Shown here: positions 1 to 64,000 of the stretch, piece after piece | Position numbering within the stretch: position 1 is the first letter of the stretch | How the letters are laid out: each line of letters starts with the position of its first letter | Assembly (NCBI GenBank): GCA_965263035.1 | Contig: OZ253580.1 | Coordinates: forward strand, 4,256,001-4,320,000 | Source: Acidobacteriota bacterium | GTDB taxonomy: Bacteria; Acidobacteriota; UBA6911; RPQK01; JAJDTT01 | DNA length: 64,000 bases | Reading direction: 5' to 3' | The notes under the pieces: generated by a model | What the model was told of the DNA's origin: nothing | The model's database searches: none | Seen by the model: the letters and a program-made list of their open reading frames with translations, nothing else | Translations under genes and position numbers: made by a program

Positions 1-1
1 C

Positions 2-2674
2 GCAGTATGCGGCCAGCCCTTGACGCGACTTCGCGGTCTGCATGACGTCCACCCTGTCGTGGACGCGCTTCTCGAAGCGATTGCCGCGCGAGACGTGACA
101 GCATACAGCCAATGTCACGAGCGTGTAGTTGCGATCGAACAGGCGCGGGAGGCTCAGTCTGAACGTAATCGAATCGAGGCCGCGATCAGGTTAGCTGCAC
201 CTGGCTTGGCGGAGGAAATCGAGGCGAGCCTGAACGAACCGGTCTGGGATGATCGGCTTTCCCATTGGGAGGAGGCTTGGCGCTGGGCATGGGCTAACGG
301 GTGGATCAAGAAGCGGTCCGACTTCGACTTCCAACAGCGGCTCTGGCGAAGGCGTCACGAGGTGGAGGCTAGCAAGGGCAGACTCGTCGCAGAGGCCGCT
401 TCCCTCCGGGCTTGGAAGCACTTCTTCAAGCGTCTCTCACCGCGTGAACGCAATGCACTTAAGGGTTGGCGCGAGGCGGTGCGCGCTATGGGCAAGGGGA
501 AAGGGAAATCCGCGAAGATAGCACGCCTGAAGCGGGAGGCGCGCAACTACATGGGTGAGTGCCGCAAGGCGATCCCGATATGGATCATGCCTCGGTATCT
601 TGTGGCCGAAATGATCGACCCTTCGCCGGGTCTTTACGATCTTGTCATAGTCGATGAAGCTAGCCAGCTGGGCATCGAGAGCCTATTTCTGTTCTATATT
701 TCCAAGAAGATCATCGTCGTCGGTGATGACCAGCAGATCAGCCCTGCGGGCGTGGGTATTTCCGATGCAAATATCGCTGCCCTTCAACAGCACTTTCTGC
801 GTGATGTCCCGCACAAAGTTGCGCTCTACCCGCAGAGTAGCGTCTACGCTAACGCGAAGATCCGGTTTAACCAGAACATCGTGTTACGCGAGCACTTTCG
901 GTGCATGCCAGAGATCATCCAGTTCTCGAACGACCTTTGTTACGCCAGCAACGGTACCCCGCTCGATCCACTGCGCGCCTACCCCGCTAATCGGCTTCAG
1001 CCACTTGTACGTCGGCATGTGCATGACGGGTACCGCAAGGGAAGTGCCTATTACGCACAGAACCCGCCAGAAGCGGAGGCGATCGTTGAGCAGATCTGCG
1101 CTTGCATCGACGACTCGCGCTACGCTGGCAAGACGATGGGCGTGATCAGTCTCCAAGGCGATACGCAGGCAAAGCTGATCGAGAATATGCTTCTCCAGGT
1201 GCTCGATCCCGAAGTGCTTGTAGAGCGTCGGCTCATTTGCGGCGATGCCTACGCATTCCAAGGCGATGAGCGCAACGTTATTTTTCTGAGCATGGTCGCG
1301 GCCCCAGGAGAGCACAGGATCGGTGTGCTCGCAAACGAGGCGGCCCGACAGCGTTTCAACGTTGCGGTCAGCCGCGCCCAAGACCAGCTTTGGCTCTTCC
1401 ATACGGCCGAGGTCGATTTGCTCAGCGACAGATGCATGCGTCATTGCCTCCTCAGCTACATGCTCGATCCCGGGCGGAAAGCGACGGATCCGGAAGAGCA
1501 GCGGTTCGACTCGAAGTTCGAACGCCATGTCTACCAGCGTATTGCCGAGCGCGGCTTTCACGTTAGAACTCAGGTGTCCGTGGGCGACCCGGTGAATCAC
1601 CGCTACCGGATCGACTTGGTAGTAGAGGGTATGCGAGGGCGACTGGCGGTAGAGTGCGATGGCGACGAGTGGCATGGCCCCGATCGCTACGAGCAGGACA
1701 TGGCGCGTCAACGCGATCTCGAGCGGGCTGGCTGGCAGTTCGTCCGAATTCGGGGTAGCGACTTCTACCGGGATCGCGAAAAGGCCATGGAGCCCGTGTG
1801 GTCGGAGCTTGATCGCCTCGGCATCCGGCCCGGCGGCGTCGATGACTCAGCCGCTGCGCCGCCACCGCCGAAGTCGATAGGCTCGCAGCGGCGAATGGAA
1901 GACGACCTAAATGAGCCCATAGCCGGTCCGCCGCCCTCCGAGTTGGTTAAGGCGGTGCCTACGGTTACGCGTATCCCCAAGGCATCGCCAACGCCGACGC
2001 ATATCACCGACCTGACGCCAGCTACCCGCAAGCCTATGGTTGAGCCCCAGGAAGAAACAGAATCGATCTTCCGTCCCGAAAATCGATCGCCTCCTACAAC
2101 CCGTGACCCGGTCACGCCGGTCCTCGATAGAGCCGAACCCTATATTGCGTTCGAAGGACCAGCCGGTCCGGACCCGCGGCACTCCACACCCGCCCGGGTT
2201 GCCGAGGGGCTTTGCCGAATCATCGATACCGAAGGTCCGATGCTAGCCAGGCGAGCCTACAATCTCTATCTGCGCGGGAATGGCATCGCCCGAATGGGTC
2301 GTCAACTCAAGCGTGCCATGAACAGGGCGCTTCAGCACGCCATTCGAAAAGGTCGAGTCGCCAAGGTGGACGAGTTGGGCACCGGTGGCCTAGTCAACTC
2401 GATCGTGCGCATCAAGGGTAGGCCTGCAACCATGCTTCGCGAGCGTGGTCCCCGCACGTTCAAGGAGATTCCGCCGAGTGAGCTTGAGCTCATGGCACGA
2501 AAGGTGTCGCAAGATGAGGGGTTCGAATCCGGCTCAAATGACCATCTTCGGGCGGTGGTCGAGGCATTTGGTCTTAAGCGCCTCACAGCACAACGGAGGC
2601 TTCGTTTTACCGACGCGCATGGCTCGACGGATCGTAATGTGAATGATGTGTTGGACGTCAGGAAACCGCAGTAG
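2..2674 (+). CDS. 5'-truncated superfamily-1 (DNA2/NAM7-type) helicase fused to a DUF559/Vsr-like endonuclease domain, a Pro-rich linker and a C-terminal domain
   Basis: Frame is open from the window start. Helicase motifs DEASQ, VGDDQQ, EHFRC, FQGDE, RFNVAVSRA are followed by the nuclease motif YRIDLVV..LAVECDG..WH..RQRDLERAGW. Confidence 0.85.
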   Translation, partial: AVCGQPLTRLRGLHDVHPVVDALLEAIAARDVTAYSQCHERVVAIEQAREAQSERNRIEAAIRLAAPGLAEEIEASLNEPVWDDRLSHWEEAWRWAWANGWIKKRSDFDFQQRLWRRRHEVEASKGRLVAEAASLRAWKHFFKRLSPRERNALKGWREAVRAMGKGKGKSAKIARLKREARNYMGECRKAIPIWIMPRYLVAEMIDPSPGLYDLVIVDEASQLGIESLFLFYISKKIIVVGDDQQISPAGVGISDANIAALQQHFLRDVPHKVALYPQSSVYANAKIRFNQNIVLREHFRCMPEIIQFSNDLCYASNGTPLDPLRAYPANRLQPLVRRHVHDGYRKGSAYYAQNPPEAEAIVEQICACIDDSRYAGKTMGVISLQGDTQAKLIENMLLQVLDPEVLVERRLICGDAYAFQGDERNVIFLSMVAAPGEHRIGVLANEAARQRFNVAVSRAQDQLWLFHTAEVDLLSDRCMRHCLLSYMLDPGRKATDPEEQRFDSKFERHVYQRIAERGFHVRTQVSVGDPVNHRYRIDLVVEGMRGRLAVECDGDEWHGPDRYEQDMARQRDLERAGWQFVRIRGSDFYRDREKAMEPVWSELDRLGIRPGGVDDSAAAPPPPKSIGSQRRMEDDLNEPIAGPPPSELVKAVPTVTRIPKASPTPTHITDLTPATRKPMVEPQEETESIFRPENRSPPTTRDPVTPVLDRAEPYIAFEGPAGPDPRHSTPARVAEGLCRIIDTEGPMLARRAYNLYLRGNGIARMGRQLKRAMNRALQHAIRKGRVAKVDELGTGGLVNSIVRIKGRPATMLRERGPRTFKEIPPSELELMARKVSQDEGFESGSNDHLRAVVEAFGLKRLTAQRRLRFTDAHGSTDRNVNDVLDVRKPQ

Positions 2675-2959
2675 CCGCTGGCTACATCGGGTGCTCCCTG
2701 CCCCAACCCTGTCTCACGGGGCCTTCTAAAATTGGTAGATGATGCCGCTACTGATCTCGAGACTCCTCAGCCGCATGGTCGCTGGGCCTCGGTTGAACGG
2801 TCGGACTCGTCCACCCGTTCGCATACCATCCGTGATCCGCGAACGTCCTCTCGGGTTGAACGGATTTCCGTACTGAAAAGGGAATAGCAACTGATGTGTT
2901 GTTATCAAGTGGTTACATTGCAATAACTTATGGAATCTATGAGATAGTTAGGAAATCTG

Positions 2960-5236
2960 TTGGCAAATCAATTGATCATCGGACTTTGGAGTTGGAATCG
3001 CCTGATCATTCTGGGCGCCGTTTTGGCGCTGGCCGGCTGCGGCCGGGGTGGCTCGGAGAAGGGAACTGCACCTTACGGGCTGACTGAGAGGACCCTCTGG
3101 AATACCTCGCGGGTCGTTGGATCTCCCGAACCCCCGCCGCCGTACCAGCTCCGGCGCGTCTTTCCGCAGTACACCTTCGAGAATCCGACCTTCATCGCTC
3201 AGGACCCGAACTCGGAGCGGCTGTTGGTCGCCGAGTACGAGGGCCGGATCTACAGCTTCCAGGGGAACGATCCCGATGCCGGGAAAGACCTCTTCCTGGA
3301 CTGGAACCGCCGGGTTTCGGCCTTTTCCTTCCATCCGCGGTACCGCGACAACGGCCAGGTGTTCGTCTTCAGCCCGACCGACCCCAAGCTGGAAGGCAAG
3401 AAGGATGAAGAGGGCAACCCGGTCACACAGCTCAGCCGGGTCTCCAGGTTCGAGTTGGAACCGGGAAGCGCTCCGCCGCGGCTGCGTCCCGAATCGGAGA
3501 AGGTCATCATCCAGTGGCCGGCCGGTGGGCACAACGGCGGCGAAGCCATCATCGGTCCGGACGGGTACCTCTACGTTGCCACCGGAGACGGCACCGGATC
3601 CGCCGACCGCGACGATACCGGTCAGGATCTGGATGATCTGCTGGCGGTCATGATGCGGCTCGACGTGGAGCGGCCGGACCCCGGCCGGGCCTATTCCATC
3701 CCCGAGGACAATCCCTTCGTCGGCGTGCCCGGGGCCCGGGAAGAGATCTGGGCCTACGGCTTTCGCAATCCGTGGCGGTTCAGCTTCGATCCCGTCTCCG
3801 GTCGGCCCTGGGTGGGAGACGTGGGACAGGATCTCTGGGAGCTCATCGAGCTGGTCAGCCGGGGGAGCAATCACGGCTGGAGCCTCATGGAGGGCTCGCA
3901 CCCGTTCCATCCCAATACGAAGCCGGGTCCGACGCCGATCGTCCCGCCCGTCATGGAGCATCACCACCGGGAGAGCCGATCCATCACCGGCGGCTACGTT
4001 TACCAGGGAGACAAGTTCCCGGAGCTCCGAGGGGCCTACCTCTACGGGGACTACCAGTACGGCAAGATGTGGGGGCTGCGGTACGACCACGATGGGAAGG
4101 AGGTGGTCTGGCGCCAGGAACTCGCCGACTCGCCCGTCAAGATCGTCAGTTTCGGCCAGGGACGGGACGGAGCTTTCTATGCGCTGGACTACGACAGCGG
4201 TGAGATCTTCGAACTGGACCACCGGCCGGCGCCGGAGAAGAGACCGCCCTTTCCGAGGAAGCTGAGTGAGACCGGACTGTTCGCATCGGTGAAGGATCAT
4301 CGGCCGGCTTCCGGCGTCATCCCGTATTCGATAAACGTCCCCTTCTGGTCCGACGGCGCCGGCAAGGAGCGGTTTCTCGCCTTGCCGGGCGAGACGCGGA
4401 TCAAGTTCGACGAGGAAGGCACCTGGGAGTTCGGCGACGGTGCGGTGATGGTGAAGTCGTTCACCCTGGAGACCGAGGAAGGCAATCCGGAGACGCGCCA
4501 ATTCATCGAAACCCGGCTACTGGTGAAGCAGGTCGACCGGTGGGTCGGATACACCTACGCCTGGAACGACGAGCAGACCGATGCCGCGTTGGTGGAGGGG
4601 GACGGCCGAGACCGGACCTATCGGATCCAGGACGGGCGGGCGCCCGGCGGACAGAGAAGCCAAGTCTGGCGCTATCCGAGCCGGGAGGAGTGCATGTACT
4701 GCCATTCCCGCGCGGCCGGCTTCGCGCTCGGACTGAACACTCGTCAGATGAACCGCGACCAGGACTACGGCGAGACCACGGACAATCAGTTGCGAACGTT
4801 GGATCACATCGGAATCTTCAAGGAACCGCTCGAGAAGACTCCTTCAGAATACCCGGCCCTGCCGGATCCTTTCGGGACGGAGGCGGACGTGGAGGCGCGG
4901 ACCCGGGCCTATCTGCAAGTGAACTGCGCTATGTGCCATGCCCCGAGCGGCGGAGGAAACTCCCGGATCAACCTGACCTACACAGCGGAACCGGACAAGG
5001 TCCGCTTGATCGACGAGGCGCCGATTCACGACAACATGGGAGTAGACGGCGCCCGGATGGTGGTTCCGGGCGATCCTGAGCGGTCCCTTCTCTACCGAAG
5101 GCTGATCGTACGAGGTCTGAACCAGATGCCCCCGACCAGCACCAATCGGATCGACGAGCGCGGCGCGGAACTGGTGGCCGATTGGATCCGGCACCTCGGG
5201 ACCGAGTCCAAGCTCACTGCAATGTCGGTGCATTAA
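2960..5236 (+). CDS. PQQ-dependent sugar (glucose/sorbosone) dehydrogenase-family lipoprotein with a C-terminal c-type cytochrome domain
   Basis: Lipobox LAGC; HNGG, YGFRNPWRFSFD, GDVGQ, SITGGYVY motifs; two CxxCH motifs (CMYCH, CAMCH). Start codon uncertain. Confidence 0.85.
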   Translation: MANQLIIGLWSWNRLIILGAVLALAGCGRGGSEKGTAPYGLTERTLWNTSRVVGSPEPPPPYQLRRVFPQYTFENPTFIAQDPNSERLLVAEYEGRIYSFQGNDPDAGKDLFLDWNRRVSAFSFHPRYRDNGQVFVFSPTDPKLEGKKDEEGNPVTQLSRVSRFELEPGSAPPRLRPESEKVIIQWPAGGHNGGEAIIGPDGYLYVATGDGTGSADRDDTGQDLDDLLAVMMRLDVERPDPGRAYSIPEDNPFVGVPGAREEIWAYGFRNPWRFSFDPVSGRPWVGDVGQDLWELIELVSRGSNHGWSLMEGSHPFHPNTKPGPTPIVPPVMEHHHRESRSITGGYVYQGDKFPELRGAYLYGDYQYGKMWGLRYDHDGKEVVWRQELADSPVKIVSFGQGRDGAFYALDYDSGEIFELDHRPAPEKRPPFPRKLSETGLFASVKDHRPASGVIPYSINVPFWSDGAGKERFLALPGETRIKFDEEGTWEFGDGAVMVKSFTLETEEGNPETRQFIETRLLVKQVDRWVGYTYAWNDEQTDAALVEGDGRDRTYRIQDGRAPGGQRSQVWRYPSREECMYCHSRAAGFALGLNTRQMNRDQDYGETTDNQLRTLDHIGIFKEPLEKTPSEYPALPDPFGTEADVEARTRAYLQVNCAMCHAPSGGGNSRINLTYTAEPDKVRLIDEAPIHDNMGVDGARMVVPGDPERSLLYRRLIVRGLNQMPPTSTNRIDERGAELVADWIRHLGTESKLTAMSVH

Positions 5237-5247
5237 TGGACCCGGTG

Positions 5248-5297
5248 GAGCGGCGATTTCCAGTCGCCGAACAGGAGCAGCGATTTCCAATCGCCGA
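5248..5297. repeat. Tandem pair of REP-like palindromes (GGAGCGGCGATTTCCA.TCGCCG)
   Basis: Two imperfect hairpin units between the PQQ gene and the esterase. The homologous pair at 8079-8109/9660-9680 carries the IS110. Confidence 0.7.
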
Positions 5298-5304
5298 CCT
5301 CCCC

Positions 5305-7341
5305 ATGAACGGTAACCCGACAAGTCTCATGAACTCGTCCTCACAACAAATGCCGAGTCTCCGCAATTCCGTCTTGAAGATCTGCCTCTGCCTGCCCTGG
5401 ATGCTCTTCTTGCAGGCCCAGAGCACCAGCCGCCAGCTCACCCCCCTTCTGGAACGGGAAACCCTGGAACCGGGGTTGCTTCATCATCTGCTCGGCGAAT
5501 ACCTGCTGTCGCGATCTCCACAATTGCCGCCACTCCCCAGCCGTCCCGAAGAGTGGACGGCCCAGGTGAACGACATCCGCAGGAAGCTACTCCGGGAGGT
5601 GGTCTATCACGGCTGGCCCCAGGAATGGGTTAATGCACCCCTTCGTTTCCGAGAGGTGGGAGCCCCCCAGCAACAGCGAGGATACCGCCTCCGCAAGCTC
5701 CTGTTGCAGGTCTTGCCCGGCCTCCAGATCCCGGCACTGCTCTACGAACCGACGGGAGACCGGAGTTCCTTGCCGGCGGTCCTCAACGTGAACGGCCACG
5801 TCCGAGGCCCCGGCAAGTCCGTCGAGTACAAGCAGAAAAGGTGCATCAGCCTGGCCCGCCGCGGCGTGCTGGCGCTGAATCTGGAATGGCTGGCCTGCGG
5901 CGAGCTGTCCCATCCCGAGAACCAGCACTGGTTCGGCGCTCATCTGGACCTGGTGGGAGCCAACGCCATCGGACTCTTCTACCTGGCCATGCGGAAGGGG
6001 CTCGACTACCTGGAACAGCATCCCCGGGCCGATCCTAAGCGCTTGGCCGTCACCGGACTCTCGGGCGGCGGTTGGCAGACCATCATCCTCTCCTCCCTGG
6101 ACGAGCGGGTCGCCGTGTCCGTTCCGGTGGCCGGCTACTCGGCCCTGATCTCGAGAGTCGAACGGCCGCAAGACACGGGGGACATCGAGCAGAACGCCAC
6201 CGACCTGCTCCGGGGTCAGGACTACTCGACGTTGACCGCCATGCGGGCGCCCAAGCCGACTCTGCTGATCTACAACGCCGAGGACGAATGCTGCTTCCGG
6301 GCTCCCTTGGTCAGGCCCTACATCTACGACGACGTCAAGCCCTTCTTTGGCCTCTTCGGAAAGGGAGACCATCTGGGCTGGCATGAAAACACCGACCCCT
6401 CGACCCACAACTATCAACTGGACAACCGGCTTCAAGCCTACCGGCATCTGTCCCGGCATTTCGGCCTCGGGGATTGGGACCGTGAGGATCCCGTCGATCG
6501 GGAGATCCAGAGCTATGAGGATCTGGTGGTCGGTCTCCCGGAGGACAACCTCACCATCCTGGGCGTGGCGCGCCAGTTGGCCGACAGGAAGCTGCGGGAA
6601 GCGGACCCGGAGGAAGGTCGGGCGGTCGAAGATGTCGAGGACCGCAGGGCAAGACTTCGATCGCTGGTGCGTTTCCAGCCGGTGGCAGTCAAGCATGGGT
6701 GGGCGCTCCACAACACCAAGAATCGGGGGGTGGAATCGTATTCCTATCGAGTTCACTTCAGCGACGGACTCGTTGCATCCGCCCTCTGGGGGAAGGGAAT
6801 CGCCACTGCGGAGGGCGCTCCAGCCTCGATCCTGCTTCTGGACGAGGGCAAGGCGAAGGCGGGCCAACGAGCCTCAGACCGGATCAACCGGGGGGAACAG
6901 GTGCTGGTGGCGGACCTGATCCTGACCGGGGAAGCGCAGCCCCGGAGGAGGAATGCGTCGGACTCCCACCGCTACGCCCAACTCCTGGCCACGGTGGGAG
7001 ACCGGCCGCTGGGGATACGGGCTTCGCATCTCCTGGCTCTGGCCGGATGGCTCAAGGACAATCACGCCGCGGCGGAGGTCCGGGTAGAAGCTCAGGGATT
7101 CCGGAGCCAAGTGGTGGCCCTGCTGAGCGCGGCGCTGGACCCCGCGGCCTTTTCGGAGGTCAGGGTCGAGAAGGGCATGAAAAGCCTGCGCCACCTACTG
7201 GCCAAACCGGTCCGCTACAGCGAGGCTCCGGAACTGTTCTGCCTGGGGCTCTTTCCTGAATTCGATCTGGAGCGCCTGGTTCTCTTGGCCCGACCCACCC
7301 CGGTGGATCAGCGCGTCGAATCATCGGATTCCGGAGATTGA
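5305..7341 (+). CDS. Secreted alpha/beta hydrolase (acetylxylan esterase-like), copy 1
   Basis: Nucleophile elbow GLSGGG, signal-like N-terminus; near-identical paralog at 9689-11725. Confidence 0.8.
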   Translation: MNGNPTSLMNSSSQQMPSLRNSVLKICLCLPWMLFLQAQSTSRQLTPLLERETLEPGLLHHLLGEYLLSRSPQLPPLPSRPEEWTAQVNDIRRKLLREVVYHGWPQEWVNAPLRFREVGAPQQQRGYRLRKLLLQVLPGLQIPALLYEPTGDRSSLPAVLNVNGHVRGPGKSVEYKQKRCISLARRGVLALNLEWLACGELSHPENQHWFGAHLDLVGANAIGLFYLAMRKGLDYLEQHPRADPKRLAVTGLSGGGWQTIILSSLDERVAVSVPVAGYSALISRVERPQDTGDIEQNATDLLRGQDYSTLTAMRAPKPTLLIYNAEDECCFRAPLVRPYIYDDVKPFFGLFGKGDHLGWHENTDPSTHNYQLDNRLQAYRHLSRHFGLGDWDREDPVDREIQSYEDLVVGLPEDNLTILGVARQLADRKLREADPEEGRAVEDVEDRRARLRSLVRFQPVAVKHGWALHNTKNRGVESYSYRVHFSDGLVASALWGKGIATAEGAPASILLLDEGKAKAGQRASDRINRGEQVLVADLILTGEAQPRRRNASDSHRYAQLLATVGDRPLGIRASHLLALAGWLKDNHAAAEVRVEAQGFRSQVVALLSAALDPAAFSEVRVEKGMKSLRHLLAKPVRYSEAPELFCLGLFPEFDLERLVLLARPTPVDQRVESSDSGD

Positions 7342-7404
7342 GGCTCCGGCGATCAGGTAGCGCCGTGCCCTTTGACCTCCGGCCGTATGGCGCTGATGTA
7401 CTCG
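7342..7404 (-). pseudogene. Short remnant of the 3' end and flank of the homocysteine S-methyltransferase gene
   Basis: Aligns by eye with about 15635-15696 (GGCTCCGGCGATCA...CGCCGTGCCCTTTGACC...ATGGCGCTGATGT). Confidence 0.75.
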
Positions 7405-7410
7405 CGCCCC

Positions 7411-7485
7411 CTGGGAGCGGGGACATTCTTGTCCCCGTCTTCATCGCCGACGTGGAACCGGCGGCAGGAAAGCTGTTGCTCCCAG
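7411..7485. repeat. REP doublet (REPIN-like)
   Basis: GGGAGCGGGGACATTCTTGTCCCCG hairpin followed by a degenerate inverted partner ending GCTCCCA. Confidence 0.55.
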
Positions 7486-7584
7486 ACACCCCGTTTTTCT
7501 GGTTGGCTTGCGCCGGTCCGGAGCCGTTGGGGGCTACTAAGGAGGCTCTATACCTCTCAATATCTGAAGCTTCGTGGAATTCTC

Positions 7585-7609
7585 AGAGAAGTTGACTGTC
7601 CCCTTCTCA
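7585..7609 (+). repeat. 25-bp hairpin repeat R1 (AGAGAAGtTGACTGTCCCCTTCTCA)
   Basis: One mismatch to copies R2-R4 and R6; GAGAAG/CTTCTC arms. Confidence 0.9.
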
Positions 7610-7759
7610 CGCCTCCCGTTCGAACGACCCGGCTCCCTGGTCCCGCGGCTGATCCGATAACGTACTTTATTGGAGTCTGATTCCTTCTCCGGGTGCATCG
7701 CGGATTCCATCGTGGTCCGAGACTCCGGAAAGGGATAGAATAGGCAGAGAGGAGAATGC

Positions 7760-7984
7760 ATGTTCGACACGCTCACCGCTGCCGATCAACTTACCGCCGC
7801 CGGAATCGAGCCTCAACAGGCCAAAGCGATCGTGGCTGTCGTTCGCTCCAGTGAAGAGTCCGCCGTCACCCGGACCGAATTGGAAGCGGCGCTGGCCCAA
7901 CTGGAAACCGGGCTCTACAGGGCACTCCTCGTGCAGACTCTCACCATTGGCGGGTTGGTCGTCGCCTTGCCCAAGCTTCTGTGA
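7760..7984 (+). CDS. Small DUF1640/CCDC90-like coiled-coil membrane protein
   Basis: RBS GAGGAG; FDT...L..AG...QA.AI N-terminus, coiled coil, C-terminal TM helix. Confidence 0.75.
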   Translation: MFDTLTAADQLTAAGIEPQQAKAIVAVVRSSEESAVTRTELEAALAQLETGLYRALLVQTLTIGGLVVALPKLL

Positions 7985-7994
7985 ACGTGACCGC

Positions 7995-8019
7995 AGAGAA
8001 GGTGACTGTCCCCTTCTCA
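7995..8019 (+). repeat. 25-bp hairpin repeat R2
   Basis: AGAGAAGGTGACTGTCCCCTTCTCA, exact copy. Confidence 0.9.
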
Positions 8020-8025
8020 AGTCCG

Positions 8026-8109
8026 CCTCGGGACCGAGTCCAAGCTCGCCGCATTGTCGGTACACTGATGAATCCGGTGGAGCGGCGATTTCCAATCGCC
8101 GAACAGGAG
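8026..8109 (+). pseudogene. Diverged duplicate of the PQQ-dehydrogenase 3' end plus downstream REP
   Basis: CCTCGGGACCGAGTCCAAGCTC...CCGGTGGAGCGGCGATTTCCA.TCGCCGAACAGGAG matches about 5194-5277. Confidence 0.85.
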
Positions 8110-8531
8110 TATCCATGTTGCAAGTGGTGGGTGCTAATCGGTGTTTCCATCCCGTGTCGTTAGTACGTGATCTGTCCGGTCCAAAGGGCACAGGGTTAGG
8201 AGGAGCGTTCTTCCGCCGGAGGTGAGGCGGAGATCGAGCTGGATCCGCCGGGCGCCGTGCAGGGGGCGATGAGTGGACCGATAACTGGATCGAGGGGCCT
8301 GAGATCGTCGACGTCAGTCCTCCGGGAGGTCCGGATACGCCCTGGGGAGCGCCGGGTCAAGCCTCCGGCTCCTCCGCTTCGCTGCGCCCCTTCGGGTGAC
8401 CCGGCGCTCCCCAGGGCGTGAAGAGCTTTCATGGCCGTAAGCAAGCTTCCGGCCAGACTTGACCGGAAGTTCGACAGACGGCCATCAGGGGGTCCACACG
8501 CTCCCTTTCCTCACGGGGTCTCTCCGTGGCC

Positions 8532-9479
8532 TCAGAAGGTCGCTCGGGGCGCTACGGGCAACCAGGTGCGGTCCTGCCGGACGAGGGTGTTGGCCAGGAC
8601 GATGAGCTTGCGCATGACGGCGACGAGGGCCACCTTGCCGGGCTTGCCGCGCTCGCTCAGCCTCCGGTACACCTCGGCCAAGTCGGGGTTCCAGCGCAGG
8701 GCGGCCACCGCCGGCATGTACAGGAGCCGTCGCGCCCGCGCCCGTCCGCCCCGGATGAAGGCCCGGCCCTGCCAAGTCCCCGACTCGCGCGGAACGGCGG
8801 CCAACCCGGCCAGACTGGCGGCGGCCTTGCCGCTGAGGGCGCCCAGCTCGGGCATCTCGGCCAGCAGACCGGCGGCGGTGGTGGCCGCGATCCCCGGGAT
8901 GGAGGTGAGGATCTCCAACTTGCGGGCCCGCGCCTCGTCGGCCGCAATCAGCTGCTGCAATTTGCGGTCGATGGCGCGCAGGTGGCGCTCGAACATGTTG
9001 ATCTGGATCTGGTTCTGCTGTTTGAGCAGGGGTTCGCGGAGCTGTCGGCGGCGGTTGAGCGCGGCCGTGCGCTGGCGCATCAGCGCGTCCCGGGACGTCT
9101 GCAGATCCTGGAGCCGGCGTTGCGTTTTGGACGGCACCTGGGTCCGGCGCGGCTCCAGCGTGGCGGCCAGCTGGGCCAGTTTCCGAGCGTCTACGGCGTC
9201 GGTCTTGGCGCGGCTCCCGGTCGCCCGGGCGAAACACCGGGCCTGCCAGGGGTTCACCTTGGCCAACGGCAGCTTCGCTTTGGACAGCGCTTCCTCGAGG
9301 TCCCGGTGGTAGGGACCGGTGGCCTCGTACGCGACGCACTCGACCGGAGTTCCGATCCAATCAATCAGCGCCCGGAAGCCGGCCGGGTCATTGTCGAACT
9401 GGGCGGAATGGCCGTCGGCCAGCCGGTGCGCGTCCAGGTGCGCTTTCGAGATGTCGATGCCTACGGTATGCTGTTTCAT
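8532..9479 (-). CDS. IS110 family transposase/recombinase
   Basis: DEDD RuvC-like residues GIDISK, YEATG, KTDAVDA; SIPGI and RESG (catalytic Ser) in the Tnp domain; RKL near the C-terminus. Confidence 0.95.
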   Translation of the reverse strand: MKQHTVGIDISKAHLDAHRLADGHSAQFDNDPAGFRALIDWIGTPVECVAYEATGPYHRDLEEALSKAKLPLAKVNPWQARCFARATGSRAKTDAVDARKLAQLAATLEPRRTQVPSKTQRRLQDLQTSRDALMRQRTAALNRRRQLREPLLKQQNQIQINMFERHLRAIDRKLQQLIAADEARARKLEILTSIPGIAATTAAGLLAEMPELGALSGKAAASLAGLAAVPRESGTWQGRAFIRGGRARARRLLYMPAVAALRWNPDLAEVYRRLSERGKPGKVALVAVMRKLIVLANTLVRQDRTWLPVAPRATF

Positions 9480-9645
9480 CTTTCCTGTCTCCTGTGCTTG
9501 TCATTCGGGCCTTGATGCCCTCGTATCCATTCAGGACATCGGGAAAGACGGTGGCCGACCTCACTCCCATACGGTTCGTAACAGTCCGCGGCGGTACGGT
9601 CCAGCCACCGCCGTCCGGGTCGCTCATGAGCGACCCGGACGGCCC
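9480..9645 (-). ncRNA. Predicted IS110 bridge RNA
   Basis: 5' perfect 34-nt palindrome (9610-9643). Target loop carries ACCGCCGC and GGGAG; donor loop carries ATGGATAC and GACAAG. These match the flanking target and the element ends. Confidence 0.85.
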
Positions 9646-9688
9646 CATTTAAACAGACAAGCGGCGGTTTCCAGCCGCCGACCTCCCC

Positions 9689-11725
9689 ATGAACGGTAAC
9701 CCGACAAGTCTCATGAATACGTCCTCACAACAAATGCCGAGACTCCCCTATACCGTCCTGAAGATCTGCCTCTGTCTGTCCTGGATGATCGTCCTGCAGG
9801 CCCAGAGCACCAGCCGTCAGCTCACGCCCCTTTTGGAACGGGAAACCCTGGAGCCGGGGTTGCTTCATCACCTGCTCGGAGAATACCTGCTGTCCCGTTC
9901 TCCACAATTGCCTCCACTCCCCAACCGTGCGGAAGAATGGACAGCTCAAGCAAACGACACCCGACGGAAGCTGCTCCGGGACGTCGTCTATCGCGGCTGG
10001 CCCGGGGACTGGGTGGAAGCCCCGCTCCGTTTCCGTGAGGTCGGTCCGCCGCAAGAACACCGCGGCTACCGCCTCCGAAAGCTCCTGCTGCAAATCTTGC
10101 CCGGCCTCCAGATCCCAGCACTCCTCTACGAACCGACGGGAGACCGGCGTCCCCTGCCGGCGGTTCTGAATGTGAACGGCCACGTCCGAGGCCCCGGCAA
10201 GTCCGTCGAGTACAAGCAGAAAAGGTGCATCAGCCTGGCCCGCCGCGGCGTGCTGGCGCTGAATCTGGAATGGCTGGCCTGCGGCGAGCTGTCCCATCCC
10301 GAGAACCAGCACTGGTTCGGCGCTCATCTGGACCTGGTGGGAGCCAACGCCATCGGACTCTTCTACCTGGCCATGCGCAAGGGGCTCGACTACCTGGAGC
10401 GGCATCCCCGGGCCGATCCCAAGCGTCTGGCCGTCACCGGACTCTCGGGCGGCGGTTGGCAGACCATCATCCTCTCCTCCCTGGATGAGCGGGTGGCGGT
10501 GGCCGTGCCGGTGGCCGGCTACTCCGCCCTGATCTCGAGAGTCGAACGGCCGCAGGACACGGGGGACATCGAGCAGAACGCCACCGACCTGCTCCGGGGT
10601 CAGGACTACTCGACGTTGACCGCCATGCGGGCGCCCAAGCCGACTCTGCTGATCTACAACGCCGAGGACGAATGCTGCTTCCGGGCTCCCTTGGTCCGGC
10701 CCTACATCTACGACGACGTCAAGCCCTTCTTTGGCCTCTTCGGAAAGGGAGACCATCTGGGCTGGCATGAAAACACCGACCCCTCGACCCACAACTATCA
10801 ACTGGACAACCGGCTTCAAGCCTACCGGCATCTGTCCCGGCATTTTGTCCTCGGGCCCTGGGACCGGGAGGATCCCGTCGATCGGGAGATTCAGAGCTAT
10901 GAGGATTTGGTGGTCGGTCTCCCGGAGGACAATCTCACCATCCTGGGAGTGGCGCGCCAGTTGGCCGACAGGAAGCTGCGGGAAGCGGACCCGGAGGAAG
11001 GTCGGGCGGTCGAAGACCTCGAGGACCGCAGGGCAAGACTTCGATCGCTGGTGCGTTTCCAGCCGGTGGCAGTCAAGCATGGGTGGGCGCTCCACAACAC
11101 CAAGAATCGGGGGGTGGAATCGTATTCTTATCGAATCCACTTCAGCGACGGACTCGTTGCATCCGCTCTCTGGGGGAAGGGAATCGCCACTGGGGACGGG
11201 GCTCCAGCCTCGATCCTGCTTCTGGACGAGGGCAAGGCGAAGGCGGGCCAACGAGCCTCGGACCGGATCAACCGGGGGGAGCAGGTGCTGGTGGTGGACC
11301 TGATTTTGACCGGGGAAGCGCAGCCCCGGAGGAGGAACGCGTCGGACTCCCACCGCTACGCCCAACTCCTGGCCACGGTGGGGGACCGCCCGCTGGGCAT
11401 TCGAACTTCACATCTGTTGGCCCTGGCCAAATGGCTCAAAGACCATCGCGCCGCGCCGGAGGTCCGAGTCGAAGCCCAGGGTTTCCGGAGCCAGGTCGTG
11501 GCCCTGCTCGGCGCAGCGCTCGAACCCACGGCCTTTTCGGAGGTCAGGGTCGAGATGGGCATGAAGAGCCTAAGCCACCTGCTGGCCAAGCCGGTCCGCT
11601 ACAGCGAGGCTCCGGAACTGTTCTGTCTCGGGCTGTTTCCTGAGTTCGATATGGAGCGCCTGGTTCTCTTGGCCCGGCCCACCCCGGTGGAGCAGCGCTT
11701 CCAGGCGGAGAATTCCGGAGATTGA
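9689..11725 (+). CDS. Secreted alpha/beta hydrolase (acetylxylan esterase-like), copy 2
   Basis: GLSGGG; paralog of 5305-7341. Confidence 0.8.
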   Translation: MNGNPTSLMNTSSQQMPRLPYTVLKICLCLSWMIVLQAQSTSRQLTPLLERETLEPGLLHHLLGEYLLSRSPQLPPLPNRAEEWTAQANDTRRKLLRDVVYRGWPGDWVEAPLRFREVGPPQEHRGYRLRKLLLQILPGLQIPALLYEPTGDRRPLPAVLNVNGHVRGPGKSVEYKQKRCISLARRGVLALNLEWLACGELSHPENQHWFGAHLDLVGANAIGLFYLAMRKGLDYLERHPRADPKRLAVTGLSGGGWQTIILSSLDERVAVAVPVAGYSALISRVERPQDTGDIEQNATDLLRGQDYSTLTAMRAPKPTLLIYNAEDECCFRAPLVRPYIYDDVKPFFGLFGKGDHLGWHENTDPSTHNYQLDNRLQAYRHLSRHFVLGPWDREDPVDREIQSYEDLVVGLPEDNLTILGVARQLADRKLREADPEEGRAVEDLEDRRARLRSLVRFQPVAVKHGWALHNTKNRGVESYSYRIHFSDGLVASALWGKGIATGDGAPASILLLDEGKAKAGQRASDRINRGEQVLVVDLILTGEAQPRRRNASDSHRYAQLLATVGDRPLGIRTSHLLALAKWLKDHRAAPEVRVEAQGFRSQVVALLGAALEPTAFSEVRVEMGMKSLSHLLAKPVRYSEAPELFCLGLFPEFDMERLVLLARPTPVEQRFQAENSGD

Positions 11726-11808
11726 GACACGCGGGACCTTCCTGCGGTGAGACTTTTCCGGTGGAGTCGGCGGCCGGGCGTCTGGTGGATGAAACTCTGG
11801 CTAAAGGT

Positions 11809-11974
11809 CTACCCGCGCCCCTTCACCACCGGCCGCATGGCGCTGATGTGCTCGGGACCCGAAGCGCAGCACCCTCCGATAATCCGGGCTCCCATCCGTT
11901 TCCAGCTCAGGGCGAACTCGGCCATCCGTGAGGGAGTGTATTCGGCGTTCTGCAGAACGTCCGGACCCGAGCTG
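11809..11974 (-). pseudogene. Diverged 3' fragment of the homocysteine S-methyltransferase gene
   Basis: Encodes ..LQNAEYTPSRMAEFALSWKRMGARIIGGCCASGPEHISAMRPVVKGRG*, homologous to about 15655-15816; breaks off at repeat R3. Confidence 0.85.
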
Positions 11975-11982
11975 GACTTCTC

Positions 11983-12007
11983 AGAGAAGGTGACTGTCCC
12001 CTTCTCA
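11983..12007 (+). repeat. 25-bp hairpin repeat R3
   Basis: Exact copy. Confidence 0.9.
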
Positions 12008-12090
12008 CGCCCGTCCTAGGACCTGGACGCACACCGCGCCCGGCGGGACCCGGTGCTGGCGGCACAGCCGTCGGCAGGCTCAAACAAAAG

Positions 12091-12118
12091 CTAGTTCATT
12101 TTCCGTGAGATGAACTAG
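12091..12118. promoter_or_regulatory. Inverted repeat upstream of the P450 (possible operator)
   Basis: CTAGTTCAT-N10-ATGAACTAG in an AT-rich patch. Confidence 0.45.
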
Positions 12119-12199
12119 ACTTGGATCAGGAAGCAACGACCCCTTTCCCGGTCCAGAAGAAGCTGACGATCTTACTTGGATACTCGCACTGAGGAGACG

Positions 12200-13468
12200 A
12201 TGTCACTCGCAATTCGCAAAGCGATACGATCAGTCGCCGCGAACACGATGCTCGTGCGTGAACGCTGGGAGAGCGGTGTCGCATACAATCCGTTGTCGAG
12301 CAGCACCGCTCAGGATCCCTATCCCGTCTACGCGGCGCTACGCGAGCGGGACCCAGTGCACCGGAGCCGCCTGATGAATGCCTGGGTGTTCACGCGCCAC
12401 GCGGACGTGGAAACCATCCTGCGCGACCACAGGCGCTTCAGCAACGATCCACGCAAAGGCAACCTTACGCGCCGCCAGCGCGTCCAACTGCCGCCGGACG
12501 ACGATCTCAGCATGCTGTTCCTGGATCCACCGGACCACAAGCGTCTGCGGGGGCTTGTCAATAAAGCGTTCACGCCAAGGGCGGTGAACGCACTGGAGCC
12601 ACACATCCGAAGTCTTCTCGGGGCCTTGTTGGATGACATCGACGACCCCGCCGGCTTCGATCTCATGGTGGCGGTGGCCCAGCCGCTGCCCGTGATCGTC
12701 ATCGCCGAGATGCTGGGCGTGCCGCCAAAGGACCGCGCCCAATTCAAGATCTGGTCGGACCAGCGTGCGCGCCTTCTGGAGCCGACGATTGACTCCCATG
12801 ACCGCGAGGTCGCCGAGGCCACCTCCAGGACGTTCGATGACTATTTCCGGCCGATCATCAAGGAGTGCCGGGTGGCGCCCCAGGACAACATCGTGAGCGC
12901 GTTGGTCCAAGCGGAGGACGACGGCAACCAGCTGACTGAGCGCGAAACGTTGAACATGCTGCGCCTGCTCTTGATTGCAGGCAACGAAACCACTACCAAC
13001 ATGATTGGCAACAGCATGCTGGCCCTTTTACGTCATCCGGATCAGCTTCAACAACTTAGGGAGAATCCGAGCTTGGTTCCGGCGGCGGTTGAGGAGCTGC
13101 TACGCTTCGACTCACCGGTCCAGATGAGTATGCGGCGCCCGCTCAAGGACTGCGAAGTGAACGGTTTCCCCGTGCGTGAGCGCGAGAATATCGTCGTCCT
13201 GCTCGGCGCGGCCAACCGGGATCCGGATGTATTCGAAAATCCTGATTGGCTCGATTTCGAGCGAAGGGAAGGCAACCACTTGGCATTCGGCCGCGGCATC
13301 CATCATTGCCTGGGCGCCCCTCTGGCGCGTCTCGAAGGCCGGATCGTTCTGGAGACGTTGCTCGAACGCTTCCCGCAGATTAGCCTTCTCACCGAGCGAC
13401 CGCGCTTTCGCAATAGCATCGTGTTGCGCGGCCTTGAATCTCTGCCGCTTTACTGCGTAAGGGCCTGA
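12200..13468 (+). CDS. Cytochrome P450
   Basis: RBS GAGGAG; DPPDHKRLR, AGNETT (I-helix), EELLR (ExxR), FGRGIHHCLG heme motif. Confidence 0.95.
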   Translation: MSLAIRKAIRSVAANTMLVRERWESGVAYNPLSSSTAQDPYPVYAALRERDPVHRSRLMNAWVFTRHADVETILRDHRRFSNDPRKGNLTRRQRVQLPPDDDLSMLFLDPPDHKRLRGLVNKAFTPRAVNALEPHIRSLLGALLDDIDDPAGFDLMVAVAQPLPVIVIAEMLGVPPKDRAQFKIWSDQRARLLEPTIDSHDREVAEATSRTFDDYFRPIIKECRVAPQDNIVSALVQAEDDGNQLTERETLNMLRLLLIAGNETTTNMIGNSMLALLRHPDQLQQLRENPSLVPAAVEELLRFDSPVQMSMRRPLKDCEVNGFPVRERENIVVLLGAANRDPDVFENPDWLDFERREGNHLAFGRGIHHCLGAPLARLEGRIVLETLLERFPQISLLTERPRFRNSIVLRGLESLPLYCVRA

Positions 13469-13757
13469 GCGCCGCCCCTGCCCCTTCTCTCGGGGCGCAC
13501 AGATCAGTTGCGACCTGCCCGCAAAACGGTCCAGAAGAAGATGGCCAGACGCCCCTAGGAAGGGGTCAGACTAGAATAAGATCAACTTATCGTAGTCTGA
13601 AGAACAACTCTGAACCCCCGATTCTCGGCTCCGACCGCGGTCCTGAGCCGTCCCCTTCTAGTCCAACCCGGTGAGCCCATTTCGGCGAGAAAATCACATT
13701 TCCTGATGTGGAGTCGCCGACGAGTGGCGGAGTCACTCCAAGGCAAAAGGAGGTGTC

Positions 13758-14345
13758 GTGATGATGATCCCACCGATGAAATCCTGCCGAATCCAAGTCT
13801 TTGCGTTGGTCCTGGCCGGACTGATCGGACAGCCGGCGCTCGCGGAAGTGATCCCAGGACGCTGGGAGAAGGTGTCCGATCTGGAGTTGAGAACGTCCAT
13901 CACGGTGGAGCTCAAGAACGGGGATCAAGTCGAAGGGCGCTTTAATGGCCTGTCTGCCTCAGAGTTAGAACTTGAGACCCACTCCGCTCGCGCGATGATT
14001 CCGAAAGCCGATATCCAGATGATTACAGCTCCGGCGAAGGACGGTCTGGCCGAGGGAGCCGTAATTGGAACCGCGATCGGAACGGGTTTCGTGGGCGTAG
14101 TAGCTGCGACGTCCGGTCTTAGGAAGGGCCTCGATACCAGTGCAAAAGGAGCGTTGGTGTTCGCCCTCTTTGCAGTGGGAGTTGGAGCCGCACTAGGTAT
14201 AGCTGCCGATGCATCCACAAAGACCGACGACATCGTGGTCTACTTGGCGCCCGGAACTCCTCGGCGTCCCAAGCACGGAGATTCGGAGTGGTGGCCACCA
14301 GAGCCGCCACCGATCAAGGCAGAAGAGCCTGAGGATTCAGAATGA
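13758..14345 (+). CDS. Hypothetical secreted/membrane protein with a glycine-zipper-like region
   Basis: RBS AGGAGG; signal peptide (ALA), small beta domain, two Gly/Ala-rich hydrophobic helices. Confidence 0.65.
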   Translation: MMMIPPMKSCRIQVFALVLAGLIGQPALAEVIPGRWEKVSDLELRTSITVELKNGDQVEGRFNGLSASELELETHSARAMIPKADIQMITAPAKDGLAEGAVIGTAIGTGFVGVVAATSGLRKGLDTSAKGALVFALFAVGVGAALGIAADASTKTDDIVVYLAPGTPRRPKHGDSEWWPPEPPPIKAEEPEDSE

Positions 14346-14453
14346 CAGGGAATGGGATCTCCTCTGACCGATTAGTCCGCGTCACCTTGGACGAATGGAA
14401 GCAGCCCCTGATTTTCTCGCTACTCCCAGCAGGACCACGTCTTCGTACAGTAC

Positions 14454-14478
14454 AGAGAAGGTGACTGTCCCCTTCTCA
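14454..14478 (+). repeat. 25-bp hairpin repeat R4
   Basis: Exact copy. Confidence 0.9.
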
Positions 14479-14502
14479 CGTCGTGTCATAGTGCAATCTC
14501 TT

Positions 14503-14925
14503 TCAGGGAGCCATAAGTACTAGCATGACTACAATGATCGTGGTTGTGATCGTGCCGTGAAACAAACAGAGCGTACGCGACCAGGCTACGCTCCACGTTG
14601 TTCCCACGTTAAACGGGTGAGTGTTCATCGAGAAATCGACCGTTCCATCCTTAGTGTCTCGAACGTGGTCGTAGAGCTTCCGAAATAGGCGCTCTTGGCG
14701 CAGGAAATACGCATCCAGTGCCCAAAACATGACCGCCGGAAGGTACGCCACGTAAACAAAGAACCCGTTGGCATCGGCAGCGGCGAGGGCGAACAGTGCA
14801 GTCACCAATGTGACGGTCCAGCCTTTGACCATGAAAGAGTTTCCAGCCATACGTGTGATGACAGCTTGGATCATCTGGAGGTGTGCGATCTTGGTTTCTG
14901 CGCCGTTACCCATGTTCGGATTCAT
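14503..14925 (-). CDS. Small multi-TM membrane protein (HLQMIQAVITRMAGNSF..KGW family), possibly a defence effector
   Basis: Three hydrophobic helices, W.LDAYFL.QER.FR.LY motif; lower GC than the backbone. Start trimmed from the ORF track. Confidence 0.65.
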   Translation of the reverse strand: MNPNMGNGAETKIAHLQMIQAVITRMAGNSFMVKGWTVTLVTALFALAAADANGFFVYVAYLPAVMFWALDAYFLRQERLFRKLYDHVRDTKDGTVDFSMNTHPFNVGTTWSVAWSRTLCLFHGTITTTIIVVMLVLMAP

Positions 14926-15088
14926 CAACAGAAAACCTACCTGATATCCTGCACGATAATCCGTCCCACGCCTTAGGGTACAACAATTAGCTTTATTGGA
15001 CCCTGACGGTCTTCCCCCTGGTGGCCTCCAGTTCCCCGCGCCTAGACCTGCTGCCGCCGTCCGGGTTCGGATTCCGGAGGGCTTGGTC

Positions 15089-15220
15089 CTCGCGCCCGTG
15101 CTCACGCACTCACGCCCGTGCTCACGCACTCAGAGAAAGCGACTGTCCCCTTCTCAGTCCCCTTGCTTGATAAGAAAGGAGAGAAGGTGACTGTCCCCTT
15201 CTCACGCGGTCCCCTTCTCG
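15089..15220 (+). repeat. Repeat cluster: ~20-bp tandem duplication, hairpin repeats R5 (15132-15156, 2 mismatches) and R6 (15180-15204), plus partial copies
   Basis: CGCCCGTGCTCACGCACTCA twice; AGAGAAaGcGACTGTCCCCTTCTCA; AGAGAAGGTGACTGTCCCCTTCTCA; GTCCCCTTCTC. Confidence 0.85.
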
Positions 15221-15235
15221 CTGGGCAAGGGTAGG

Positions 15236-15634
15236 GTGAAGGCAGGATCGCCGGCCTCGGATCGGATCAACCGCCGGGAGCAAGTGGTGGTGGACCTGAT
15301 CCTGATCGGGGAAGCGCAGCCACGAAGGAGGAATGCATCGGACTCGCACCGCTACGCCCAGCTCCTGGCCACGGTGAGGGACCGCCCGCTGGGCATTCGA
15401 ACTTCGGATCTATTTGCCCTGGCCAAATGGCTCAAAGACCATCACGCCGCGCCGGAGATCCGGGTCGAAGCCCAGGGTTTCCGGAGTCAGGTCGTGGCTC
15501 TGCTGGGCGTTGCGGTGGACCCAACGGCATTATCGGAGGTCAGGATCGAGAAGGGCATGAAAGATCTTACCTGCCTGCTGGCCGAACCGGTCCGGGTGGA
15601 GCCGCGCTTCGATTCAGAGGATTCCGAAGACTGA
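15236..15634 (+). pseudogene. 3' remnant of the esterase (copy 3) with an internal deletion
   Basis: ASDRINR.EQV..DLIL.GEAQPRRRNASDSHRYAQLLATV matches the C-terminal part of copies 1 and 2. Confidence 0.85.
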
Positions 15635-15645
15635 GGCTCCGGCGA

Positions 15646-16635
15646 TCAAGTCACGCCGTGCCCTTTGACCACCGGCCGCATGGCGCTGATGTGCTCGGGC
15701 CCCGAGGCGCAGCAACCGCCGATTATCTGGGCTCCCATCCGCTTCCAGTTCAGGGCGAAGTCGGCCATCCGCGAGGGCGTGTATTCGGCGTTCTGCAGAA
15801 TATCGGGACCCGAGCTGACCTTCTGGTTGGTCAGCATGGGGTGGTTGACCAAGGGCCCGGTTGGGTTGTACCCGAGGTTGGCGTAGGCGCCGATGGGACC
15901 GGAGAAAGCGTTCCGGAGCCGGGGCAATCCGACGGAGATCGCCTCCGGGCTGCTGCACATCAGTAGGATCGCCCCCACTGGGCGTCCCTCCAGAGCCTCA
16001 GCCAAGTCTTCCAGCAGCTCGCCGTATTGCATGGTTCCGTCCGGTCGGATATGCCGAATGCCCAGACACACCGTGGCTCCTGTCTGGGAACAGGCGTCAA
16101 CGGCGGTCAGGCAATCCTCGATGAAGCCCATGTATTCGGCCTGGATCAAGTCCACCCCCATCTCGACCAGGAGACTGGCGTGTTCCGCCCACTCGCGGAA
16201 GCAGGCCTCCCGTCCCATCTGCCGGGTGTCGGACGCCGGAGTCGATTCCGGCGGTCCCTGGAGAGTGGGAGCCGCGATGCCGCCGGCCACGTAGGCCGCT
16301 GGGTTGAGCTTGTTCCGGGCCTTGAGCGCATTTTCGGCGGCCGCCCGTGCGTAACGTCTCCACTCCCCGCCCAACCCGCACCGCTCCAGCCGGGTGGGCC
16401 CCGTCCAGAAGTTGTTGCTGATGATGATGTCGGCCCCGACGCGCAGGTAGTCCTGATGGACCTGTTGCACGACGTCGGCGAATTCGACGTTCGCGGTCGC
16501 CGACCAGGCCTTCAGGCCGTCCGTCGCTCCCAGAAGGACATCGACGCCGCGCCTTTGCAGCTCGGAGCCGGTACCGCCGTCGAGCAGCAGTGTCCGGCCG
16601 TCGTTGAGTCGGTCCAGGATGTGTGGTCTGGGCAT
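15646..16635 (-). CDS. Homocysteine S-methyltransferase family protein
   Basis: LLDGGTGSEL, H.DYL..GADII, IIGGCC Zn-binding motif. Confidence 0.9.
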   Translation of the reverse strand: MPRPHILDRLNDGRTLLLDGGTGSELQRRGVDVLLGATDGLKAWSATANVEFADVVQQVHQDYLRVGADIIISNNFWTGPTRLERCGLGGEWRRYARAAAENALKARNKLNPAAYVAGGIAAPTLQGPPESTPASDTRQMGREACFREWAEHASLLVEMGVDLIQAEYMGFIEDCLTAVDACSQTGATVCLGIRHIRPDGTMQYGELLEDLAEALEGRPVGAILLMCSSPEAISVGLPRLRNAFSGPIGAYANLGYNPTGPLVNHPMLTNQKVSSGPDILQNAEYTPSRMADFALNWKRMGAQIIGGCCASGPEHISAMRPVVKGHGVT

Positions 16636-16869
16636 CGATCGGGTTCCTCCTGCGGTTCAGGATCGACACGCCTCGGGCTGCATCGGAGATCCCGTCCCGG
16701 CCCCATCGGGAGCCAAAATACCACTACGGTCTCGAGCACGTCAGAGCGATCTGTTGCGGAGGCCCGTTCCTGCACTGTCGTCTCAGGGAGAGAAACTCGG
16801 GAGACTGCCCTTGCCCATTGGTGGCGGTTCTGCGGAATAATGGAACCCGCCAACCAGGAGAGAATCGCC

Positions 16870-19470
16870 ATGTGGATGCAGCGGCCGGTGACGGAATGCC
16901 TTTTGGGGATCGGAGTTTTCCTCGGGATTGGGGCCATGTTGAGTGCCGATGCCAACGCCCTTCCCCGCGCTCTCCTGCGCCAGGAGTTGGAGGGATCGCT
17001 CCGGAAGTGGATCGTGCGGGATCGCCAGGGCAACTACCTCCTCTTGTCGCCACGGCATGGTTCCGGAACCCGCGGCGGATTCTCTCTGCGGATGTCCCAG
17101 GGCTCGTCGCCTGAATCATTGCGCGACTTCGGACCGGCGTATGCTCTGGAACCGCTCTTGGAAGAGCGCGGTTTCCTCATCAGCGCCGGAATCACTCTGG
17201 ATCGCCAGGATCGCATCCACATGGTCTGGAGCACCGTGACCGGACTCACCGGATACGCAGTCGTGGATTTTCCCGGCGCCGGCGGCACCGATCTGCTCTG
17301 GCAAAACCCCCAGACCAAATCTCCCGGAGCGCTGGTCCTGGCGGACGAGTACTCCAGGATCGGTGACATTGCGACGGCAGCGGACGGAAGCGTCTGGTTC
17401 ACCTGGACCGAGTCGATATCGGATCACCAGGCGTCGATCCAACTGGGCCGCGTCCATGACGGCGGTTTGTCGTCTTGGCGCATCGCCCACGGCGATGGCC
17501 TCTTTCCGGCCAGCCTTTTCCTGGACGGGCAGGAGCGTTTCCATCTGGGATGGCACGACATCTACGAGGAGTCGTACTACGCTTCGGGGCGGCTGGACCA
17601 ATTGGACGACCCCAAAGCGGCGAGAGTCGTCCGCCTGCAGAGCCGCGCCTTCCAACCGATCCTGACCCGGACGCAAGGACGGACACTGGCCGTATACGAG
17701 GACACCTATTCCCACCTGGTGAGCGTTCTTCCCGAAGAGGCGCCGCCGCGGGCCGTGCCCCTGACCCGGTCCCGGCCACGCTTTGCCTGGCACACCTTTC
17801 ACTCGCCCCAATTCGCCCTGGACCGATATGGCATCGCCTGGTTGTTTTTCGTGGACAGCGCCCGCCAACATGTCTTTCGCACCCGGTGGCTGGGCCAGGG
17901 TTGGGGTCCCGTCCACAATACCGCCAAGCTGATCCGGAACTCGCCCCGCATGGAAGACAACCATCTCTCCATCGAACGTCTCGCGGTGGAGACGCGCATG
18001 GGCGAAGGGGAGCCGGGAATCAAGATTCTGGTGACCCATGGGGATCAACAGGCCCTTCGTTCCGTTTCCGTCCCCTCGCTGGCGGCGTCTCCCGGGAAGA
18101 AGGTTCTCTTCCTGGACCTGGCGGAGGTGCAGGCGTTGGAGAATCTCCGCCTGCGGGTGAACCCGGCGCAGAAACACCCCGGGAATCCCGTCATCCAGGC
18201 CGGCGAGGAGGGCGATCCGGATGTCCACGGAGCCGGGAACTTCCTGCGAGTATTGAAAGAAGAAAACGTCTATCGCATGTGGTATTCGACCATGCGGCGG
18301 GATCGCAGCCGTCCCTGGTGGGAGTGGTATGGAGTGGGCTATGCAGAGAGCAGGGACGGATACCACTTCCGGAAAAAGGAACTGGTCCGGAACACCCCCT
18401 ATGTCCCCATGGTGCTCAAGGACGCAAACGCTCGGAATCCCAACCGCCGCTACAAGCTCCTCAAATTCCCGACCCACGGCAGCCGGGCCCAGGAGGCGCG
18501 GGCCGGCCGCTACAATCCGTGGCAGGAGACCAACGCCGGAACCCTGTCGGTCTCGCGGGACGGGATCGACTGGATTCCCGAACCGGCAATCATGTTTTTT
18601 CCGGGGGGGCGGCCCTTTTCCCTCATGCCCCAGTCGGTCCTCTACGATCCGGAGGAGAGAGATCCCGATAAACGCTACAAGGCATACGGATTCTCGGCTC
18701 TGAACCTGGCTCGCCGAGGCGGCGGCTACGCCTACAGTCCGGACGCCTACCACTGGACCGCCCATCCCGACAACCCCATGCTCGATCCCTTTGCCCGTGC
18801 CATCCCCGTGGTCAGGGGCGGCAAGGTGGAACAGATTCACGACTGGGTGGTCTGGAAGGACGGAGACTACTACCTCTCTCTCTACCAATATCAGCACAAC
18901 GGCCGGGAGCTGGACCTGGAACTGGCGTTCAGCCGCGACGGCGAGAACTTCGTCTTCGTCGACCCGGGGCAGAAAGTGGTGCCGTCCGGCCCAGCCGAGG
19001 ATTGGGACTGCGACCATATCGCTCCCTCTCTGCCCCTGGTGGACGACCGCGAGATCAAGGTCTACTACGGAGCCATCTGCGGCGAGGGCACTCGTGGCGA
19101 AAGACGCTCGGGTGGAGTCGCGGTCCTGAGGCTCGACGGCTACACTCGCCTCGAACCGGAAGATCCCGGGAAGGGTGCGGTGTTGACCACGATCCCGGTG
19201 AGCCCGGCCGGGGCGTCCCACCTCCAGGTCAATGCGGATTGTGGCGAAGGAGGCTACCTTCAGGCCGAGTTGCTGGATGCCGGGAGTGGGATGCCGCTCC
19301 CCGGCTTCACCCGTTCCGACAGCGTCCCGTTTCGGAGCGATGCCGTATCCCACCGGATGAGTTGGACCGGAGGCAGGCGTCTATCCGACCTCGACCGAAG
19401 GTTTCAGGTGCGCTTTCATCTTGTCGGGTCCAACGGATTTCCAAGACTCTACTCCTTCAGCTTCAAGTAG
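16870..19470 (+). CDS. Large secreted protein with a C-terminal glycosidase-like five-bladed beta-propeller and beta-sandwich
   Basis: RBS AGGAG, signal peptide; KHPGNPV, YRMWY, YAESRDG, SRDG, LRLDGY motifs. Confidence 0.7.
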   Translation: MWMQRPVTECLLGIGVFLGIGAMLSADANALPRALLRQELEGSLRKWIVRDRQGNYLLLSPRHGSGTRGGFSLRMSQGSSPESLRDFGPAYALEPLLEERGFLISAGITLDRQDRIHMVWSTVTGLTGYAVVDFPGAGGTDLLWQNPQTKSPGALVLADEYSRIGDIATAADGSVWFTWTESISDHQASIQLGRVHDGGLSSWRIAHGDGLFPASLFLDGQERFHLGWHDIYEESYYASGRLDQLDDPKAARVVRLQSRAFQPILTRTQGRTLAVYEDTYSHLVSVLPEEAPPRAVPLTRSRPRFAWHTFHSPQFALDRYGIAWLFFVDSARQHVFRTRWLGQGWGPVHNTAKLIRNSPRMEDNHLSIERLAVETRMGEGEPGIKILVTHGDQQALRSVSVPSLAASPGKKVLFLDLAEVQALENLRLRVNPAQKHPGNPVIQAGEEGDPDVHGAGNFLRVLKEENVYRMWYSTMRRDRSRPWWEWYGVGYAESRDGYHFRKKELVRNTPYVPMVLKDANARNPNRRYKLLKFPTHGSRAQEARAGRYNPWQETNAGTLSVSRDGIDWIPEPAIMFFPGGRPFSLMPQSVLYDPEERDPDKRYKAYGFSALNLARRGGGYAYSPDAYHWTAHPDNPMLDPFARAIPVVRGGKVEQIHDWVVWKDGDYYLSLYQYQHNGRELDLELAFSRDGENFVFVDPGQKVVPSGPAEDWDCDHIAPSLPLVDDREIKVYYGAICGEGTRGERRSGGVAVLRLDGYTRLEPEDPGKGAVLTTIPVSPAGASHLQVNADCGEGGYLQAELLDAGSGMPLPGFTRSDSVPFRSDAVSHRMSWTGGRRLSDLDRRFQVRFHLVGSNGFPRLYSFSFK

Positions 19471-19534
19471 ACCTCCCCGAATCCGGCTTCGTGATCCGGC
19501 CCGGTCAGAAAATGGGACTGGTATCCTTGCCCGC

Positions 19535-20569
19535 ATGACGCCCTCTCCTTCCGCAGAAAGGATCCTCCGGGACTCGATCGTCATCGACGCCCACGGTCAT
19601 TTCTTGGACCTGGCCGCCACGTCGCGCCTCCAACTGCATGAGTCCCTGGGCGGGCTCACCGACGTGCCCCTGATGCGCGCCGGCGGCGTGTCCGCCCAGT
19701 TGACGGCCTGCTGGGTGCCCGACGTCCGGATCGGTGGACCCCACGGCAGCCGGCAGCCCTTTCGGGACGTCATGAAGATGTTGGATTACGTCCACCGGGA
19801 GTTGGATGGAGAAGCGGGGGACCACGTGGTTCTGGCCGGGACCGCCGGGGACATCGAAGGGGCGGTGGCACAGTCGAAGACAGCCTTCGTGTTGGGGCTC
19901 GAAGGGGGAGACGCGCTGCAGGGTGATCCGGATCGACTCCGGACGCTGTACCTGGCGGGCCTGCGCCATGTCTGCCTCGTCCACGAGGGACGGAACGCCA
20001 TTGCCGTGGCGACGCAGGTCTGGGAGGGGCAGACCATGCGCGCCTACGACCCCAGGATCGATGCCCCGGGAGGACTGAGTGCCGTCGGCAGGCGGATCGT
20101 CCGCGAGATGAACCGGCTGGGCATGCTGGTGGACGTCACCCACATGATCGAGGAGAGCTTCTGGGACACGCTGGAGGTCTCGACTGCGCCCGTGATCGCC
20201 TCCCACGGGAATGCGCGTTCTCTGCGGGATACCGTAAGGCACTTGACCGATGAGCAGATCCGGGCCGTCGCCGACACCGGAGGGATCGTCTGTCCCAGTC
20301 CCTTTCCGCTCGGCCCCACCCGGGAGCTGCCCAGTCTGGAGATGATGCTCCGGCATGTCGATCACATGGTCCGTCTGGTGGGCCCCGACCACGTCGGTTT
20401 CGGAACCGACTTCCTGGAGCAGACGGGATCCCGGCCCGCCGGTTTCGGGGACATTGGCGAGACACCGCGATTCGTCGAGGGGCTGCTGGAACTCGGATAC
20501 GGCTCCACGGCGATTCGGAAAATCATGGGCGGCAATTTCTTGCGGGTCTTCCGGCAGGTCGCGGGTTGA
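19535..20569 (+). CDS. Membrane dipeptidase (peptidase M19)
   Basis: IDAH, LEG, MNRLGMLVDVTH, ASH.N, HVGFGTDF, GGNFLRVF. Confidence 0.9.
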   Translation: MTPSPSAERILRDSIVIDAHGHFLDLAATSRLQLHESLGGLTDVPLMRAGGVSAQLTACWVPDVRIGGPHGSRQPFRDVMKMLDYVHRELDGEAGDHVVLAGTAGDIEGAVAQSKTAFVLGLEGGDALQGDPDRLRTLYLAGLRHVCLVHEGRNAIAVATQVWEGQTMRAYDPRIDAPGGLSAVGRRIVREMNRLGMLVDVTHMIEESFWDTLEVSTAPVIASHGNARSLRDTVRHLTDEQIRAVADTGGIVCPSPFPLGPTRELPSLEMMLRHVDHMVRLVGPDHVGFGTDFLEQTGSRPAGFGDIGETPRFVEGLLELGYGSTAIRKIMGGNFLRVFRQVAG

Positions 20570-20571
20570 CT

Positions 20572-20643
20572 AGGAGGGGGGACTTTTAGTCCTCCATTCC
20601 CCGGAGTCGGCGGCTAGAAACCGCCGCTCCAGCCGCCGCTCCC
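20572..20643. repeat. REP doublet containing an unoccupied IS110 target
   Basis: GGAGGGGGGACTTTTAGTCCTCC hairpin and inverted GGCGGCTAGAAACCGCCGCTCC. Confidence 0.65.
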
Positions 20644-20877
20644 AAATTCCCCCACCAACGCGTTTTTTGTCATTAATAGTAAAAACTCGGCCACTATTTA
20701 CTATAGATAGAAAATAGTTCGCCAATGACTCGAACCCTGTCTCCCGTTTCCTCGATTTGTGATCGGTCTGGGATTTGAGATTCAGGATCCAATTCGAAAT
20801 TCTCCCATGGGGGTGTTACTCTCCAAATCAAGTCTGGATAGCCGGTTCCAGTGGGGCGGAGACAAAGGGAGCGATAC

Positions 20878-22008
20878 ATGAACCTCAGGAAATTGTTGTT
20901 GGCCGTTTGCGTCTTCGGGTTGGCGGGGGGCGCCGCCTTCGCCCAGGACTACGAGTCCATCGACGGCGCCGTCATCTACGACTATGACCCGTCGACGAAA
21001 CTGGGTGATGAGGTTTTCGGGACCGTCATATCCAATCTGGAGCGCGACTTTCCCGGCCGGAATTCTCACGGCGGGCCGGTCTGCATGCAGTATCCCGACG
21101 GCCGCATCGTGGCCTTCAACACCAACACCAGCGACCACAACCTGGACGGTTGGAGCGAGCATGCCGAGAGCCGCGACGGCGGCAAGACCTGGGACATGTA
21201 CAACCGGTTCCCCTATTCGTTCGAGGCCTACTTGAGAAACGCCAAGCGGCCGGCCTGGATCGAAGCGGGCCTGGTCACGGCCAATGGAACCGTGGTCGTC
21301 TTCGTGACCCATTTCATCTTGGGCGGAAGCCGGACCATGAGCGGTTTCATGAGGAGTTACGACCAGGGCGCCAGCTGGACCCACTACGAGTCGGTCGACG
21401 GGACCCATATCGGCTATCCCGTCGGCACGGCAGTCGACGGCGACACCAACTACGTCATCTACGATTCCGATGGCGGAGGCCCCCATGTTCTGTACGTCAG
21501 TACCGACGACGGGCGATCCTGGCAGAAGCGGAGCACCCTGTCGCTGCAGGACGACGTCTGGTACGGGGCCGTGACCTTGATGGCGGACGGCGGACTGCTG
21601 GCCGGGGCCTACCACTCGGACGACGAGTACCACTTCTATTACTGCATCAGCAAGGACCAGGGCCGCACCTGGACCGAGCAGAGGAAGGCGCGGGTCGACC
21701 AGAAGGTTCGGGATCCGGAGCTAGGCTACGTCGGTGGCCGGTACTATCTCCACGGGAGGTCCGGAAGCTACGGTGAGGGCTCGGACCGCTTCGTTCTCTA
21801 CCAATCCTCCGACGGAGAGAACTGGGGCAACGCCATCGTCGTCAGCAGCGATACCGGCCGGGGGGACGGATACAGCGCGAACTGTCTGATCCACACCGAC
21901 GAAGACGGCGCCCCCGACGAGTTGATGGTCCTTTACAGCATCCAATACAAGAAAGTCGACGCCAACGAGTACGTCTTCTTCATCAGGCCCGGCAACAAGG
22001 GGAACTAA
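20878..22008 (+). CDS. Secreted sialidase-family (BNR/Asp-box) protein
   Basis: Signal peptide AFA-Q; Asp boxes SRDGGKTW, SYDQGASW, STDDGRSW, SKDQGRTW, SSDGENW. Confidence 0.85.
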   Translation: MNLRKLLLAVCVFGLAGGAAFAQDYESIDGAVIYDYDPSTKLGDEVFGTVISNLERDFPGRNSHGGPVCMQYPDGRIVAFNTNTSDHNLDGWSEHAESRDGGKTWDMYNRFPYSFEAYLRNAKRPAWIEAGLVTANGTVVVFVTHFILGGSRTMSGFMRSYDQGASWTHYESVDGTHIGYPVGTAVDGDTNYVIYDSDGGGPHVLYVSTDDGRSWQKRSTLSLQDDVWYGAVTLMADGGLLAGAYHSDDEYHFYYCISKDQGRTWTEQRKARVDQKVRDPELGYVGGRYYLHGRSGSYGEGSDRFVLYQSSDGENWGNAIVVSSDTGRGDGYSANCLIHTDEDGAPDELMVLYSIQYKKVDANEYVFFIRPGNKGN

Positions 22009-22200
22009 CGCCTGAGCGAGCAGTCTCGGATCAGGGCCGAAAACGGCGAGATCAACACGGTCAGCGAGCGAACCACCAGAGAGTCCACATCTCGGGCGCG
22101 CGGTTTCCGGGCGCGGCACCGGATTCCGGTTCTTCTTCCAGTTCTGTTCTTCACTTGGCTTCCGCCATCGCTTCCGGCTCAGGATTCATTCCTGGGAGAC

Positions 22201-24378
22201 TTGACCGGACGCTGGCAGCTCCTGGTGGACGACCACCTGATCGAGGAGAAGCGAGGTGTCGTCCGGACCTACCATCCGCTGAAGAAGCATCCGGCCAATC
22301 CCGTACTGGGCATGAAAGGGTCCTGGGGGGAGCGGCGCACCACCCCCTACGGCACCGTCCTGCCGGGGGAGGACGGCCAGGGATACCGCATCTGGTACGA
22401 CATCTGGGACGGAGACTGCCACAACTTCTATGCCACCAGCCAGGATGGCATTCGCTGGGTTCGGCCGAGCCTGGGCCTGGTCGATCGCCGGGGTTCCCGG
22501 GCCAACAACCTCTTCTATCGCCGGACCCGGTTGGACCATATGCCCCAGATTATCCATACTCCCTGGGAAGCGGACTCCGATCGACGATACAAGATGGTCA
22601 ACTTTGATTTCGGCGCGGGCTCTCGCGGCCCTGCCGGCAGGGGTTACTGGGGAGCCACCTCCCCCGACGGGATCCATTGGACGGATTCCCCGCGTAATCC
22701 GATCCTGCCCGATCCGGGAGACGTGGGGCACTTCCTCTGGGATCCCAACCGGCGGAGCTATCTCGGCTATACGAAGCTCTACGCTCCGGTCCGGGGATAC
22801 CGGCGCCGCTCGGTGGGCGTCAACTCCACGACCCGGTTTCAGCACTGGCCCCCGACGGAGCTGATCCTGGTCCCGGACGAGTTCGATGACCGCTGGGTGA
22901 CACGGAGTGGCCAACATACCGACTTCTACGGCCTCGCAGCCTTTCCTTACCAGAGCCAATATCTCGGTTTCCTCTGGATCTTTCGGATCGTGGACGGCGG
23001 AAACGACGGTTCCATCTTCTGTGAGCTGGTGAGCAGCCGGGACGGAGTCACCTGGAAACGCCAGGAGGGCGATCGGATTCCAATGCTGGCTCCGGGTCCC
23101 GCGGGGGCGTGGGACAGCGGCCAGGTCCAGACGTTCAACCATCCACTGCAGGTCGGCGGGAAGTTGCGGGTCTACTACGGCGCCATCGAGACGACCCATG
23201 GCTTCCAGGAGGGCGACGGCGCCATCGGCTTGGCCACCTTGCGCAAAGATGGGTTCGTTTCCCTGGATGCCGGGTCCGACGTCGGGGTCGTCACCACCCG
23301 TCTTCTGATGAACTTGGAGGGTGAGCTACGCCTCAACGCAGACGCCGGAGCAGGAGAGATCCGAGTCGAAGTGCTGGATCGAACGGGTGAGGTTCTGCCC
23401 GGCTACGGCCGGGACGAGTGCCGGCCCATGTCGGAAGAAGGCATCGACTTCCCGGTGCGGTGGCGGGCTCATGAGAAGTTGCCCAGGTCTCGGGAACCTC
23501 TGCGTATTCGTTTTGTGTTGACCCGGGCCTCCCTTTTCTCATTTCGGGCCGGCGACTCGGTTCGGCTCTTCAGCCGGACTGCGCCGCTTGAAGTCTCCTA
23601 TTCGTTCGAGTCGTTTCAAGGGGACGGAGTGGACGATCAGGCGGCGGAGGATGGAGTCCAGCCAGGCCGCCTGCACGGCTCCCTGGCCATTGTCCGAGAT
23701 CCTGACGCAGACCCCGGGGAATCCTCGGCCCTGCGGTTTCCGGAACAGGGAGCCGGCTCGAGTCGATTTGAGGTGCCGGGAACGTCACATCTGGGTCACC
23801 ATTTCACGTTGGCGTCCCGCGTCAAGACACGAAGCCCGGACCGGATGCGCCTGTTCAGCACCCATCGGGGCAGTGGACCCGCGGCTGTGGGAGAGCTGAT
23901 TTTCGACTTCGAGCCTGCAACGGGCGCCTTGCGCCTGGTCGTCAACGGGCAGGAGATCGCCTCGCCGGCAGCCTCGTTCGCAGACGGCACGTACCATCAT
24001 CTGGCCGCCACCTACGATCGGGGCCGGGTCGTTCTCTATCTGGACGGGCGGGTCGTGGCATCGGGCCGGATCCGTTCCGGCGCCGCCCGTTTATTCAGGG
24101 ACGACTCCGTCGTCGAATACTTCGGCCCTCCGGAGACGCCTCCGCTGGCTGGGGTGCATCTGGCGGACAACCTGCATCTGGGAGCAGACCGGGCCGGAAC
24201 ATTCGTCGGCCACGGATGGCAGATCGCGGGTTCCAATCGTTACCAACTAATGGGATGGGTGGACGATGTTCTGGTAGCCAGACGAGTCTTGAGCGCCTCC
24301 GAGATCCAGGGTTTGAGCCGGCGCGGCGTCGAGGAAACGGGTGCGGTAGGCGGGGAATCGAGACGAAGGGAGCAATAG
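22201..24378 (+). CDS. Glycosidase-like beta-propeller protein with a C-terminal LamG/ConA domain
   Basis: KHPANPV, S.DG..W repeats, LRKDGFVSL, YHHLAATYD...LYLDG, G.VDDV. The true start is probably upstream. Confidence 0.75.
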   Translation: MTGRWQLLVDDHLIEEKRGVVRTYHPLKKHPANPVLGMKGSWGERRTTPYGTVLPGEDGQGYRIWYDIWDGDCHNFYATSQDGIRWVRPSLGLVDRRGSRANNLFYRRTRLDHMPQIIHTPWEADSDRRYKMVNFDFGAGSRGPAGRGYWGATSPDGIHWTDSPRNPILPDPGDVGHFLWDPNRRSYLGYTKLYAPVRGYRRRSVGVNSTTRFQHWPPTELILVPDEFDDRWVTRSGQHTDFYGLAAFPYQSQYLGFLWIFRIVDGGNDGSIFCELVSSRDGVTWKRQEGDRIPMLAPGPAGAWDSGQVQTFNHPLQVGGKLRVYYGAIETTHGFQEGDGAIGLATLRKDGFVSLDAGSDVGVVTTRLLMNLEGELRLNADAGAGEIRVEVLDRTGEVLPGYGRDECRPMSEEGIDFPVRWRAHEKLPRSREPLRIRFVLTRASLFSFRAGDSVRLFSRTAPLEVSYSFESFQGDGVDDQAAEDGVQPGRLHGSLAIVRDPDADPGESSALRFPEQGAGSSRFEVPGTSHLGHHFTLASRVKTRSPDRMRLFSTHRGSGPAAVGELIFDFEPATGALRLVVNGQEIASPAASFADGTYHHLAATYDRGRVVLYLDGRVVASGRIRSGAARLFRDDSVVEYFGPPETPPLAGVHLADNLHLGADRAGTFVGHGWQIAGSNRYQLMGWVDDVLVARRVLSASEIQGLSRRGVEETGAVGGESRRREQ

Positions 24379-24419
24379 ACTGTTCGCAATGGTCTGCCGG
24401 GACGGATAGGAGGATTGTC

Positions 24420-25757
24420 GTGGTGCAAGAACTGGATCGTCGTGAGTTTCTGGGAAGGTCGACCGCTGCCGCTGTGGCCCTTGCGTCCTCGAGGCCCCTC
24501 TATTCCTCGGCGCAATCCGGATCGGCGTTGGACCGGCTCAACATCGCATCGATCGGCGTCCACAATCGGGCGGCGTCGAATCTGAAGGGCGTCGCCAGCG
24601 AGAACATCGTCGCCCTTGTGGATATCGACCAGGAGTTTCTCGATGCCGCGGGCGAGACCTATCCCAACGCTCGCCGGTACCGGGACTACCGGGTCATGTT
24701 GGAGAAGGAGGCCGAGAAGATCGACGCCGTCCTCGTCAGCACGCCCGACCATACCCATGCTCCGGCGGCATCGATGGCCCTGCAGATGAAGAAGCACGTC
24801 TACTGCGAGAAGCCGCTCGCCCACACCATCTACGAAGCGCGAAGACTGGCCGAACTGGCGGCCGAAAACAGCCTGGTCACCCAGATGGGGACGCAGGTCC
24901 ACGCCGAGGAGAACTATCGCCTGGTGGTCGAGCTGGTCCGGAGCGGCGCCATCGGTGAAATCCGCGAAGTCCACGTCTGGGTCAACGTCGACTACTCGGG
25001 CCGGCGGATGATCACCGGCAAACCGAGCCCCGGCCACGTCGACTGGGATCTCTGGCTGGGTCCCGCGGCGGCCCGGCCCTACTGCGAGAGTGTCAAGGAG
25101 GACGGTTCGGTGATCGCGGTTCACCCTTTCAACTGGCGCTGGTTCTGGGACTACGGCACCGGTGCCCTGGGGGACTTCGCCTGCCACTGGATGGACCTCC
25201 CCCATTGGGCGCTGGATCTCAAGCATCCGACTCGGGTGTCGGCGGCCGGTCCCTCTCCGCTCCTGGAGAGCGCGACTTCCGGCCTGATCGTGACCTACGA
25301 GTATCCGGCCCGGGGCTCCCTGCCGCCGGTGACGTTGAAGTGGTACGACGGCGGAAAGAGGCCGGACCTTCTGGCCGGGTTCAAGGACCCCGAGGGCCAG
25401 CCCCTGGACCCGGACCGCGGGCAGCTCTTCGTCGGCTCGGAAGGAATGATCCTCTCCAACTACTCGGAGCACATGCTGCTTCCGGTCGAGAAGTTCGCCG
25501 GGTTCAAACGTCCGGATCCCTTCATTCCCCGGTCGCCCGGACACCATCAGGAATGGATCCAGGCCATCAAGACGGGCGGGACCGCCAACTGCAATTTCGA
25601 CTATTCGGGGGCCCTCACCGAGGCCGTCCTGCTGGGGGTTGTGGCCTATCGGAGCGGCCGGACCATCGAGTGGGACGCGCGTTCGTTACGCATTACCAAC
25701 TCGGCGGCCGCCCAGCAACTCCTCCACAAGGAGTATCGCAAGGGCTGGACACTGTAG
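24420..25757 (+). CDS. Tat-exported Gfo/Idh/MocA oxidoreductase
   Basis: RBS AGGAGG; RREFL, TPDHTH, YCEKPL, WDLWLGP. Confidence 0.9.
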   Translation: MVQELDRREFLGRSTAAAVALASSRPLYSSAQSGSALDRLNIASIGVHNRAASNLKGVASENIVALVDIDQEFLDAAGETYPNARRYRDYRVMLEKEAEKIDAVLVSTPDHTHAPAASMALQMKKHVYCEKPLAHTIYEARRLAELAAENSLVTQMGTQVHAEENYRLVVELVRSGAIGEIREVHVWVNVDYSGRRMITGKPSPGHVDWDLWLGPAAARPYCESVKEDGSVIAVHPFNWRWFWDYGTGALGDFACHWMDLPHWALDLKHPTRVSAAGPSPLLESATSGLIVTYEYPARGSLPPVTLKWYDGGKRPDLLAGFKDPEGQPLDPDRGQLFVGSEGMILSNYSEHMLLPVEKFAGFKRPDPFIPRSPGHHQEWIQAIKTGGTANCNFDYSGALTEAVLLGVVAYRSGRTIEWDARSLRITNSAAAQQLLHKEYRKGWTL

Positions 25758-25795
25758 CCACGGATCCGACGCTTTCGCGAATGAATGCCGCGCCC

Positions 25796-25858
25796 GTGAA
25801 TCGGAGGAAGTTCCTTCCACCATCCGGCACCCGGGTGACCGCCGGGACATAGTGGCCC
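25796..25858 (+). pseudogene. Degenerate duplicate of the 5' end of the GH42 gene
   Basis: Reads (M)NRRKFLPPSGTRVTAGT* versus MNRRKFLALSSTAMTAGTWP at 31961. Confidence 0.7.
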
Positions 25859-25894
25859 ATAGGGGCGGCATCAACCAACAGGACGGAGACGGCG

Positions 25895-27223
25895 ATGAAC
25901 GTGAAAATACTTGTAGCCGGCACACTCCTCGTTGCGGCAGGTCTGACGCCGGGACTGCGGGCTCAGCCGCTCCCCAGAACTCTCGACCTCGACCAGGCCA
26001 TCGAGTTCGCACTCTCTCGCCACGCCGATCTGGACGCCGCCCGGGCGGCGATCGACGCGCGCGCCGGCTCGACGCGGCAAGCCGGTCTGTCGCCGAACCC
26101 GGTGTTCTCATTACAGACGGAGAACTGGCGGTTCTACGGCAATCCAGGGTTTTCGGCCTCCCGCGACCTTGACCTGTTTGCGTGGGTGAGCGTACCGATC
26201 GAGACCGCGGGCAAGCGGACCCGGCGCGTCGAGCTTGCCGAGGCCGATGAACGCATCGCGGAGCACGAAAGCCAACTGGCTGCCTGGAGAATTCGCCAGA
26301 GCGTCAAGAAGGCCTATTGGGAAGCCCTGGCAACCGTGAACGACGCAAAGATGCTGGGGCGCAGCCGCGACACCCTGCAACGCCTGGAGAACTACCACGA
26401 GGTGCGGGTGCGGCTGGGCGCGATGGCCGAGGTGGACCTGATCAAGGTTCGAGTCGAAGCCGGGCGGGCCGCACTGGCCGTCTCCGGCGCCGAGATGGAG
26501 ATCAGCCGCGCCAAGATCGCCTTGCTGGAGGCGATGGGGATCCCGGAGTTGAGCACCGGCTTCGAGGTGCGGCAGCCGGACGCACGGCCAGTCGAAGTCA
26601 GCTGGGACGCCGCCCAGGCCGTTGAGCAGACCGTGGAGCAGGCGTTGGCTCACCGCGCGGAGATCCGGCTCGGCCAAGCCCAGGTGGAGCGCGCCCGCGC
26701 GGCCGTAGAATTGCAACGGTCGCTGGCGCGGCCCGACGTGAGGCCCTATGTTGGTTACAAGCGGAGCGACGCGTTCCACACTCTCATCGGCGGGATCTCG
26801 ATCTCGTTGCCGGTTCGCGACCGGAACACGGGCCGTATCGGGGCGGCCTTGGCCGAGGTCCGCCGCCGGGAAGCGGCCCTGCGGGCAGCGGAAGCGCGCA
26901 TTGGCGCCGAGGTGGCCGCAGCGGTCGAGACGGTGCGGCGGCGCTCGGAAATGTTGCGCTCGATGGAGACCGGAGTGCTCGATCATGCGCGGGAAACCTC
27001 TCGGATCGCGCTCGCCGCTTACCAGGAAGGCGGGGTCGAACTGCTCGACGTGCTCGACGCCCAGCGCACCCGGAACGAACTCGGCCTGTTCCACTCACAG
27101 TTGGTGTTCGACTACCAATTGAGCTGGGTGGACCTGGAGACCGCCTCGGGCACGCCGAACCTGTCGCTGTCCACGGAGGGGACCCAAACGGCGATGGTGC
27201 GTTTCGGCGCCACGGTCGAGTGA
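25895..27223 (+). CDS. czcC: TolC/CzcC outer-membrane efflux protein
   Basis: Signal peptide, PNP motif, helical OEP repeats, AYQEG...LDVLDAQR; first gene of the RND operon. Confidence 0.85.
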   Translation: MNVKILVAGTLLVAAGLTPGLRAQPLPRTLDLDQAIEFALSRHADLDAARAAIDARAGSTRQAGLSPNPVFSLQTENWRFYGNPGFSASRDLDLFAWVSVPIETAGKRTRRVELAEADERIAEHESQLAAWRIRQSVKKAYWEALATVNDAKMLGRSRDTLQRLENYHEVRVRLGAMAEVDLIKVRVEAGRAALAVSGAEMEISRAKIALLEAMGIPELSTGFEVRQPDARPVEVSWDAAQAVEQTVEQALAHRAEIRLGQAQVERARAAVELQRSLARPDVRPYVGYKRSDAFHTLIGGISISLPVRDRNTGRIGAALAEVRRREAALRAAEARIGAEVAAAVETVRRRSEMLRSMETGVLDHARETSRIALAAYQEGGVELLDVLDAQRTRNELGLFHSQLVFDYQLSWVDLETASGTPNLSLSTEGTQTAMVRFGATVE

Positions 27224-27414
27224 AGGTGTATCAGCCCGTGGCAAAAGTCGTCGCGGCATTCGACCGGGTCTGCATCGTGCGCGGACTGCGTTGCGCCTCG
27301 GTCACATAGGGTCGAATATGCTCCCTCACCGCGCCTTGTCCGGCGGGCGCAGCCCCGGTCTCGGTGCTACGCGGGACATTCACCACGGACTGATATCGGT
27401 GGAAGCTGGTGACC

Positions 27415-28656
27415 ATGCGAACTTTGGAACCTGAAATCCGGCGAATATCCCGGGCGGCGGTGGCCGCGGCTCTGATGATGACGTGGGCCGGATGCTCGCA
27501 ACCGGCCGCCGAAACGGAGCCGGCCGAAGCTGAGGCTGCACCCGACCCGGGCTTGATCCGTCTCGACGCGGAAGCGGTTCGAATCGCCGATATCACGCTC
27601 GCCGACGTGGAAGTCAGAAAACTCGAAAAGGAATTGCAGGTCCCGGGACGGGTCACGGTCAACGAGGACGCTACCGCGCGCGTGGGCTCGTTTACCGAAG
27701 GGGTCGTTGTCGCGTGTTGCGAGTCGGTTGGCACGGACGTCGAAAAGGGACAGGTGATCGCCCGCCTCCACAGCCACGAGGTCCATGACGCCGAAGCCTC
27801 CTACTGGCAGGCCCGGGCCGAGTTGAAACGGCGGCAGACGGAACTGCAGTTCGCTGAGGAGTCTTACCAGCGGGCTTCCCGCCTTCACGAGTTGAAGGCC
27901 GGCTCGCTGCAGCAGGTCCAGGAGGCTCAAACGAAGTTTCGAAGTGCTGAGATGTTTCTCGAGATCGCCAGGGCGGGAGTGGAGCGTTCCGAGAAACACC
28001 TGCTCTACTTGGGCCTCACCCCGGAGCGACTACCGGGAGCGGCCGGCGAGGACCACCGCGCGGATGAAGAGGTACCCTTGATCGAGGTGCGCTCGCCGGT
28101 ATCAGGCACCATCATCGAGCGCATGGTCAGTCCGGGCGCCGTGGTCGCGCCGTCGGATTCGCTTTACGTCATCAGCGACTTGAGGAGCCTGTGGGTGATC
28201 GCTCAGGTCCCCGAGCAGCATCTCTCGTCGCTACGGAACGGACTGGCCGTGGAAGTGTCGGTGCGGGCGTACCCCGGCAAAACTTTTCCGGCTCGCATCA
28301 CCTACATCGGCGACGCACTCGATCCGGAGACGCGAACCGTCGAGGTGCGCTGCGAGTTGAACAACCCCGGCCGGCGGCTCAAGAGAGAGATGTTCGCGAC
28401 GCTCACCATCAGCGCCGGCGGCGGTAGGGAAGTGGTCGTCGCACCGCTTGCGGCGCTGCAGAATGTGGATGGGCAAGAGATCCTGTTCGTGCCGGAGGGA
28501 GAGTATTCCTTTCGAGCGCGCCGGGTCCAGGTCGGCCGGCACTCCGATTCCGTTGTCGAAATCGTGAGCGGGCTGCAGGCGGACGAGAAGGTGGTGGTGA
28601 ACGGCGCCTTCCAACTCAAGTCCGAGTTGCTCAAGGCCCGAATGATTGAAGAGTAG
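27415..28656 (+). CDS. czcB: RND efflux membrane-fusion protein (CzcB/CusB-like)
   Basis: Lipoprotein-like N-terminus, RSPVSG, LDPETRT, VEIVSGL. Confidence 0.85.
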   Translation: MRTLEPEIRRISRAAVAAALMMTWAGCSQPAAETEPAEAEAAPDPGLIRLDAEAVRIADITLADVEVRKLEKELQVPGRVTVNEDATARVGSFTEGVVVACCESVGTDVEKGQVIARLHSHEVHDAEASYWQARAELKRRQTELQFAEESYQRASRLHELKAGSLQQVQEAQTKFRSAEMFLEIARAGVERSEKHLLYLGLTPERLPGAAGEDHRADEEVPLIEVRSPVSGTIIERMVSPGAVVAPSDSLYVISDLRSLWVIAQVPEQHLSSLRNGLAVEVSVRAYPGKTFPARITYIGDALDPETRTVEVRCELNNPGRRLKREMFATLTISAGGGREVVVAPLAALQNVDGQEILFVPEGEYSFRARRVQVGRHSDSVVEIVSGLQADEKVVVNGAFQLKSELLKARMIEE

Positions 28657-28699
28657 CGGCCGCGCCGGTCGGGTCGCGGAGCCCGTCGGCATCTGTAAC

Positions 28700-31600
28700 A
28701 TGCTCAGACGCTTCATCGACTACCACCTCGATCACCATTGGGTCGTCCTGTTCGGCCTGGTGGTGCTCGTTGCGGCCGGCCTCAACGCTCTTTACCGGAT
28801 TCCCATCGACGCGTTTCCGGACCTGACCAACAACCAGGTCACGGTCATCACCAAAGCGCCGGGCATGGCGCCGGTGGAGGTCGAGCAACTGGTGACCTTC
28901 CCGATCGAGTCGGCCATGATGGGCCTTCCCGACACCGAAGAAGTCCGCTCGATTTCCAAACTGGGTCTTTCCTTGGTCACCATTGTTTTTGCTGACAGCG
29001 TGGACAACTATTTCGCGCGGCAGCTCGTCAACGAACGGCTGAACGAAGCGCGCGGCCGGATTCCGGCCGGCCTCGAGCCGGCGTTGGGGCCTTTGGCGAC
29101 GGCCTTCGGCGAGGTGTATCGGTATACGCTCGAAGGTGAACGCTATAGCACGATGGAGCTGAAGACGCTCCACGACTGGGAGATCAAATACCAACTGCGG
29201 GCCGTGCCGGGCGTAGCCGACATCAACACCTGGGGCGGCTACACGCGGCAGTACGAGATCGAGGTGGATCCCTATCGGCTGCGCGCTCACGGGCTGACGC
29301 TCCGTGACGTGTTCGAGCGGGTTCGGGAAAACAACGACAACTTCGGCGGCGGGTTCGTCGAGCATGCCTCCGAGCAGTACACCGTCCGCGGGCTGGGCCG
29401 CGTCAGGAGCGAGCGGGACTTGGGGACGATCGTCCTGGCGGCCCACGAAGGAACTGCGGTCTACCTGCGTGACGTCGCCGAGGTCAAGGTTGGGCAAATG
29501 CCGCGGCAAGGGGCGGTCACGCGCGACGGCAAGGGCGAGACCGTCTCCGGCATGGTGATCATGCTCAGAGGCCAGAACAGCAAGACGGTCATCGAGCGCG
29601 TCAAAAAGGCGCTCGAAGGGATTCGCCGTTCGCTTCCCGAGGGCGTGAAGATCGTTCCCTTCTACGACCAGTCGGTGGTGATCGACGGGACCATCCGCAC
29701 GGTGCGCGAAAATCTGCTCCTGGGCGGGGCGCTGGTAGTGGCGATTCTGTTCTTTTTTCTCGGCAACTTTCGCGCGGCTCTGATCGTGGCGGCGGTGATT
29801 CCGCTGTCCATGCTCTTCGCGTTTCTGGGAATGCGATGGTTCGGCATCACCGCCAATCTGATGAGCCTGGGAGCGATCGACTTCGGCATGATCGTCGACG
29901 GCGCGGTGATCATGGTCGAGAACCATGTGCGGCGTCTGAATGCGCGTCCAAACCACGACGTACCGCTGACCCAGGACGAGAGCCTGGGCCTGGTGCGCAC
30001 GGCGGCGCACCAGGTGTCCCGGCCGATCCTGACGGGCGTCGCCATCATCATCGCGGTTTACGTGCCGATCCTGAGTTTGCAGGGGCTCGAAGGCCGCATG
30101 TATCGTCCCATGGCCGTTACCGTGTGCGCGGCGCTTTTGGGCTCGCTGGTTCTGACCCTGGCAATGGTGCCGGCCGCATCCCGGCTGTTACTGGGACGCA
30201 GCACGAAGAAATCCAGAGAGCCCTTTATGGACCGCGCGCGGGAGGTCTACGGGCGCGTCGTGAACTACGCGCTCGATCACCGGGGGCTTGTGGTCACCGC
30301 GGGCTTGCTTGTGGTCGCCGTCCCCCTGGGCTCGCTGCGCTTCATCGGCACCGAATTCATGCCGCGCCTCGACGAGGGGTCCATGCTGGTTCAGACGCTT
30401 CGGCTTCCCAGCATCTCGTTGTCCGAATCGGTGGACATCGGGCTCGAAGTCGAAAGGACGTTGCTGGAGTTCCCCGAGGTGACCGGCGTAGTCGGCATGC
30501 TGGGCCGGCCCGACCTCGCCACCGAGGCGATGGGCATCTACGAGAGCGACGTGTTCGTGAAGTTGAAGCCGCGTGACCAATGGACCACGGCCGGCACCAA
30601 AGAAGGACTGACGGAAGCCATGGCGGCGGAACTGTCGAAGATTCCCGGGGTCGTCTTCAACTTTACGCAGCCGATGGCGATGCGCCTGGGCGAGACCATT
30701 TCCGGCGTGGAGGCTGACGTCGCGGTCAAGATCTTCGGACCCGACGAGCAAGTGCTCGACCACACGGCCGACGAAGTGCTGCGCGTGCTCGGGCAGGTGC
30801 GCGGTGCCGCCGACGCCCAGAAGCAAGTCTTTTCCGGCGCGGCCGAGTGGCAGGTTGTCGTGGACCGGGACGAACTGGCACGTTACGGCCTCAATGTTTC
30901 GGACGTTCGCGACGTGGTGCAGGCCGCGGTGGGCGGCAAGGCGGTGACGGAAGTCATCGATGGCCGCCGCCGGTTTCAGATCGCCGTTCGATTGCCCGAG
31001 TCCTATCGCAGGGACCGCGACGCGCTCGGCAGCATTCTGCTGGCGGCGCCGGCGGGAGAGCAGGTTCCGTTGGCCCGTGTGGCCGAGATTCGCCGCGCCA
31101 GCGGTCCGGAGGTCGTCCATCGCGAAGACAGCCAGCGCCGTATTGTGGTGCAGTGCAATGTCCGCGGGCGCGATCTGGGCAGTTTCGTCGCCGCAGCGCA
31201 ACGCCGCATTCAAGCGGCCGTGGACCTGCCGGCAGGCTACTACATCACCTGGGGCGGCCAGTTCGAAAACCAGCAGCGGGCCATGCAGCGGATGATTTTG
31301 GTCCTGCCGGCGGTCCTGCTGGTGATCTTCACGCTGTTGTACCTCACGTTCCGATCAGCCAAGCAATCGTCGCTGGTGCTGCTCATCGTTCCGTTCGCCA
31401 CGGTCGGCGGGATCGCCGCGCTGTGGCTGCGGGGAATGAACCTGAATGTTTCGGCCTCGATCGGCTTTATCGCCGTGTTCGGCGTGGCGGTGCTGGACGG
31501 ACTGGTGATGGTCTCGACGACCAACTCCCTGCTGGAACGGGGCCGTCCGCTTCGCGAGGCGGTCGTTGAGGGCGCCGTGACGCGGCTGCGCCCGGTTCTG

Positions 31601-31798
31601 ATGACTTCGTTGGTGGCCAGTCTGGGGTTCCTTCCGATGGCGGTCGCAACTTCGATCGGCGCCGAAGTTCAGCGCCCGCTGGCCACTGTGGTGATCGGCG
31701 GGCTGGTCAGTTCGACGATCCTGACGCTGCTGTTGTTGCCGGCTCTTTACAGTTGGTTCCTGCCCAGGAACAGGGTTTCCAGCATGGAACGGAACTGA
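28700..31798 (+). CDS. czcA: CusA/CzcA heavy-metal efflux RND transporter
   Basis: IDAFPD, NLMSLGAIDFGMIVDG..VEN, RLRPVLMT, QRPLATVVIGG. Confidence 0.92.
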   Translation: MLRRFIDYHLDHHWVVLFGLVVLVAAGLNALYRIPIDAFPDLTNNQVTVITKAPGMAPVEVEQLVTFPIESAMMGLPDTEEVRSISKLGLSLVTIVFADSVDNYFARQLVNERLNEARGRIPAGLEPALGPLATAFGEVYRYTLEGERYSTMELKTLHDWEIKYQLRAVPGVADINTWGGYTRQYEIEVDPYRLRAHGLTLRDVFERVRENNDNFGGGFVEHASEQYTVRGLGRVRSERDLGTIVLAAHEGTAVYLRDVAEVKVGQMPRQGAVTRDGKGETVSGMVIMLRGQNSKTVIERVKKALEGIRRSLPEGVKIVPFYDQSVVIDGTIRTVRENLLLGGALVVAILFFFLGNFRAALIVAAVIPLSMLFAFLGMRWFGITANLMSLGAIDFGMIVDGAVIMVENHVRRLNARPNHDVPLTQDESLGLVRTAAHQVSRPILTGVAIIIAVYVPILSLQGLEGRMYRPMAVTVCAALLGSLVLTLAMVPAASRLLLGRSTKKSREPFMDRAREVYGRVVNYALDHRGLVVTAGLLVVAVPLGSLRFIGTEFMPRLDEGSMLVQTLRLPSISLSESVDIGLEVERTLLEFPEVTGVVGMLGRPDLATEAMGIYESDVFVKLKPRDQWTTAGTKEGLTEAMAAELSKIPGVVFNFTQPMAMRLGETISGVEADVAVKIFGPDEQVLDHTADEVLRVLGQVRGAADAQKQVFSGAAEWQVVVDRDELARYGLNVSDVRDVVQAAVGGKAVTEVIDGRRRFQIAVRLPESYRRDRDALGSILLAAPAGEQVPLARVAEIRRASGPEVVHREDSQRRIVVQCNVRGRDLGSFVAAAQRRIQAAVDLPAGYYITWGGQFENQQRAMQRMILVLPAVLLVIFTLLYLTFRSAKQSSLVLLIVPFATVGGIAALWLRGMNLNVSASIGFIAVFGVAVLDGLVMVSTTNSLLERGRPLREAVVEGAVTRLRPVLMTSLVASLGFLPMAVATSIGAEVQRPLATVVIGGLVSSTILTLLLLPALYSWFLPRNRVSSMERN

Positions 31799-31960
31799 GG
31801 AACAGAGGAAAGAGGAGAGAGTGAGGAAAAGCGGGTATTTTACGCGCAGCGCGGCGCAGACCGGGAAATGGTCTCGTCGAGGACAAGTGAGGCAGATTGG
31901 ATTGAGACCTTGTTTCTTCCATGAATTCGCCGGTGCCCGGCCGGTGAGGGAGCTTCTCCC

Positions 31961-34123
31961 ATGAATCGTAGAAAGTTCCTCGCCCTCTCAAGTACCGCCA
32001 TGACTGCCGGGACCTGGCCCGTGGTTGCCGTGCCGGCGGCTCGGGAACAGCGCCCCGGGTTGTCCAAGGAGTTCCTGCTCGGTGTCGAGTACTACCGGGC
32101 TCCCATGCCTCCACAGGAATTCTGGGACCAGGACTTCGCAGACATCCGGCGTGCCGGTCTGCGCATCGTTCGGACCTTCTCCTACTGGAACTGGATGGAG
32201 CCTCAGCCCGGAAAATACGAGCTGGACGACTTCGACCGGTTATTCGAGCTGGCCCACAAGCACGACCTCCTGGTCTGGTTCGACATGACGCTGGCCACCC
32301 ATGGCGCGGCGCCCGAGTGGATGAGGCGCCGTCATCCCGATATGCGTGTGGTCTCGAGCGAGGGACAGGTCGCGGTTCCCCGGGCCGGCAACGCCGCTCC
32401 CCAGGGCCGGCAGTGGCACTGCTACAATCACCCCAAGTGGAGGGAGTACGGAGGCGCCATTCTCAGAGCGGTGGTGGACCGCTACAAGGACGCGCCGAAC
32501 CTGATCATGTGGAGTGTCTGGGACGGGGTGGCGACGGCGGCCGCGCACTACGGGTTTCCCAAGGGCTGTTATTGCGAGCACTCCATATCGGCCTACCGGG
32601 ATTGGCTGAAACGGCGTTTCAGCCTGGATCAGCTGAACCGGAAACTGCACCGCCGCTATCGGGATTGGGCCGACGTGGAGCCGGCCCGGTCCGATTCGGC
32701 CATCGTGGAAATGATGTTGTGGCAGGAGTTCCAGAACGAAGACCTCCGGGATCAGGTCCGGTGGCAGGTGGAGGTGGTCCGGAGCCTGGACGACCGTCAC
32801 GAGGTCCGCGGTCACGGGGCGCATTTCCCCCGAATCTGGGACGAACTGAGTGCCCGGGAGTTCGATTCCTGGGGATTCTCCTCCCGCAGCAACGACTTTC
32901 TCAGTGGTGACGATCCCTACCACTTTGCCGAAACCTGTTTCGCCACCGACTGGTCGCGCAGCATCGGAACGGGCGGCCGCTGGTGGTACGAGGAGATCTA
33001 TGCCGGGATGAATCCGGGGGGCATGCACCACAAACGGCAGACGACCCCCGAGGAGATCAGCGCCAACATGTGGCTGGCGCTGGCGCGGGGAGGCTCCGGC
33101 GCCCTGTTCTGGCAGTACCGTCCCGAGTACCTGAGCTTCGAGGCGCCGGGTCTGAACCTGGTCTCTCTGGGCGGGGTCCGGTTGCCGCGGCTGGCCGCCG
33201 CGGAAAAGACGATCCAACAAATGAAGCGTGTGCGGCCCCACCTTCCGCTCCGGGTTCCCCGAGCCGAGATGGCCGTCGTCTACCACGAGAAGAGCGACGT
33301 GCTGCACCGTTTGGGCAAGGCCGGAACGGACTATCGGGCGAGCCTCAGGGGCACCTACCGGACACTGTGGGAGCACAACATACCGGTGGACGTGGTCAGT
33401 CCCCGCATGGATTGGGACGGCTATAAGCTGGTCTATCTCCCCCGGACGGCCGTCCTCGATGAGGATCTGGTGGAGAAGGTCAGACGCACCGTAAGCGGCG
33501 CCGGGGGTCCCCGCCTGGTGGCCGACGGACCGTTCGGAACCAACGCCGAGAACGGCCGCTTCAGTTTCGATCCGCCCGAAGGGTTGTCTGAACTGCTGGG
33601 GGTCAAGACCCTGGATCACAGCCGGATCACGGCGAAGGAGATCCGCGACGAGACCAATCGCTTGCGGCTGGAGGGGGGCGAATTCCCCATCGGCCGGGAG
33701 TGCAACTTCATCGGACTGCAACTTGCGGGTCAGGCCCGCCCGGTGGCTTGGCATGGAGATGAGGTGGTCGGGATGCAGACCTCCGGCCGGCGCTTCACCT
33801 GGATCACCCTGTCGCTCTGGGAAGGTCTCGAGAGTCCCGTTCGAGACGAGGTGCTGGTTCCGCTGGTGCGGTCCCTGGGCGTCGATTCGCCGGTCCGCAC
33901 GGAGGGAGACCGGATCATCGTGCAACTGGCCCAGGCCAGAGAGGAGGGCGTGCTGATGTTCCTCTTCAACCTGGAGCCTCGGGCCGCCGAAACCGGCCTG
34001 TCACCCAAATGGAGCTTTTCGAGGGCCCAGGATCTGATCGATGAACACACTGTGCCGGTGCAGGACGGACGTTTCAGGGTTCAGGTGCCGCCCGGCGAAG
34101 TGAAGGTGTTGCACCTCAGCTAG
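31961..34123 (+). CDS. Tat-exported beta-galactosidase-like protein (GH42 family)
   Basis: RRKFL; GVEYY..P..W..D, WMEPQPGKY, CYC, FWQYR, trimerisation-like domain. Confidence 0.8.
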   Translation: MNRRKFLALSSTAMTAGTWPVVAVPAAREQRPGLSKEFLLGVEYYRAPMPPQEFWDQDFADIRRAGLRIVRTFSYWNWMEPQPGKYELDDFDRLFELAHKHDLLVWFDMTLATHGAAPEWMRRRHPDMRVVSSEGQVAVPRAGNAAPQGRQWHCYNHPKWREYGGAILRAVVDRYKDAPNLIMWSVWDGVATAAAHYGFPKGCYCEHSISAYRDWLKRRFSLDQLNRKLHRRYRDWADVEPARSDSAIVEMMLWQEFQNEDLRDQVRWQVEVVRSLDDRHEVRGHGAHFPRIWDELSAREFDSWGFSSRSNDFLSGDDPYHFAETCFATDWSRSIGTGGRWWYEEIYAGMNPGGMHHKRQTTPEEISANMWLALARGGSGALFWQYRPEYLSFEAPGLNLVSLGGVRLPRLAAAEKTIQQMKRVRPHLPLRVPRAEMAVVYHEKSDVLHRLGKAGTDYRASLRGTYRTLWEHNIPVDVVSPRMDWDGYKLVYLPRTAVLDEDLVEKVRRTVSGAGGPRLVADGPFGTNAENGRFSFDPPEGLSELLGVKTLDHSRITAKEIRDETNRLRLEGGEFPIGRECNFIGLQLAGQARPVAWHGDEVVGMQTSGRRFTWITLSLWEGLESPVRDEVLVPLVRSLGVDSPVRTEGDRIIVQLAQAREEGVLMFLFNLEPRAAETGLSPKWSFSRAQDLIDEHTVPVQDGRFRVQVPPGEVKVLHLS

Positions 34124-34156
34124 CTCGAATTTCGCAATGAATTCGAGAGGAAATCG

Positions 34157-35830
34157 ATGCCCCGCGGCCGCGGCCTGTCCTCTTCAACGAACCTGAATCG
34201 CCGCGAGTTCATCGGCGCTGGGGCAGTGGGGACAGCCGCCGCGGCGTCGCCCGCCGCCTGCCGGACGGAGCGTCCCCCCGGCCCTGAGGCGGCGGCTTCG
34301 GCCGTTCCTCCCTTCGAGTTGGACGAGGTCTCCATCCTGGAATTTCAGCGAAGGATGGACTCGGGGCAGGAGACGGCTCGCACCATTGCCGAGAAATACC
34401 TGCGCCGCATCGAGGAGATCGACGGCCAGGGGCCGGCGCTCCGTGCCGTCATCGAAATCAATCCCGAAGCGATCGCCATCGCCGATTCCCTGGATCGGGA
34501 GCGGCGGGAGGCGGGAGTTCGAGGACCGCTGCACGGCATTCCCATCCTGATCAAGGACAACATCGGCACGGCCGACAGGATGACGACCACCGCCGGTTCG
34601 CTGGCGCTCGAGGGGTCCATTCCGGCTCGGGATTCCTTCGTGGCGCGGAAGCTGCGGCAAGCGGGAGCCGTCCTGCTGGGGAAGACCAACCTCAGCGAGT
34701 GGGCCAACTTCCGTTCCACCCGTTCCACCAGCGGCTGGAGTGGACGCGGCGGCCTCACCCGGAATCCTTACGCCCTGGACCGCAACCCCTGTGGATCCAG
34801 CTCCGGCTCCGGGGTGGCCGCGTCGGCCAGCCTCTGTTCCGCCGCCATCGGAACCGAGACCGACGGCTCCATCGTCTGTCCGTCGACGGCCAACGGAATC
34901 GTGGGCATCAAGCCGACCGTGGGACTGGTCAGCCGAACCGGAATCATTCCCATTTCCCACAGTCAGGATACGGCCGGACCCATGGCTCGAACCGTGGCCG
35001 ACGCCGTGGCGGTTCTGGGGGCTCTGACCGGAGTCGATCCCGATGATTCCCACACGGCGGCGAGCCGGGGACGGTCGTACACCGACTACAGCCGATTTCT
35101 GGACCCGTCCGGGCTCCGTGGAGCCCGAATCGGTCTGGTCCGCCGGCTTCTGGGATTTCATCCGGCCGTGGACGGCATCGTCGAAGAGGCGGTTCGGGCC
35201 ATGCGGAACCTGGGAGCGGAGGTCGTAGATCCCGTGGACATCCCGACCTGGGGGGAATGGAGCGAGTCTGAGCGGGAGGTCCTGCACTACGAGTTCAAGG
35301 CCGGGCTGAACGCCTACCTGGCCCAGTTGGGAGGATCGTCACGGGTGAAGTCGCTGAAAGATCTCATCCGGTTCAACGAAGAGAATGCGGATCGCGAGAT
35401 GCCCTACTTCGGCCAGGAACACTTCATTCAGGCCCAGGCGAAGGGACCGTTGAGCGACCGGAGATACCGGGATGCCTTGGCCCGGAATCATCGCCTGAGC
35501 CGAACCGAGGGAATCGACCGGGTGATGGACGAGCACCGGTTGGACGCCCTGCTGGCGCCCACCGGCGGTCCCGCCTGGGTCACCGACCTGGTGAACGGCG
35601 ATTCCTACGGAGGCGGCAGCTCGGGCGGCGCAGCGGTGGCCGGCTACCCCAACGTCGCCGTTCCAGCGGGCTTCGTCCACGGCCTTCCGGTGGGGATCTC
35701 CTTCTTCGGGCGTGCCTGGAGCGAAGGGAAACTCATCCGGCTGGCGTACGCCTTCGAGCAGGCCACCCACGTGCGCCGGCCCCCCCGATTTCGTCCGGCT
35801 GCGGTGGCGATCCAGTGCGCGAAAGGGTAG
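34157..35830 (+). CDS. Tat-exported amidase (amidase signature family)
   Basis: RREFI; GPLHGIPILIKD, GSSSGS, GTETDGS. Confidence 0.92.
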   Translation: MPRGRGLSSSTNLNRREFIGAGAVGTAAAASPAACRTERPPGPEAAASAVPPFELDEVSILEFQRRMDSGQETARTIAEKYLRRIEEIDGQGPALRAVIEINPEAIAIADSLDRERREAGVRGPLHGIPILIKDNIGTADRMTTTAGSLALEGSIPARDSFVARKLRQAGAVLLGKTNLSEWANFRSTRSTSGWSGRGGLTRNPYALDRNPCGSSSGSGVAASASLCSAAIGTETDGSIVCPSTANGIVGIKPTVGLVSRTGIIPISHSQDTAGPMARTVADAVAVLGALTGVDPDDSHTAASRGRSYTDYSRFLDPSGLRGARIGLVRRLLGFHPAVDGIVEEAVRAMRNLGAEVVDPVDIPTWGEWSESEREVLHYEFKAGLNAYLAQLGGSSRVKSLKDLIRFNEENADREMPYFGQEHFIQAQAKGPLSDRRYRDALARNHRLSRTEGIDRVMDEHRLDALLAPTGGPAWVTDLVNGDSYGGGSSGGAAVAGYPNVAVPAGFVHGLPVGISFFGRAWSEGKLIRLAYAFEQATHVRRPPRFRPAAVAIQCAKG

Positions 35831-35878
35831 GGTAAAATCGCTGACTCAAGACACCGACATGCACGGGCGGAGACAACC

Positions 35879-36103
35879 ATGACCGACAAGCTCATCGACA
35901 GGAACCCGGACATCCTGGGCGGGACTCCCGTGTTCTCGGGTACGAGGGTTCCGGTGCGGATACTGATGGAGCATCTCGAAGCGGGCGACCGACTCGACGA
36001 GTTTCTGGATGACTACCCCACGGTATCGAGGAAGCAGGCCGTCGAACTGCTCGAACGTGCAACGACGATACTGGTGAGTTATGCCAATGAAGGTGCTGCT
36101 TGA
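35879..36103 (+). CDS. DUF433 antitoxin
   Basis: PDILGGTPVFSGTRVPV...DYPT. Confidence 0.9.
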   Translation: MTDKLIDRNPDILGGTPVFSGTRVPVRILMEHLEAGDRLDEFLDDYPTVSRKQAVELLERATTILVSYANEGAA

Positions 36104-36413
36104 CGAATCCACCCCACGGCGGCTTGCCTTGTCGTTTCCCGGTTCGATTGAAACACGCACGGTGCAGCAGATGGGTTGGGCGGGTTGCGCGAACGGGGAG
36201 TTGCTGCGCCTCGCGGCGGAGCATGGATTCGATGCCCTCGTCACGGTCGATAAGGGTTTCGCGTATCAGCAGAACGTCAACGAACTTCCGATCCCGGTCG
36301 TCATCATGATTGCCGGTCGCACTCGATTGCAGGAATTGCAACCCCTTGTCGCGGAGGTGATCGCTGTTCTCTCAAGCGGTCTCGGGCGCCAAATCTACCA
36401 TGTTGCAGTCTGA
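36087..36413 (+). CDS. DUF5615 PIN-domain toxin (VapC45-like)
   Basis: MKVLLDE..P, GW.G..NGELL, LVTVDK; overlaps the DUF433 gene. Confidence 0.85.
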   Translation: MKVLLDESTPRRLALSFPGSIETRTVQQMGWAGCANGELLRLAAEHGFDALVTVDKGFAYQQNVNELPIPVVIMIAGRTRLQELQPLVAEVIAVLSSGLGRQIYHVAV

Positions 36414-36522
36414 GTGTATGGGTTAGCAGTCCGTGGCCCTCGCTCTTTGCCCGCCGGAATGTCAGGGAGGGTCACCAGAAGGAACCAAGAAGGGGACAGT
36501 GTATGTCTCGGGCATCATCTTG

Positions 36523-36669
36523 CCGGCGGGCTTCGTCCACAGTCTTCCGGTGGGGGTCTCCTTCTTCGGGCGTGCCTAGAGCGAAGGGAATCTCATCCGA
36601 CTGGCGTACGCTTTCGAGCAGGCTATCCACGTGTGCCGGCCGCCGCAATTCCGTCCGGCTGCCGTTTAA
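36523..36669 (+). pseudogene. Diverged duplicate of the amidase 3' end
   Basis: PAGFVHSLPVGVSFFGRA*SEGNLIRLAYAFEQA matches about 35663-35805, with W changed to a stop. Confidence 0.9.
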
Positions 36670-36679
36670 CACGCCCTTC

Positions 36680-36812
36680 GCGTGGGGGCGGGGGTTTGCA
36701 ACCCCGTGCGGGCGGGGGTTTGTAACCCTCGATTCCGGAGCGGCGATGAAGAGGGGGACTACAAGTCCCCCCTCCCAGGCGATAAAGAGGGGGACTAAGA
36801 GTTCCCCCTCCG
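36680..36812. repeat. Cluster of REP-like palindromes between convergent genes
   Basis: GGCGGGGGTTTG.AACCC twice; GAGGGGGACTA.AAGT.CCCCCTCC twice. Confidence 0.7.
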
Positions 36813-38276
36813 TCAATTCGAGGGGCGGGGTCGTCTGACGGTGCCGTCGCGGGTGATGGGAATCGACTGGGCCGCGGGCGTGGCGCCGGGCTCGTGGACG
36901 ATCCAATCGCCGACGCTCGCTCCTATTGGCCGCGGACCGGTCGGCCTCCTGGCTCCTTTGCCCGGCCGGTACCGGATCGACGACAGGTGCGGCGTCCGCA
37001 CCCTCTTCCCGCCCCGGCTTCGAGAGATCATGGCCGCCTCCAGTATGCCGGTGGTCAGGAGAGTTCGTTCCACGGGGTTGGGGGCGCGGCCCGAGACGAA
37101 GAAGTCTTCGATGTTGAGGCCGAGATAGCCGAATGCCGCGTGGGCAGGGCCACCGGCGATGTGGTATTCGAGGGCCTCGGTGGACGCTCCGCGTTGCTGG
37201 GCGTAAGCGAACTTTTGGACGTAGCCGTCTCCCAACATCAGGACCGCGGCCTCCAGGCCGTCCACGTATTCCACCAGGAAGAGATGGGGATCGACCACCT
37301 GCTTCGGGTCCAGCTGGCCCGGTCCGTCCTCGATCCGGCTCAGTGCCGCGTTGGCCAGGGGGAGTGACCATCGGCCCTGTTCGCCGGCGCGCCACACTTC
37401 TTCTCCCGACAGACATTGCACGGAGCGAACTCCGGTCTCCCCGCCGCGCCGCCGTTCGACGTTGGACTGCAGCACCTCGAGGGCGTGGAAGCCGTACCGC
37501 TCCACCATGTGAAAGCCGATGACGATCGCTCGGTCCACGGGCTGATCCAGGGGATGTTCCCAGTTGGGGTTCCGCCAGACGACAGGGAGAGCCGAACCGG
37601 CCCAGAGCGGGATGTTCTTCGCCCTGGCGGTCTCGTACATCCAGGCCGCATCGTCCCAGCGATAGGAGAAGTGCTTGTCGTTGTAAACCGGGATGGGCCG
37701 TCGCGCCTCGCCGATGACACCGGCAATCTGTTCGAAGAAATAGCGGCGCGGCAACATCTCCTGCCCCAACTCCGACCGCGGGTAGTCCCCGTGCTCCCCG
37801 ATCAGCAGCACGGCATCCACCGCCAACTTGTCCCCGCCCAGCGTCAGCGCCGCCCGGATGCTCTCGTACAGCGGGATGTCGAACTCGCGGGCGAGCTGGC
37901 GGCCCACGTCCCGCTCGTGAATCTGGTCGATGTACAACGAGGCGATCACGGACCGGGGTGGAATCAGGCCCTCGTCGGTGGGAAACCCGCGCAGGAATTT
38001 GTCGACGATGACCCCCGCATGGCTGTTGGGGAAGAAGGTGGTCACGATGGCGGCGATCCGGATCGGTTTCGAGCCGTTGCCGCCGTCCGCAGGAATGCTG
38101 GCCGGGTCGCTTCGTTTCGGCGAGAGGCTGGTTTCCTCTGCCGTAGAATCGGACTCTGACATCTCACTTCGATCCGAACTCGAGCAGGCGCCGGCGGATG
38201 CCGCCAGGATGGCTGCCAACAAAACGCCTGAAAAGGAACTTCCGGCGAACGCAGTCTTGCAGTGCGTCCCGGTCAA
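36813..38276 (-). CDS. Conserved hypothetical lipoprotein (Gfo/Idh/MocA-like fold suspected)
   Basis: Lipobox AGAC; LAVDAVLLIGEHGDYP, YNDKH, YGFHALE, ERTLLTTG. Confidence 0.7.
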   Translation of the reverse strand: MTGTHCKTAFAGSSFSGVLLAAILAASAGACSSSDRSEMSESDSTAEETSLSPKRSDPASIPADGGNGSKPIRIAAIVTTFFPNSHAGVIVDKFLRGFPTDEGLIPPRSVIASLYIDQIHERDVGRQLAREFDIPLYESIRAALTLGGDKLAVDAVLLIGEHGDYPRSELGQEMLPRRYFFEQIAGVIGEARRPIPVYNDKHFSYRWDDAAWMYETARAKNIPLWAGSALPVVWRNPNWEHPLDQPVDRAIVIGFHMVERYGFHALEVLQSNVERRRGGETGVRSVQCLSGEEVWRAGEQGRWSLPLANAALSRIEDGPGQLDPKQVVDPHLFLVEYVDGLEAAVLMLGDGYVQKFAYAQQRGASTEALEYHIAGGPAHAAFGYLGLNIEDFFVSGRAPNPVERTLLTTGILEAAMISRSRGGKRVRTPHLSSIRYRPGKGARRPTGPRPIGASVGDWIVHEPGATPAAQSIPITRDGTVRRPRPSN

Positions 38277-38311
38277 TAACTTTCCCCTTCGAGTCGACCG
38301 GACTCTTCGGT

Positions 38312-39787
38312 TTACCGGAACCTCAGCGAGAAAAGATCGGCGTCCTTCATCACGAAGCGCAGCCGCACCGGTTTGTCGCCGATCCGCCGCAGGGGCTCGT
38401 CAGTGGTGGCCTTGGAATGAGACCGCTCCCAGCGGACGGCGTGCTCGATCTCATCGCCCCAGATCAACGGGGATTCCTCCAAGGCAAAGCCCGGGAGCGG
38501 ATTGCCTTCGGCATCCTGAATCTCCAAGTGGATACTTCCGGCGGCCGAGGTGGCGAAGTTGAGGACCAGATTGTTTCCCTGGAACTGCAGTGGCTTGGTC
38601 AGCAGCTCACCGCCCCCGTAGCCGGCCTGAGCCGACGCGAAGCCGTCGGTACGGAGGACCATCCGCTCCAAGTGGGCACTGGGAGAAGTGTAGTGGCGGG
38701 ACACGTAGATCGATATCTCATCGTCGGCCGTGGGAAGCACTCCCGCCGCGATCATGGTGGTGCGGTGGACCCAACTCCTGGGGTTTCGCCCCGGCCGCAC
38801 GAAGGCCTCCATGAAGCGCCGGTCCCAGTGCACGCCGTCCCGGCTGGTCATGAAGACTCCCTCCGAGACGCCCGAGCCGGGAGCGTCCTCGTGATAGGTC
38901 CTCCACTGAACGTAACGTTTGGGAAAGGCCAGGTAGATTTGAGGCGCCCGGAAGTAGGGCCGGGTGGCGTTGGTGTAGAGCTGTTCCCGGGGAGTGTCGC
39001 CATAGTCGGCATACCGGCCCGGGGGCCAGTCGACGAAGTTCTCGGAATGAGAAAACTTGATGGTCCGGACGCCGTCGAGACCGTCCCGGTAGATGGCCGT
39101 GTACCGCTGCCGCACCGAATCCCAGAAGGCCACGTTCAGTGAATCGAAGGCGCCGTCGGTGATGATGGGCTTCTCTTGGATCTGGCTCCAGTGGATGCCG
39201 TCGGGAGAAACGAATCCCAGCAGGACCGGTTTTCCGTCGAGATTGCTCGAGCCCACGGCCTTGTATCGCTGCGAAGCGGGAGCATCGGGGTTCCCGTCCT
39301 TGAAGGGCGAGAAGTTATGGGCGCCGGACCGGTCGCCGCTCCAGATGATGTTGTTGTCCTTGGACCCTTCGAACTCGATCAGCCCCAAGGAGGGACGGGT
39401 CCAGCGGATTCCGTCGCGGCTCTCGGCGTAGCAGGCCACCTGTTCGTGCTGAGGAATGACATTCTCGCCCGGTTTCATCAGCGAGGGCACGGTGTATCCG
39501 CCATGGCTGCTGCCCCGGTAGTACATCCTGAAGAGGTCGCCGTCCTTGAAGACCGTATGGTAGGCGCTCGTCGTCCCTTCCCAGGGCTTGTCGTATTTCA
39601 GAACCGTCCCCGCCGGCTGAGGCGTGTGAAGCTGGAGCCGGACTCCGTCCATGGACTCGATGAGATAGTCGTCCACGAAGAGTTCCAGCCGGGATCCGAG
39701 CTGGAGTGGCGAGGCGGCATCCGCTCCCGCCAGGACCTGCCCGAATGACACCAGAATCAAGACCATCGCGCCCATTGTTTGTTGCAT
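38312..39787 (-). CDS. Secreted glycosidase-like beta-propeller protein
   Basis: ELFVDDYLIE, YAESRDGIRW, S.DG.HW, LRTDGFAS, DADLFSLRF. The ORF-track N-terminal extension is rejected. Confidence 0.8.
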   Translation of the reverse strand: MQQTMGAMVLILVSFGQVLAGADAASPLQLGSRLELFVDDYLIESMDGVRLQLHTPQPAGTVLKYDKPWEGTTSAYHTVFKDGDLFRMYYRGSSHGGYTVPSLMKPGENVIPQHEQVACYAESRDGIRWTRPSLGLIEFEGSKDNNIIWSGDRSGAHNFSPFKDGNPDAPASQRYKAVGSSNLDGKPVLLGFVSPDGIHWSQIQEKPIITDGAFDSLNVAFWDSVRQRYTAIYRDGLDGVRTIKFSHSENFVDWPPGRYADYGDTPREQLYTNATRPYFRAPQIYLAFPKRYVQWRTYHEDAPGSGVSEGVFMTSRDGVHWDRRFMEAFVRPGRNPRSWVHRTTMIAAGVLPTADDEISIYVSRHYTSPSAHLERMVLRTDGFASAQAGYGGGELLTKPLQFQGNNLVLNFATSAAGSIHLEIQDAEGNPLPGFALEESPLIWGDEIEHAVRWERSHSKATTDEPLRRIGDKPVRLRFVMKDADLFSLRFR

Positions 39788-39871
39788 TACAGGCTTCCCC
39801 CTCACTTTCATCTGCAATTCCCGATTCTCTTGCACAGTTACAATCTTTATCATGACATGGGGAGGGAAGAA

Positions 39872-41719
39872 ATGGCCGCAACTATTCCAAGTCCGAAGAA
39901 AATCGGCACCACTGCAATCTGCATCGCTCTGGGGCTCGTGACCGGGTCGTTGGCCCTGGCGCGGCCCTCGATCGACATCTCCACGCCGATGCCTCCGCCG
40001 GCCTGGGCCCTGGCCCAGTGGACCCTGATCGATTCCAACGCCGAGGCGGCGTTCGTGGCGGCCGCCAAGTACGTCGACGACCGCGGCTGGATGCGCATCA
40101 CCCCCAACTGGGGCGCCATGGACGGCGCCGACGACGTCACGGAGACCTACCGCGACCTGCCCATCCTCTACATGCTGGGGGCGCCGCCCGAGATCCTGGC
40201 GTTGCACAAGAAGATCTGGGAGGGACATCTCGACCAGTACACCGAAGCCCGGGAACCCATGGTGGCGGCGGCCAAGGACGGCATGCTCTACCGGGAGTTC
40301 TGTCCGCAACTCGACTGGGAGCACACGGGCGAGGGGATGGCTCCCTGGTATTGGTACGGCCTCGCCCACCCGCAAGACCCTCAATACCTGATCCGGGCCC
40401 GGCGCTTTGCCGGGTTCTACATGAACGAAGATCCCGGCGCGCCCAACTACGATCCGGAGCAGAAGATCATTCGGAGCCTGTTCAACGGCAGCCGGGGGCC
40501 GTTGCTGACGCCGGCTACGGAGTATGACTGGGGAGGGAACCCGCGACCCCGTCACGACCCGCGGCCGGGGCAACCCCCGCGAACCGAACGCTGGACCCGA
40601 TTGGGGTACACGGTCAAACTGAGCGGCGACCACCCGCAGAACCTGCTGGCGACGAACCTGGCCATGACCGCGTACCTGTTGACCGGGGAGAAGAAGTACC
40701 GGGACTGGATTCTGGAGTACGTCGATGCCTGGGTCGAGAGGACAGCCCGAAACGGAGGCAACCTTCCCAGCAACATCGGCCTGGACGGGTCCATCGGAGG
40801 CGAGTGGGACGGGAAATGGTGGCGCGGAGTCTACGGATGGAACTTCCGTCCCAAGTCCGATGACGGATCGGACAATCCGGGCAACAACTACGTGATGCGG
40901 GGCGCCCGGGTCGGTTTCGGGATCGCGTTCCTCCTCACCGGCGACCGCAAGTACGCGGACACGCTGAGAACGCAGATCGAGAACATGTACGCGGCGCAGA
41001 AGGTCATCGACGGCCGCGTCATGGTTCCGCACAAATACGGCGACGACGGTTGGTACGCTTACATCGACAACAGCGCTCGCCGCGGCGGGAACGTCAATTT
41101 CTGGTCGCTTCCGGAGCTGACCGACATCTACACCTGGACCCTGGAGGAGGCCGACCTGCCCCGAGTCGCGGAAGAGCCCTGGGTCCGCTACCTGCAGGGT
41201 CAGGCGCCGGGCTTTCCCATGGAGGCGATGGCAAGAGATCTGGATGTGATCCGAAGTCAGGTTCAAAAGGTGCGGATGGATTCCCGTACGGCGGATACTC
41301 GACAGTCCGCCGACATGCCGGTGGTCACCTCGGTGGGCAGCCTCCACAACCTCATGCTCGGAGCCAACGACCCGGGCAGCGGCGGCAACGTGGTCCATGC
41401 GCAGCTCCGCTATTTCGACGCCGAGGAGCGGAGGCCGGGGCTGCCCCGCGATGTCGGGGCGCTGGTGGAGCAGATCCGCCCCGGCGGCGTCACTCTCCTA
41501 CTGGTGAATACCAACCCGGTGAAGAGCCGCACGCTGGTGGTACAGACCGGGGGGTACGCGGAACACGATGCGGTGGCGGTCACGGTAGCCGAGAAACGAA
41601 TCGAGGTGGGAGACTCGCAGTTCACCGTCCGCCTGGAGGCCGGCGCCGGCTCGCGCCTCTCGATTCAGATGCGGCGCTATGTGAACCAGCCCACGTTTAC
41701 GTTTCCGTGGCAGCGGTGA
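39872..41719 (+). CDS. Secreted conserved hypothetical protein
   Basis: RBS, signal peptide ALA, Trp/Gly-rich 615-aa ORF with backbone-like GC3 bias. Confidence 0.75.
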   Translation: MAATIPSPKKIGTTAICIALGLVTGSLALARPSIDISTPMPPPAWALAQWTLIDSNAEAAFVAAAKYVDDRGWMRITPNWGAMDGADDVTETYRDLPILYMLGAPPEILALHKKIWEGHLDQYTEAREPMVAAAKDGMLYREFCPQLDWEHTGEGMAPWYWYGLAHPQDPQYLIRARRFAGFYMNEDPGAPNYDPEQKIIRSLFNGSRGPLLTPATEYDWGGNPRPRHDPRPGQPPRTERWTRLGYTVKLSGDHPQNLLATNLAMTAYLLTGEKKYRDWILEYVDAWVERTARNGGNLPSNIGLDGSIGGEWDGKWWRGVYGWNFRPKSDDGSDNPGNNYVMRGARVGFGIAFLLTGDRKYADTLRTQIENMYAAQKVIDGRVMVPHKYGDDGWYAYIDNSARRGGNVNFWSLPELTDIYTWTLEEADLPRVAEEPWVRYLQGQAPGFPMEAMARDLDVIRSQVQKVRMDSRTADTRQSADMPVVTSVGSLHNLMLGANDPGSGGNVVHAQLRYFDAEERRPGLPRDVGALVEQIRPGGVTLLLVNTNPVKSRTLVVQTGGYAEHDAVAVTVAEKRIEVGDSQFTVRLEAGAGSRLSIQMRRYVNQPTFTFPWQR

Positions 41720-41740
41720 GGGTCGGAGCGCCCGGCGGAG

Positions 41741-43417
41741 TCAATCAATCGCAGCGGCGTGCCGGCCTGCCGCCGGATCCCCCGCGGCGTGGATGAGTCC
41801 CTTCTCCTGATCGATGTAGATCATCACCGGCCGGGCGATGTAGCCGTCGGTGGTGGTCAGGCGGTGCCCCTGCCGCTTCAATTCCTCCTGGACTTCCTGG
41901 GTGACGCCGCTGTGGACCTGCAGGCTGCCCGCCTTGATGAAAGCCTCGTCGCGGTTCGGATTCGGGTCGAAGGAATTCTGGTGGTGATCCGTGTTGAAGC
42001 GGGACGCGGTCACCGCCTTTTCCGGAAGCATGCCGAATTCCACGTGGTTCAGAAGCACGTTCAAAGTGGTCTGATCCTGCAGGTCGCCTCCCGCCACGCT
42101 GATGGCGATGACCGGCTTGCCGTCCCGGGTGACCAGGGTGGGCGTCAGGGTGATCCGGGGCCGCTTTCCCGGCTGGATGCGATTGGGATGGCCCCGGGTG
42201 GTGTTCAGGCTCCGGAGACGGTTCCCAGTGGTGACGCCCGAAGGTCCGGGGAGGTTGCCCGACAGGTTGCAGCTGGGAGTGGCGGCCACCACGTTGCCCC
42301 ACTTGTCCGCCACCACGCAGGTGGTGGTGTCGCTGATGGGGATCCGATTCGGATTGTTCCCGGCCCGCATCATCCCCTTGAGCGGCTTCATGTGGTGGGG
42401 ATCTCCCGGCCGGCGCTCCAGGGACGCTCGATTCGGATCGATCAGTGACCGGCGGACCCGCGCATACTCCCGCGACAGGAGGGCCTTCATGGGGACCCGG
42501 GCGAAGAGGGGATCTCCGTAGTATTCGTCCCGGTCGGCGAAGGCCAGCTTCAACGACTCGGTGAGGGTGTGGATGTAGCCGGACGAGAGATGCCCCATCC
42601 GCTTCAGGTCGAAGCCCTCAAGCAATCTGAGGGCTTGGCACAGGGCCGGTCCCTGGGTCCAGGATGGGCATTTGTAGACGGTGTAGCCCCGGTAGTCCAC
42701 CGAGACCGGATCCTCGACCCGGGTCACATGGGCCGCCAGATCCTTCTTCCGGAGGAAAGAGCCGGTGGCGATGTACCATGCCTCGAGCTCGTCGGCCACG
42801 TCCCCTTTGTAGAAGCGGTCCCGGGCCGCGGTCAGCTTCTCTTCCCGGCTTCCGCTGGCCTTCCGCTCGGCGTCCACCAGTTTCCGGAAGGTAACGGCCA
42901 ACTTGGGATGCCACTCTTCCGATCCGGCGTCCAGGATCTCCAGCACCGGGGCCGACGCTTCCGCGAAGGACTTGGTGCCATAGAGCTTTAGGGCGGTGAT
43001 GCAAAGGTCCACGGCACCGGGCGTCGGCGCGGCCTTCATGCTGCCCTGGGCCGGGATCGTGTTGGCGTAGTACCAGTCGATGGCGGCTTGATCCAGCGGG
43101 GCCCGTCCCAGGCCGGAGAGGACCTTCACCTCCTCCTTCTTGGCGTCGTAGATCAGGAAAGGGATTTCGCCGCCGATGGCGAACATCCCGTAGTCGGTCA
43201 CCGAGAGTGCCAGCAGGGTGGCGGCGGCCGCATCGGCGGCGTTCCCGCCTGCTTCCAGCATCCGGATGCCGGCTGCCACCGCGTCGGGGTGTCCGGCCGC
43301 CACGGCGCCTCCCGTGCCCGAGGCCTTCCAACTGATGTGGCCCGAAGCCCAGCCGGTTCCCACCAGACACGCCAGGATCCCGGGCAGAATCAATAAAACC
43401 AGTGTCGAGTTGCGCAT
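41741..43417 (-). CDS. ggt: Gamma-glutamyltransferase family protein
   Basis: GGNAADAA, FYKGDVA, KLAFADR, DTT nucleophile, PGKRPRITLTP, GGDLQ. Confidence 0.9.
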   Translation of the reverse strand: MRNSTLVLLILPGILACLVGTGWASGHISWKASGTGGAVAAGHPDAVAAGIRMLEAGGNAADAAAATLLALSVTDYGMFAIGGEIPFLIYDAKKEEVKVLSGLGRAPLDQAAIDWYYANTIPAQGSMKAAPTPGAVDLCITALKLYGTKSFAEASAPVLEILDAGSEEWHPKLAVTFRKLVDAERKASGSREEKLTAARDRFYKGDVADELEAWYIATGSFLRKKDLAAHVTRVEDPVSVDYRGYTVYKCPSWTQGPALCQALRLLEGFDLKRMGHLSSGYIHTLTESLKLAFADRDEYYGDPLFARVPMKALLSREYARVRRSLIDPNRASLERRPGDPHHMKPLKGMMRAGNNPNRIPISDTTTCVVADKWGNVVAATPSCNLSGNLPGPSGVTTGNRLRSLNTTRGHPNRIQPGKRPRITLTPTLVTRDGKPVIAISVAGGDLQDQTTLNVLLNHVEFGMLPEKAVTASRFNTDHHQNSFDPNPNRDEAFIKAGSLQVHSGVTQEVQEELKRQGHRLTTTDGYIARPVMIYIDQEKGLIHAAGDPAAGRHAAAID

Positions 43418-43677
43418 GATCCAATCTCCCATCCGGCTCCGGTTGTACACCAGGAGACGGGCTCCGGCAAGGAAAGAGGAGAGAGAAAAGAGAGCAAGAG
43501 GACCGAGAGAAGCTCCTCCACTGGCTGGGTTCGGCGGAGTCATCGGAGAAACAAGGTAACGAGTTGATCTGGCTCAAGTGCGCTCGTCAGGATGACTGCG
43601 CGTCCCCTTACCCGCAACACGAACCCCTCCGCTTCCGTCTTCGCTCTTTCCTCTTTCCTCTTTCCTCGGAAGCGGGG

Positions 43678-45216
43678 TCAGTTACGGAACCGGATCGAGT
43701 AGAGGTCGGCGTCCTTCATGACGAACCGGAGCCGAATCGGCTTGCCGGAGAGTGAGCCGACGTCAGGGCCATTCTTCCAGTGGACCACCCGTTCCAGGTG
43801 ATCCCCGAAGATCTCGGGACAGTCGTCCAAGGTGTAACCGGGTAGGGGCCTCCCGCCGGCGTCCTGGATCTCCACCCGCACGCTCCCGGCGACGGAAGTG
43901 GAGAAATTCATTTCCAGCCGGTGGCCCCTGAACCTGAGGGGCCGGGTGGTGAACTCGCCCCCTTTGGCGGGAGCGTTGACGGAGACGAAGCCGTCCACTC
44001 GAATAATGAAGCGGCGCAGATTGGTGTAGGCCCCTCTCCAATAGTGCTCGGTGGCATAGATGGAGATTTCATCGGGGGCGCCCGGCAGGTCCGACTTGGT
44101 CTCGATCAGCCCCCAGTTCTGGTAGTTGTCGCCGTAGACCCAGTTGTCGGTGTAACGCAGCCCCGGCCGGATGAAGGCTTCCCCCCAGCGATGGAACACC
44201 TGGCCGTCGCGGCTGCTCATGAAGAGCCCGTCGGTCACAGCGGTGCCGTACCGCTGCGAGGTCCTCTTTGTGCCCGATGCGGTGGTGTAGCTGCTGAGAT
44301 TGGCCCGGGCCAGGCGTTCCTTCAGCTCCGGCAGCGCCCTCATGGCGTCGGACCAGCCGCGGTCCAGATAGCGGGCCGGAAAACCCAGGTAGATGTGGGG
44401 CGCCCGGTAGTAGGGAATGATGTTGTTGGTGTAGAGCTGCTCGGACGGCGCTCCCGGGTACTCGAGCCACTCCCCGGGCGTCCAATGGATGTAATCCTGG
44501 GAGGTGGCGGTCTTGATGTCCCGAACGCCGTTTCTGAAATCCCGGTAGTAGGCCCGGTAATGGCCCTTTCGATGGTCCCAGAAGGCCAGGTTGTGGCTGT
44601 CGAAAGCACCGTCGGTCAGGACCGGTTCATTGCCGACCGGGGACCAGTGGATGCCGTCGGCCGACTGGGCGGCCATGAGGCCGCCGTTGCCGTTGTAGAA
44701 GGCCTTGTAGCGGGCCTCCGGGGGGCAATCGGGATTGGTGTCCTTGAACGCCCCCCAATTGTCCAGTTTCTCACTGGCCCAGACGATGTTGTTCTTCTTG
44801 GAACCGTTGAACTCGAACAGTCCCACCTCCGGCCGGACCCAGTTCTTGCCGTCCTTGCTCTCGGCGTAGGCAATCAGGACGTCATGGACGGGAATGCTTG
44901 AGGGTTCGTGAGCCCAGGCATCGTAGTACATCCGGAAGAGATCCCCGTCCTGAAAGATGGAGTAGTAGTTGCAGCCGTTGCCCTCCCACAGCTTGTCGTG
45001 GTGTATCACGATCTCTTTGGGCATGGGATGGTGGAGTTGCAGCCGCACTCCGGACAAGTTCTCGATCAGGTAGCCGTCGACGAACAGCTCACGCTTCGAG
45101 CCCATGTCCATGACCGCGTTCTCCTGGGCCGTGGCGGGCACCCACAGCAGCAGGATGACAATGGGAGCCGCGAGCGCCCGAGACGCAGGTCGACGACGCG
45201 GATTGCATGAGATCAT
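43678..45216 (-). CDS. Secreted glycosidase-like beta-propeller protein (paralog of 38312-39787)
   Basis: ELFVDGYLIE, YAESKDG, FDSHNLAFWD, RVDGFVS, DADLYSIRF. Confidence 0.8.
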   Translation of the reverse strand: MISCNPRRRPASRALAAPIVILLLWVPATAQENAVMDMGSKRELFVDGYLIENLSGVRLQLHHPMPKEIVIHHDKLWEGNGCNYYSIFQDGDLFRMYYDAWAHEPSSIPVHDVLIAYAESKDGKNWVRPEVGLFEFNGSKKNNIVWASEKLDNWGAFKDTNPDCPPEARYKAFYNGNGGLMAAQSADGIHWSPVGNEPVLTDGAFDSHNLAFWDHRKGHYRAYYRDFRNGVRDIKTATSQDYIHWTPGEWLEYPGAPSEQLYTNNIIPYYRAPHIYLGFPARYLDRGWSDAMRALPELKERLARANLSSYTTASGTKRTSQRYGTAVTDGLFMSSRDGQVFHRWGEAFIRPGLRYTDNWVYGDNYQNWGLIETKSDLPGAPDEISIYATEHYWRGAYTNLRRFIIRVDGFVSVNAPAKGGEFTTRPLRFRGHRLEMNFSTSVAGSVRVEIQDAGGRPLPGYTLDDCPEIFGDHLERVVHWKNGPDVGSLSGKPIRLRFVMKDADLYSIRFRN

Positions 45217-45312
45217 TTTCGTCCTCCCCGAATGGTCCAAATGCCTATCGTACACTTCCGGCGGCGGTCAATTCGCCAAATTCCCAATTCGTAATTCGTA
45301 ATTGCCGCCAGT

Positions 45313-46446
45313 ATGATGTCGCCCATGAACGTGGGGGTGGTGGGCGGCGGCATATTCGGTCTGGCCGCCGCACTGGAGTTGCTCGACCGGGGGCACCGGG
45401 TGACCGTTCTGGAACGGGAGGGAATTCCCGGGAGCCGCGCCAGTTCCAACGACGTCTCCAAGGTCATCCGCCGGATCGGCTATCAGCACGAAACCTACGT
45501 TGAGCTGGTCGAGCGAGCCGACTGCCAGTGGAGGATCTGGCAGGAACAGGTCGGCGGGTCATTCCTTTTCCGAACGGGACAGGTGTCGATCGTCAGCGGG
45601 TCTTCTCACTACACGTCTCACTATCGGACCTGGTCGGGCCCGGACCTGACCGCGGACAGTTCCCAATATTTGTCCGCGAAGGAAGCTCGCACCCGATTTC
45701 CCCAATTCCGCTATCTCGAAGACGACACCGTTCGCTACGACCCCTGGACCGGTTACTTGCGCAGTGGGCAGGCGGTGGCCGATCTGGCTGGTCTGGCGCA
45801 AGCCCGGGGCATCGAGATTCGGCCCGAGTTCCCGGTCGCCGAACTCGAGGAGACAGGTGCTACCGTACATGTCCGCTCGGGGGCGGAGGTGCTGACCTTC
45901 GACCGCGTCGTGGCGGCCGCCGGCGCCTGGATCGTCCAGCTCTGGCCGGGACTCGCGCAGCACCTGTATCTCACCCGGAACCAGATGGTCTTTTTCATTC
46001 CCCGGGACCGGGAGCTCTTCAGCCGGCAGAAGCTTCCCATCTGGTCCGTGAACACGGGTCAAGAGGCCTGGTATGGGTTTCCCATGCTTGCGGAGGGCTA
46101 TGTCAAGGTCGCCGACGACCTCAAGGACGACGAGACCCATCCGGAAGTGGAGCGCACCAACACCGATCGCTTCATCGAACGGGTCTCCCGATTTGTCCAG
46201 GAGCGCATGCCCGGCTTGCACGGCGCCGAGATGGTGGGCGGGCGCTCCTGTCTGTACACCAACACTCCGGACGACCATTTCGTGATCGACTGGGCCCCCG
46301 GCTCCCGGAACATCCTGATCGCCGGTTGCGGCAGCGGTCACGGCTTCAAGTTCGGCGGTTCCATCGGACCCGTCATCGCCGACGCATTGGAGGAAAAGCA
46401 CAATCCCCTGGGGGATCTGTTTCGGATCGGCACTCGTTTCGATTAG
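45313..46446 (+). CDS. FAD-dependent oxidoreductase (sarcosine/fructosyl-amino acid oxidase family)
   Basis: VVGGGIFG, ASSND.SK.IR, CLYTNTPDDHFVID, SGHGFKF. Confidence 0.9.
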   Translation: MMSPMNVGVVGGGIFGLAAALELLDRGHRVTVLEREGIPGSRASSNDVSKVIRRIGYQHETYVELVERADCQWRIWQEQVGGSFLFRTGQVSIVSGSSHYTSHYRTWSGPDLTADSSQYLSAKEARTRFPQFRYLEDDTVRYDPWTGYLRSGQAVADLAGLAQARGIEIRPEFPVAELEETGATVHVRSGAEVLTFDRVVAAAGAWIVQLWPGLAQHLYLTRNQMVFFIPRDRELFSRQKLPIWSVNTGQEAWYGFPMLAEGYVKVADDLKDDETHPEVERTNTDRFIERVSRFVQERMPGLHGAEMVGGRSCLYTNTPDDHFVIDWAPGSRNILIAGCGSGHGFKFGGSIGPVIADALEEKHNPLGDLFRIGTRFD

Positions 46447-46506
46447 GTGTCGCTTCGAAACGACCTCCATGATCGCGCGGGGGAATTCGTCACGGGAGGG
46501 CAGGAC

Positions 46507-47508
46507 ATGAGTGAGCGGGCCAAAGCACTTTACGATAACGCCATCGTCATCGACGGTCTGAATGTGAGCAATTGGGACAGTCCGGCGGTGTACGCCAACT
46601 TGCAAAAGGGCCGCATCACCGCCATCAGCGCCACCCTGGCGACTTGGGAGGGCTTTCAGGAGACGATGGGCTACGTCGCCGGATGGCTACGCCGCTTTCG
46701 GGAACGGGACGACATCGTCCAGGTCAAGAGCGCGGAGGACATCCGGCAGGCGAAGCGGACCGGTCAAACCGGCGTCATCCTCAGCTTCCAGAACGCCTCC
46801 CCCATCGAGAACGACCTGGATCGGTTGGCGCTCTTTCACGCGTTGGGGGTCAAGGTCATTCAGTTGACCTACCACGAACGGAATCTGCTGGGAAACGGTT
46901 GCTTCGAGCGCCGCGACGACGGGTTGAGCAATTTCGGCATGGATGCGGTCCGGGAGATGAACCGCCTGGGGATTCTCATCGATCTCTCCCACGTGGGGGA
47001 CCGGACGACGCTGGAGGCCATCGAGGCTTCGGAAAAACCCGTGACCGTCACCCACGCCAACGCGCGAGCCTTTTACGACCATCCCCGGAACAAGCAGGAT
47101 GAGGCGCTGAAACGTTTGGCGGAAAAGGGCGGGGTCGTGGGCACGACCCCCTTCTGCAATTTTCTGCCGAAGCGATTCGAGTCGACTCTCGAGGACTACA
47201 TCGACGCCGTCGACGACATGGTGCAGAGGATCGGCATCGATCACGTGGCGGTGGGAACCGACAATACCCAGGATCAGCCGCTCTCCTTCTGGCGTTACAT
47301 CTCCTCGCAGCAGGGAACGCGCTACCCGTCGACCTTCAGTGACACGTCCCTGGACTATGAAAACCTCTCCTTCCAGCCCAAAGGTCTGGAGGGGCCGCAC
47401 GAGTTTCCCAATCTGGCGGAGGCTCTGCTGAACCGGGGGTACTCGGACGAGGACACGCTGAAGATCCTGGGTGGAAACTGGATGCGGATCTTCGAAGAAG
47501 TTTGGTAG
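46507..47508 (+). CDS. Membrane dipeptidase (peptidase M19)
   Basis: IDGL, QLTY...N, MNRLGILIDLSH, HAN..HPRNK, GGNWMR. Confidence 0.9.
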   Translation: MSERAKALYDNAIVIDGLNVSNWDSPAVYANLQKGRITAISATLATWEGFQETMGYVAGWLRRFRERDDIVQVKSAEDIRQAKRTGQTGVILSFQNASPIENDLDRLALFHALGVKVIQLTYHERNLLGNGCFERRDDGLSNFGMDAVREMNRLGILIDLSHVGDRTTLEAIEASEKPVTVTHANARAFYDHPRNKQDEALKRLAEKGGVVGTTPFCNFLPKRFESTLEDYIDAVDDMVQRIGIDHVAVGTDNTQDQPLSFWRYISSQQGTRYPSTFSDTSLDYENLSFQPKGLEGPHEFPNLAEALLNRGYSDEDTLKILGGNWMRIFEEVW

Positions 47509-47547
47509 CCGGCGATCGATGGGTTGCCGGGTTCAGGGACTCAACCC

Positions 47548-48579
47548 ATGACTGAGACCGGAGACGTTGGATTTCCGGATCCGGCAACTCTGTTCCGCGC
47601 CCGGGACAGCATCTACTCCGCTGACCTGCTGCTTGCCGCCGCGGTCCACCTGGACCTGTTCTCCCGTCTGGAGACCCAAGTCATGGACCGGCACGGCATC
47701 TGTTCCACGCTGGGAATCCAGGACCGCCCGGCGGACGTGATGATGACGCTGTTCGCCGCCATGGGCCTGGTCGAGCGCCGGGACGATGGCTATGGATTGA
47801 CGCCGCTCTCCCGGTCCTTCCTGATCCAGGGTTCGCCGCGCAGCCTTCTGCCTTATTTCGCCTCCATGGGGGAGCGCTCCGTCTGCAGGGAGATGCTGAA
47901 CGTGCTGCGAACCGGGAAGCCGGCCAACTGGGCCGACACCAACCAGCAGGAGTGGAAGTCCGCCATGGAGGATGCGGATTTCGCCGAGTCGTTCACGGCT
48001 GCCATGGACAGCCGGGGAGCCTACTTCGCTCCTCTCCTGGCCAAGTGCCTGAACTGCAGGGACCGGAGGCGGCTGTTGGACATCGGCGGCGGCTCCGGCA
48101 TCTACGCCTGCCATCTGGTCCGGGAATACCCTCATCTCGAGGCGTCGATTCTGGAGAAACCGCCGGCGGACGCCGTGGCGGGCGGCTTCATCGAGACGAT
48201 GGGCCTGTCGGAGCGGATCGGGATCGTCGCCGGCGACATGTTCCAAGAGATTCCCGCTGGGCATGACGTTCACTTGTTTTCAAACGTGCTTCACGACTGG
48301 GACATGGGCAATGTCGAGCGTATCCTGGCCCGCTCATTCGAAGCGCTCATGCCCGGCGGGTCGATCGCGATTCACGATACGCACATCAACGCCTCCAAGA
48401 CGGGGCCGCTGGAGGTCGCCGAGTACTCGGTGCTGCTCATGCACTCGACGGAGGGGAAATGCTATTCCGTATCGGAAATGAGCGTCCTGCTTGAGGCGGC
48501 CGGCTTCGTGGATATTGAATTCGTCCCCATGAAGTGTCATCGAAGCCTGATTGCGGCCAGGAAACGGCGATCGGGATAG
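47548..48579 (+). CDS. SAM-dependent O-methyltransferase (family 2)
   Basis: LDIGGGSG, GDMF, SNVLHDW. Confidence 0.9.
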   Translation: MTETGDVGFPDPATLFRARDSIYSADLLLAAAVHLDLFSRLETQVMDRHGICSTLGIQDRPADVMMTLFAAMGLVERRDDGYGLTPLSRSFLIQGSPRSLLPYFASMGERSVCREMLNVLRTGKPANWADTNQQEWKSAMEDADFAESFTAAMDSRGAYFAPLLAKCLNCRDRRRLLDIGGGSGIYACHLVREYPHLEASILEKPPADAVAGGFIETMGLSERIGIVAGDMFQEIPAGHDVHLFSNVLHDWDMGNVERILARSFEALMPGGSIAIHDTHINASKTGPLEVAEYSVLLMHSTEGKCYSVSEMSVLLEAAGFVDIEFVPMKCHRSLIAARKRRSG

Positions 48580-48636
48580 CCCACAGTCGGTCCACAACGG
48601 CAGCCCGAAGCGACGGACGCTTGCCGTCTGCGTTGC

Positions 48637-49494
48637 TCACCCTTGCGCGATCACCCACATGAATGACTGGACGTCGATATTGTCCCGCGGTTCAAGGACC
48701 GCCAGCTCCGACTTCAGATAGTCTGAGAACCGCAACATCTGGTTGTAGGTCGTCCAAGTAAGCTTCGGCGTGTACTTGAGGTCGAAGGCGCAGACGCGGG
48801 CGGCATTCTGCGAATACTTGGGTTTGATGAACTGGTGCCGGTCGGGGAACAGCATGAAGGGGAAGTAGGTCGCGATTGTCCATTTCGCAGCTCCCACTTC
48901 ATTGAGCACGGATGCGAATCGTTGGAACCGCAACCGAAACGCGTCCTCCCCGTGAAGCAGTGCGTGCAGCGCCACCGCAAATGTTTCCTTGCGTTTCGCC
49001 AGCTTCAGACCCTTCCTCAGAGCCATCTTCTCGTTGGGAAAGATCAGGTTCGTCTTGTTTACGGCTTGCAAAGCGGACCGGCAAACGTCTCCGAACGCCC
49101 GGGTCTTCAACAGCCGCTCCAGCTCATCCCGGCTCAAAATGGTTTTGGCCAGTTCATGGGCCGCGACCTTGTAGGCGCGTTCCTTTTTCAGATACCGGTC
49201 GTCGCGGAAGCCCCCCGGATACCGGTCGATGAAACCATCGATGGATTGGTTGACACTCTGATAAGCAGGCCCGGTTGCTGCCTTCGGGTCAATGCGGTCC
49301 AGCAACGGGTGGCTCGGTGGTGGATCCAGAATCGTCAAGGACACATGGTTCAACGACATGGTTTTAGCGCCGGTCTCAACGAAAAAAACACCCGCCTTGG
49401 GGCCCTGAACGAAAAGGATCTGACCGATCCCCCACTCATTTTTCGTCGGATGTCGGACGCGGTCGCCAACGGTCAGGTTCGGGGCCACCTTCAT
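48637..49494 (-). CDS. DUF3553-domain protein
   Basis: GDRVRHP...WGIGQI N-terminal domain; ER.YK, KW..ATY..F, IDVQSFMW; lower GC. Confidence 0.65.
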   Translation of the reverse strand: MKVAPNLTVGDRVRHPTKNEWGIGQILFVQGPKAGVFFVETGAKTMSLNHVSLTILDPPPSHPLLDRIDPKAATGPAYQSVNQSIDGFIDRYPGGFRDDRYLKKERAYKVAAHELAKTILSRDELERLLKTRAFGDVCRSALQAVNKTNLIFPNEKMALRKGLKLAKRKETFAVALHALLHGEDAFRLRFQRFASVLNEVGAAKWTIATYFPFMLFPDRHQFIKPKYSQNAARVCAFDLKYTPKLTWTTYNQMLRFSDYLKSELAVLEPRDNIDVQSFMWVIAQG

Positions 49495-49675
49495 ACCATA
49501 ACCAAGTTAGTCCCCACGTGCCACACAAGTTCGTGATTCGGTCCGGTCGGGGGATCGGTCTGCGATTGACGCAACCGCGAGGTTCAGCTTGCGCCCACCA
49601 AGGTCGAGCCCGGACGCCGGGTCGTCGGGGCGATGCCGAAAAGCAGGCATTTGACGCTCGATCGTGGCCCCGCGA

Positions 49676-50638
49676 TCAGAAACTGATACGGAGAGAAACC
49701 TGGAACTGCCTCCCCAGGAATCCGGACGTATACGAGAACGGTTTCGTCACCGGTCCCCGGCGACCCTCGTACGATGACGGAAGCTCGTCCAGCGCGAGCG
49801 TGTCCACGGTGCTTTCGACCTTCCTGAAATTGGTGCGGTTGAGCAGGTTGAAGCCTTCTACGACGACGTCCAGGCTCCTGTCCGCAATCAGGGGAAATTG
49901 GCGCTTCACACGCATGTCCACGGTGAAGTAGTCGGGTCCGTGGCCGACGTTTCGGCCCACGCTCCAGGGACGGTGTGTGTTGGTGTGGCGGTCGCCGACG
50001 TTGTCGTAGCCGGCATTGAGATCGAAAGGAGCGAAGGAGCGCACGGTGACGATCCCGGAGAGGGTCAGGCCGTCGATGGTGAAGGTGTTGCCACGTCCGC
50101 CGCCGCCGATGCCGAGGCCGGACGCGGGCGTCGGGGCGAGGCGCTGGTCTCGATCGTCCGCCACGTAGCTCGAGTCCACGACGCCTGGGGTCAGAAGCGC
50201 CAGGTCCCGGTAGTCGCGGCGGTTGATGGGGAGATCCTCGATGCTGACGGAATCGATGTGGTTGGACTGCTGGGTCTTGTCATGGGCGACGGTGATTCGT
50301 GTCGCCTCGGCGGTGATTTCGATCGCTTCGGCAGCCGCGGCCATCTTCGCGGAGAAGGTCTGGGTCTTTCCGACCGGCACCTCCAGATCCTGGACCACGT
50401 AGGGGGCAAACCCGGGAAAATCGAAGCGGAGCGTATAGAGGCCGGGGTCGATCCGGCTCAGGACGTATTCGCCGAGATCCGAAGTGAAGGTCTCGCGTGT
50501 GGCGCCGCGGCCCTGGTAGGGCGCGGTGACGGTCACCCCGGGGAGGACGGCCCGGGTCTGGCCGTAGACGTGGCCGCGGATGGTGCCGGGGTCGGTCTGG
50601 GCGCGCAGCAGGACGGCGCTCGCGAGTAGCACGAGCAC
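49676..50638 (-). pseudogene. TonB-dependent receptor copy with a ~2.15-kb in-frame internal deletion
   Basis: N- and C-terminal parts match 51671-54862 and are joined at TCAGG (50065-50069). Confidence 0.85.
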
Positions 50639-50736
50639 GGTTCCGGCACGACGAAAGGAACCGAACCGGGCAAGAATCGGCCGGGGGTGGCCTTGTAGTT
50701 AATCCTGATGCGAGATTCCCAACGGAGCCGGAGATC

Positions 50737-51636
50737 TTATGCCATGCCCGCCAGCAGGGTATTGCGGGCCGAATCGACCCGGACCTTGGAGTAGTGGAGG
50801 ATCTGGCAAAGTTCCTGGCCGGAGTCGTCCGTCACCGGCGTGGGCTTGCGCAGGATGAATTCCGCCAGATTGGGGGCCTTGTGATTGTGGGCCACGTGAG
50901 CCATCTCCAGGCGATCGATGACCGCGGTCTCTTCCAAATCGAAATCGGGGACCAGGAGCGGCCCCGTGTCGATCTGGTAGGAGTTGTCCTTGGGCATGAA
51001 GTTCATGGTCTTGATGGGGTATTCGATGACGTAACGCAATGGAAGCTGGGGGTCCTTGATCTCGGTGCGGCCCACCAGCGGGTGGTTGGCACCCGTCGCC
51101 TCATTGACCTCCGCCGGCGTTTGGAGCACCCGTGTATTGGGAAAGGTCACCACGTCGATGACCAGTGAACGGAAGTTGTCCTTCACCGGAGATCCCTTCG
51201 AGCCCCCGCCCTGGTAGGTCATCGCCTTGCCCACGCTTCGGTGCTGTTCCAGGGAATAGATCACGCGATATTCGCCGCTGGGGATCTGGAACAGCCGGTC
51301 TTCCTTGTAGACCCGCTCGGTCCGGCAGGGCTGAATCAGAATGAACCGGTCGCTTTCGCCGCTGGAGTCGTCGATGACGTCGATCATGGCGTCCAGCTGG
51401 ATTCGGGCCATGTTCCCGTGCGGAATGTCGTGCTTCTGGTTGGAACCGGGGTTAGGGAAATCCCAGGTCATGAAGGAGGTCTGGAAGTCGCAAGCCGGCC
51501 TCGCGGCGGATTCGTCGGAGCCGGATGCGGACTCTTCGGCCGGCGCTTGGCAGGCCATGGGGAGGATCCAGCTGCCTCCGGCCAGAGCCGCTCCCAACTG
51601 TCCCTGAAAATGACGGCGGGTCGATCGATTCAGCAT
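50737..51636 (-). CDS. Hypothetical Tat-type lipoprotein (intact copy)
   Basis: TRRHF signal and MAC lipobox-like Cys; paralog at 54888-57310. Confidence 0.75.
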   Translation of the reverse strand: MLNRSTRRHFQGQLGAALAGGSWILPMACQAPAEESASGSDESAARPACDFQTSFMTWDFPNPGSNQKHDIPHGNMARIQLDAMIDVIDDSSGESDRFILIQPCRTERVYKEDRLFQIPSGEYRVIYSLEQHRSVGKAMTYQGGGSKGSPVKDNFRSLVIDVVTFPNTRVLQTPAEVNEATGANHPLVGRTEIKDPQLPLRYVIEYPIKTMNFMPKDNSYQIDTGPLLVPDFDLEETAVIDRLEMAHVAHNHKAPNLAEFILRKPTPVTDDSGQELCQILHYSKVRVDSARNTLLAGMA

Positions 51637-51670
51637 GTCGGTTTCCTCGGGGTTGAAGCGATTTCTGAAA

Positions 51671-54600
51671 TCAGAAGTTGAGACGAAGAGAGATCTGGAA
51701 TTGCCTCGGCGCGAACGCGGAGGTGTACGAGAACGGCTGCGTTACGGGGCCGACGCGCCCCTTGTAAGAGGACGGAAGCTCTTCCAACGTGAGCGTTCCC
51801 ACGTCGCCGTTGACGTGCTTGAAGTTGGTGCGGTTGAGCAGGTTGAACGCCTCGACGACGATGTCCACGCTCTTGTCCTCCATCAGGGAGATCCGGCGCT
51901 TCAGGCGCATGTCGATGCTGAAAAAGTTGGGTCCGATGCCGACGTTGCGTCCCAGGCCCCAGGGCCGGTGGGTGTCGGTGTGACGGTCGCCCACGTTGTC
52001 GTATCCCGCGTTGAGGTTGAAGGGGGCGAACGAGCGCGCGGCGAGGATGCCGGAAAGGGTCAGGTCGCCGAACACGTTGTGTCCGAATCCCTTTCCCCGG
52101 CCGGCTTTCCAGGGGAGTTTCGCCAGGGTGCGGACGACGAATCGGTGTCCCCGGTGGTAGGAGGAGAGGGCCAATTCCGCCCGGGCGTCCCATTGCAGAT
52201 GCGGTTGGAACGAGGAGTTGTAGTCGGTCATCTCGTCCATCGCCTTGCTCCAGGTGTGGTGGGCCGAGATCATGAAGCTGTTGGAAATGCGCTTCTCCAG
52301 TTGCAGGATCAGGGCGTGATAAAAGGAATTGGCCCAGTTGCCGTAGACGTTGTCCTGCAGGATCTCCGGTCTGCGAAAACCGACGATGGGCCTTCCCTCG
52401 GCATTGGTTCCGGCCCGGTAGATGTTGATGTCCAGCGGACGGACGATGTGGACGCCGCGGTTGAAGTTGTAGCCGGCCGAAAGGGAGAATCCGCCCGCCT
52501 CTCTCTGGATCTCGAGGCTGGCCTGTTGGGCGTAGGGGTTCACCATATCGTCGGCCACCGAGAACGCGACTCGCAAAGGGAGGTTGCGGGCGGGAACGAG
52601 CCCGTGGATGGCCAGATCCTCCGCCTGGATCTGCCGCTTGCCCAGGATGCCCCGAGCCAAGGCCGTCTGATAAATTTCCGCCGAGGTGAGCGGCTGTCCG
52701 GTCAGCGCACTGGTGAAGCCCTGGATGCCGGTCAGGGGGACGAAGGCTTGAAAGATCTGCTGCGATTCGTCCGAGAGCAGATCGTGGATGTAGGTGATCT
52801 GACCGTCGATCCGGCCGTGGAAGATCCCGTAGCCGCCTCGCACCACGGTCTTGGCGTCAGGGCTCCAGGCAAATCCCATCCGCGGTCCGAAGTTGTTGTT
52901 GTCCCGGGGGAAATCCGACTTGTGAAAGAGTTCGTAGCGCAACCCCAGAGTCAGCAGGAATTTGGGGTGGACGCGCCACGAATCCTCCAAAAAGAATCCG
53001 TAGTTGTGAGCCCATCCGCGCCAGTAGGGATTCCCGAAGCCTTGCTGGTAGACGATGGGGATGCCCAGCGCATAGGCCTGGAGTGAGGTGATGGGGTCGT
53101 CGACGGCCTCCGCCAGTTGAGGCCTGCCGGCCTGAATCAGCAATCCCTTGATCAGCGGGGAAATGGGAGCCCCGAGCGCGCCGTCGATCAGAGCCGACAG
53201 GGGCACCGCCTCGCCGAAGATGAATCGTCCGCTGAAGAAGGTCTCGGACCGGACGCTGTCGTAGAAGGGATTGATGTCCGCACCGACCTTCACCGTATGC
53301 CCTCCGGAGACGTAGGTGAAGTTCTGCCGGGCCTGCGCCATGCGTTCGACGTTCCGGGTCGGCAGGATGAAGTCCCGTCCGAAATTCCCGAATCCGTTGA
53401 TGTCGATGGAGGGGCCGTGCGGGTCGGTGGGGAAGACGCCGAAGTCGTGGTACCCGACGGCCAACCAGGTTTCGCTGATCCATTCCGGACTGATCACCCA
53501 GTTGTTTCCCAGGCCGATAGTGAAATCGTTCAGGTCGCTGTTGCGTCCCCGGCTGCGGGCCACCAGCGAACCGAAGTTGGTGTTCTGACTGTTCTGTCCC
53601 GTCCAGTTTCCTCGAAAGAAGAGATTGTGTCCGGGCCCTACCGCATGGTCGATGCGGGCGATGAACTGCTGCCGTTCTTCCGAGAAGGGGAAGACTCCGC
53701 TGTTGCTCTCGAACAACTGGACCACGTGGGGATAGTTTCCCGGAATCAAGGATTGGACCAGTTGCTGTGCCGCCGGGACCAGAAATGGCGGAGCGGCGGG
53801 ACTGGTGAGCAAATCGGCCAGGGCCTTCTGAGTGGGGGTCAGCTCGTAGAGAAACGACCTGTCCCGGAGCAGGGGTACGAACGACGACTCGTGACGGTCG
53901 AGGCGTTCGTAGGCGGTGAAGAAAAACGTCCTGTCGCGCAGGATGGGGCCGCCGAAGGACCCTCCGCTCTGGGCCCGGGTGTAGGCCGACTCGGACGGAT
54001 CGAAGTAGTTGCGGGCCTGGAAGTGGCGGTTGCGGAGCACTCCGAAGATGGACCCGCGAAATTCGTTGGTCCCTCCCTTGGTGACGATGTTGATGGCGCC
54101 ACCGGGCGCGCCGCCCAATTCCGCGGAGAACGAATTGCGATTGATCTGAAACTCCTGCACCGCCTCCTGGGTGATGGAGGACCGGACCGCGCCGGTGCCG
54201 TAGTTGTTGTTCAGGCCGTCGATGGTGAAGGTGTTGCCGCGCCCACCGCCGCCGCCGATGCCCAGTCCCGACGCGGGCGTCGGGGCGATGCGGAAGTCCC
54301 GGTCGTCCGCCACGTAGTTCGAGTCCACCACTCCTGGAGTCAGGAGCGCCAGGTCCAGATAGTCGCGGCGGTTGATGGGAAGGTCCTCGATGCTGGTGGA
54401 ATCGATATGGTTGGACTGTTGGGTCTTGTCGTGGGCGATCACCGCCCCGGTCGCTTCCGCAGTGATGACGATGGCCTCGGCGGCCACCACGATCTCCGGA
54501 GAGAAAGTCTGGGTTTCTCCGACCATCACCTGCAGATCCTGGACCACGTAGGGAGCGAACCCCGGCAGCTCGAAGCGGATCGTGTAGAGCCCGGGATCGA

Positions 54601-54862
54601 CCCGGCTCAGGACGTATTCGCCGAGATCCGAAGTGATGGCTTCCCGGGCCACGCCCCGGCCCTGGTAGGTGGCGGTGACGGTGACGCCGGGGAGGACGGC
54701 CCGGGTCACATCGTAGACGTAGCCGCGGATGGTTCCGGTGTCGGTCTGGGCCGGCAGCAGGACGGCTCCGGCCAGCAGCACCGCCGCCGCGATCCCCGGC
54801 CGATGCAGGGAGCGGCATAAGCGAGGAAAAGAGAAAAGAGAGAGAAGGCTTCTGATCGGCAT
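51671..54862 (-). CDS. TonB-dependent receptor (Oar-type, N-terminal carboxypeptidase-regulatory-like domain)
   Basis: LPINRR.Y.DL..L.PG, AVQEF, TKGGTN.F.G, NNFGPRMGFAW, C-terminal RQFQISLRLNF. Confidence 0.92.
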   Translation of the reverse strand: MPIRSLLSLFSFPRLCRSLHRPGIAAAVLLAGAVLLPAQTDTGTIRGYVYDVTRAVLPGVTVTATYQGRGVAREAITSDLGEYVLSRVDPGLYTIRFELPGFAPYVVQDLQVMVGETQTFSPEIVVAAEAIVITAEATGAVIAHDKTQQSNHIDSTSIEDLPINRRDYLDLALLTPGVVDSNYVADDRDFRIAPTPASGLGIGGGGGRGNTFTIDGLNNNYGTGAVRSSITQEAVQEFQINRNSFSAELGGAPGGAINIVTKGGTNEFRGSIFGVLRNRHFQARNYFDPSESAYTRAQSGGSFGGPILRDRTFFFTAYERLDRHESSFVPLLRDRSFLYELTPTQKALADLLTSPAAPPFLVPAAQQLVQSLIPGNYPHVVQLFESNSGVFPFSEERQQFIARIDHAVGPGHNLFFRGNWTGQNSQNTNFGSLVARSRGRNSDLNDFTIGLGNNWVISPEWISETWLAVGYHDFGVFPTDPHGPSIDINGFGNFGRDFILPTRNVERMAQARQNFTYVSGGHTVKVGADINPFYDSVRSETFFSGRFIFGEAVPLSALIDGALGAPISPLIKGLLIQAGRPQLAEAVDDPITSLQAYALGIPIVYQQGFGNPYWRGWAHNYGFFLEDSWRVHPKFLLTLGLRYELFHKSDFPRDNNNFGPRMGFAWSPDAKTVVRGGYGIFHGRIDGQITYIHDLLSDESQQIFQAFVPLTGIQGFTSALTGQPLTSAEIYQTALARGILGKRQIQAEDLAIHGLVPARNLPLRVAFSVADDMVNPYAQQASLEIQREAGGFSLSAGYNFNRGVHIVRPLDINIYRAGTNAEGRPIVGFRRPEILQDNVYGNWANSFYHALILQLEKRISNSFMISAHHTWSKAMDEMTDYNSSFQPHLQWDARAELALSSYHRGHRFVVRTLAKLPWKAGRGKGFGHNVFGDLTLSGILAARSFAPFNLNAGYDNVGDRHTDTHRPWGLGRNVGIGPNFFSIDMRLKRRISLMEDKSVDIVVEAFNLLNRTNFKHVNGDVGTLTLEELPSSYKGRVGPVTQPFSYTSAFAPRQFQISLRLNF

Positions 54863-55330
54863 GATGGGAATCTCCCGAGTAAATCGGCTAGGCCATCCCG
54901 GCCAGCAGGGTATTTCGAGCCGAATGGACACGGACCTTGGAGTAATGGAGAACCCGGCAGAGCTCCCGGCCGGTTTCGTCCATGACCGGCGTCGGCTGTC
55001 GCAGGATGAACTCGGCCAGGTCCGGAGCCTTGTGGTTGAACGCGACATGGGCCATCTCCAGCCGATCGATGGCCGACGCCTTATCCAAATCGAAATCGGG
55101 GGCCAGGAGCGGTCCCGTATCGATCTGGTAGGAGTTGTCCTGGGGCATGAAGTTCATGGTCTTGACGGGATATTCGATAACGTACCGTAGCGGACGCTGG
55201 GGGTCCTTGATTTCGGTGCGTCCCACCAGAGGGTGGTTGGCCCCGGTCGCCTCATTGACCTCGGTGGGCGTTCGGAGAACTCTCATGTTCGGAAAGGGGA
55301 TTATGTACAAAAGTGACGAAACCCTGGCCC

Positions 55331-55507
55331 TCAATCCCTCTTCTCCGGCCGTTCAATCCACTCAACATCAACGGGTTGGAACATGGCTTGGAACAACTCA
55401 TCGAAGGAACAGTCCAGTTTGACTTCCTCCTCCAGTTCCACCTTGGAGGGTTGATAGGACGACTTCACCAGTTTGACCTTTCGGGGCTTGGGCCGTTGGC
55501 GTTTCAT
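55331..55507 (-). CDS. 58-aa small passenger protein in IS1595 (not in the ORF track)
   Basis: Manual translation MKRQRPKPRKVKLVKSSYQPSKVELEEEVKLDCSFDELFQAMFQPVDVEWIERPEKRD*. Confidence 0.55.
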   Translation of the reverse strand: MKRQRPKPRKVKLVKSSYQPSKVELEEEVKLDCSFDELFQAMFQPVDVEWIERPEKRD

Positions 55508-55565
55508 GTGCAGTCCAGCAGGCTGCGTTGTGTGGATAGCGGCTTTCCCGCGTAGGGGTGTGTCA

Positions 55566-55790
55566 TCAGGGGAAGTGCTGGAAACCTGTGGTCAAAGGAT
55601 TCCGCAATCGACCACGTTCGGCAAACGCCCGGAATGGGGCGAGGTCTCCGCCCTGGTCTGAATACAGAATATTGTAATCTTGATTCGAGTTGAAAGGGGG
55701 GTCCAGGTAAATCAGGTCAACGCACTGGTCATCCCACTGGCTCCAGTCCAAACCGTCTCCGTAAATTAACCTCCCAGGCTCCAGGCTCAC
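55566..55790 (-). pseudogene. N-terminal remnant of a site-specific DNA methyltransferase
   Basis: LIYGD.L..VDLIYLDPPFNSN.DYN (DPPF catalytic motif); its GTG start overlaps the transposase stop. Confidence 0.8.
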
Positions 55791-56734
55791 CCCACCAGGT
55801 CCTTGTAACGCAGCCACTTCCCGTTCATCCGGCCGATGACGTGAGCCATCTGGTCCAGCGTGTCCTTGTTTCTCATGTTGTGACGGCCTGCAAACTCCCC
55901 GATGTAGCGGTGAAGATGCGCTCTGGAAATCTTGTGGAAAGTTCCAGTGTGCGCCCTTTTGAGCATCGACCAGAACGACTCGACGCCATTGGTGTGAACC
56001 GGACCCCTGACGAATTCCAGGGCTGAATGACGGACCGTTTCATGGTTCTTCAGAGAAGAATATGGGCGGGCGTCATCCGTGTAAACCGTCGTTCCAAGCT
56101 GCGTGTTGTCCAGCACGTAACCCTGGAGGGTCTTGGCCGTTGTGTCCTCGACAACCTGGGCCCGGACCTCGTTGGTCTGCCGGTCCTTGAGTCCCACAAC
56201 CGCCGTTTTGCCCACCGGCCCGCGTCCCGTCAGTTGCTTCCGTTTCTGGTTGCTCATATTCCGACGCTTGCCACCGAAATACGATTCGTCCGCCTCGACC
56301 GGGCCGAAGAATCGGATCGTCGGGTCGTCGTTCCAGGTCTCCCGAATCCGGTGAATCAGGTGCCATGCCGACTTCTGAGTGATGCCAAGATCACGATGCA
56401 GTTTCATACTGGAGACACCCTTCAGGTGAGTCGAGACGACATAGATGGCATAGAGCCAGCTCCGGCACCCAAGTTTGGAGCAAGCCATGGGCGTCCCGGT
56501 CTTGACGCTGAACCACTTACCGCACTCCTTTTCACGGCAGCGATAAGGCATCGTCCGGTGCTTGGTCTGGGTCTGAACGTTGACCGATCCGCAACGGGCG
56601 CAGCAGACCTCATCGGGCCACCGCTTCTTCGCGACCCATGCTTCTGCCGCCTTGTCGTTCGGGAACTTGGCAAAGAACTGACTCACCGAGAGTCCCTGAC
56701 GGAAGTGCTTTCCAGGTGCCTTATGTCTTTTCAT
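55787..56734 (-). CDS. IS1595 family transposase
   Basis: Zn ribbon CxxC...CxxxxC, VEADESYFGG, YTDD, HTNGVESFWS.LKR. Confidence 0.95.
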   Translation of the reverse strand: MKRHKAPGKHFRQGLSVSQFFAKFPNDKAAEAWVAKKRWPDEVCCARCGSVNVQTQTKHRTMPYRCREKECGKWFSVKTGTPMACSKLGCRSWLYAIYVVSTHLKGVSSMKLHRDLGITQKSAWHLIHRIRETWNDDPTIRFFGPVEADESYFGGKRRNMSNQKRKQLTGRGPVGKTAVVGLKDRQTNEVRAQVVEDTTAKTLQGYVLDNTQLGTTVYTDDARPYSSLKNHETVRHSALEFVRGPVHTNGVESFWSMLKRAHTGTFHKISRAHLHRYIGEFAGRHNMRNKDTLDQMAHVIGRMNGKWLRYKDLVG

Positions 56735-57550
56735 ATCAACCCCTTACAGCTAACACTATACAGCATGGCGCTGACATTTCTCGTCACTATTGTATATAAT
56801 CCCCTTCGGAAAGGTCACCACGTCGATGACGAGGGACCGAAATTTGTCTTTGACCAAACTTCCGACCGACCCTCCTCCCCGGTAGGTCATCCCCTTTCCG
56901 ACGCTCCGGCGCCGATCCAGGGAATAGATCACGCGGTACTCGGCGCTGGGGATCTGGAAGAGACGGTCTTCCTTGTAGACACGTTCGGTCCGGCAGGGCT
57001 GGATCAGAATGAAACGCTCGCTGCCGCCGCTGGAATCGTCGATGACGTCGATCATGGCGTCCAACTGGATGCGGGCCATGTTCCCGAAGGGAATGTCGTG
57101 TTTCTCGGTGTAGGCCGGGGGAGGCAAGTCCCAGGTCATGAAGGAGGCCTGGAAGTTGCAGGCCGGCGGGACGCTCCCGCCGCTACCGGTTGAAGACTCG
57201 TTCGCCGGCGCGCTGCAGGCCATGGGAAGGATCCAACCGCCGCCGGCAAGAGCCATTCCCAGTTCCCGCTGAAAATGCCGTCGCGTGGGTCGACTCGAAT
57301 GGGCGGTCATCTCGATGGCAGTACGATTTTGAGATCTTCGTTACCTTAGTCGATTGAAAATCATCGTACCATGGGCGAACGACGCATCCTACCACCTCCC
57401 CCCCGGGAGCAACCGACAGGGAAAAAGATACCCACGCCGGGAGGATGGAAGCTCTGGAGCCGGCGATGGCCCGCGGTCCCCGGCTCTGTCGGCAGCCCGT
57501 GGCGACTTCAGGAGCGGACTGCTATGGTGCCGGGTCAAGGAGCGTCGCAA

Positions 57551-58651
57551 ATGAAGATCACCGATGTGACCGTACAGTGCTATTCCTGGCCGCGTCCCCG
57601 GCCCATCAGCAACGGCAAATACACCTATGCCACGGTGCGGCTGAATCTGGTCCGCGTGCACACCGATGAAGGGCTCTCCGGCGTGGGGTGGGCGGGAGGT
57701 CCCGGCTTGTCGGCTCCCATGACCGTCGCGCTGGTGGAACATTTCAAGGAAGCCCTGGTTGGAGAGGACCCGTTCAATTACCGTCGGATCTGGGAGAACA
57801 TGTGGCGGCCCAAGGTCGTGGGCCGGCGCGGTCTGACCACCTGGGTCATCAGTGCGGTGGACATCGCCCTCTGGGACCTGATGGGGAAGGCCCTCGGGAA
57901 ACCGGTTCACAAGCTTCTGGGAGGGTTTCGCGACCGTATTCCCACCTATGTCGCCGGCGGCTACTACGAGGAGGGGAAGGGCCTCCGGGAGTTGGCTCAG
58001 GAAATGGAGGAGAGCCTGGATTTGGGGGCCCGGGCGGTGAAAATGAAGATCGGGGGTGTGGAGATCAACCAGGACGTAGAGCGGGTTCGAGTCGTTCGCG
58101 AGACGATCGGTCCCGACATCAAGCTGATGGTCGATGCCAACAACGCCTACGTTGCCTACCAAGCCGTTGAGATCGCCAGGAAGATGGAACCGTACGATGT
58201 TTTCTGGTTCGAGGAGCCGGTGGCGCCGGACGACTACGAGGGACACGCCCGGGTCGCCCGATCCAGCTCCATTCCCGTGGCCACGGGCGAGAACGAATAC
58301 ACGCGCTATGGCTTCCGGGACCTGATCCAGCACGGTTCGGCGTCCATTCTCAACGCCGACGCCCAGATCCTGGGCGGAATCACCGAATTCATGAACGTGG
58401 CCTCGCTGGCGGCGGCCCACGACCTGCACATCGCCCCCCACGGCGCCCAGGAGGTGCACATCCACCTGGTGGCCGCCATTCCCAACGGCCTCATTCTGGA
58501 GTTCTATCGGGAGACGGTGAACCCTCTGCACGGCCGGATCTTCAAGGAATCGCTGACCCTGGACGCCGACGGTTGCGTGAGCGTTCCCCAGACCCCGGGA
58601 CTGGGCATGGAGCCGAACTGGGAAGTGCTGGAGCCGTACCGGGTGGTTTGA
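57551..58651 (+). CDS. Mandelate racemase/muconate lactonizing enzyme family protein
   Basis: SAVDIALWDL.GK, KMK, LMVDAN, WFEEP, TGEN, APH. Confidence 0.92.
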   Translation: MKITDVTVQCYSWPRPRPISNGKYTYATVRLNLVRVHTDEGLSGVGWAGGPGLSAPMTVALVEHFKEALVGEDPFNYRRIWENMWRPKVVGRRGLTTWVISAVDIALWDLMGKALGKPVHKLLGGFRDRIPTYVAGGYYEEGKGLRELAQEMEESLDLGARAVKMKIGGVEINQDVERVRVVRETIGPDIKLMVDANNAYVAYQAVEIARKMEPYDVFWFEEPVAPDDYEGHARVARSSSIPVATGENEYTRYGFRDLIQHGSASILNADAQILGGITEFMNVASLAAAHDLHIAPHGAQEVHIHLVAAIPNGLILEFYRETVNPLHGRIFKESLTLDADGCVSVPQTPGLGMEPNWEVLEPYRVV

Positions 58652-58690
58652 CGGGAGCAACGACCGTCGGCTACGGAAGGCGGTTGGAGA

Positions 58691-59245
58691 CTACCTGGCG
58701 GGTTGCTTCACGCGAGTCTGCGTGGATCGGACATCCAGGAGCACGTTGCCCCTGTTGTCCTTCATGAACAGATTCGATTCGTGTTTCCCGTCGCCGACAA
58801 AACGATCCACGATCTTGCCCTTGAGGCCGGCGCCAAAGTCGACGTATTCCCAGGTCATGGTCGCGGATTCGTCCTCCCAGGCGCCGCTCCAGAAGCTGTT
58901 CGAGCCGTCGGACGAAAAGACCCACTTGTGATATTTGCCGCTCTTCGATTCGTAGCGCTGGAGCTCGCGGGTCTCATATTCTCCGGCGTGGCTGGAGATC
59001 TGCTGGTATCGGCCATTCAGAATCCACTCGGCCTTCACAGTTCCTGACAGTTTCTGGAACTTGACCGACCATGCCGCCGGTCTGATTTCGATCTGAGAAT
59101 TCCACATTCCAAGCCATTTTTTCAGGGCCGTATCGCCGGGTGCTTCCTTTGCCGGTCCTGAGGCAGTCGTGTACGCCGTTAACAGTACGAGTGCGGCCAG
59201 CGGGATTCCCGGCCGGGTAGCGAAAGTACCTCTATCCCGCCCCAT
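58691..59245 (-). CDS. Secreted hypothetical protein (DUF1579-like beta-barrel)
   Basis: Signal-like segment, L...LG.W, EWILNGRY, W.F.S.G; start trimmed from the ORF track. Confidence 0.6.
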   Translation of the reverse strand: MGRDRGTFATRPGIPLAALVLLTAYTTASGPAKEAPGDTALKKWLGMWNSQIEIRPAAWSVKFQKLSGTVKAEWILNGRYQQISSHAGEYETRELQRYESKSGKYHKWVFSSDGSNSFWSGAWEDESATMTWEYVDFGAGLKGKIVDRFVGDGKHESNLFMKDNRGNVLLDVRSTQTRVKQPAR

Positions 59246-59420
59246 CGCCTTGCTTCCTCTTGAGTTTCGACAGCAGTAGGGTTCCCAACCCCAGCAGGAT
59301 CTCGTCCGCAAAGGGGACGACATCGGGGACCAGGAGGTCCAGAAAAAAGATACCGGCCGTGAGCACGAACAGGTAGGGGAAGCGAAGCTGCGAGAGAAAA
59401 TCCGAAATTGTCGATGGCAT
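59232..59420 (-). CDS. Small membrane protein (DUF6116-like)
   Basis: LRFPYLF....F.LDL.VPD..PF.DEILLGL.TLL. Confidence 0.7.
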   Translation of the reverse strand: MPSTISDFLSQLRFPYLFVLTAGIFFLDLLVPDVVPFADEILLGLGTLLLSKLKRKQGDGAG

Positions 59421-59568
59421 GGTGTCGCGGCTCGAAAGCGTCGCCAGTTTAGCAGATCGAATCGGCTCGACCGGTCGCCATCAGGGGCCCGCACCAATTG
59501 GCATTCCCGCCGGTGCAAGTGTATTCTGCCGCCGTTTTCGCTTACTGGAACCCGTAAGGAGATCAATC

Positions 59569-60366
59569 ATGCGGCTGCAGGATCGGGTCGCCGTGGTGAC
59601 CGGCGGCGGGGGTGGCATCGGCTCCGGCATCTGTCTGGCTCTGGCTCGTGAAGGGGCCGACGTGGTGGTGTCGGACATCGACCTGGAAGCGGCGGAACGC
59701 TGTGCCTCCCAGGTGCGGGAAGAGGGGCGGGGGGCCCTGACGGTTCGGGCGGACGTCACTGTCGCTCAGGATTGTCTCGACCTGGTGGAAGCCGGCCTGA
59801 AGGCGTTCGGCAAGGTCGACGTCCTGGTCAACAACGCCGGACTCTTCGGCAAGCGCCTCGGCATGCCCTTCACAAACCAGGAGGAAGAGGACTGGGACAA
59901 CTGCTACCGGGTCAACGTCAAAGGGCCGTTCCTGCTCTCCAAGGCAGTGGCGCCGCACATGATGGAGCGGCGGTACGGCAAGATCATCAACATTTCCTCC
60001 ATTGCCGCCCGGCGGGATGCCCAGATCCTCCCCGACTACACCGCCGCCAAGAACGCCGTGCTGAGCCTGACCCGGGTCACGGCCAAGGATCTGGCCCCCT
60101 ACAATGTCACGGTGAACGCGATCTGCCCGGGCATGATCTGGTCCCCCTTCTGGCACCGGTTGGCTCCCATGATCGCCGCGCATCCCGATTACGCCGGACT
60201 GGAGCCTCGCCCGATGTTCGAAAAATACGTCAAGGACGCCATCCCCATGCAGCGGGAGCAGACTCCCGAGGACATCGGCCACCTGGCGGCCTTCCTGGCC
60301 TCGGACGAGGCTCGCAACATCACGGGACAGACCATCTGCGTGGACGGCGGCGCGGCCATGGGATAA
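59569..60366 (+). CDS. SDR family oxidoreductase
   Basis: TGGGGGIG, NNAG, YTAAK, ITGQ...VDGG. Confidence 0.93.
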   Translation: MRLQDRVAVVTGGGGGIGSGICLALAREGADVVVSDIDLEAAERCASQVREEGRGALTVRADVTVAQDCLDLVEAGLKAFGKVDVLVNNAGLFGKRLGMPFTNQEEEDWDNCYRVNVKGPFLLSKAVAPHMMERRYGKIINISSIAARRDAQILPDYTAAKNAVLSLTRVTAKDLAPYNVTVNAICPGMIWSPFWHRLAPMIAAHPDYAGLEPRPMFEKYVKDAIPMQREQTPEDIGHLAAFLASDEARNITGQTICVDGGAAMG

Positions 60367-60441
60367 TGGACCGTGCCGGGCCGGGACCGGCGGGTTCTAC
60401 CGCAACCGCGGGATCGGGTATGCGAACGGAGGCATAGCACC

Positions 60442-61890
60442 ATGGTTTTGGACCACGAGTTGGCGTATCTGTCCCTCTATCGACTCCGGGAGCTCATCGC
60501 GGCCCGGGAACTGTCGCCGGTGGAGCTGGTAGAGGCCACCCTGGCAAGGATCGAGCGGTACAATTCCAAGCTGGGCGCCTTCATCACCATCACCGACGAT
60601 CTGGCCCTGGAGCAGGCGCGGGAGGCGGAGGCGGCCGTCCTGGCCGGGGACCCTCTCGGTCCGCTTCACGGCATTCCCGTACCCATCAAGGATCTGGAGG
60701 GCGTCAAGGGTGTGCGTTTCACCCACGGCTCGGTGCCGGCCGAGGAGATCGCGGCCAGCGACGCCCTCTGCGTGGAGCGAGTGAAGAACGCCGGCGGAAT
60801 CATCATCGGGAAGACCAACACGCCCGAGTTCGGTTTCTCGGGGACCACCGAGAATCTGGTCTATGGTCCCTGCCGCAATCCCTGGAACACGGAACGGACG
60901 TCCGGCGGCTCCAGCGGGGGAGCGGGCGCGGCGGTGGCGGCCGGCCTCACCGCCGTGGCCCAGGGCAGCGACGGAGGTGGGAGCGTGCGCATCCCCTGTG
61001 CTCTGAATGGGATCTTTGGGCTCAAGGCCACCCAGGGGCGCATTCCGCGCCGGCACGCGGACATGAGCTCCTGGAACCCCATCAACAACTCGTCGGTCGG
61101 TCCCATGACCCGGACCGTCCGGGACGCTGCCATCTTGACGGCCGCGCTGGCCGGGCCCGCTCCGGACGCCGAGTACGGAACCATCCAGGAGGCCCCTCCC
61201 GATTTCGAGGCGGCGCTGGGCCGGGGAGTCGGCGGTCTGAGGGTCGCGCTCAATCTGGATCTGGGGGGAGCCGCCGTGGACTCCCAAGTGACGGAGCGGG
61301 TTTCGGCAGCGGCCCGGGTCTTCGAGGAGTTGGGCGCCCGAGTGGAGGAGGTGGACTTCGGCCCCGAACCGAACGATGAGATGTTCCGGAATTTCTTCGA
61401 CTACTTCTCGGCCAAGGGCTACGCCTGCCTCGGCCAGTTGCTGGACGATCCCGGGTCTCGGGAACAACTCACCGACTATTTCAGGGCCACTTTGGAGCAT
61501 GGCCGCGGCCTGTCGGCGGCGGATTGTTACCGCGCGCTCAACAAGATCGGATTCTATCGGGCCGAGACGGCGCGACTGTTCGGCCGTTACGACCTCCTTC
61601 TCACCCCCGTGACTTCGGTACCGGCGTTTCCCATCGGCCGGCCTCCGGAGGTGGTGGCGGGCCGCCGGCTCTCCAATCCGTCTTGGCGCTTCTTTCCCTT
61701 CACCTTCCCGTTCAACTTGTCGGAGGATCCGGCCGCCAGCGTCCCGTGTGGTTTCTCCGACGACGGGATGCCCATCGGGCTGCAGATCGTGGGCCGTTGG
61801 GGCGACGAAGAGACGGTGCTGGCCGCTTCGGCGGCTTTCGAGGAGGCTCGGCCCTGGGCTCACAGGCGCCCTGCCGAATTCGACGTCTGA
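60442..61890 (+). CDS. Amidase (amidase signature family)
   Basis: GPLHGIP..IKD, GGSSGG, GSDGGGSVRIP. Confidence 0.93.
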   Translation: MVLDHELAYLSLYRLRELIAARELSPVELVEATLARIERYNSKLGAFITITDDLALEQAREAEAAVLAGDPLGPLHGIPVPIKDLEGVKGVRFTHGSVPAEEIAASDALCVERVKNAGGIIIGKTNTPEFGFSGTTENLVYGPCRNPWNTERTSGGSSGGAGAAVAAGLTAVAQGSDGGGSVRIPCALNGIFGLKATQGRIPRRHADMSSWNPINNSSVGPMTRTVRDAAILTAALAGPAPDAEYGTIQEAPPDFEAALGRGVGGLRVALNLDLGGAAVDSQVTERVSAAARVFEELGARVEEVDFGPEPNDEMFRNFFDYFSAKGYACLGQLLDDPGSREQLTDYFRATLEHGRGLSAADCYRALNKIGFYRAETARLFGRYDLLLTPVTSVPAFPIGRPPEVVAGRRLSNPSWRFFPFTFPFNLSEDPAASVPCGFSDDGMPIGLQIVGRWGDEETVLAASAAFEEARPWAHRRPAEFDV

Positions 61891-61926
61891 CACCCAGGCT
61901 GCAAGGTCCATCAAGGAGTGATCGAC

Positions 61927-62967
61927 ATGGCCAGTGAATCGCCGCACGAACCCGTTCGAGTCGTGAACGTGGACTGCTATCTCGCGGAAAAAAGTGACAA
62001 CTACGCCGCCGAGCGAAAAGCGATCGAGGCTCTGGGAGGAGAGCTGGTTCTGAAAAGGGCTCTGACCGAGGAGGAGATCATCCGAACCTGCGCGGGGGCA
62101 CGGATCATCTTGAGCGAAGGTTTGTCCAGCCCGATCAGCAGGCGAGTGATCGAAAACCTGGACGATTGCTGGGCGCTGGGACGCTACGGGATCGGCGTGG
62201 ACAACATCGACGTCGACGCGGCAACCGACCACGGGATCGTGGTCTTCAACGTGGCGGACTACTGTGTCAACGAGGTGGCGGACCACGCGGCGGCCCTGGT
62301 CCTGGCCGGCGCCCGGCGCGTGGTGAGCTCTGACCGTTATGTCAGGTCGGGTGGTTGGTCCGATCCGCCACTGGACCCGCCGCTGCGCCGGCTCGATCGT
62401 CTCACCCTGGGGTTGGTCGGCTTCGGCAATATCGGACGGCGCATGGTTCCCCGGCTCCGCGGATTCGGAATGCGGATCATTGCGAGCGACCCCTACGTGG
62501 ACCCGGGAATCGCTTCGGATCTCGATGTGGAATTGACCTCGCTGGAACGGGTCATGAAGGAGTCGGACCTCATCTCCATACATACCTTTCTGAACGCCGG
62601 GACCCGGCATCTCATCGGGGCCTCCGAACTGGGCCTGATGAAACCCACCGCATTCCTGATCAACACCAGCCGCGGCGCCGTAGTGGACGAGGAGGCCCTG
62701 ATCGCGGCCCTGAAGGAACGGAGGATCGGGGGAGCGGCACTGGACGTGACGGAGCAGGAGCCGCTGGCTCCCGACAGTCCTCTGAGAAGCCTGGACAACG
62801 CCGTCGTCACGCCTCATCACGGGGCCGTGTCCCTGGAATCCCTGGCCGACGTCCACCGCGGAGTGGTCGAGGCCGTTTCCTGCCTGATGCAGGGCTATTG
62901 GCCGCCCTTTCCATTCAATCCCACCGTCCAACCCCGGTTGGAGTTGAAACCTTACGCGGATCGGTGA
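61927..62967 (+). CDS. D-2-hydroxyacid dehydrogenase family (CtBP/SerA-like)
   Basis: GIGVDNID, GFGNIG, INTSRG, LDV...EP, TPH. Confidence 0.92.
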   Translation: MASESPHEPVRVVNVDCYLAEKSDNYAAERKAIEALGGELVLKRALTEEEIIRTCAGARIILSEGLSSPISRRVIENLDDCWALGRYGIGVDNIDVDAATDHGIVVFNVADYCVNEVADHAAALVLAGARRVVSSDRYVRSGGWSDPPLDPPLRRLDRLTLGLVGFGNIGRRMVPRLRGFGMRIIASDPYVDPGIASDLDVELTSLERVMKESDLISIHTFLNAGTRHLIGASELGLMKPTAFLINTSRGAVVDEEALIAALKERRIGGAALDVTEQEPLAPDSPLRSLDNAVVTPHHGAVSLESLADVHRGVVEAVSCLMQGYWPPFPFNPTVQPRLELKPYADR

Positions 62968-63085
62968 CGGCCCGGCCTCCGAGGTCCTCCACCAATCCCG
63001 GGACCGTTCAACGGAAGCGGTTTCGAGAAAAGACGGTTTCCGAATCCGGACGGGATGCAGGGTCTTTCTGAGAGCTGGTGACTCC

Positions 63086-64000
63086 ATGTTCTTGGGCATC
63101 GAAATCGGCGGGACCAAACTCCAGTTGGGTGTCGGTGCCGGAGACGGGACTCCCCCGGTTTCCTTGACACGCCGCGAGGTCGACCCTTTCGCCGGCGCCG
63201 CCGGCATCCTGGAACAGATTCGGGAGGAGACCTCCGAACTGAAGGCAGCCCACCCCATCCGAGGAATCGGCGTGGGCTTCGGCGGCCCGGTGGATGCCCT
63301 GGAAGGCCGGGTGCGCAAGAGCCACCACATAACAGGCTGGGAGAGCTTCCCTCTGGTCCACTGGTTCCGCCGGAATCTCGGTCTGCCGGCCGTTCTGGGA
63401 AACGATTGCGACCTGGCCGCGCTGGCCGAGAGCTGCCTGGGGACGGGTCGCGGTAAAGACTCGGTTTTTTACGTGACGGTGGGAACGGGCGTGGGCGGTG
63501 GCTATGTCGTGAACGGGCGGCTTCAAGGACAGGGCCGCCCGTCAGTCTGCGAGATCGGACATCTGCGCCCGGGACTGGACGCGGTGGATCCGGACCGGAC
63601 GGTGGAGAGCCTGGCCAGCGGATGGTCCATTGCCGAATTCGCCCGCAGGAGTCTGGGTGGCAAGAAGGCCGATTCGGACCGGAACGGCAGCCGGCTCCTG
63701 GCGTCCTGCCAGGGGAACCCGGCGGGTCTGACGGCGGAATTGGTTGCCGAGGCGGCCCGATCCGGAGACGCTCTGGCCTTGGCCGCGCTCCGCCGGGCCA
63801 CCCAGGCGCTGGGGTGGGGCATTGCCCAGGTCTTGACTCTGCTGTCGCCTGAGCTGATCGTGATCGGAGGCGGCGTGAGCCAGAGTGGCGAGGATCTGTT
63901 CTTCGCCCCGATTCGGAACGAGATCGAGAGGTACGTCTTTCCACCCCTCATCGGGTGCTATCAGGTGTTACCGGCCAAATTGGGAGAAACCGTGGTTGTG
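63086..64000 (+). CDS. ROK family sugar kinase (3'-truncated; not in the ORF track)
   Basis: MFLGIEIGGTK, GFGGP, ND, GTGVGGG, EIGH, IGGGV; runs off the window end. Confidence 0.9.
   Translation, partial: MFLGIEIGGTKLQLGVGAGDGTPPVSLTRREVDPFAGAAGILEQIREETSELKAAHPIRGIGVGFGGPVDALEGRVRKSHHITGWESFPLVHWFRRNLGLPAVLGNDCDLAALAESCLGTGRGKDSVFYVTVGTGVGGGYVVNGRLQGQGRPSVCEIGHLRPGLDAVDPDRTVESLASGWSIAEFARRSLGGKKADSDRNGSRLLASCQGNPAGLTAELVAEAARSGDALALAALRRATQALGWGIAQVLTLLSPELIVIGGGVSQSGEDLFFAPIRNEIERYVFPPLIGCYQVLPAKLGETVVV

What the first reader, a model, noticed from the sequence alone, without database searches (positions are those of the whole stretch)
5194..15816. Candidate gene-capture system: cargo bounded by a co-oriented 25-bp hairpin repeat, with long diverged flank duplications
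Seen: six same-strand copies of AGAGAAGGTGACTGTCCCCTTCTCA at 7585, 7995, 11983, 14454, 15132 and 15180. They partition the locus as follows: [PQQ][Est1][HMT 3' scrap]-R1-[DUF1640]-R2-[PQQ 3' scrap][Est2][HMT 3' scrap]-R3-[P450, secreted protein]-R4-[TM protein]-R5/R6-[Est 3' scrap][HMT]. R2 and R3 lie within about 10 nt, and R6 within about 30 nt, of where homology to the duplicated host genes starts or stops. No recombinase is adjacent. Inference: the repeat is a cleavage/joining signal, perhaps for a trans-acting HUH/REP-associated tyrosine transposase. Cargo would travel with pieces of flanking host genes and integrate by homology, building a cassette array that is not an integron.
Basis: partly seen in the sequence, partly recalled or inferred. 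Interest (0 to 1): 0.85.

Follow-up and report, generated by a model that had tools for sequence, protein, structure and literature searches.

The report
REP-like repeat marking gene-island junctions
A 25-base repeat that bounds foreign genes and partial gene duplications here belongs to the repeat family that flanks a RayT-like single-strand DNA transposase gene, so it looks like a new way in which such repeats build variable gene islands.

Summary
Six same-strand copies of the 25-mer sit at the stated coordinates (0 expected), and the diverged duplications of the GSDH/esterase/HMT genes start or stop 2-17 nt from R2, R3 and R6.

The repeat (R) is a near-perfect 23-nt palindrome. The genome holds 72 copies, 65 of them intergenic. 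They lie in co-oriented clusters: 43 of 48 neighbouring pairs share a strand.

R occurs in all 9 genomes of the genus and in one genome of another family. There its 5' arm is not complementary, so the conserved part is TGACTGTCCCCTTCTC and not the hairpin.

Its core motif flanks a 311-aa Y1 HUH transposase gene, inverted upstream and direct downstream, at 19 of 19 loci. Sources name that gene RayT, and its best fold match is 4ER8. Close homologues (71% identity or more) occur only in the 10 R-bearing genomes.

R sits at junctions. Esterase scraps in 8 genomes start just after an R or a degenerate R (14 of 15). Local duplications end at R more often than at control sites (25/72 against 43/360).

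Best reading: R is a REP-class end used by a trans-acting RayT-like enzyme. Cargo then spreads by homologous recombination through flank fragments it carries. The enzyme link is shown by association only, and the mechanism is inferred. No integron integrase was found.

The parts
7585..7609 (+). R1, 1 mismatch to the 25-mer
   Evidence: Its 39-nt context matches that of R3 (7575-7613 vs 11973-12011, 94.9%).
7995..8019 (+). R2, exact. It lies 11 nt after the stop of the DUF1640-like ORF. The GSDH 3' scrap starts 7 nt after it.
11983..12007 (+). R3, exact. The HMT 3' scrap ends 2 nt before it.
14454..14478 (+). R4, exact, between convergent ORFs. An orthologous R precedes the same TM module in G006.
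15132..15156 (+). R5, 2 mismatches. Close variants (AGAGAAGGCGACTGTCACCTTC...) stand before the esterase scrap in G003 and G006.
15180..15204 (+). R6, exact. The esterase 3' scrap starts 17 nt after it.
15209..15219 (+). Extra copy of the R right half (GTCCCCTTCTC) between R6 and the esterase scrap
   Evidence: In the genome, 10 of 72 R copies have a second copy of their own 3' arm within 30 nt downstream, against 2 upstream.
13478..13489 (+). R right-half look-alike (CTGCCCCTTCTC), 9 nt after the P450 stop, where homology to the P450 locus of G006/G007 ends
2972..5236 (+). GSDH/PQQ-type dehydrogenase with a cytochrome c domain. This is the conserved left flank.
5236..7341 (+). Est1, esterase-like gene, copy 1 of the duplicated segment T
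7342..7410 (-). Est-HMT spacer plus a short HMT 3' end scrap closing T copy 1
   Evidence: (7286-7410 vs 15579-15703)
7409..7533 (+). 125-bp dispersed repeat with hairpin GGGGACATTCTTGTCCCC. It is not part of R. The genome has 4 other full copies, and the same junction is present in the congeners.
7760..7984 (+). Cargo 1: 74-aa ORF with a weak PF07798 (DUF1640) hit. The R-ORF-R module is shared with G006.
8026..8109 (+). GSDH 3' end scrap, the start of T copy 2
8110..9659 (-). IS110-family insertion sequence inside T copy 2 (transposase 8532-9479). It has more than 10 copies in the genome. An empty site was seen in one metagenome run.
9689..11725 (+). Est2, 92% identical to Est1 and closer than Est1 to the orthologues in 6 congeners
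11813..11981 (-). HMT 3' scrap closing T copy 2, abutting R3
12200..13468 (+). Cargo 2a: cytochrome P450. Its orthologues in G006 and G007 sit at a different locus.
13776..14345 (+). Cargo 2b: ORF with a signal-like N-terminus, from a multi-copy family in the genus, with no Pfam hit
14503..15129 (-). Cargo 3: hydrophobic ORF. The module is also present next to HMT in G002, G003 and G006.
15221..15594 (+). Esterase 3' scrap (T copy 3), running on into the intact HMT
15646..16635 (-). Intact homocysteine S-methyltransferase, the conserved right flank

Best explanation
R is one class of a REP-like repeat family that belongs to a 311-aa RayT-like Y1 HUH (single-strand DNA) transposase encoded elsewhere in the genome.

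Shown: family membership by association, and the position of R at junctions.

Inferred:
- The enzyme acts in trans on R.
- The 3' edge of R (just after CCTTCTC, often followed by A) is a fixed end. DNA on its 5' side (cargo) becomes joined there to arbitrary positions of nearby chromosomal DNA.
- Segments bounded by co-oriented R copies can then leave as circles that carry a fragment of the neighbouring host genes (T).
- Such circles re-enter the same locus, in this or a related genome, by ordinary homologous recombination through T.
- That leaves the pattern T-cargo-R|T' seen here three times in a row.
- Later R-anchored deletions shorten the downstream T copy.

The result is a co-oriented, integron-like array without an integron integrase.
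For: 1. Enzyme link.
- In G023 a Y1_Tnp gene (PF01797 36.6 bits) is flanked by 3 inverted R-like copies upstream and 5 direct R copies downstream.
- G000 has 4 copies at 80-85% amino-acid identity. All 4 are flanked the same way.
- So are 14 of 14 further loci from 8 genomes: 26 inverted and 0 direct upstream, 28 direct and 4 inverted downstream.
- Homologues at 71% identity or more were found in 10 of the 10 genomes with multiple R copies. None was found in the 21 others, where the best is 58%.
- H63, H65 and Y162 are invariant in 13 sequences.
- The best fold match is 4er8_A, the REP-associated tyrosine transposase, followed by ISDra2, IS200 and IS608 TnpA.
- Sources name relatives 'REP element-mobilizing transposase RayT'.

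2. R is selected and non-random.
- GACTGTCCCC occurs 102 times against 7 for its reverse.
- 65 of 72 copies are intergenic in a genome that is about 86% coding.
- 43 of 48 neighbouring pairs share a strand.
- R copies are identical while the adjacent duplications have diverged by 8-19%.

3. R sits at junctions.
- Local duplications end within 40 nt of 25 of 72 R copies, against 43 of 360 control intergenic sites. The same is seen in clusters A, B, C, E, F and I.
- In 8 genomes, 15 left ends of esterase scraps were examined. They fall at about 9 distinct esterase coordinates (near-coincident starts such as 6826/6838 counted once). Seven follow an R with 3 or fewer mismatches, 7 follow a degenerate look-alike (judged by eye) and 1 follows none.
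- At two singleton R copies, synteny with congeners breaks 4-6 nt before R.
- A Xer-like gene is cut 4 codons before its end by an R.

4. Campbell-type pattern.
- T-R...R-T is seen in W and in cluster E.
- Contigs in 4 of 4 metagenome runs join GSDH directly to an Est2-like gene (5318 to 9709). This skips Est1-R1-cargo-R2-IS.
Against: - No cleavage, circle or R-R junction was observed. The contigs break at R and cannot show rare forms.
- The Y1 genes of G000 are flanked by sister classes (for example GAAAAACAGACTGTCCCCTTCT), not by the exact R class. The tie is therefore at family level.
- The family is multi-copy, with 2-12 matches per genome, unlike classical RAYTs.
- The arrays hold only one end type, and it is co-oriented. 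No known Y1 system is known to work in that way.
- The hairpin is weak and absent in G023. Covariation is marginal: 7 compensatory changes against 3.4 expected, and 72 of 2000 shuffles reach that value.
- Resident esterase sequences show no common target motif at the 15 junctions.
- The P450 gene moved between loci without R at its homology borders.
- A 377-column tree could not tell in-situ duplication from import.
- Est1 and Est2 are each other's closest relatives (92% against 89% or less). This fits an old in-lineage duplication as well as it fits import.
- R copies within one cluster are not independent, so the p-value overstates the case.
Confidence: 0.5

Rival explanations
1. Passive REP. 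R is a REP-class repeat spread by the RayT-like enzyme, but it plays no part in gene capture. It simply survives in dispensable, already hypervariable intergenic DNA. As a palindrome it stimulates ordinary illegitimate or homologous rearrangements (duplication join points, anchored deletions). Cargo arrives by other routes.
For: - The same RayT association applies.
- The arrays also hold IS110, IS3-family, IS5/ISNCY-type and TnpB elements, MITEs and toxin-antitoxin modules, as is typical of islands.
- An IS3-family fragment sits in the centre of one R.
- P450 moved without R borders.
- higBA modules occur both with and without R.
- No target motif was found.
Against: - It does not explain why 43 of 48 neighbouring copies share a strand whatever the gene direction or replichore.
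- It does not explain why the junction lies so consistently at the 3' edge of R, with cargo on the 5' side and host scrap on the 3' side.
- It does not explain why each array carries its own R variant.
Confidence: 0.3
2. R is the core site of a tyrosine recombinase. This could be dif-like/IMEX-like or an unusual integron. Arrays would arise by repeated site-specific integration of circles.
For: - The 23-25 bp imperfect dyad has a better conserved right arm, as in many core sites (this comparison is recalled).
- The arrays are co-oriented and rich in toxin-antitoxin genes.
- The genome has 27 Phage_integrase matches. One Xer-like gene abuts array F.
Against: - No match to the integron-integrase model reaches its cut-off (best 78.7 bits against 265).
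- No integrase adjoins arrays W, B or C.
- The Xer-like gene at array F is itself truncated by an R.
- Junction partners on the host side are arbitrary. That is not expected of reciprocal site-specific exchange.
- The motif flanks a Y1 gene at 19 of 19 loci.
Confidence: 0.07
3. R is an RNA or regulatory element (terminator, mRNA-stabilising hairpin or operator) that is shared by accessory genes.
For: It is intergenic (65 of 72), often within 100 nt of a gene end, and palindromic in this genus.
Against: - There was no Rfam match at E up to 1.
- Orientation relative to flanking genes is near random (37 same and 28 opposite upstream; 38 and 27 downstream).
- The fold is weak and there is no T-run.
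- The G023 form does not fold.
- It does not explain the breakpoints.
Confidence: 0.05
4. Assembly artefact: a chimeric join of strains at a repeat.
For: The window comes from a repeat-rich locus. In 3 of 4 metagenome runs the sequence upstream of R3 differs from the window (joint 14514 to 11969).
Against: - The same architecture is present in 8 other genomes of the genus, 5 of them single-contig.
- Independent contigs span R1-cargo-R2 (X14, 7468-8025) and R4-TM-R5-R6-scrap (X10, 14193-15616).
Confidence: 0.02

Closest known systems
REP/REPIN-RAYT systems (E. coli TnpA-REP, PDB 4ER8; Pseudomonas REPINs)
   Same: - A Y1 HUH protein, with its best fold match to 4ER8.
- The gene is flanked by its short extragenic repeats in inverted orientation.
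- The repeats are abundant and intergenic.
   Different: - The protein is about 311 aa, with a C-terminal extension of roughly 130 aa. It scores below the NCBIfam RAYT cut-off (50 against 80).
- There are 2-12 matches per genome, whereas RAYTs are described as single copy (PMC5581495, passages read).
- R copies form co-oriented arrays around genes, not inverted doublets.
- The hairpin is weak or absent.
IS200/IS605 transposons and their non-autonomous derivatives (PATEs)
   Same: - A Y1 transposase fold.
- The ends lie in the same orientation on one strand and can bound unrelated DNA (recalled).
   Different: - No conserved target tetra- or pentanucleotide was found.
- No distinct left end was found. 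The candidate proved to be an unrelated MITE.
- The TnpB elements of this genome are not bounded by R.
ISCR1 / complex class 1 integrons (IS91-like rolling-circle capture)
   Same: Inserted cargo is flanked by a partial duplication of the neighbouring conserved segment. This is explained by a circle that carries a flank fragment and integrates by homologous recombination (recalled from the ISCR literature). One end is fixed and the other is variable.
   Different: - No Y2 transposase was found. However, the control rang in no genome, so that search is uninformative.
- The signal here is a 25-nt repeat used many times, with the enzyme encoded elsewhere.
Chromosomal integrons and CALINs (attC clusters without an integrase)
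   Same: Co-oriented short sites bound small, often toxin-antitoxin or unknown, genes in arrays that differ between species.
   Different: - No IntI was found.
- R is 25 nt, without the attC R''/L''/L'/R' boxes (the consensus is recalled; the sequence was read).
- Cassettes include copies of the neighbouring host genes.
Neisseria dRS3/NIME arrays and 'minimal mobile elements'; tycheposon islands of Prochlorococcus (all recalled, not searched)
   Same: Short repeats delimit mosaic modules between conserved genes. Cargo is exchanged through homologous flanks or repeated integration, which leaves partial duplicates.
   Different: The repeats and enzymes differ. None of these is tied to a RayT-like Y1 protein.

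Membership tests
REP/RAYT system | Y1 HUH transposase domain and fold | tested here: met
   - PF01797 scores 36.6 bits against a cut-off of 23.
- Foldseek's top hit is 4er8_A (E 2.5e-4, TM-target 0.59), followed by ISDra2, IS200 and IS608 TnpA. The model has mean pLDDT 68.5, with the core at 83-96.
- NCBIfam REP_Tyr_transpos scores 50.2 bits, below its cut-off of 80.
REP/RAYT system | HUH motif and a single catalytic tyrosine conserved | tested here: met
   H63, H65 (NH[FY]H) and Y162 (LY.ELNA.RAGL) are invariant in 13 sequences with 52-84% identity to the first sequence. That these are the catalytic residues is by analogy and is recalled.
REP/RAYT system | Gene flanked by its repeats in inverted orientation | tested here: met
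   19 of 19 loci: G023 L029, 4 of 4 in G000 and 14 of 14 in 8 genomes. The motif counted was [AG]ACTGTCC[CT].
REP/RAYT system | Repeats are short, extragenic and palindromic | tested here: inconclusive
   65 of 72 copies are intergenic by my own crude gene calls. R is an 11-1-11 palindrome in this genus. However, the fold is weak, the G023 form does not fold and covariation is marginal.
REP/RAYT system | RAYT present as a single copy per genome | tested here: not met
   There are 2-12 matches per genome in the 10 R-bearing genomes. The four G000 copies are 90-97% identical in DNA.
REP/RAYT system | Repeats arranged as inverted doublets (REPINs) | tested here: not met
   43 of 48 neighbouring R pairs closer than 8 kb lie on the same strand.
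REP/RAYT system | The enzyme binds and cleaves the repeat | not testable with these tools
   This needs biochemistry.
Integron | IntI-type integrase | tested here: not met
   For TIGR02249 the best score is 78.7 bits against a cut-off of 265. None of the 20 matches exceeds the cut-off.
Integron | attC sites of about 55-140 nt with paired R/L boxes ending in GTTRRRY | tested here: not met
   Conserved sequence is limited to 25-28 nt and contains no GTTRRRY. The consensus is recalled.
Integron | Co-oriented sites bounding cassettes | tested here: met
IS200/IS605 (and PATE) | Insertion 3' of a fixed short target sequence | tested here: not met
   The resident esterase sequences show no shared motif at the 15 junctions.
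IS200/IS605 (and PATE) | Distinct left and right subterminal hairpins on one strand | tested here: inconclusive
   Only one end type (R) is found in the arrays. The candidate left end proved to be a separate MITE.
IS91/ISCR | Y2 HUH transposase | tested here: inconclusive
   PF04986 gave no match in G000, but the control rang in none of 14 genomes.

The most novel reading that the evidence does not exclude
A RayT-like Y1 HUH enzyme uses a single, co-oriented REP-class end (R) to excise and join arbitrary neighbouring DNA. This creates cassettes from any chromosomal or foreign segment, copies of host genes included. Those cassettes then spread between related genomes by homologous recombination through the host fragments they carry. 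That would be a third kind of bacterial gene-cassette system beside integrons and ISCR elements, and it would give domesticated RAYTs a function.
Probability: 0.3. Interest if true: 0.85.

Novelty: new variant of a known kind. Interest (0 to 1): 0.66.

Why it matters
REP repeats and their RAYT transposases are widespread, but what they do for the cell is unsettled. In this locus a REP-class repeat consistently marks the seams of accessory-gene islands, and it is tied to partial duplications of the neighbouring genes across nine species. If the RayT-like enzyme makes those seams, that would give RAYTs a role in building variable gene arrays. It would also reveal a route of gene capture that needs no integron integrase, and it would explain hot spots of gene turnover in a little-studied lineage. 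Relatives of the enzyme are labelled Acidobacteriota. The claim can be tested directly with one protein and a 25-nt oligonucleotide.

Tried and rejected
- Rfam scan of 5000-16500 at E up to 1: no match.
- tRNA or tmRNA origin of R: none of the records ARAGORN returned starts with GAGAAGG or ends with CCTTCTC. One tRNA-Gln shares CTGTCCCC only.
- R as ends of the TnpB (IS1341-like) element: the 1247-bp element, defined by two 99.8% identical copies, ends 150 and 337 nt short of the nearest R copies.
- The two 224-aa-type Y1 genes found by PF01797 are flanked by other hairpins, such as GGGGGTTAAAAACCCCC, and not by R.
- A conserved 'left end' after the HMT scrap proved to be an independent 125-bp repeat with 4 other full copies in the genome.
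- A tree of 11 esterase 3' segments (377 columns) was unresolved: 1 of 8 inner branches was supported.
- Counting half-sites genome-wide was uninformative. Reversed 11-mer controls gave 168 and 219 hits.
- Strand against replication direction: ori is near 2.85 Mb and ter near 5.8 Mb. R strands split 14+/21- and 27+/11- in the two replichores, counted by hand. There is no simple rule.
- phmmer of the Y1 protein against PDB sequences gave nothing relevant.
- Papers: motif strings matched only primers and similar text (listing only). Two keyword searches (listings and abstract starts only) showed no description of such arrays. Only passages of PMC5581495 were read. Supplements were not seen.
- Metagenome contigs break at R. 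They gave no verdict on R-R circles or deletions.

Full report
**1. The observation**

The 25-mer occurs six times in the window, all on the + strand, at the stated coordinates. Four copies are exact, one has 1 mismatch and one has 2. None of 100 shuffles gave a match.

It is an 11-1-11 palindrome with one mismatched pair: GAGAAGGTGAC-T-GTCCCCTTCTC.

Self-comparison of the first 20 kb confirms the duplications:
- Est1 and Est2 are 92.2% identical over 2067 bp.
- An 84-bp copy of the GSDH 3' end starts 7 nt after R2.
- A 169-bp copy of the HMT 3' end stops 2 nt before R3.
- A 377-bp copy of the esterase 3' end starts 17 nt after R6.

Pfam confirms the dehydrogenase, the P450 and the methyltransferase. 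The esterases and 'DUF1640' give only sub-threshold hits.

The 1.55 kb between the GSDH scrap and Est2 is an IS110-family insertion sequence. A 125-bp dispersed repeat sits at 7409-7533.

**2. The repeat in the genome and in relatives**

The window lies in a single 6.2-Mb contig. The 25-mer with up to 3 mismatches occurs 43 times there, and the reversed control occurs 0 times.

A looser definition was also used: the 23-mer with up to 4 substitutions, containing ACTGTCC. It gives 72 copies. Of these, 65 are intergenic by a crude gene caller of my own (4588 genes, 86% coding).

Orientation relative to the flanking genes is close to random (37:28 and 38:27). Yet 43 of 48 neighbouring copies closer than 8 kb share a strand. 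The runs are 8, 14, 6 and 10 copies long. Replication direction does not explain the strand.

Each cluster has its own variant, for example GTAACTG at 1.95 Mb and a ...CTCACG tail in the window.

The 18-mer core is present in several to 69 copies in 9 of 9 genomes of the genus. It is also present 45 times in one genome of another family of the same order (G023). Three other genomes of the 31 searched have a single match.

In G023 the 5' part reads TAAATGATGAC and cannot pair with the 3' arm. In G000 covariation of the arms is marginal. The predicted fold is only -5.3 kcal/mol.

The conserved entity is therefore the sequence TGACTGTCCCCTTCTC and not a hairpin.

**3. R lies at seams**

In six further clusters, diverged local duplications (74-99% identical) begin or end within a few bases of an R. 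Formally, 25 of 72 R copies have a local duplication boundary within 40 nt, against 43 of 360 random intergenic sites (odds ratio 3.9). Copies within a cluster are not independent.

The GSDH-esterase-[array]-HMT locus is a hot spot in all 8 congeners. Each carries different cargo between the same flanks.

Across these genomes I examined the left ends of 15 esterase scraps. They fall at about 9 distinct esterase coordinates (near-coincident starts such as 6826/6838 counted once).
- 7 lie 0-17 nt after an R with 3 or fewer mismatches.
- 7 lie after a degenerate look-alike (judged by eye).
- 1 has none.

The matching positions in the resident esterase genes share no motif. The R side of the junction is therefore fixed and the host side is arbitrary.

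At two singleton R copies, similarity to congeners stops 4-6 nt before R and resumes after it at unrelated loci.

A Xer-like recombinase gene next to the 5.55-Mb array is cut 4 codons before its normal end by an R. It is a victim of the array and not its engine.

A 99%-identical duplicate of a GNAT module starts 8 nt after one R and ends 11 nt after another. In one copy an IS3-family fragment replaces the right half of an R.

**4. The enzyme**

No integron integrase is present. The Y2 (IS91-type) search was uninformative. The TnpB elements are not bounded by R.

In G023, however, a 311-aa Y1_Tnp gene lies between 3 inverted R-like copies upstream and 5 direct R copies downstream.

G000 has four copies of this gene at 80-85% amino-acid identity. 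The Pfam scan had missed them. All four are flanked the same way: the core motif is inverted at the left edge of the conserved unit and direct beyond its right edge. Fourteen of 14 further loci from 8 genomes agree (26 inverted and 0 direct upstream; 28 direct and 4 inverted downstream).

Homologues at 71% identity or more exist only in the 10 genomes that have multiple R copies. The best in the other 21 is 58%.

HUH histidines and a tyrosine are invariant. Sources name relatives RayT. The model's best structural match is the E. coli REP-associated tyrosine transposase bound to a REP hairpin, followed by the IS200/IS605 transposases.

The upstream-type repeat (for example GGAAAAACAGACTGTCCCCTTCTCAC) is nearly R's right half. 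Its 3' end points away from the gene. In the arrays, likewise, cargo lies on R's 5' side and host scrap on its 3' side.

Unlike classical RAYTs, which are described as single-copy and flanked by REPINs (PMC5581495, passages read), this family is multi-copy and longer. Its repeats also form co-oriented arrays.

**5. How the array may have grown (inference)**

Each cargo block is flanked as T-...-R|T'. This is the pattern left when a circle carrying a fragment of T integrates by a single homologous crossover.

A circle made by exchange between two direct R copies would have exactly this composition. An example is [T(5194-7410)-MITE-R1][DUF1640-R2].

Contigs in 4 of 4 metagenome runs join GSDH directly to an Est2-like gene, skipping 5319-9708. 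One run shows the IS110 empty site. Three runs show a different neighbour upstream of R3. One run has the TM module joined to HMT without R5/R6 and the scrap. These variants fit loop-in and loop-out through T, but they do not show R-R products.

Est2 is consistently closer than Est1 to the orthologues. A short tree could not separate import from in-situ duplication.

The many different scrap starts behind R can be read either as independent joins or as R-anchored deletions.

**6. What speaks against the capture model**

- No product of R-directed cleavage was seen.
- The P450 gene changed locus between species. Its homology is limited to the ORF (-28 to +3) and has no full R at its borders. 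Only an R right-half look-alike lies 9 nt after the stop.
- higBA modules occur with and without R.
- The islands are full of other mobile elements.

A passive-REP reading therefore keeps substantial weight.

**7. Verdict**

'Not an integron' is supported.

Cleavage at R and homology-driven integration remain inferences.

I file R as a new variant of the REP/RAYT kind, with an unusual array-forming, junction-marking behaviour.

Noticed in passing
window 8110-9659 (transposase 8532-9479, minus strand): An IS110-family element is inserted beside a small hairpin (CGGCGATT...AATCGCCG, 8083-8101) that recurs at other copies of the IS. The genome has more than 10 copies at 96-99% identity. An empty site was seen in one metagenome run.
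   Followed up: partly
window 7409-7533: A 125-bp dispersed repeat starts with the hairpin GGGGACATTCTTGTCCCC. There are 4 other full copies at about 93% identity, and the hairpin alone occurs at roughly 50 places. It sits at the same HMT-scrap junction in most congeners.
   Followed up: partly
L023:10425-10591 (G000 4650425-4650591): A MITE of about 167 bp has roughly 200 copies at 92-99% identity scattered over the genome.
   Followed up: no
G000 2482813-2483487 and 3477778-3478464: A second, shorter Y1/RAYT-type gene family (224 aa). One copy is split by a frameshift. The genes are flanked by other hairpin repeats (GGGGGTT[AG]AAAACCCCC; GGGGGGACGATTAGTCCCCCC).
   Followed up: partly
L010 (G000 about 1959100-1959990): An IS3-family fragment (rve domain) replaces the right half of an R copy exactly at the centre of the palindrome. 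Some IS3-family elements are known to target REP loops (recalled).
   Followed up: no
L009:4290-5480 (G000 5547290-5548480): A Xer-like tyrosine recombinase gene, 61% identical to one at 5708243-5709220. It loses its last 4 codons to an R and reads on for 73 further codons.
   Followed up: partly
G000 1946000-1947246 and 1310799-1312045: Two 99.8% identical copies of a 1247-bp TnpB-only element. One lies inside the 1.95-Mb R array. A 97% copy interrupts the P450 gene of G007 (L031).
   Followed up: partly
window 12172-13471, compared with L030 and L031: The P450 gene is about 90% identical to genes at a different, mutually syntenic locus in G006 and G007. The similarity stops abruptly 28 nt before the ATG and 3 nt after the stop.
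   Followed up: partly
L023:3376-4390, L023:9474-10353, and G000 4579168, 4584963 and 4601152: Five diverged copies (85-90%) of a higB-higA toxin-antitoxin module lie within 75 kb. Two of them abut an R.
   Followed up: no
L027:3600-5830 and L029:1200-2750 (G023): Dense arrays of R copies every 30-400 nt within larger tandem units of about 200 bp, with no ORFs having family hits between them.
   Followed up: no
G000 whole genome: Cumulative GC skew puts the replication origin near 2.85 Mb and the terminus near 5.8 Mb.
   Followed up: no

Follow-up and report, generated by a model that had tools for sequence, protein, structure and literature searches.

An IS110-group insertion sequence of an Acidobacteriota bacterium that very probably moves by bridge-RNA-guided recombination into a REP-like palindrome

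The window analysed here, a stretch of 64,000 nucleotides from the genome of an Acidobacteriota bacterium, carries on its minus strand an IS110-group element of 1552 bp (one core counted), which spans positions 8108–9661 with both CT cores included. Its boundaries were set independently, as the similarity among 13 genomic copies breaks off exactly at CT dinucleotides and an uninterrupted paralogous site is present. The preliminary description had placed the feature at 8108–9680, an interval that does contain the element proper but also takes in 19 nt of host flank, namely the REP hairpin at 9680–9662. Read on the minus strand, the left junction is ...GGAAACCGCCG-CT-TGTCTGTTTAAAT... (core 9661–9660), and the right junction is ...TTGCAACATGGATA-CT-CCTGTTCGG... 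(core 8109–8108). The CT core flanks the insertion on both sides, without any longer target duplication, at 13 of 13 left and 12 of 12 right junctions, and empty target sites contain a single CT.

The left flank (9662–9680), as read from the sequence and the copies, forms the REP-like hairpin CGGCGG-CTGGAAA-CCGCCG, and the left target (LT) ACCGCCG at 9668–9662 consists of the 3' arm of this hairpin plus one loop base; the hairpin together with the T-rich start of the element receives a terminator-like score in a terminator scan. The right flank (8076–8107) begins with the right target (RT), CC(TGTTC), and continues into a second REP-like hairpin. Within the element, the left terminus supplies the right donor (RD) TGTC at 9656–9659, the complement of the right donor guide (RDG), and its form CT-TGT(C/A)T is kept among orthologues, while the right terminus supplies the left donor (LD) ATGGATA at 8110–8116, read from the sequence and the copies. 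The reconstructed target is ACCGCCG-CT-CC and the donor junction of the circle is ATGGATA-CT-TGTC, both of which stand in the junctions as the preliminary description had given them; the circle-junction string has no match in the assembly, an outcome that is expected and uninformative.

The paralogous site ATCGCTG-CT-CC on the same strand (5274–5284), which lies upstream of gene copy 1, had been proposed as an internal control for specificity. It is indeed empty and differs at LT positions 2 and 6, but its value as a control is weak, given that 91 perfect ACCGCCGCTCC sites also stand empty. An orthologous empty site was sought in sister genomes and abandoned; all eight genus relatives (8/8) match the neighbouring gene, but the REP region upstream of it is unalignable, which leaves the paralogous empty site in the window as the only usable one. 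A joint of positions 8100 and 9660 in contigs of runs X1 and X3 was considered as an excision product and rejected, as its shorter side measures only 22 nt and four unmatched letters lie between the two sides; it most likely represents a REP-to-REP adjacency from elsewhere. The neighbouring genes contain no Pfam family above cut-off.

The element encodes a recombinase of 315 residues (8532–9479, minus strand), assigned through Pfam and a phmmer alignment to IS621. Its N-terminal part matches DEDD_Tnp_IS110 (PF01548; residues 6–147, 78.8 bits against a cut-off of 29, E 4.8e-22), and its C-terminal part matches Transposase_20 (PF02371; residues 189–272, 69 bits against a cut-off of 21.3, E 4.6e-19). 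The best match among solved structures is ISCro4 (9t56; phmmer E 8e-36), followed by IS621 (8wt6; E 1.6e-32), both aligned over residues 3–299, so the natural 315-aa recombinase announced in the preliminary description is borne out by its domains and by matches to bridge recombinases of known structure. In the phmmer alignments, D9, E52, D94, D97, and S233–G234 correspond to D11, E60, D102, D105, and S241–G242 of IS621, and all five catalytic positions (DEDD plus Ser), whose roles in IS621 (D11, E60, D102, D105, and S241) are described in PMC11208158, are thereby kept. The reading frame is intact at 315 aa in nine of the 13 copies and broken or altered in the other four, the ends of which are intact.

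Upstream of the gene, the left end contains a predicted non-coding RNA (ncRNA) region at about 9646–9484 (minus strand), composed of a 5' hairpin and two internal loops. The 5' stem-loop, obtained by folding, has a 12-bp stem and an ATGA loop, is present in all 13 copies, and occupies 9640–9613 rather than the limits of 9610–9643 originally assigned to it. The target-binding loop (9543–9616) is defined in the RNAalifold consensus by a base stem pairing 9616–9598 with 9560–9543 around an internal loop; its helices 1–3 are 78–94% paired, and 15 of their 17 pairs show double changes. The donor-binding loop (9484–9542), supported by the same consensus and by covariation, has a base stem that pairs TCCTG (9536–9532) with CAGGA (9494–9490) and 9542–9541 with 9485–9484, in which U-A is replaced by C-G or G-C, and a distal stem that pairs GGGC (9520–9517) with GCCC (9510–9507), in which a G-C to A-U double change occurs.

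The left end folds with a minimum free energy (MFE) of -88 kcal/mol (z = -5.54), a stability equalled by none of 200 shuffles, and the RNAalifold consensus consists of two base stems with one internal loop inside each. Across 17 sequences, 91.4% of cells are paired and 20 of 28 pairs have changed on both sides in a compensatory manner, in an alignment that was fitted to the model and so favours its pairing figures; in the same-alignment control, none of 500 shuffles reached the observed values, and slid controls were 30–48% paired. A permissive Rfam 15 search of 7800–9900 returned only four sub-threshold chance matches to microRNAs and snoRNAs and no bridge RNA, so no curated family confirms membership and a covariance model (R1) was built in the analysis itself. 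R1 detects the ncRNA in the left end of every copy (13 of 13) and upstream of orthologous genes at 13 of 16 loci in one search and 15 of 15 in another, reaching orthologues down to about 35% protein identity. Folding and covariance searching, which the preliminary description had suggested as a check, have thus yielded a two-loop architecture supported by covariation under our own model. The single-sequence MFE fold, where the left donor guide (LDG) occupies a hairpin loop (GATGTCCT with AGGGCATC), was dropped, covariation supporting the internal-loop fold of the consensus instead, and an 86-aa open reading frame (ORF) at 9388–9648 (minus strand) was rejected as a gene, as it overlaps the covarying stems.

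All four guide strings of the preliminary description are present on the minus strand at the coordinates given there. The left target guide (LTG) ACCGCCGC (9588–9595) repeats LT and the core base that follows it, and LDG ATGGATAC (9523–9530) likewise repeats LD of the right end with its adjoining core base, each over 8 nt, while RDG GACAAG (9497–9502) is complementary over 6 nt to core plus RD (CT-TGTC) at the left end. The right target guide (RTG), first read as GGGAG (9568–9564), is probably the longer ATGGGAG (9570–9564), since copies c3 and c4 offer it an unbroken match, CTCCCAT. The claimed pairing holds in full for the left guides and RDG but only in part for RTG, which in the window copy, c0, forms Watson–Crick pairs only with CTCC, the fifth position being a G opposite T; the contiguous RTG–RT pairs number four in c0 versus seven in c3 and c4. 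In a 180-nt left end of such composition, chance would supply 0.0054 matches for the LTG 8-mer, 0.0017 for the LDG 8-mer, and 0.055 for the RDG 6-mer, and GGAG alone, with 1.6 occurrences expected, is uninformative. In each of the 15 elements whose loop is complete, a single exact 8-nt LDG match lies downstream of the ORF, and the RDG match ranges from 4 to 8 nt across the elements compared. By eye, the handshake rule taken from PMC11208158 also fits, as U9563 follows the RTG core pair on its 3' side and can pair with donor A8110, and C9496, which follows the core pair of RDG in the same way, can do so with target G9662.

Besides 13 copies of the element, the genome holds a solo left end, and CT bounds them all; copies c0–c5 have identical left-end ncRNAs. 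LT equals LTG at 8 of 8 positions in 12 of the 13 copies and at 7 of 8 in c3, so the unrelated targets at other insertions that would have spoken against guide programming were looked for and were not found. When a site is counted as occupied if an LT variant is directly followed by an element left end, occupation amounts to 10 of 101 sites for ACCGCCG, 1 of 103 for GCCGCCG, 0 of 80 for GTCGCCG, 0 of 28 for ATCGCCG, and 0 of 7 for ATCGCTG. A GGCGG stem partner lies 5–9 nt upstream in 66 of the 91 free ACCGCCGCTCC sites, where composition predicts about 12. The target is a REP-like palindrome, and the programming of the RNA for such a host repeat, as first proposed, agrees both with these hairpin partners and with the LT matches.

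Copies c8, c9, and c11 carry a different LTG, ACCGACGC (C to A), and sit in ACCGACG-CT-CCCTA within another repeat, two empty members of which show the uninterrupted site; this site, used by 3 of the 13 copies, lacks a REP hairpin. As all three lie in one repeat family, they may share common descent from a single insertion. The RTG varies as well: that of c6 matches its own right target at 8 of 9 positions, the c0-type RTG fits CT-CCCAT, and the allele GCAG, found in c7, c10, and c12 and coinciding with two broken ORFs, matches in c7 and c10 only the CT core of their own sites, the right flank of c10 not being REP-like. Among close relatives, three more LTG alleles occur, each in a matching site: GTCGCCGC in GTCGCCG, CACGCCGC in CACGCCG, and GACGCCGC in GACGCCG. 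Contiguous guide–target matching (LT plus RT, cores included) averages 12.4 nt for the own pairs of 14 elements versus 5.9 nt for mismatched pairs, although these rows are not independent, four of them coming from the same genome as the window. Judged from these alignments, the insertion site and the two target guides vary together both within the genome and across orthologues, with c7 and c10 (core-only RTG) and c3 (LT 7/8) as the exceptions. We lean towards the view that this single genome records bridge-RNA reprogramming in progress, in which a lineage of the element has diverged into several target-loop alleles, the C-to-A change in LTG moved c8, c9, and c11 to an unrelated repeat and RTG alleles track REP sub-variants; the GCAG allele may have lost pairing as part of the same process.

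The right end (8110–8531, 422 nt), delimited by comparison of orthologues and copies, is longer than the left end (180 nt), the opposite of the IS110-group rule that the left end is the longer one, as given in PMC11208160. The excess stems from about 350 nt of non-coding cargo that the G088 and G200 orthologues lack, their right ends measuring about 100 nt, while the terminal ~70 nt are kept; the left-longer-than-right relation is a statistical trait of the group and lies outside the mechanism. The same two orthologues have left ends of about 760 nt with a fossil second bridge RNA and a fossil junction where right end meets left end. In the right end studied here, the cargo has no Rfam match and no bridge-like structure was found. 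Nested within this right end is a palindromic repeat of about 76 nt (8345–8420, minus strand), which is missing from c9, c10, and c11 and has solo copies elsewhere in the genome; one contig from an RNA run skips 76 nt at this repeat. An 82-aa ORF at 8196–8444 (minus strand) was rejected as a gene, as the 76-nt indel breaks it in three copies.

A candidate -35 hexamer, TTGCAA, lies in the right end (8118–8123), where orthologues have, by eye, a TTGAC(A/T)-like hexamer at the matching place, and a candidate -10 hexamer, TTAAAT, lies in the left end (9647–9652), such that the promoter would be complete only in the circle. The combination TTGCAA–17 nt–TTAAAT agrees with the consensus, which may not be that of the host, at 8 of 12 positions, lacks the A at position 2 of the -10 hexamer, and falls below the scan criteria, and the candidate junction promoter is accordingly weak; a promoter scan of the integrated region gave no promoter-like sites. 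In RNA run X19, contigs over 9508–9641 sum to a depth of 525–1337 versus about 15 over the ORF, and in X1 and X3, which are likely DNA runs, the corresponding ratio of ncRNA region to ORF is about 3.6, so that X19 offers a weak hint that the ncRNA is expressed. The other RNA run, X17, has no contig cover over 9441–9900, a gap that is not taken as evidence.

Taken together, it is highly probable that a complete insertion sequence of the IS110 group occupies the locus and that, like IS621, it uses bridge-RNA-guided recombination to move. Its anatomy, its copy-number pattern, the covariation of RNA structure and of guides with targets, and the conservation of the catalytic residues are direct observations, and the IS621 architecture named in the preliminary description draws support from protein homology and from both kinds of covariation. 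By homology, the element would be excised as a circle, and its joined ends would unite the -35-like hexamer of the right end with the -10-like hexamer of the left end; the left end would then give rise to an ncRNA of about 160 nt, which the 315-aa DEDD/Ser recombinase would bind. The first loop would select the host repeat, as LTG ACCGCCGC and RTG (AT)GGGAG fit ACCGCCG-CT-CC(CAT) in sequence, and the second loop would select the circle junction, as LDG ATGGATAC and RDG GACAAG fit ATGGATA-CT-TGTC. Strand exchange at the common CT core would insert the element and leave CT on both sides.

Alternatively, the left end could function purely as DNA or form a structured 5' UTR, the guide-like strings being sub-terminal repeats bound by the transposase or translation-control elements of a leader, with the protein itself reading the REP hairpin. 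The donor loop of the predicted ncRNA overlaps the ribosome-binding site AGGAGA, LDG and RDG by definition repeat the element's own ends, hairpins accompany 66 of the 91 free sites, and a target stem-loop is described in 10.64898/2026.03.19.712850 as taking part in ISPpu10 recognition. A protein-only reader, however, would not predict that LTG and RTG covary with host DNA outside the element, five LTG alleles each occupying its own site; the stems are kept by compensatory changes, c8, c9, and c11 occupy a site without a REP hairpin, and the solved homologues, at E values of 1e-32 to 1e-36, use RNA. We regard this explanation as extremely improbable.

Hardly more probable is that the family does use bridge RNA but the window copy is itself immobile, having been placed, or being movable, only by the RNAs of sister copies in trans. 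The poor RTG fit of c0 compared with c3 and c4, which have the same RNA, would suit such a history, as would the four copies whose ORFs are altered despite intact ends and the trans activity of the IS621 bridge RNA reported in PMC11208160. Yet c0 retains the intact 315-aa ORF, all catalytic residues, guides, and ends, and IS621 is described in the same paper as working with 4-bp RTG–RT pairing; as the ncRNAs of c0–c5 are identical, action in cis and in trans cannot be told apart. Bridge-RNA-guided movement of a complete element remains the preferred reading.

According to PMC11208160 and PMC11208158, IS621 of E. coli (IS110 group, 177-nt bridge RNA) shares with the present element a DEDD RuvC-like domain joined to a Tnp domain that bears the catalytic Ser, and a left-end ncRNA in which the 5' stem-loop is followed by the target and donor loops. 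Both have 8-nt 5' guides that equal the top strand and 3' guides complementary across the CT core, and both have an 11-bp target in a 7+2+2 layout within REP elements (ATCAGGCCTAC in IS621). IS621 also places a -35 hexamer in its right end and a -10 hexamer in its left, for which the matching ends here hold candidates. It differs in that its protein is distant and its solved chain has 328 residues rather than 315, whereas the element described here has other guides and another target (ACCGCCG-CT-CC), an Acidobacteriota host, a right end longer than the left through its cargo, and a weaker candidate junction promoter. ISCro4/IS622-type recombinases (10.1101/2025.05.14.653916), which include the best-scoring solved homologue, share the domain order and catalytic motifs, but ISCro4 is presented there as an engineered genome-editing orthologue and comes from another host.

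ISPpu9 and ISPpu10 of Pseudomonas putida, likened here by their descriptions in PMC12288879 and 10.64898/2026.03.19.712850, are likewise multi-copy IS110 elements beside a REP stem, and in ISPpu9 the transposase is followed downstream by additional non-coding material, the Ssr9 sRNA gene; in contrast, three of the 13 copies here occupy the site without a REP hairpin, and the cargo is without an Rfam match. The expanded IS110 loci of 10.64898/2026.08.14.744561 are described as gaining non-coding material stepwise beside the transposase module and as tandemly duplicating partial modules, as in the fossil bridge RNA and junction of G088 and G200, but the additions here are small (0.35–0.6 kb), non-coding, and without cargo genes. 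IS1111-group (seekRNA) elements share the recombinase family and the RNA-guided logic; whereas all 13 copies here have the ncRNA in their left ends, PMC11208160 places the RNA of that group in the right end, together with long sub-terminal inverted repeats.

The mechanism, REP targeting, and guide–target covariation across orthologues have already been published, and the element is an ordinary bridge-RNA IS110, expected rather than surprising, and a clean fresh example of a known mechanism. The new specificity claimed in the preliminary description is real, as the pair has other guides and another target, but modest, since natural pairs with other specificities form the basis of the covariation analysis in PMC11208160, whose supplementary tables may already include this family among their predicted orthologues. 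A literature search on Acidobacteriota together with bridge RNA found nothing relevant. What the element adds is a compact pair of a 315-aa recombinase and its RNA from Acidobacteriota, in which the sequence defines all four guides, the core, the target repeat, and natural variants of the guides, and its within-genome alleles are ready specificity controls for a recombination assay. If the reading of reprogramming in progress is true, the sites of each repeat variant, both occupied and empty, would provide, for a bridge recombinase not yet studied, natural data on mismatch tolerance.

The IS110-group element on the minus strand measures 1552 bp and has a CT dinucleotide at either end (9661-9660 and 8109-8108); the interval assigned to it in the preliminary description, 8108-9680, does hold the element, but 19 nt of it belong to a host REP hairpin. 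Its sole long ORF (9479-8532, minus strand) encodes a recombinase of 315 aa with the Pfam domains DEDD_Tnp_IS110 (residues 6-147, 4.8e-22) and Transposase_20 (residues 189-272, 4.6e-19), and the only solved structures matched by the protein are the bridge recombinases ISCro4 (9t56, 8e-36) and IS621 (8wt6, 1.6e-32). Residues D9, E52, D94, D97, and S233-G234 align with D11, E60, D102, D105, and S241-G242 of IS621, in which, according to the accessible text of PMC11208158, mutation of the catalytic residues (D11, E60, D102, D105, and S241, five in all) abolishes recombination. The recombinase has a large family (2405 proteins at E <=0.001 among 8000 candidates examined, many of them 55-95% identical), which may already appear in the supplementary tables of the papers cited here.

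The genome, a single contig of 6,198,070 bp (C1), contains 13 copies at 92-100% identity (c0-c12, c0 being that of the window) and one solo left-end stub; the ORF encodes 315 aa in nine of the 13 and is broken at codon 30 in c7 and c12, and c12 is without a right end. Similarity starts at ...CG-CT-TGTCTGTTTAAAT in all copies and ends at ...ATGGATA-CT in all 12 right ends. Upstream of a tandem paralogue of the flanking gene, which is 90% identical in nucleotides and also lies in the window, the same double REP is uninterrupted, reading ATCGCTG-CT-CCTGTTC at the empty site vs ACCGCCG-CT-[IS]-CCTGTTC at the occupied one. The copy ends and this uninterrupted site therefore bear out the target (ACCGCCG-CT-CC) and circle junction (ATGGATA-CT-TGTC) that had been reconstructed from the window. 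A solo right-end fragment (C1 4205113-4205524; 252 nt, 99% identity), which adjoins an inverted palindrome and right-end-like pieces, and the left-end stub (~27 nt, C1 5976163-5976208), which sits within an ACCGCCG-CT REP site, are what is left of copies that were rearranged or deleted.

All four guides of the bridge RNA are found on the minus strand exactly where they had been placed. The left target guide LTG (ACCGCCGC, 9595-9588) and the left donor guide LDG (ATGGATAC, 9530-9523) each reproduce 8 nt, namely the left target (LT) or left donor (LD) plus the first core base, with chance expectations of 0.0054 and 0.0017 in a left end of the same composition. The right donor guide RDG (GACAAG, 9502-9497) is the 6-nt complement of CT-TGTC (0.055 expected), and the right target guide RTG (GGGAG, 9568-9564) is the complement of CT-CC, with a fifth-position G opposite T; 1.6 chance occurrences of its GGAG are expected. 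The first handshake position, judged by eye with the rule in the accessible text of PMC11208158, fits both loops.

The 181 nt of 9660-9480 fold at -88 kcal/mol (z = -5.54), and none of 200 shuffles is equally stable. In the RNAalifold consensus of six variant copies and five orthologues aligned with MAFFT, the target loop consists of a long base stem around a large internal loop that carries LTG and RTG, and the donor loop of a base stem (TCCTG/CAGGA) around an internal loop with LDG, a 4-bp distal stem, and RDG. The covariance model R1, built from the same alignment, matches the ncRNA in all 13 copies and, down to ~35% protein identity, directly upstream of IS110-type genes in orthologues (E <=0.0012), with the ncRNA present at 13 of 16 orthologue loci in one set and 15 of 15 in another. 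In an alignment of 17 R1 matches, which was fitted to the model and is hence biased towards the structure, pairing extends to 91.4% of cells, and both partners have changed in 20 of the 28 pairs; not one of the observed measures is reached by any of 500 shuffles, slid partners pair at only 30-48%, and the independent MAFFT alignment already had double changes in six pairs. A search of Rfam 15 yielded no matching family for the ncRNA.

As the preliminary description claimed, the target is a REP-like palindrome: ACCGCCGCTCC occurs 91 times unoccupied in the genome vs ~12 expected from composition, and 66 of these sites form the 3' arm of a GGCGG-N5-9-CCGCC hairpin, a generic repeat present in ~209 copies, often in tandem. 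IS621 is similar, its natural target ATCAGGCCTAC being located in REP elements according to the accessible part of PMC11208160. The two tandem paralogous genes (5305-7341 and 9689-11725, plus strand; 678 aa, ~90% nucleotide identity) match no Pfam family above the cut-off and show only a sub-threshold glucuronyl-esterase-like match; a GLSGGG motif noticed by eye suggests serine hydrolases. The element, located 28 nt before the second gene's start codon, may change expression of that gene.

The strongest evidence, beyond the reach of a first reading from sequence alone, is the covariation of guide and target. Ten copies carry the LTG ACCGCCGC, nine of them at ACCGCCG-CT and one (c3) at GCCGCCG-CT, whereas c8, c9, and c11 carry ACCGACGC and all lie at ACCGACG-CT-CCCTA within a repeat of another kind, and the intact string ACCGACGCTCCC is found in two of its empty members. 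These three copies (C1 653129-654704, 3695500-3696997, and 1125851-1127345; empty relatives near 4173833 and 1954209) share similar flanking sequence for 40 nt or more on each side, and may represent one insertion or three. An IS left end follows ACCGCCG at 10 of 101 places and GCCGCCG at 1 of 103, vs 0 of 80 for GTCGCCG, 0 of 28 for ATCGCCG, and 0 of 7 for ATCGCTG. Close relatives in Acidobacteriota MAGs (84-93% protein identity) have the same donor loop but different LTGs, every allele residing in a matching site: GTCGCCGC at GTCGCCG (8/8 in three of four elements, 7/8 in one), CACGCCGC at CACGCCG, and GACGCCGC at GACGCCG, the RTG of which also fits 8 nt of the right target. Across 14 elements (the 17 R1 matches after removal of two degenerate remnants and of one element whose left end was not identified), the summed contiguous match to LT and the right target is 12.4 nt for cognate vs 5.9 nt for non-cognate pairs, a comparison that is no formal test because four rows belong to this genome and several of the rest are closely related. 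The RTG allele AAAAGCAG (the GCAG allele), common to c7, c10, and c12, pairs with the core only, and the right flank of c10 is not REP-like.

On the donor side, the LDG 8-mer is found again, as a single exact match downstream of the ORF, in all 15 elements with a complete loop. Elements of Alphaproteobacteria MAGs (40-44% protein identity) have the identical donor loop, ATGGATAC and GACAAG, and a different target loop, which fits the remark in the accessible part of PMC11208160 that the second (donor) loop is the more conserved one. One alphaproteobacterial MAG (L064-L110) contains dozens of copies of such an element, showing an unusually high copy number and donor ends conserved across phyla.

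The circle junction, as inferred, would bring TTGCAA (8123-8118) and TTAAAT (9652-9647) together across a 17-nt gap as a candidate promoter, which agrees with 8 of 12 consensus positions, lacks A at position 2 of the -10 hexamer, and falls below scan thresholds; a scan of the integrated element detected no promoter-like site. In orthologues, inspection by eye shows a TTGAC(A/T)-like hexamer equally far from the core. The REP hairpin and T-rich IS start (CTTGTCTGTTT, 9660-9680, minus strand), immediately upstream of the bridge RNA, score as intrinsic-terminator-like, and this site could, speculatively, keep read-through transcription out of the integrated element.

The right end (422 nt) is longer than the left (180 nt), opposite to the tendency of the group in the accessible part of PMC11208160. 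The excess is ~350 nt of non-coding DNA (8180-8500, minus strand) that follows the stop codon of the recombinase gene and precedes the ~70 conserved nt of the terminus; it occurs in copies of this genome and in two related MAGs (L054-L060) but not in the orthologues of the same-genus relatives G088 and G200, where the right end is ~100 nt. It contains nested inverted repeats, with pieces 71-84% identical to other places in the genome, and has no Rfam match. Nested in it is a near-perfect palindrome of ~76 nt with 23-bp arms (8345-8420, minus strand). Of the 12 copies that have a right end, 9 include it, whereas c9, c10, and c11 lack it; solo palindromes number three to four (C1 near 1959698, 2981641, and 4205342, partial at 55895), and one contig of an RNA run jumps over exactly 76 nt there. 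The palindrome resembles a small repeat unit that moves or recombines. In G088 (L032, L048: 741-1340) and G200 (L033: 678-1340), numbered in the orientation of the element, ~600 nt separate the left terminus CT-TGTCTGTT from the functional bridge RNA downstream of it. Within the added DNA are a degenerate second segment resembling a bridge RNA (R1 44.6 and 46.3 bits; LDG-like ATGGAGAC) and, immediately before the functional RNA, a fossil right-end-left-end-like junction (TTGCAA...GGAGA-CT-CAG). This arrangement looks like a decayed tandem dimer now moving as one unit. Small non-coding additions and fossil tandem modules like those here and in G088 and G200 have been described for IS110 loci in the accessible part of a 2026 preprint, 10.64898/2026.08.14.744561.

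Contigs from public runs of eight studies match the stretch, four being recorded as metatranscriptomes. In X19, a size-fractionated RNA run, summed contig depth is 525-1337 over 9508-9641 vs ~15 over the ORF; the corresponding ratio is ~3.6 in the two best-matching runs (X1 and X3, probably DNA), and in the RNA run X17 the ncRNA region is wholly uncovered. As contigs show neither ends, strand, nor level, and RNA libraries can contain DNA, the X19 depth is no more than a hint of ncRNA expression. Several contigs match to 9555 and then diverge within the variable target loop, which fits a community of elements with a common donor loop and different target guides.

Taken together, the element shares with the IS110 group the recombinase domains and catalytic residues, the two-loop ncRNA at the left end, the REP target, and guides across the CT core of 8 nt (5') and 4-7 nt (3'), compared with 8-9 and 4-7 nt in the accessible part of PMC11208160; it departs only in end length, a statistical trait, and its junction promoter is weak. 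With these sequence-readable mechanistic hallmarks present, the original observation is confirmed and its interpretation as a bridge-RNA IS110 element was correct. Judged by sequence, the element belongs to an already known kind of system, and what it adds is a set of natural guide alleles within one genome.
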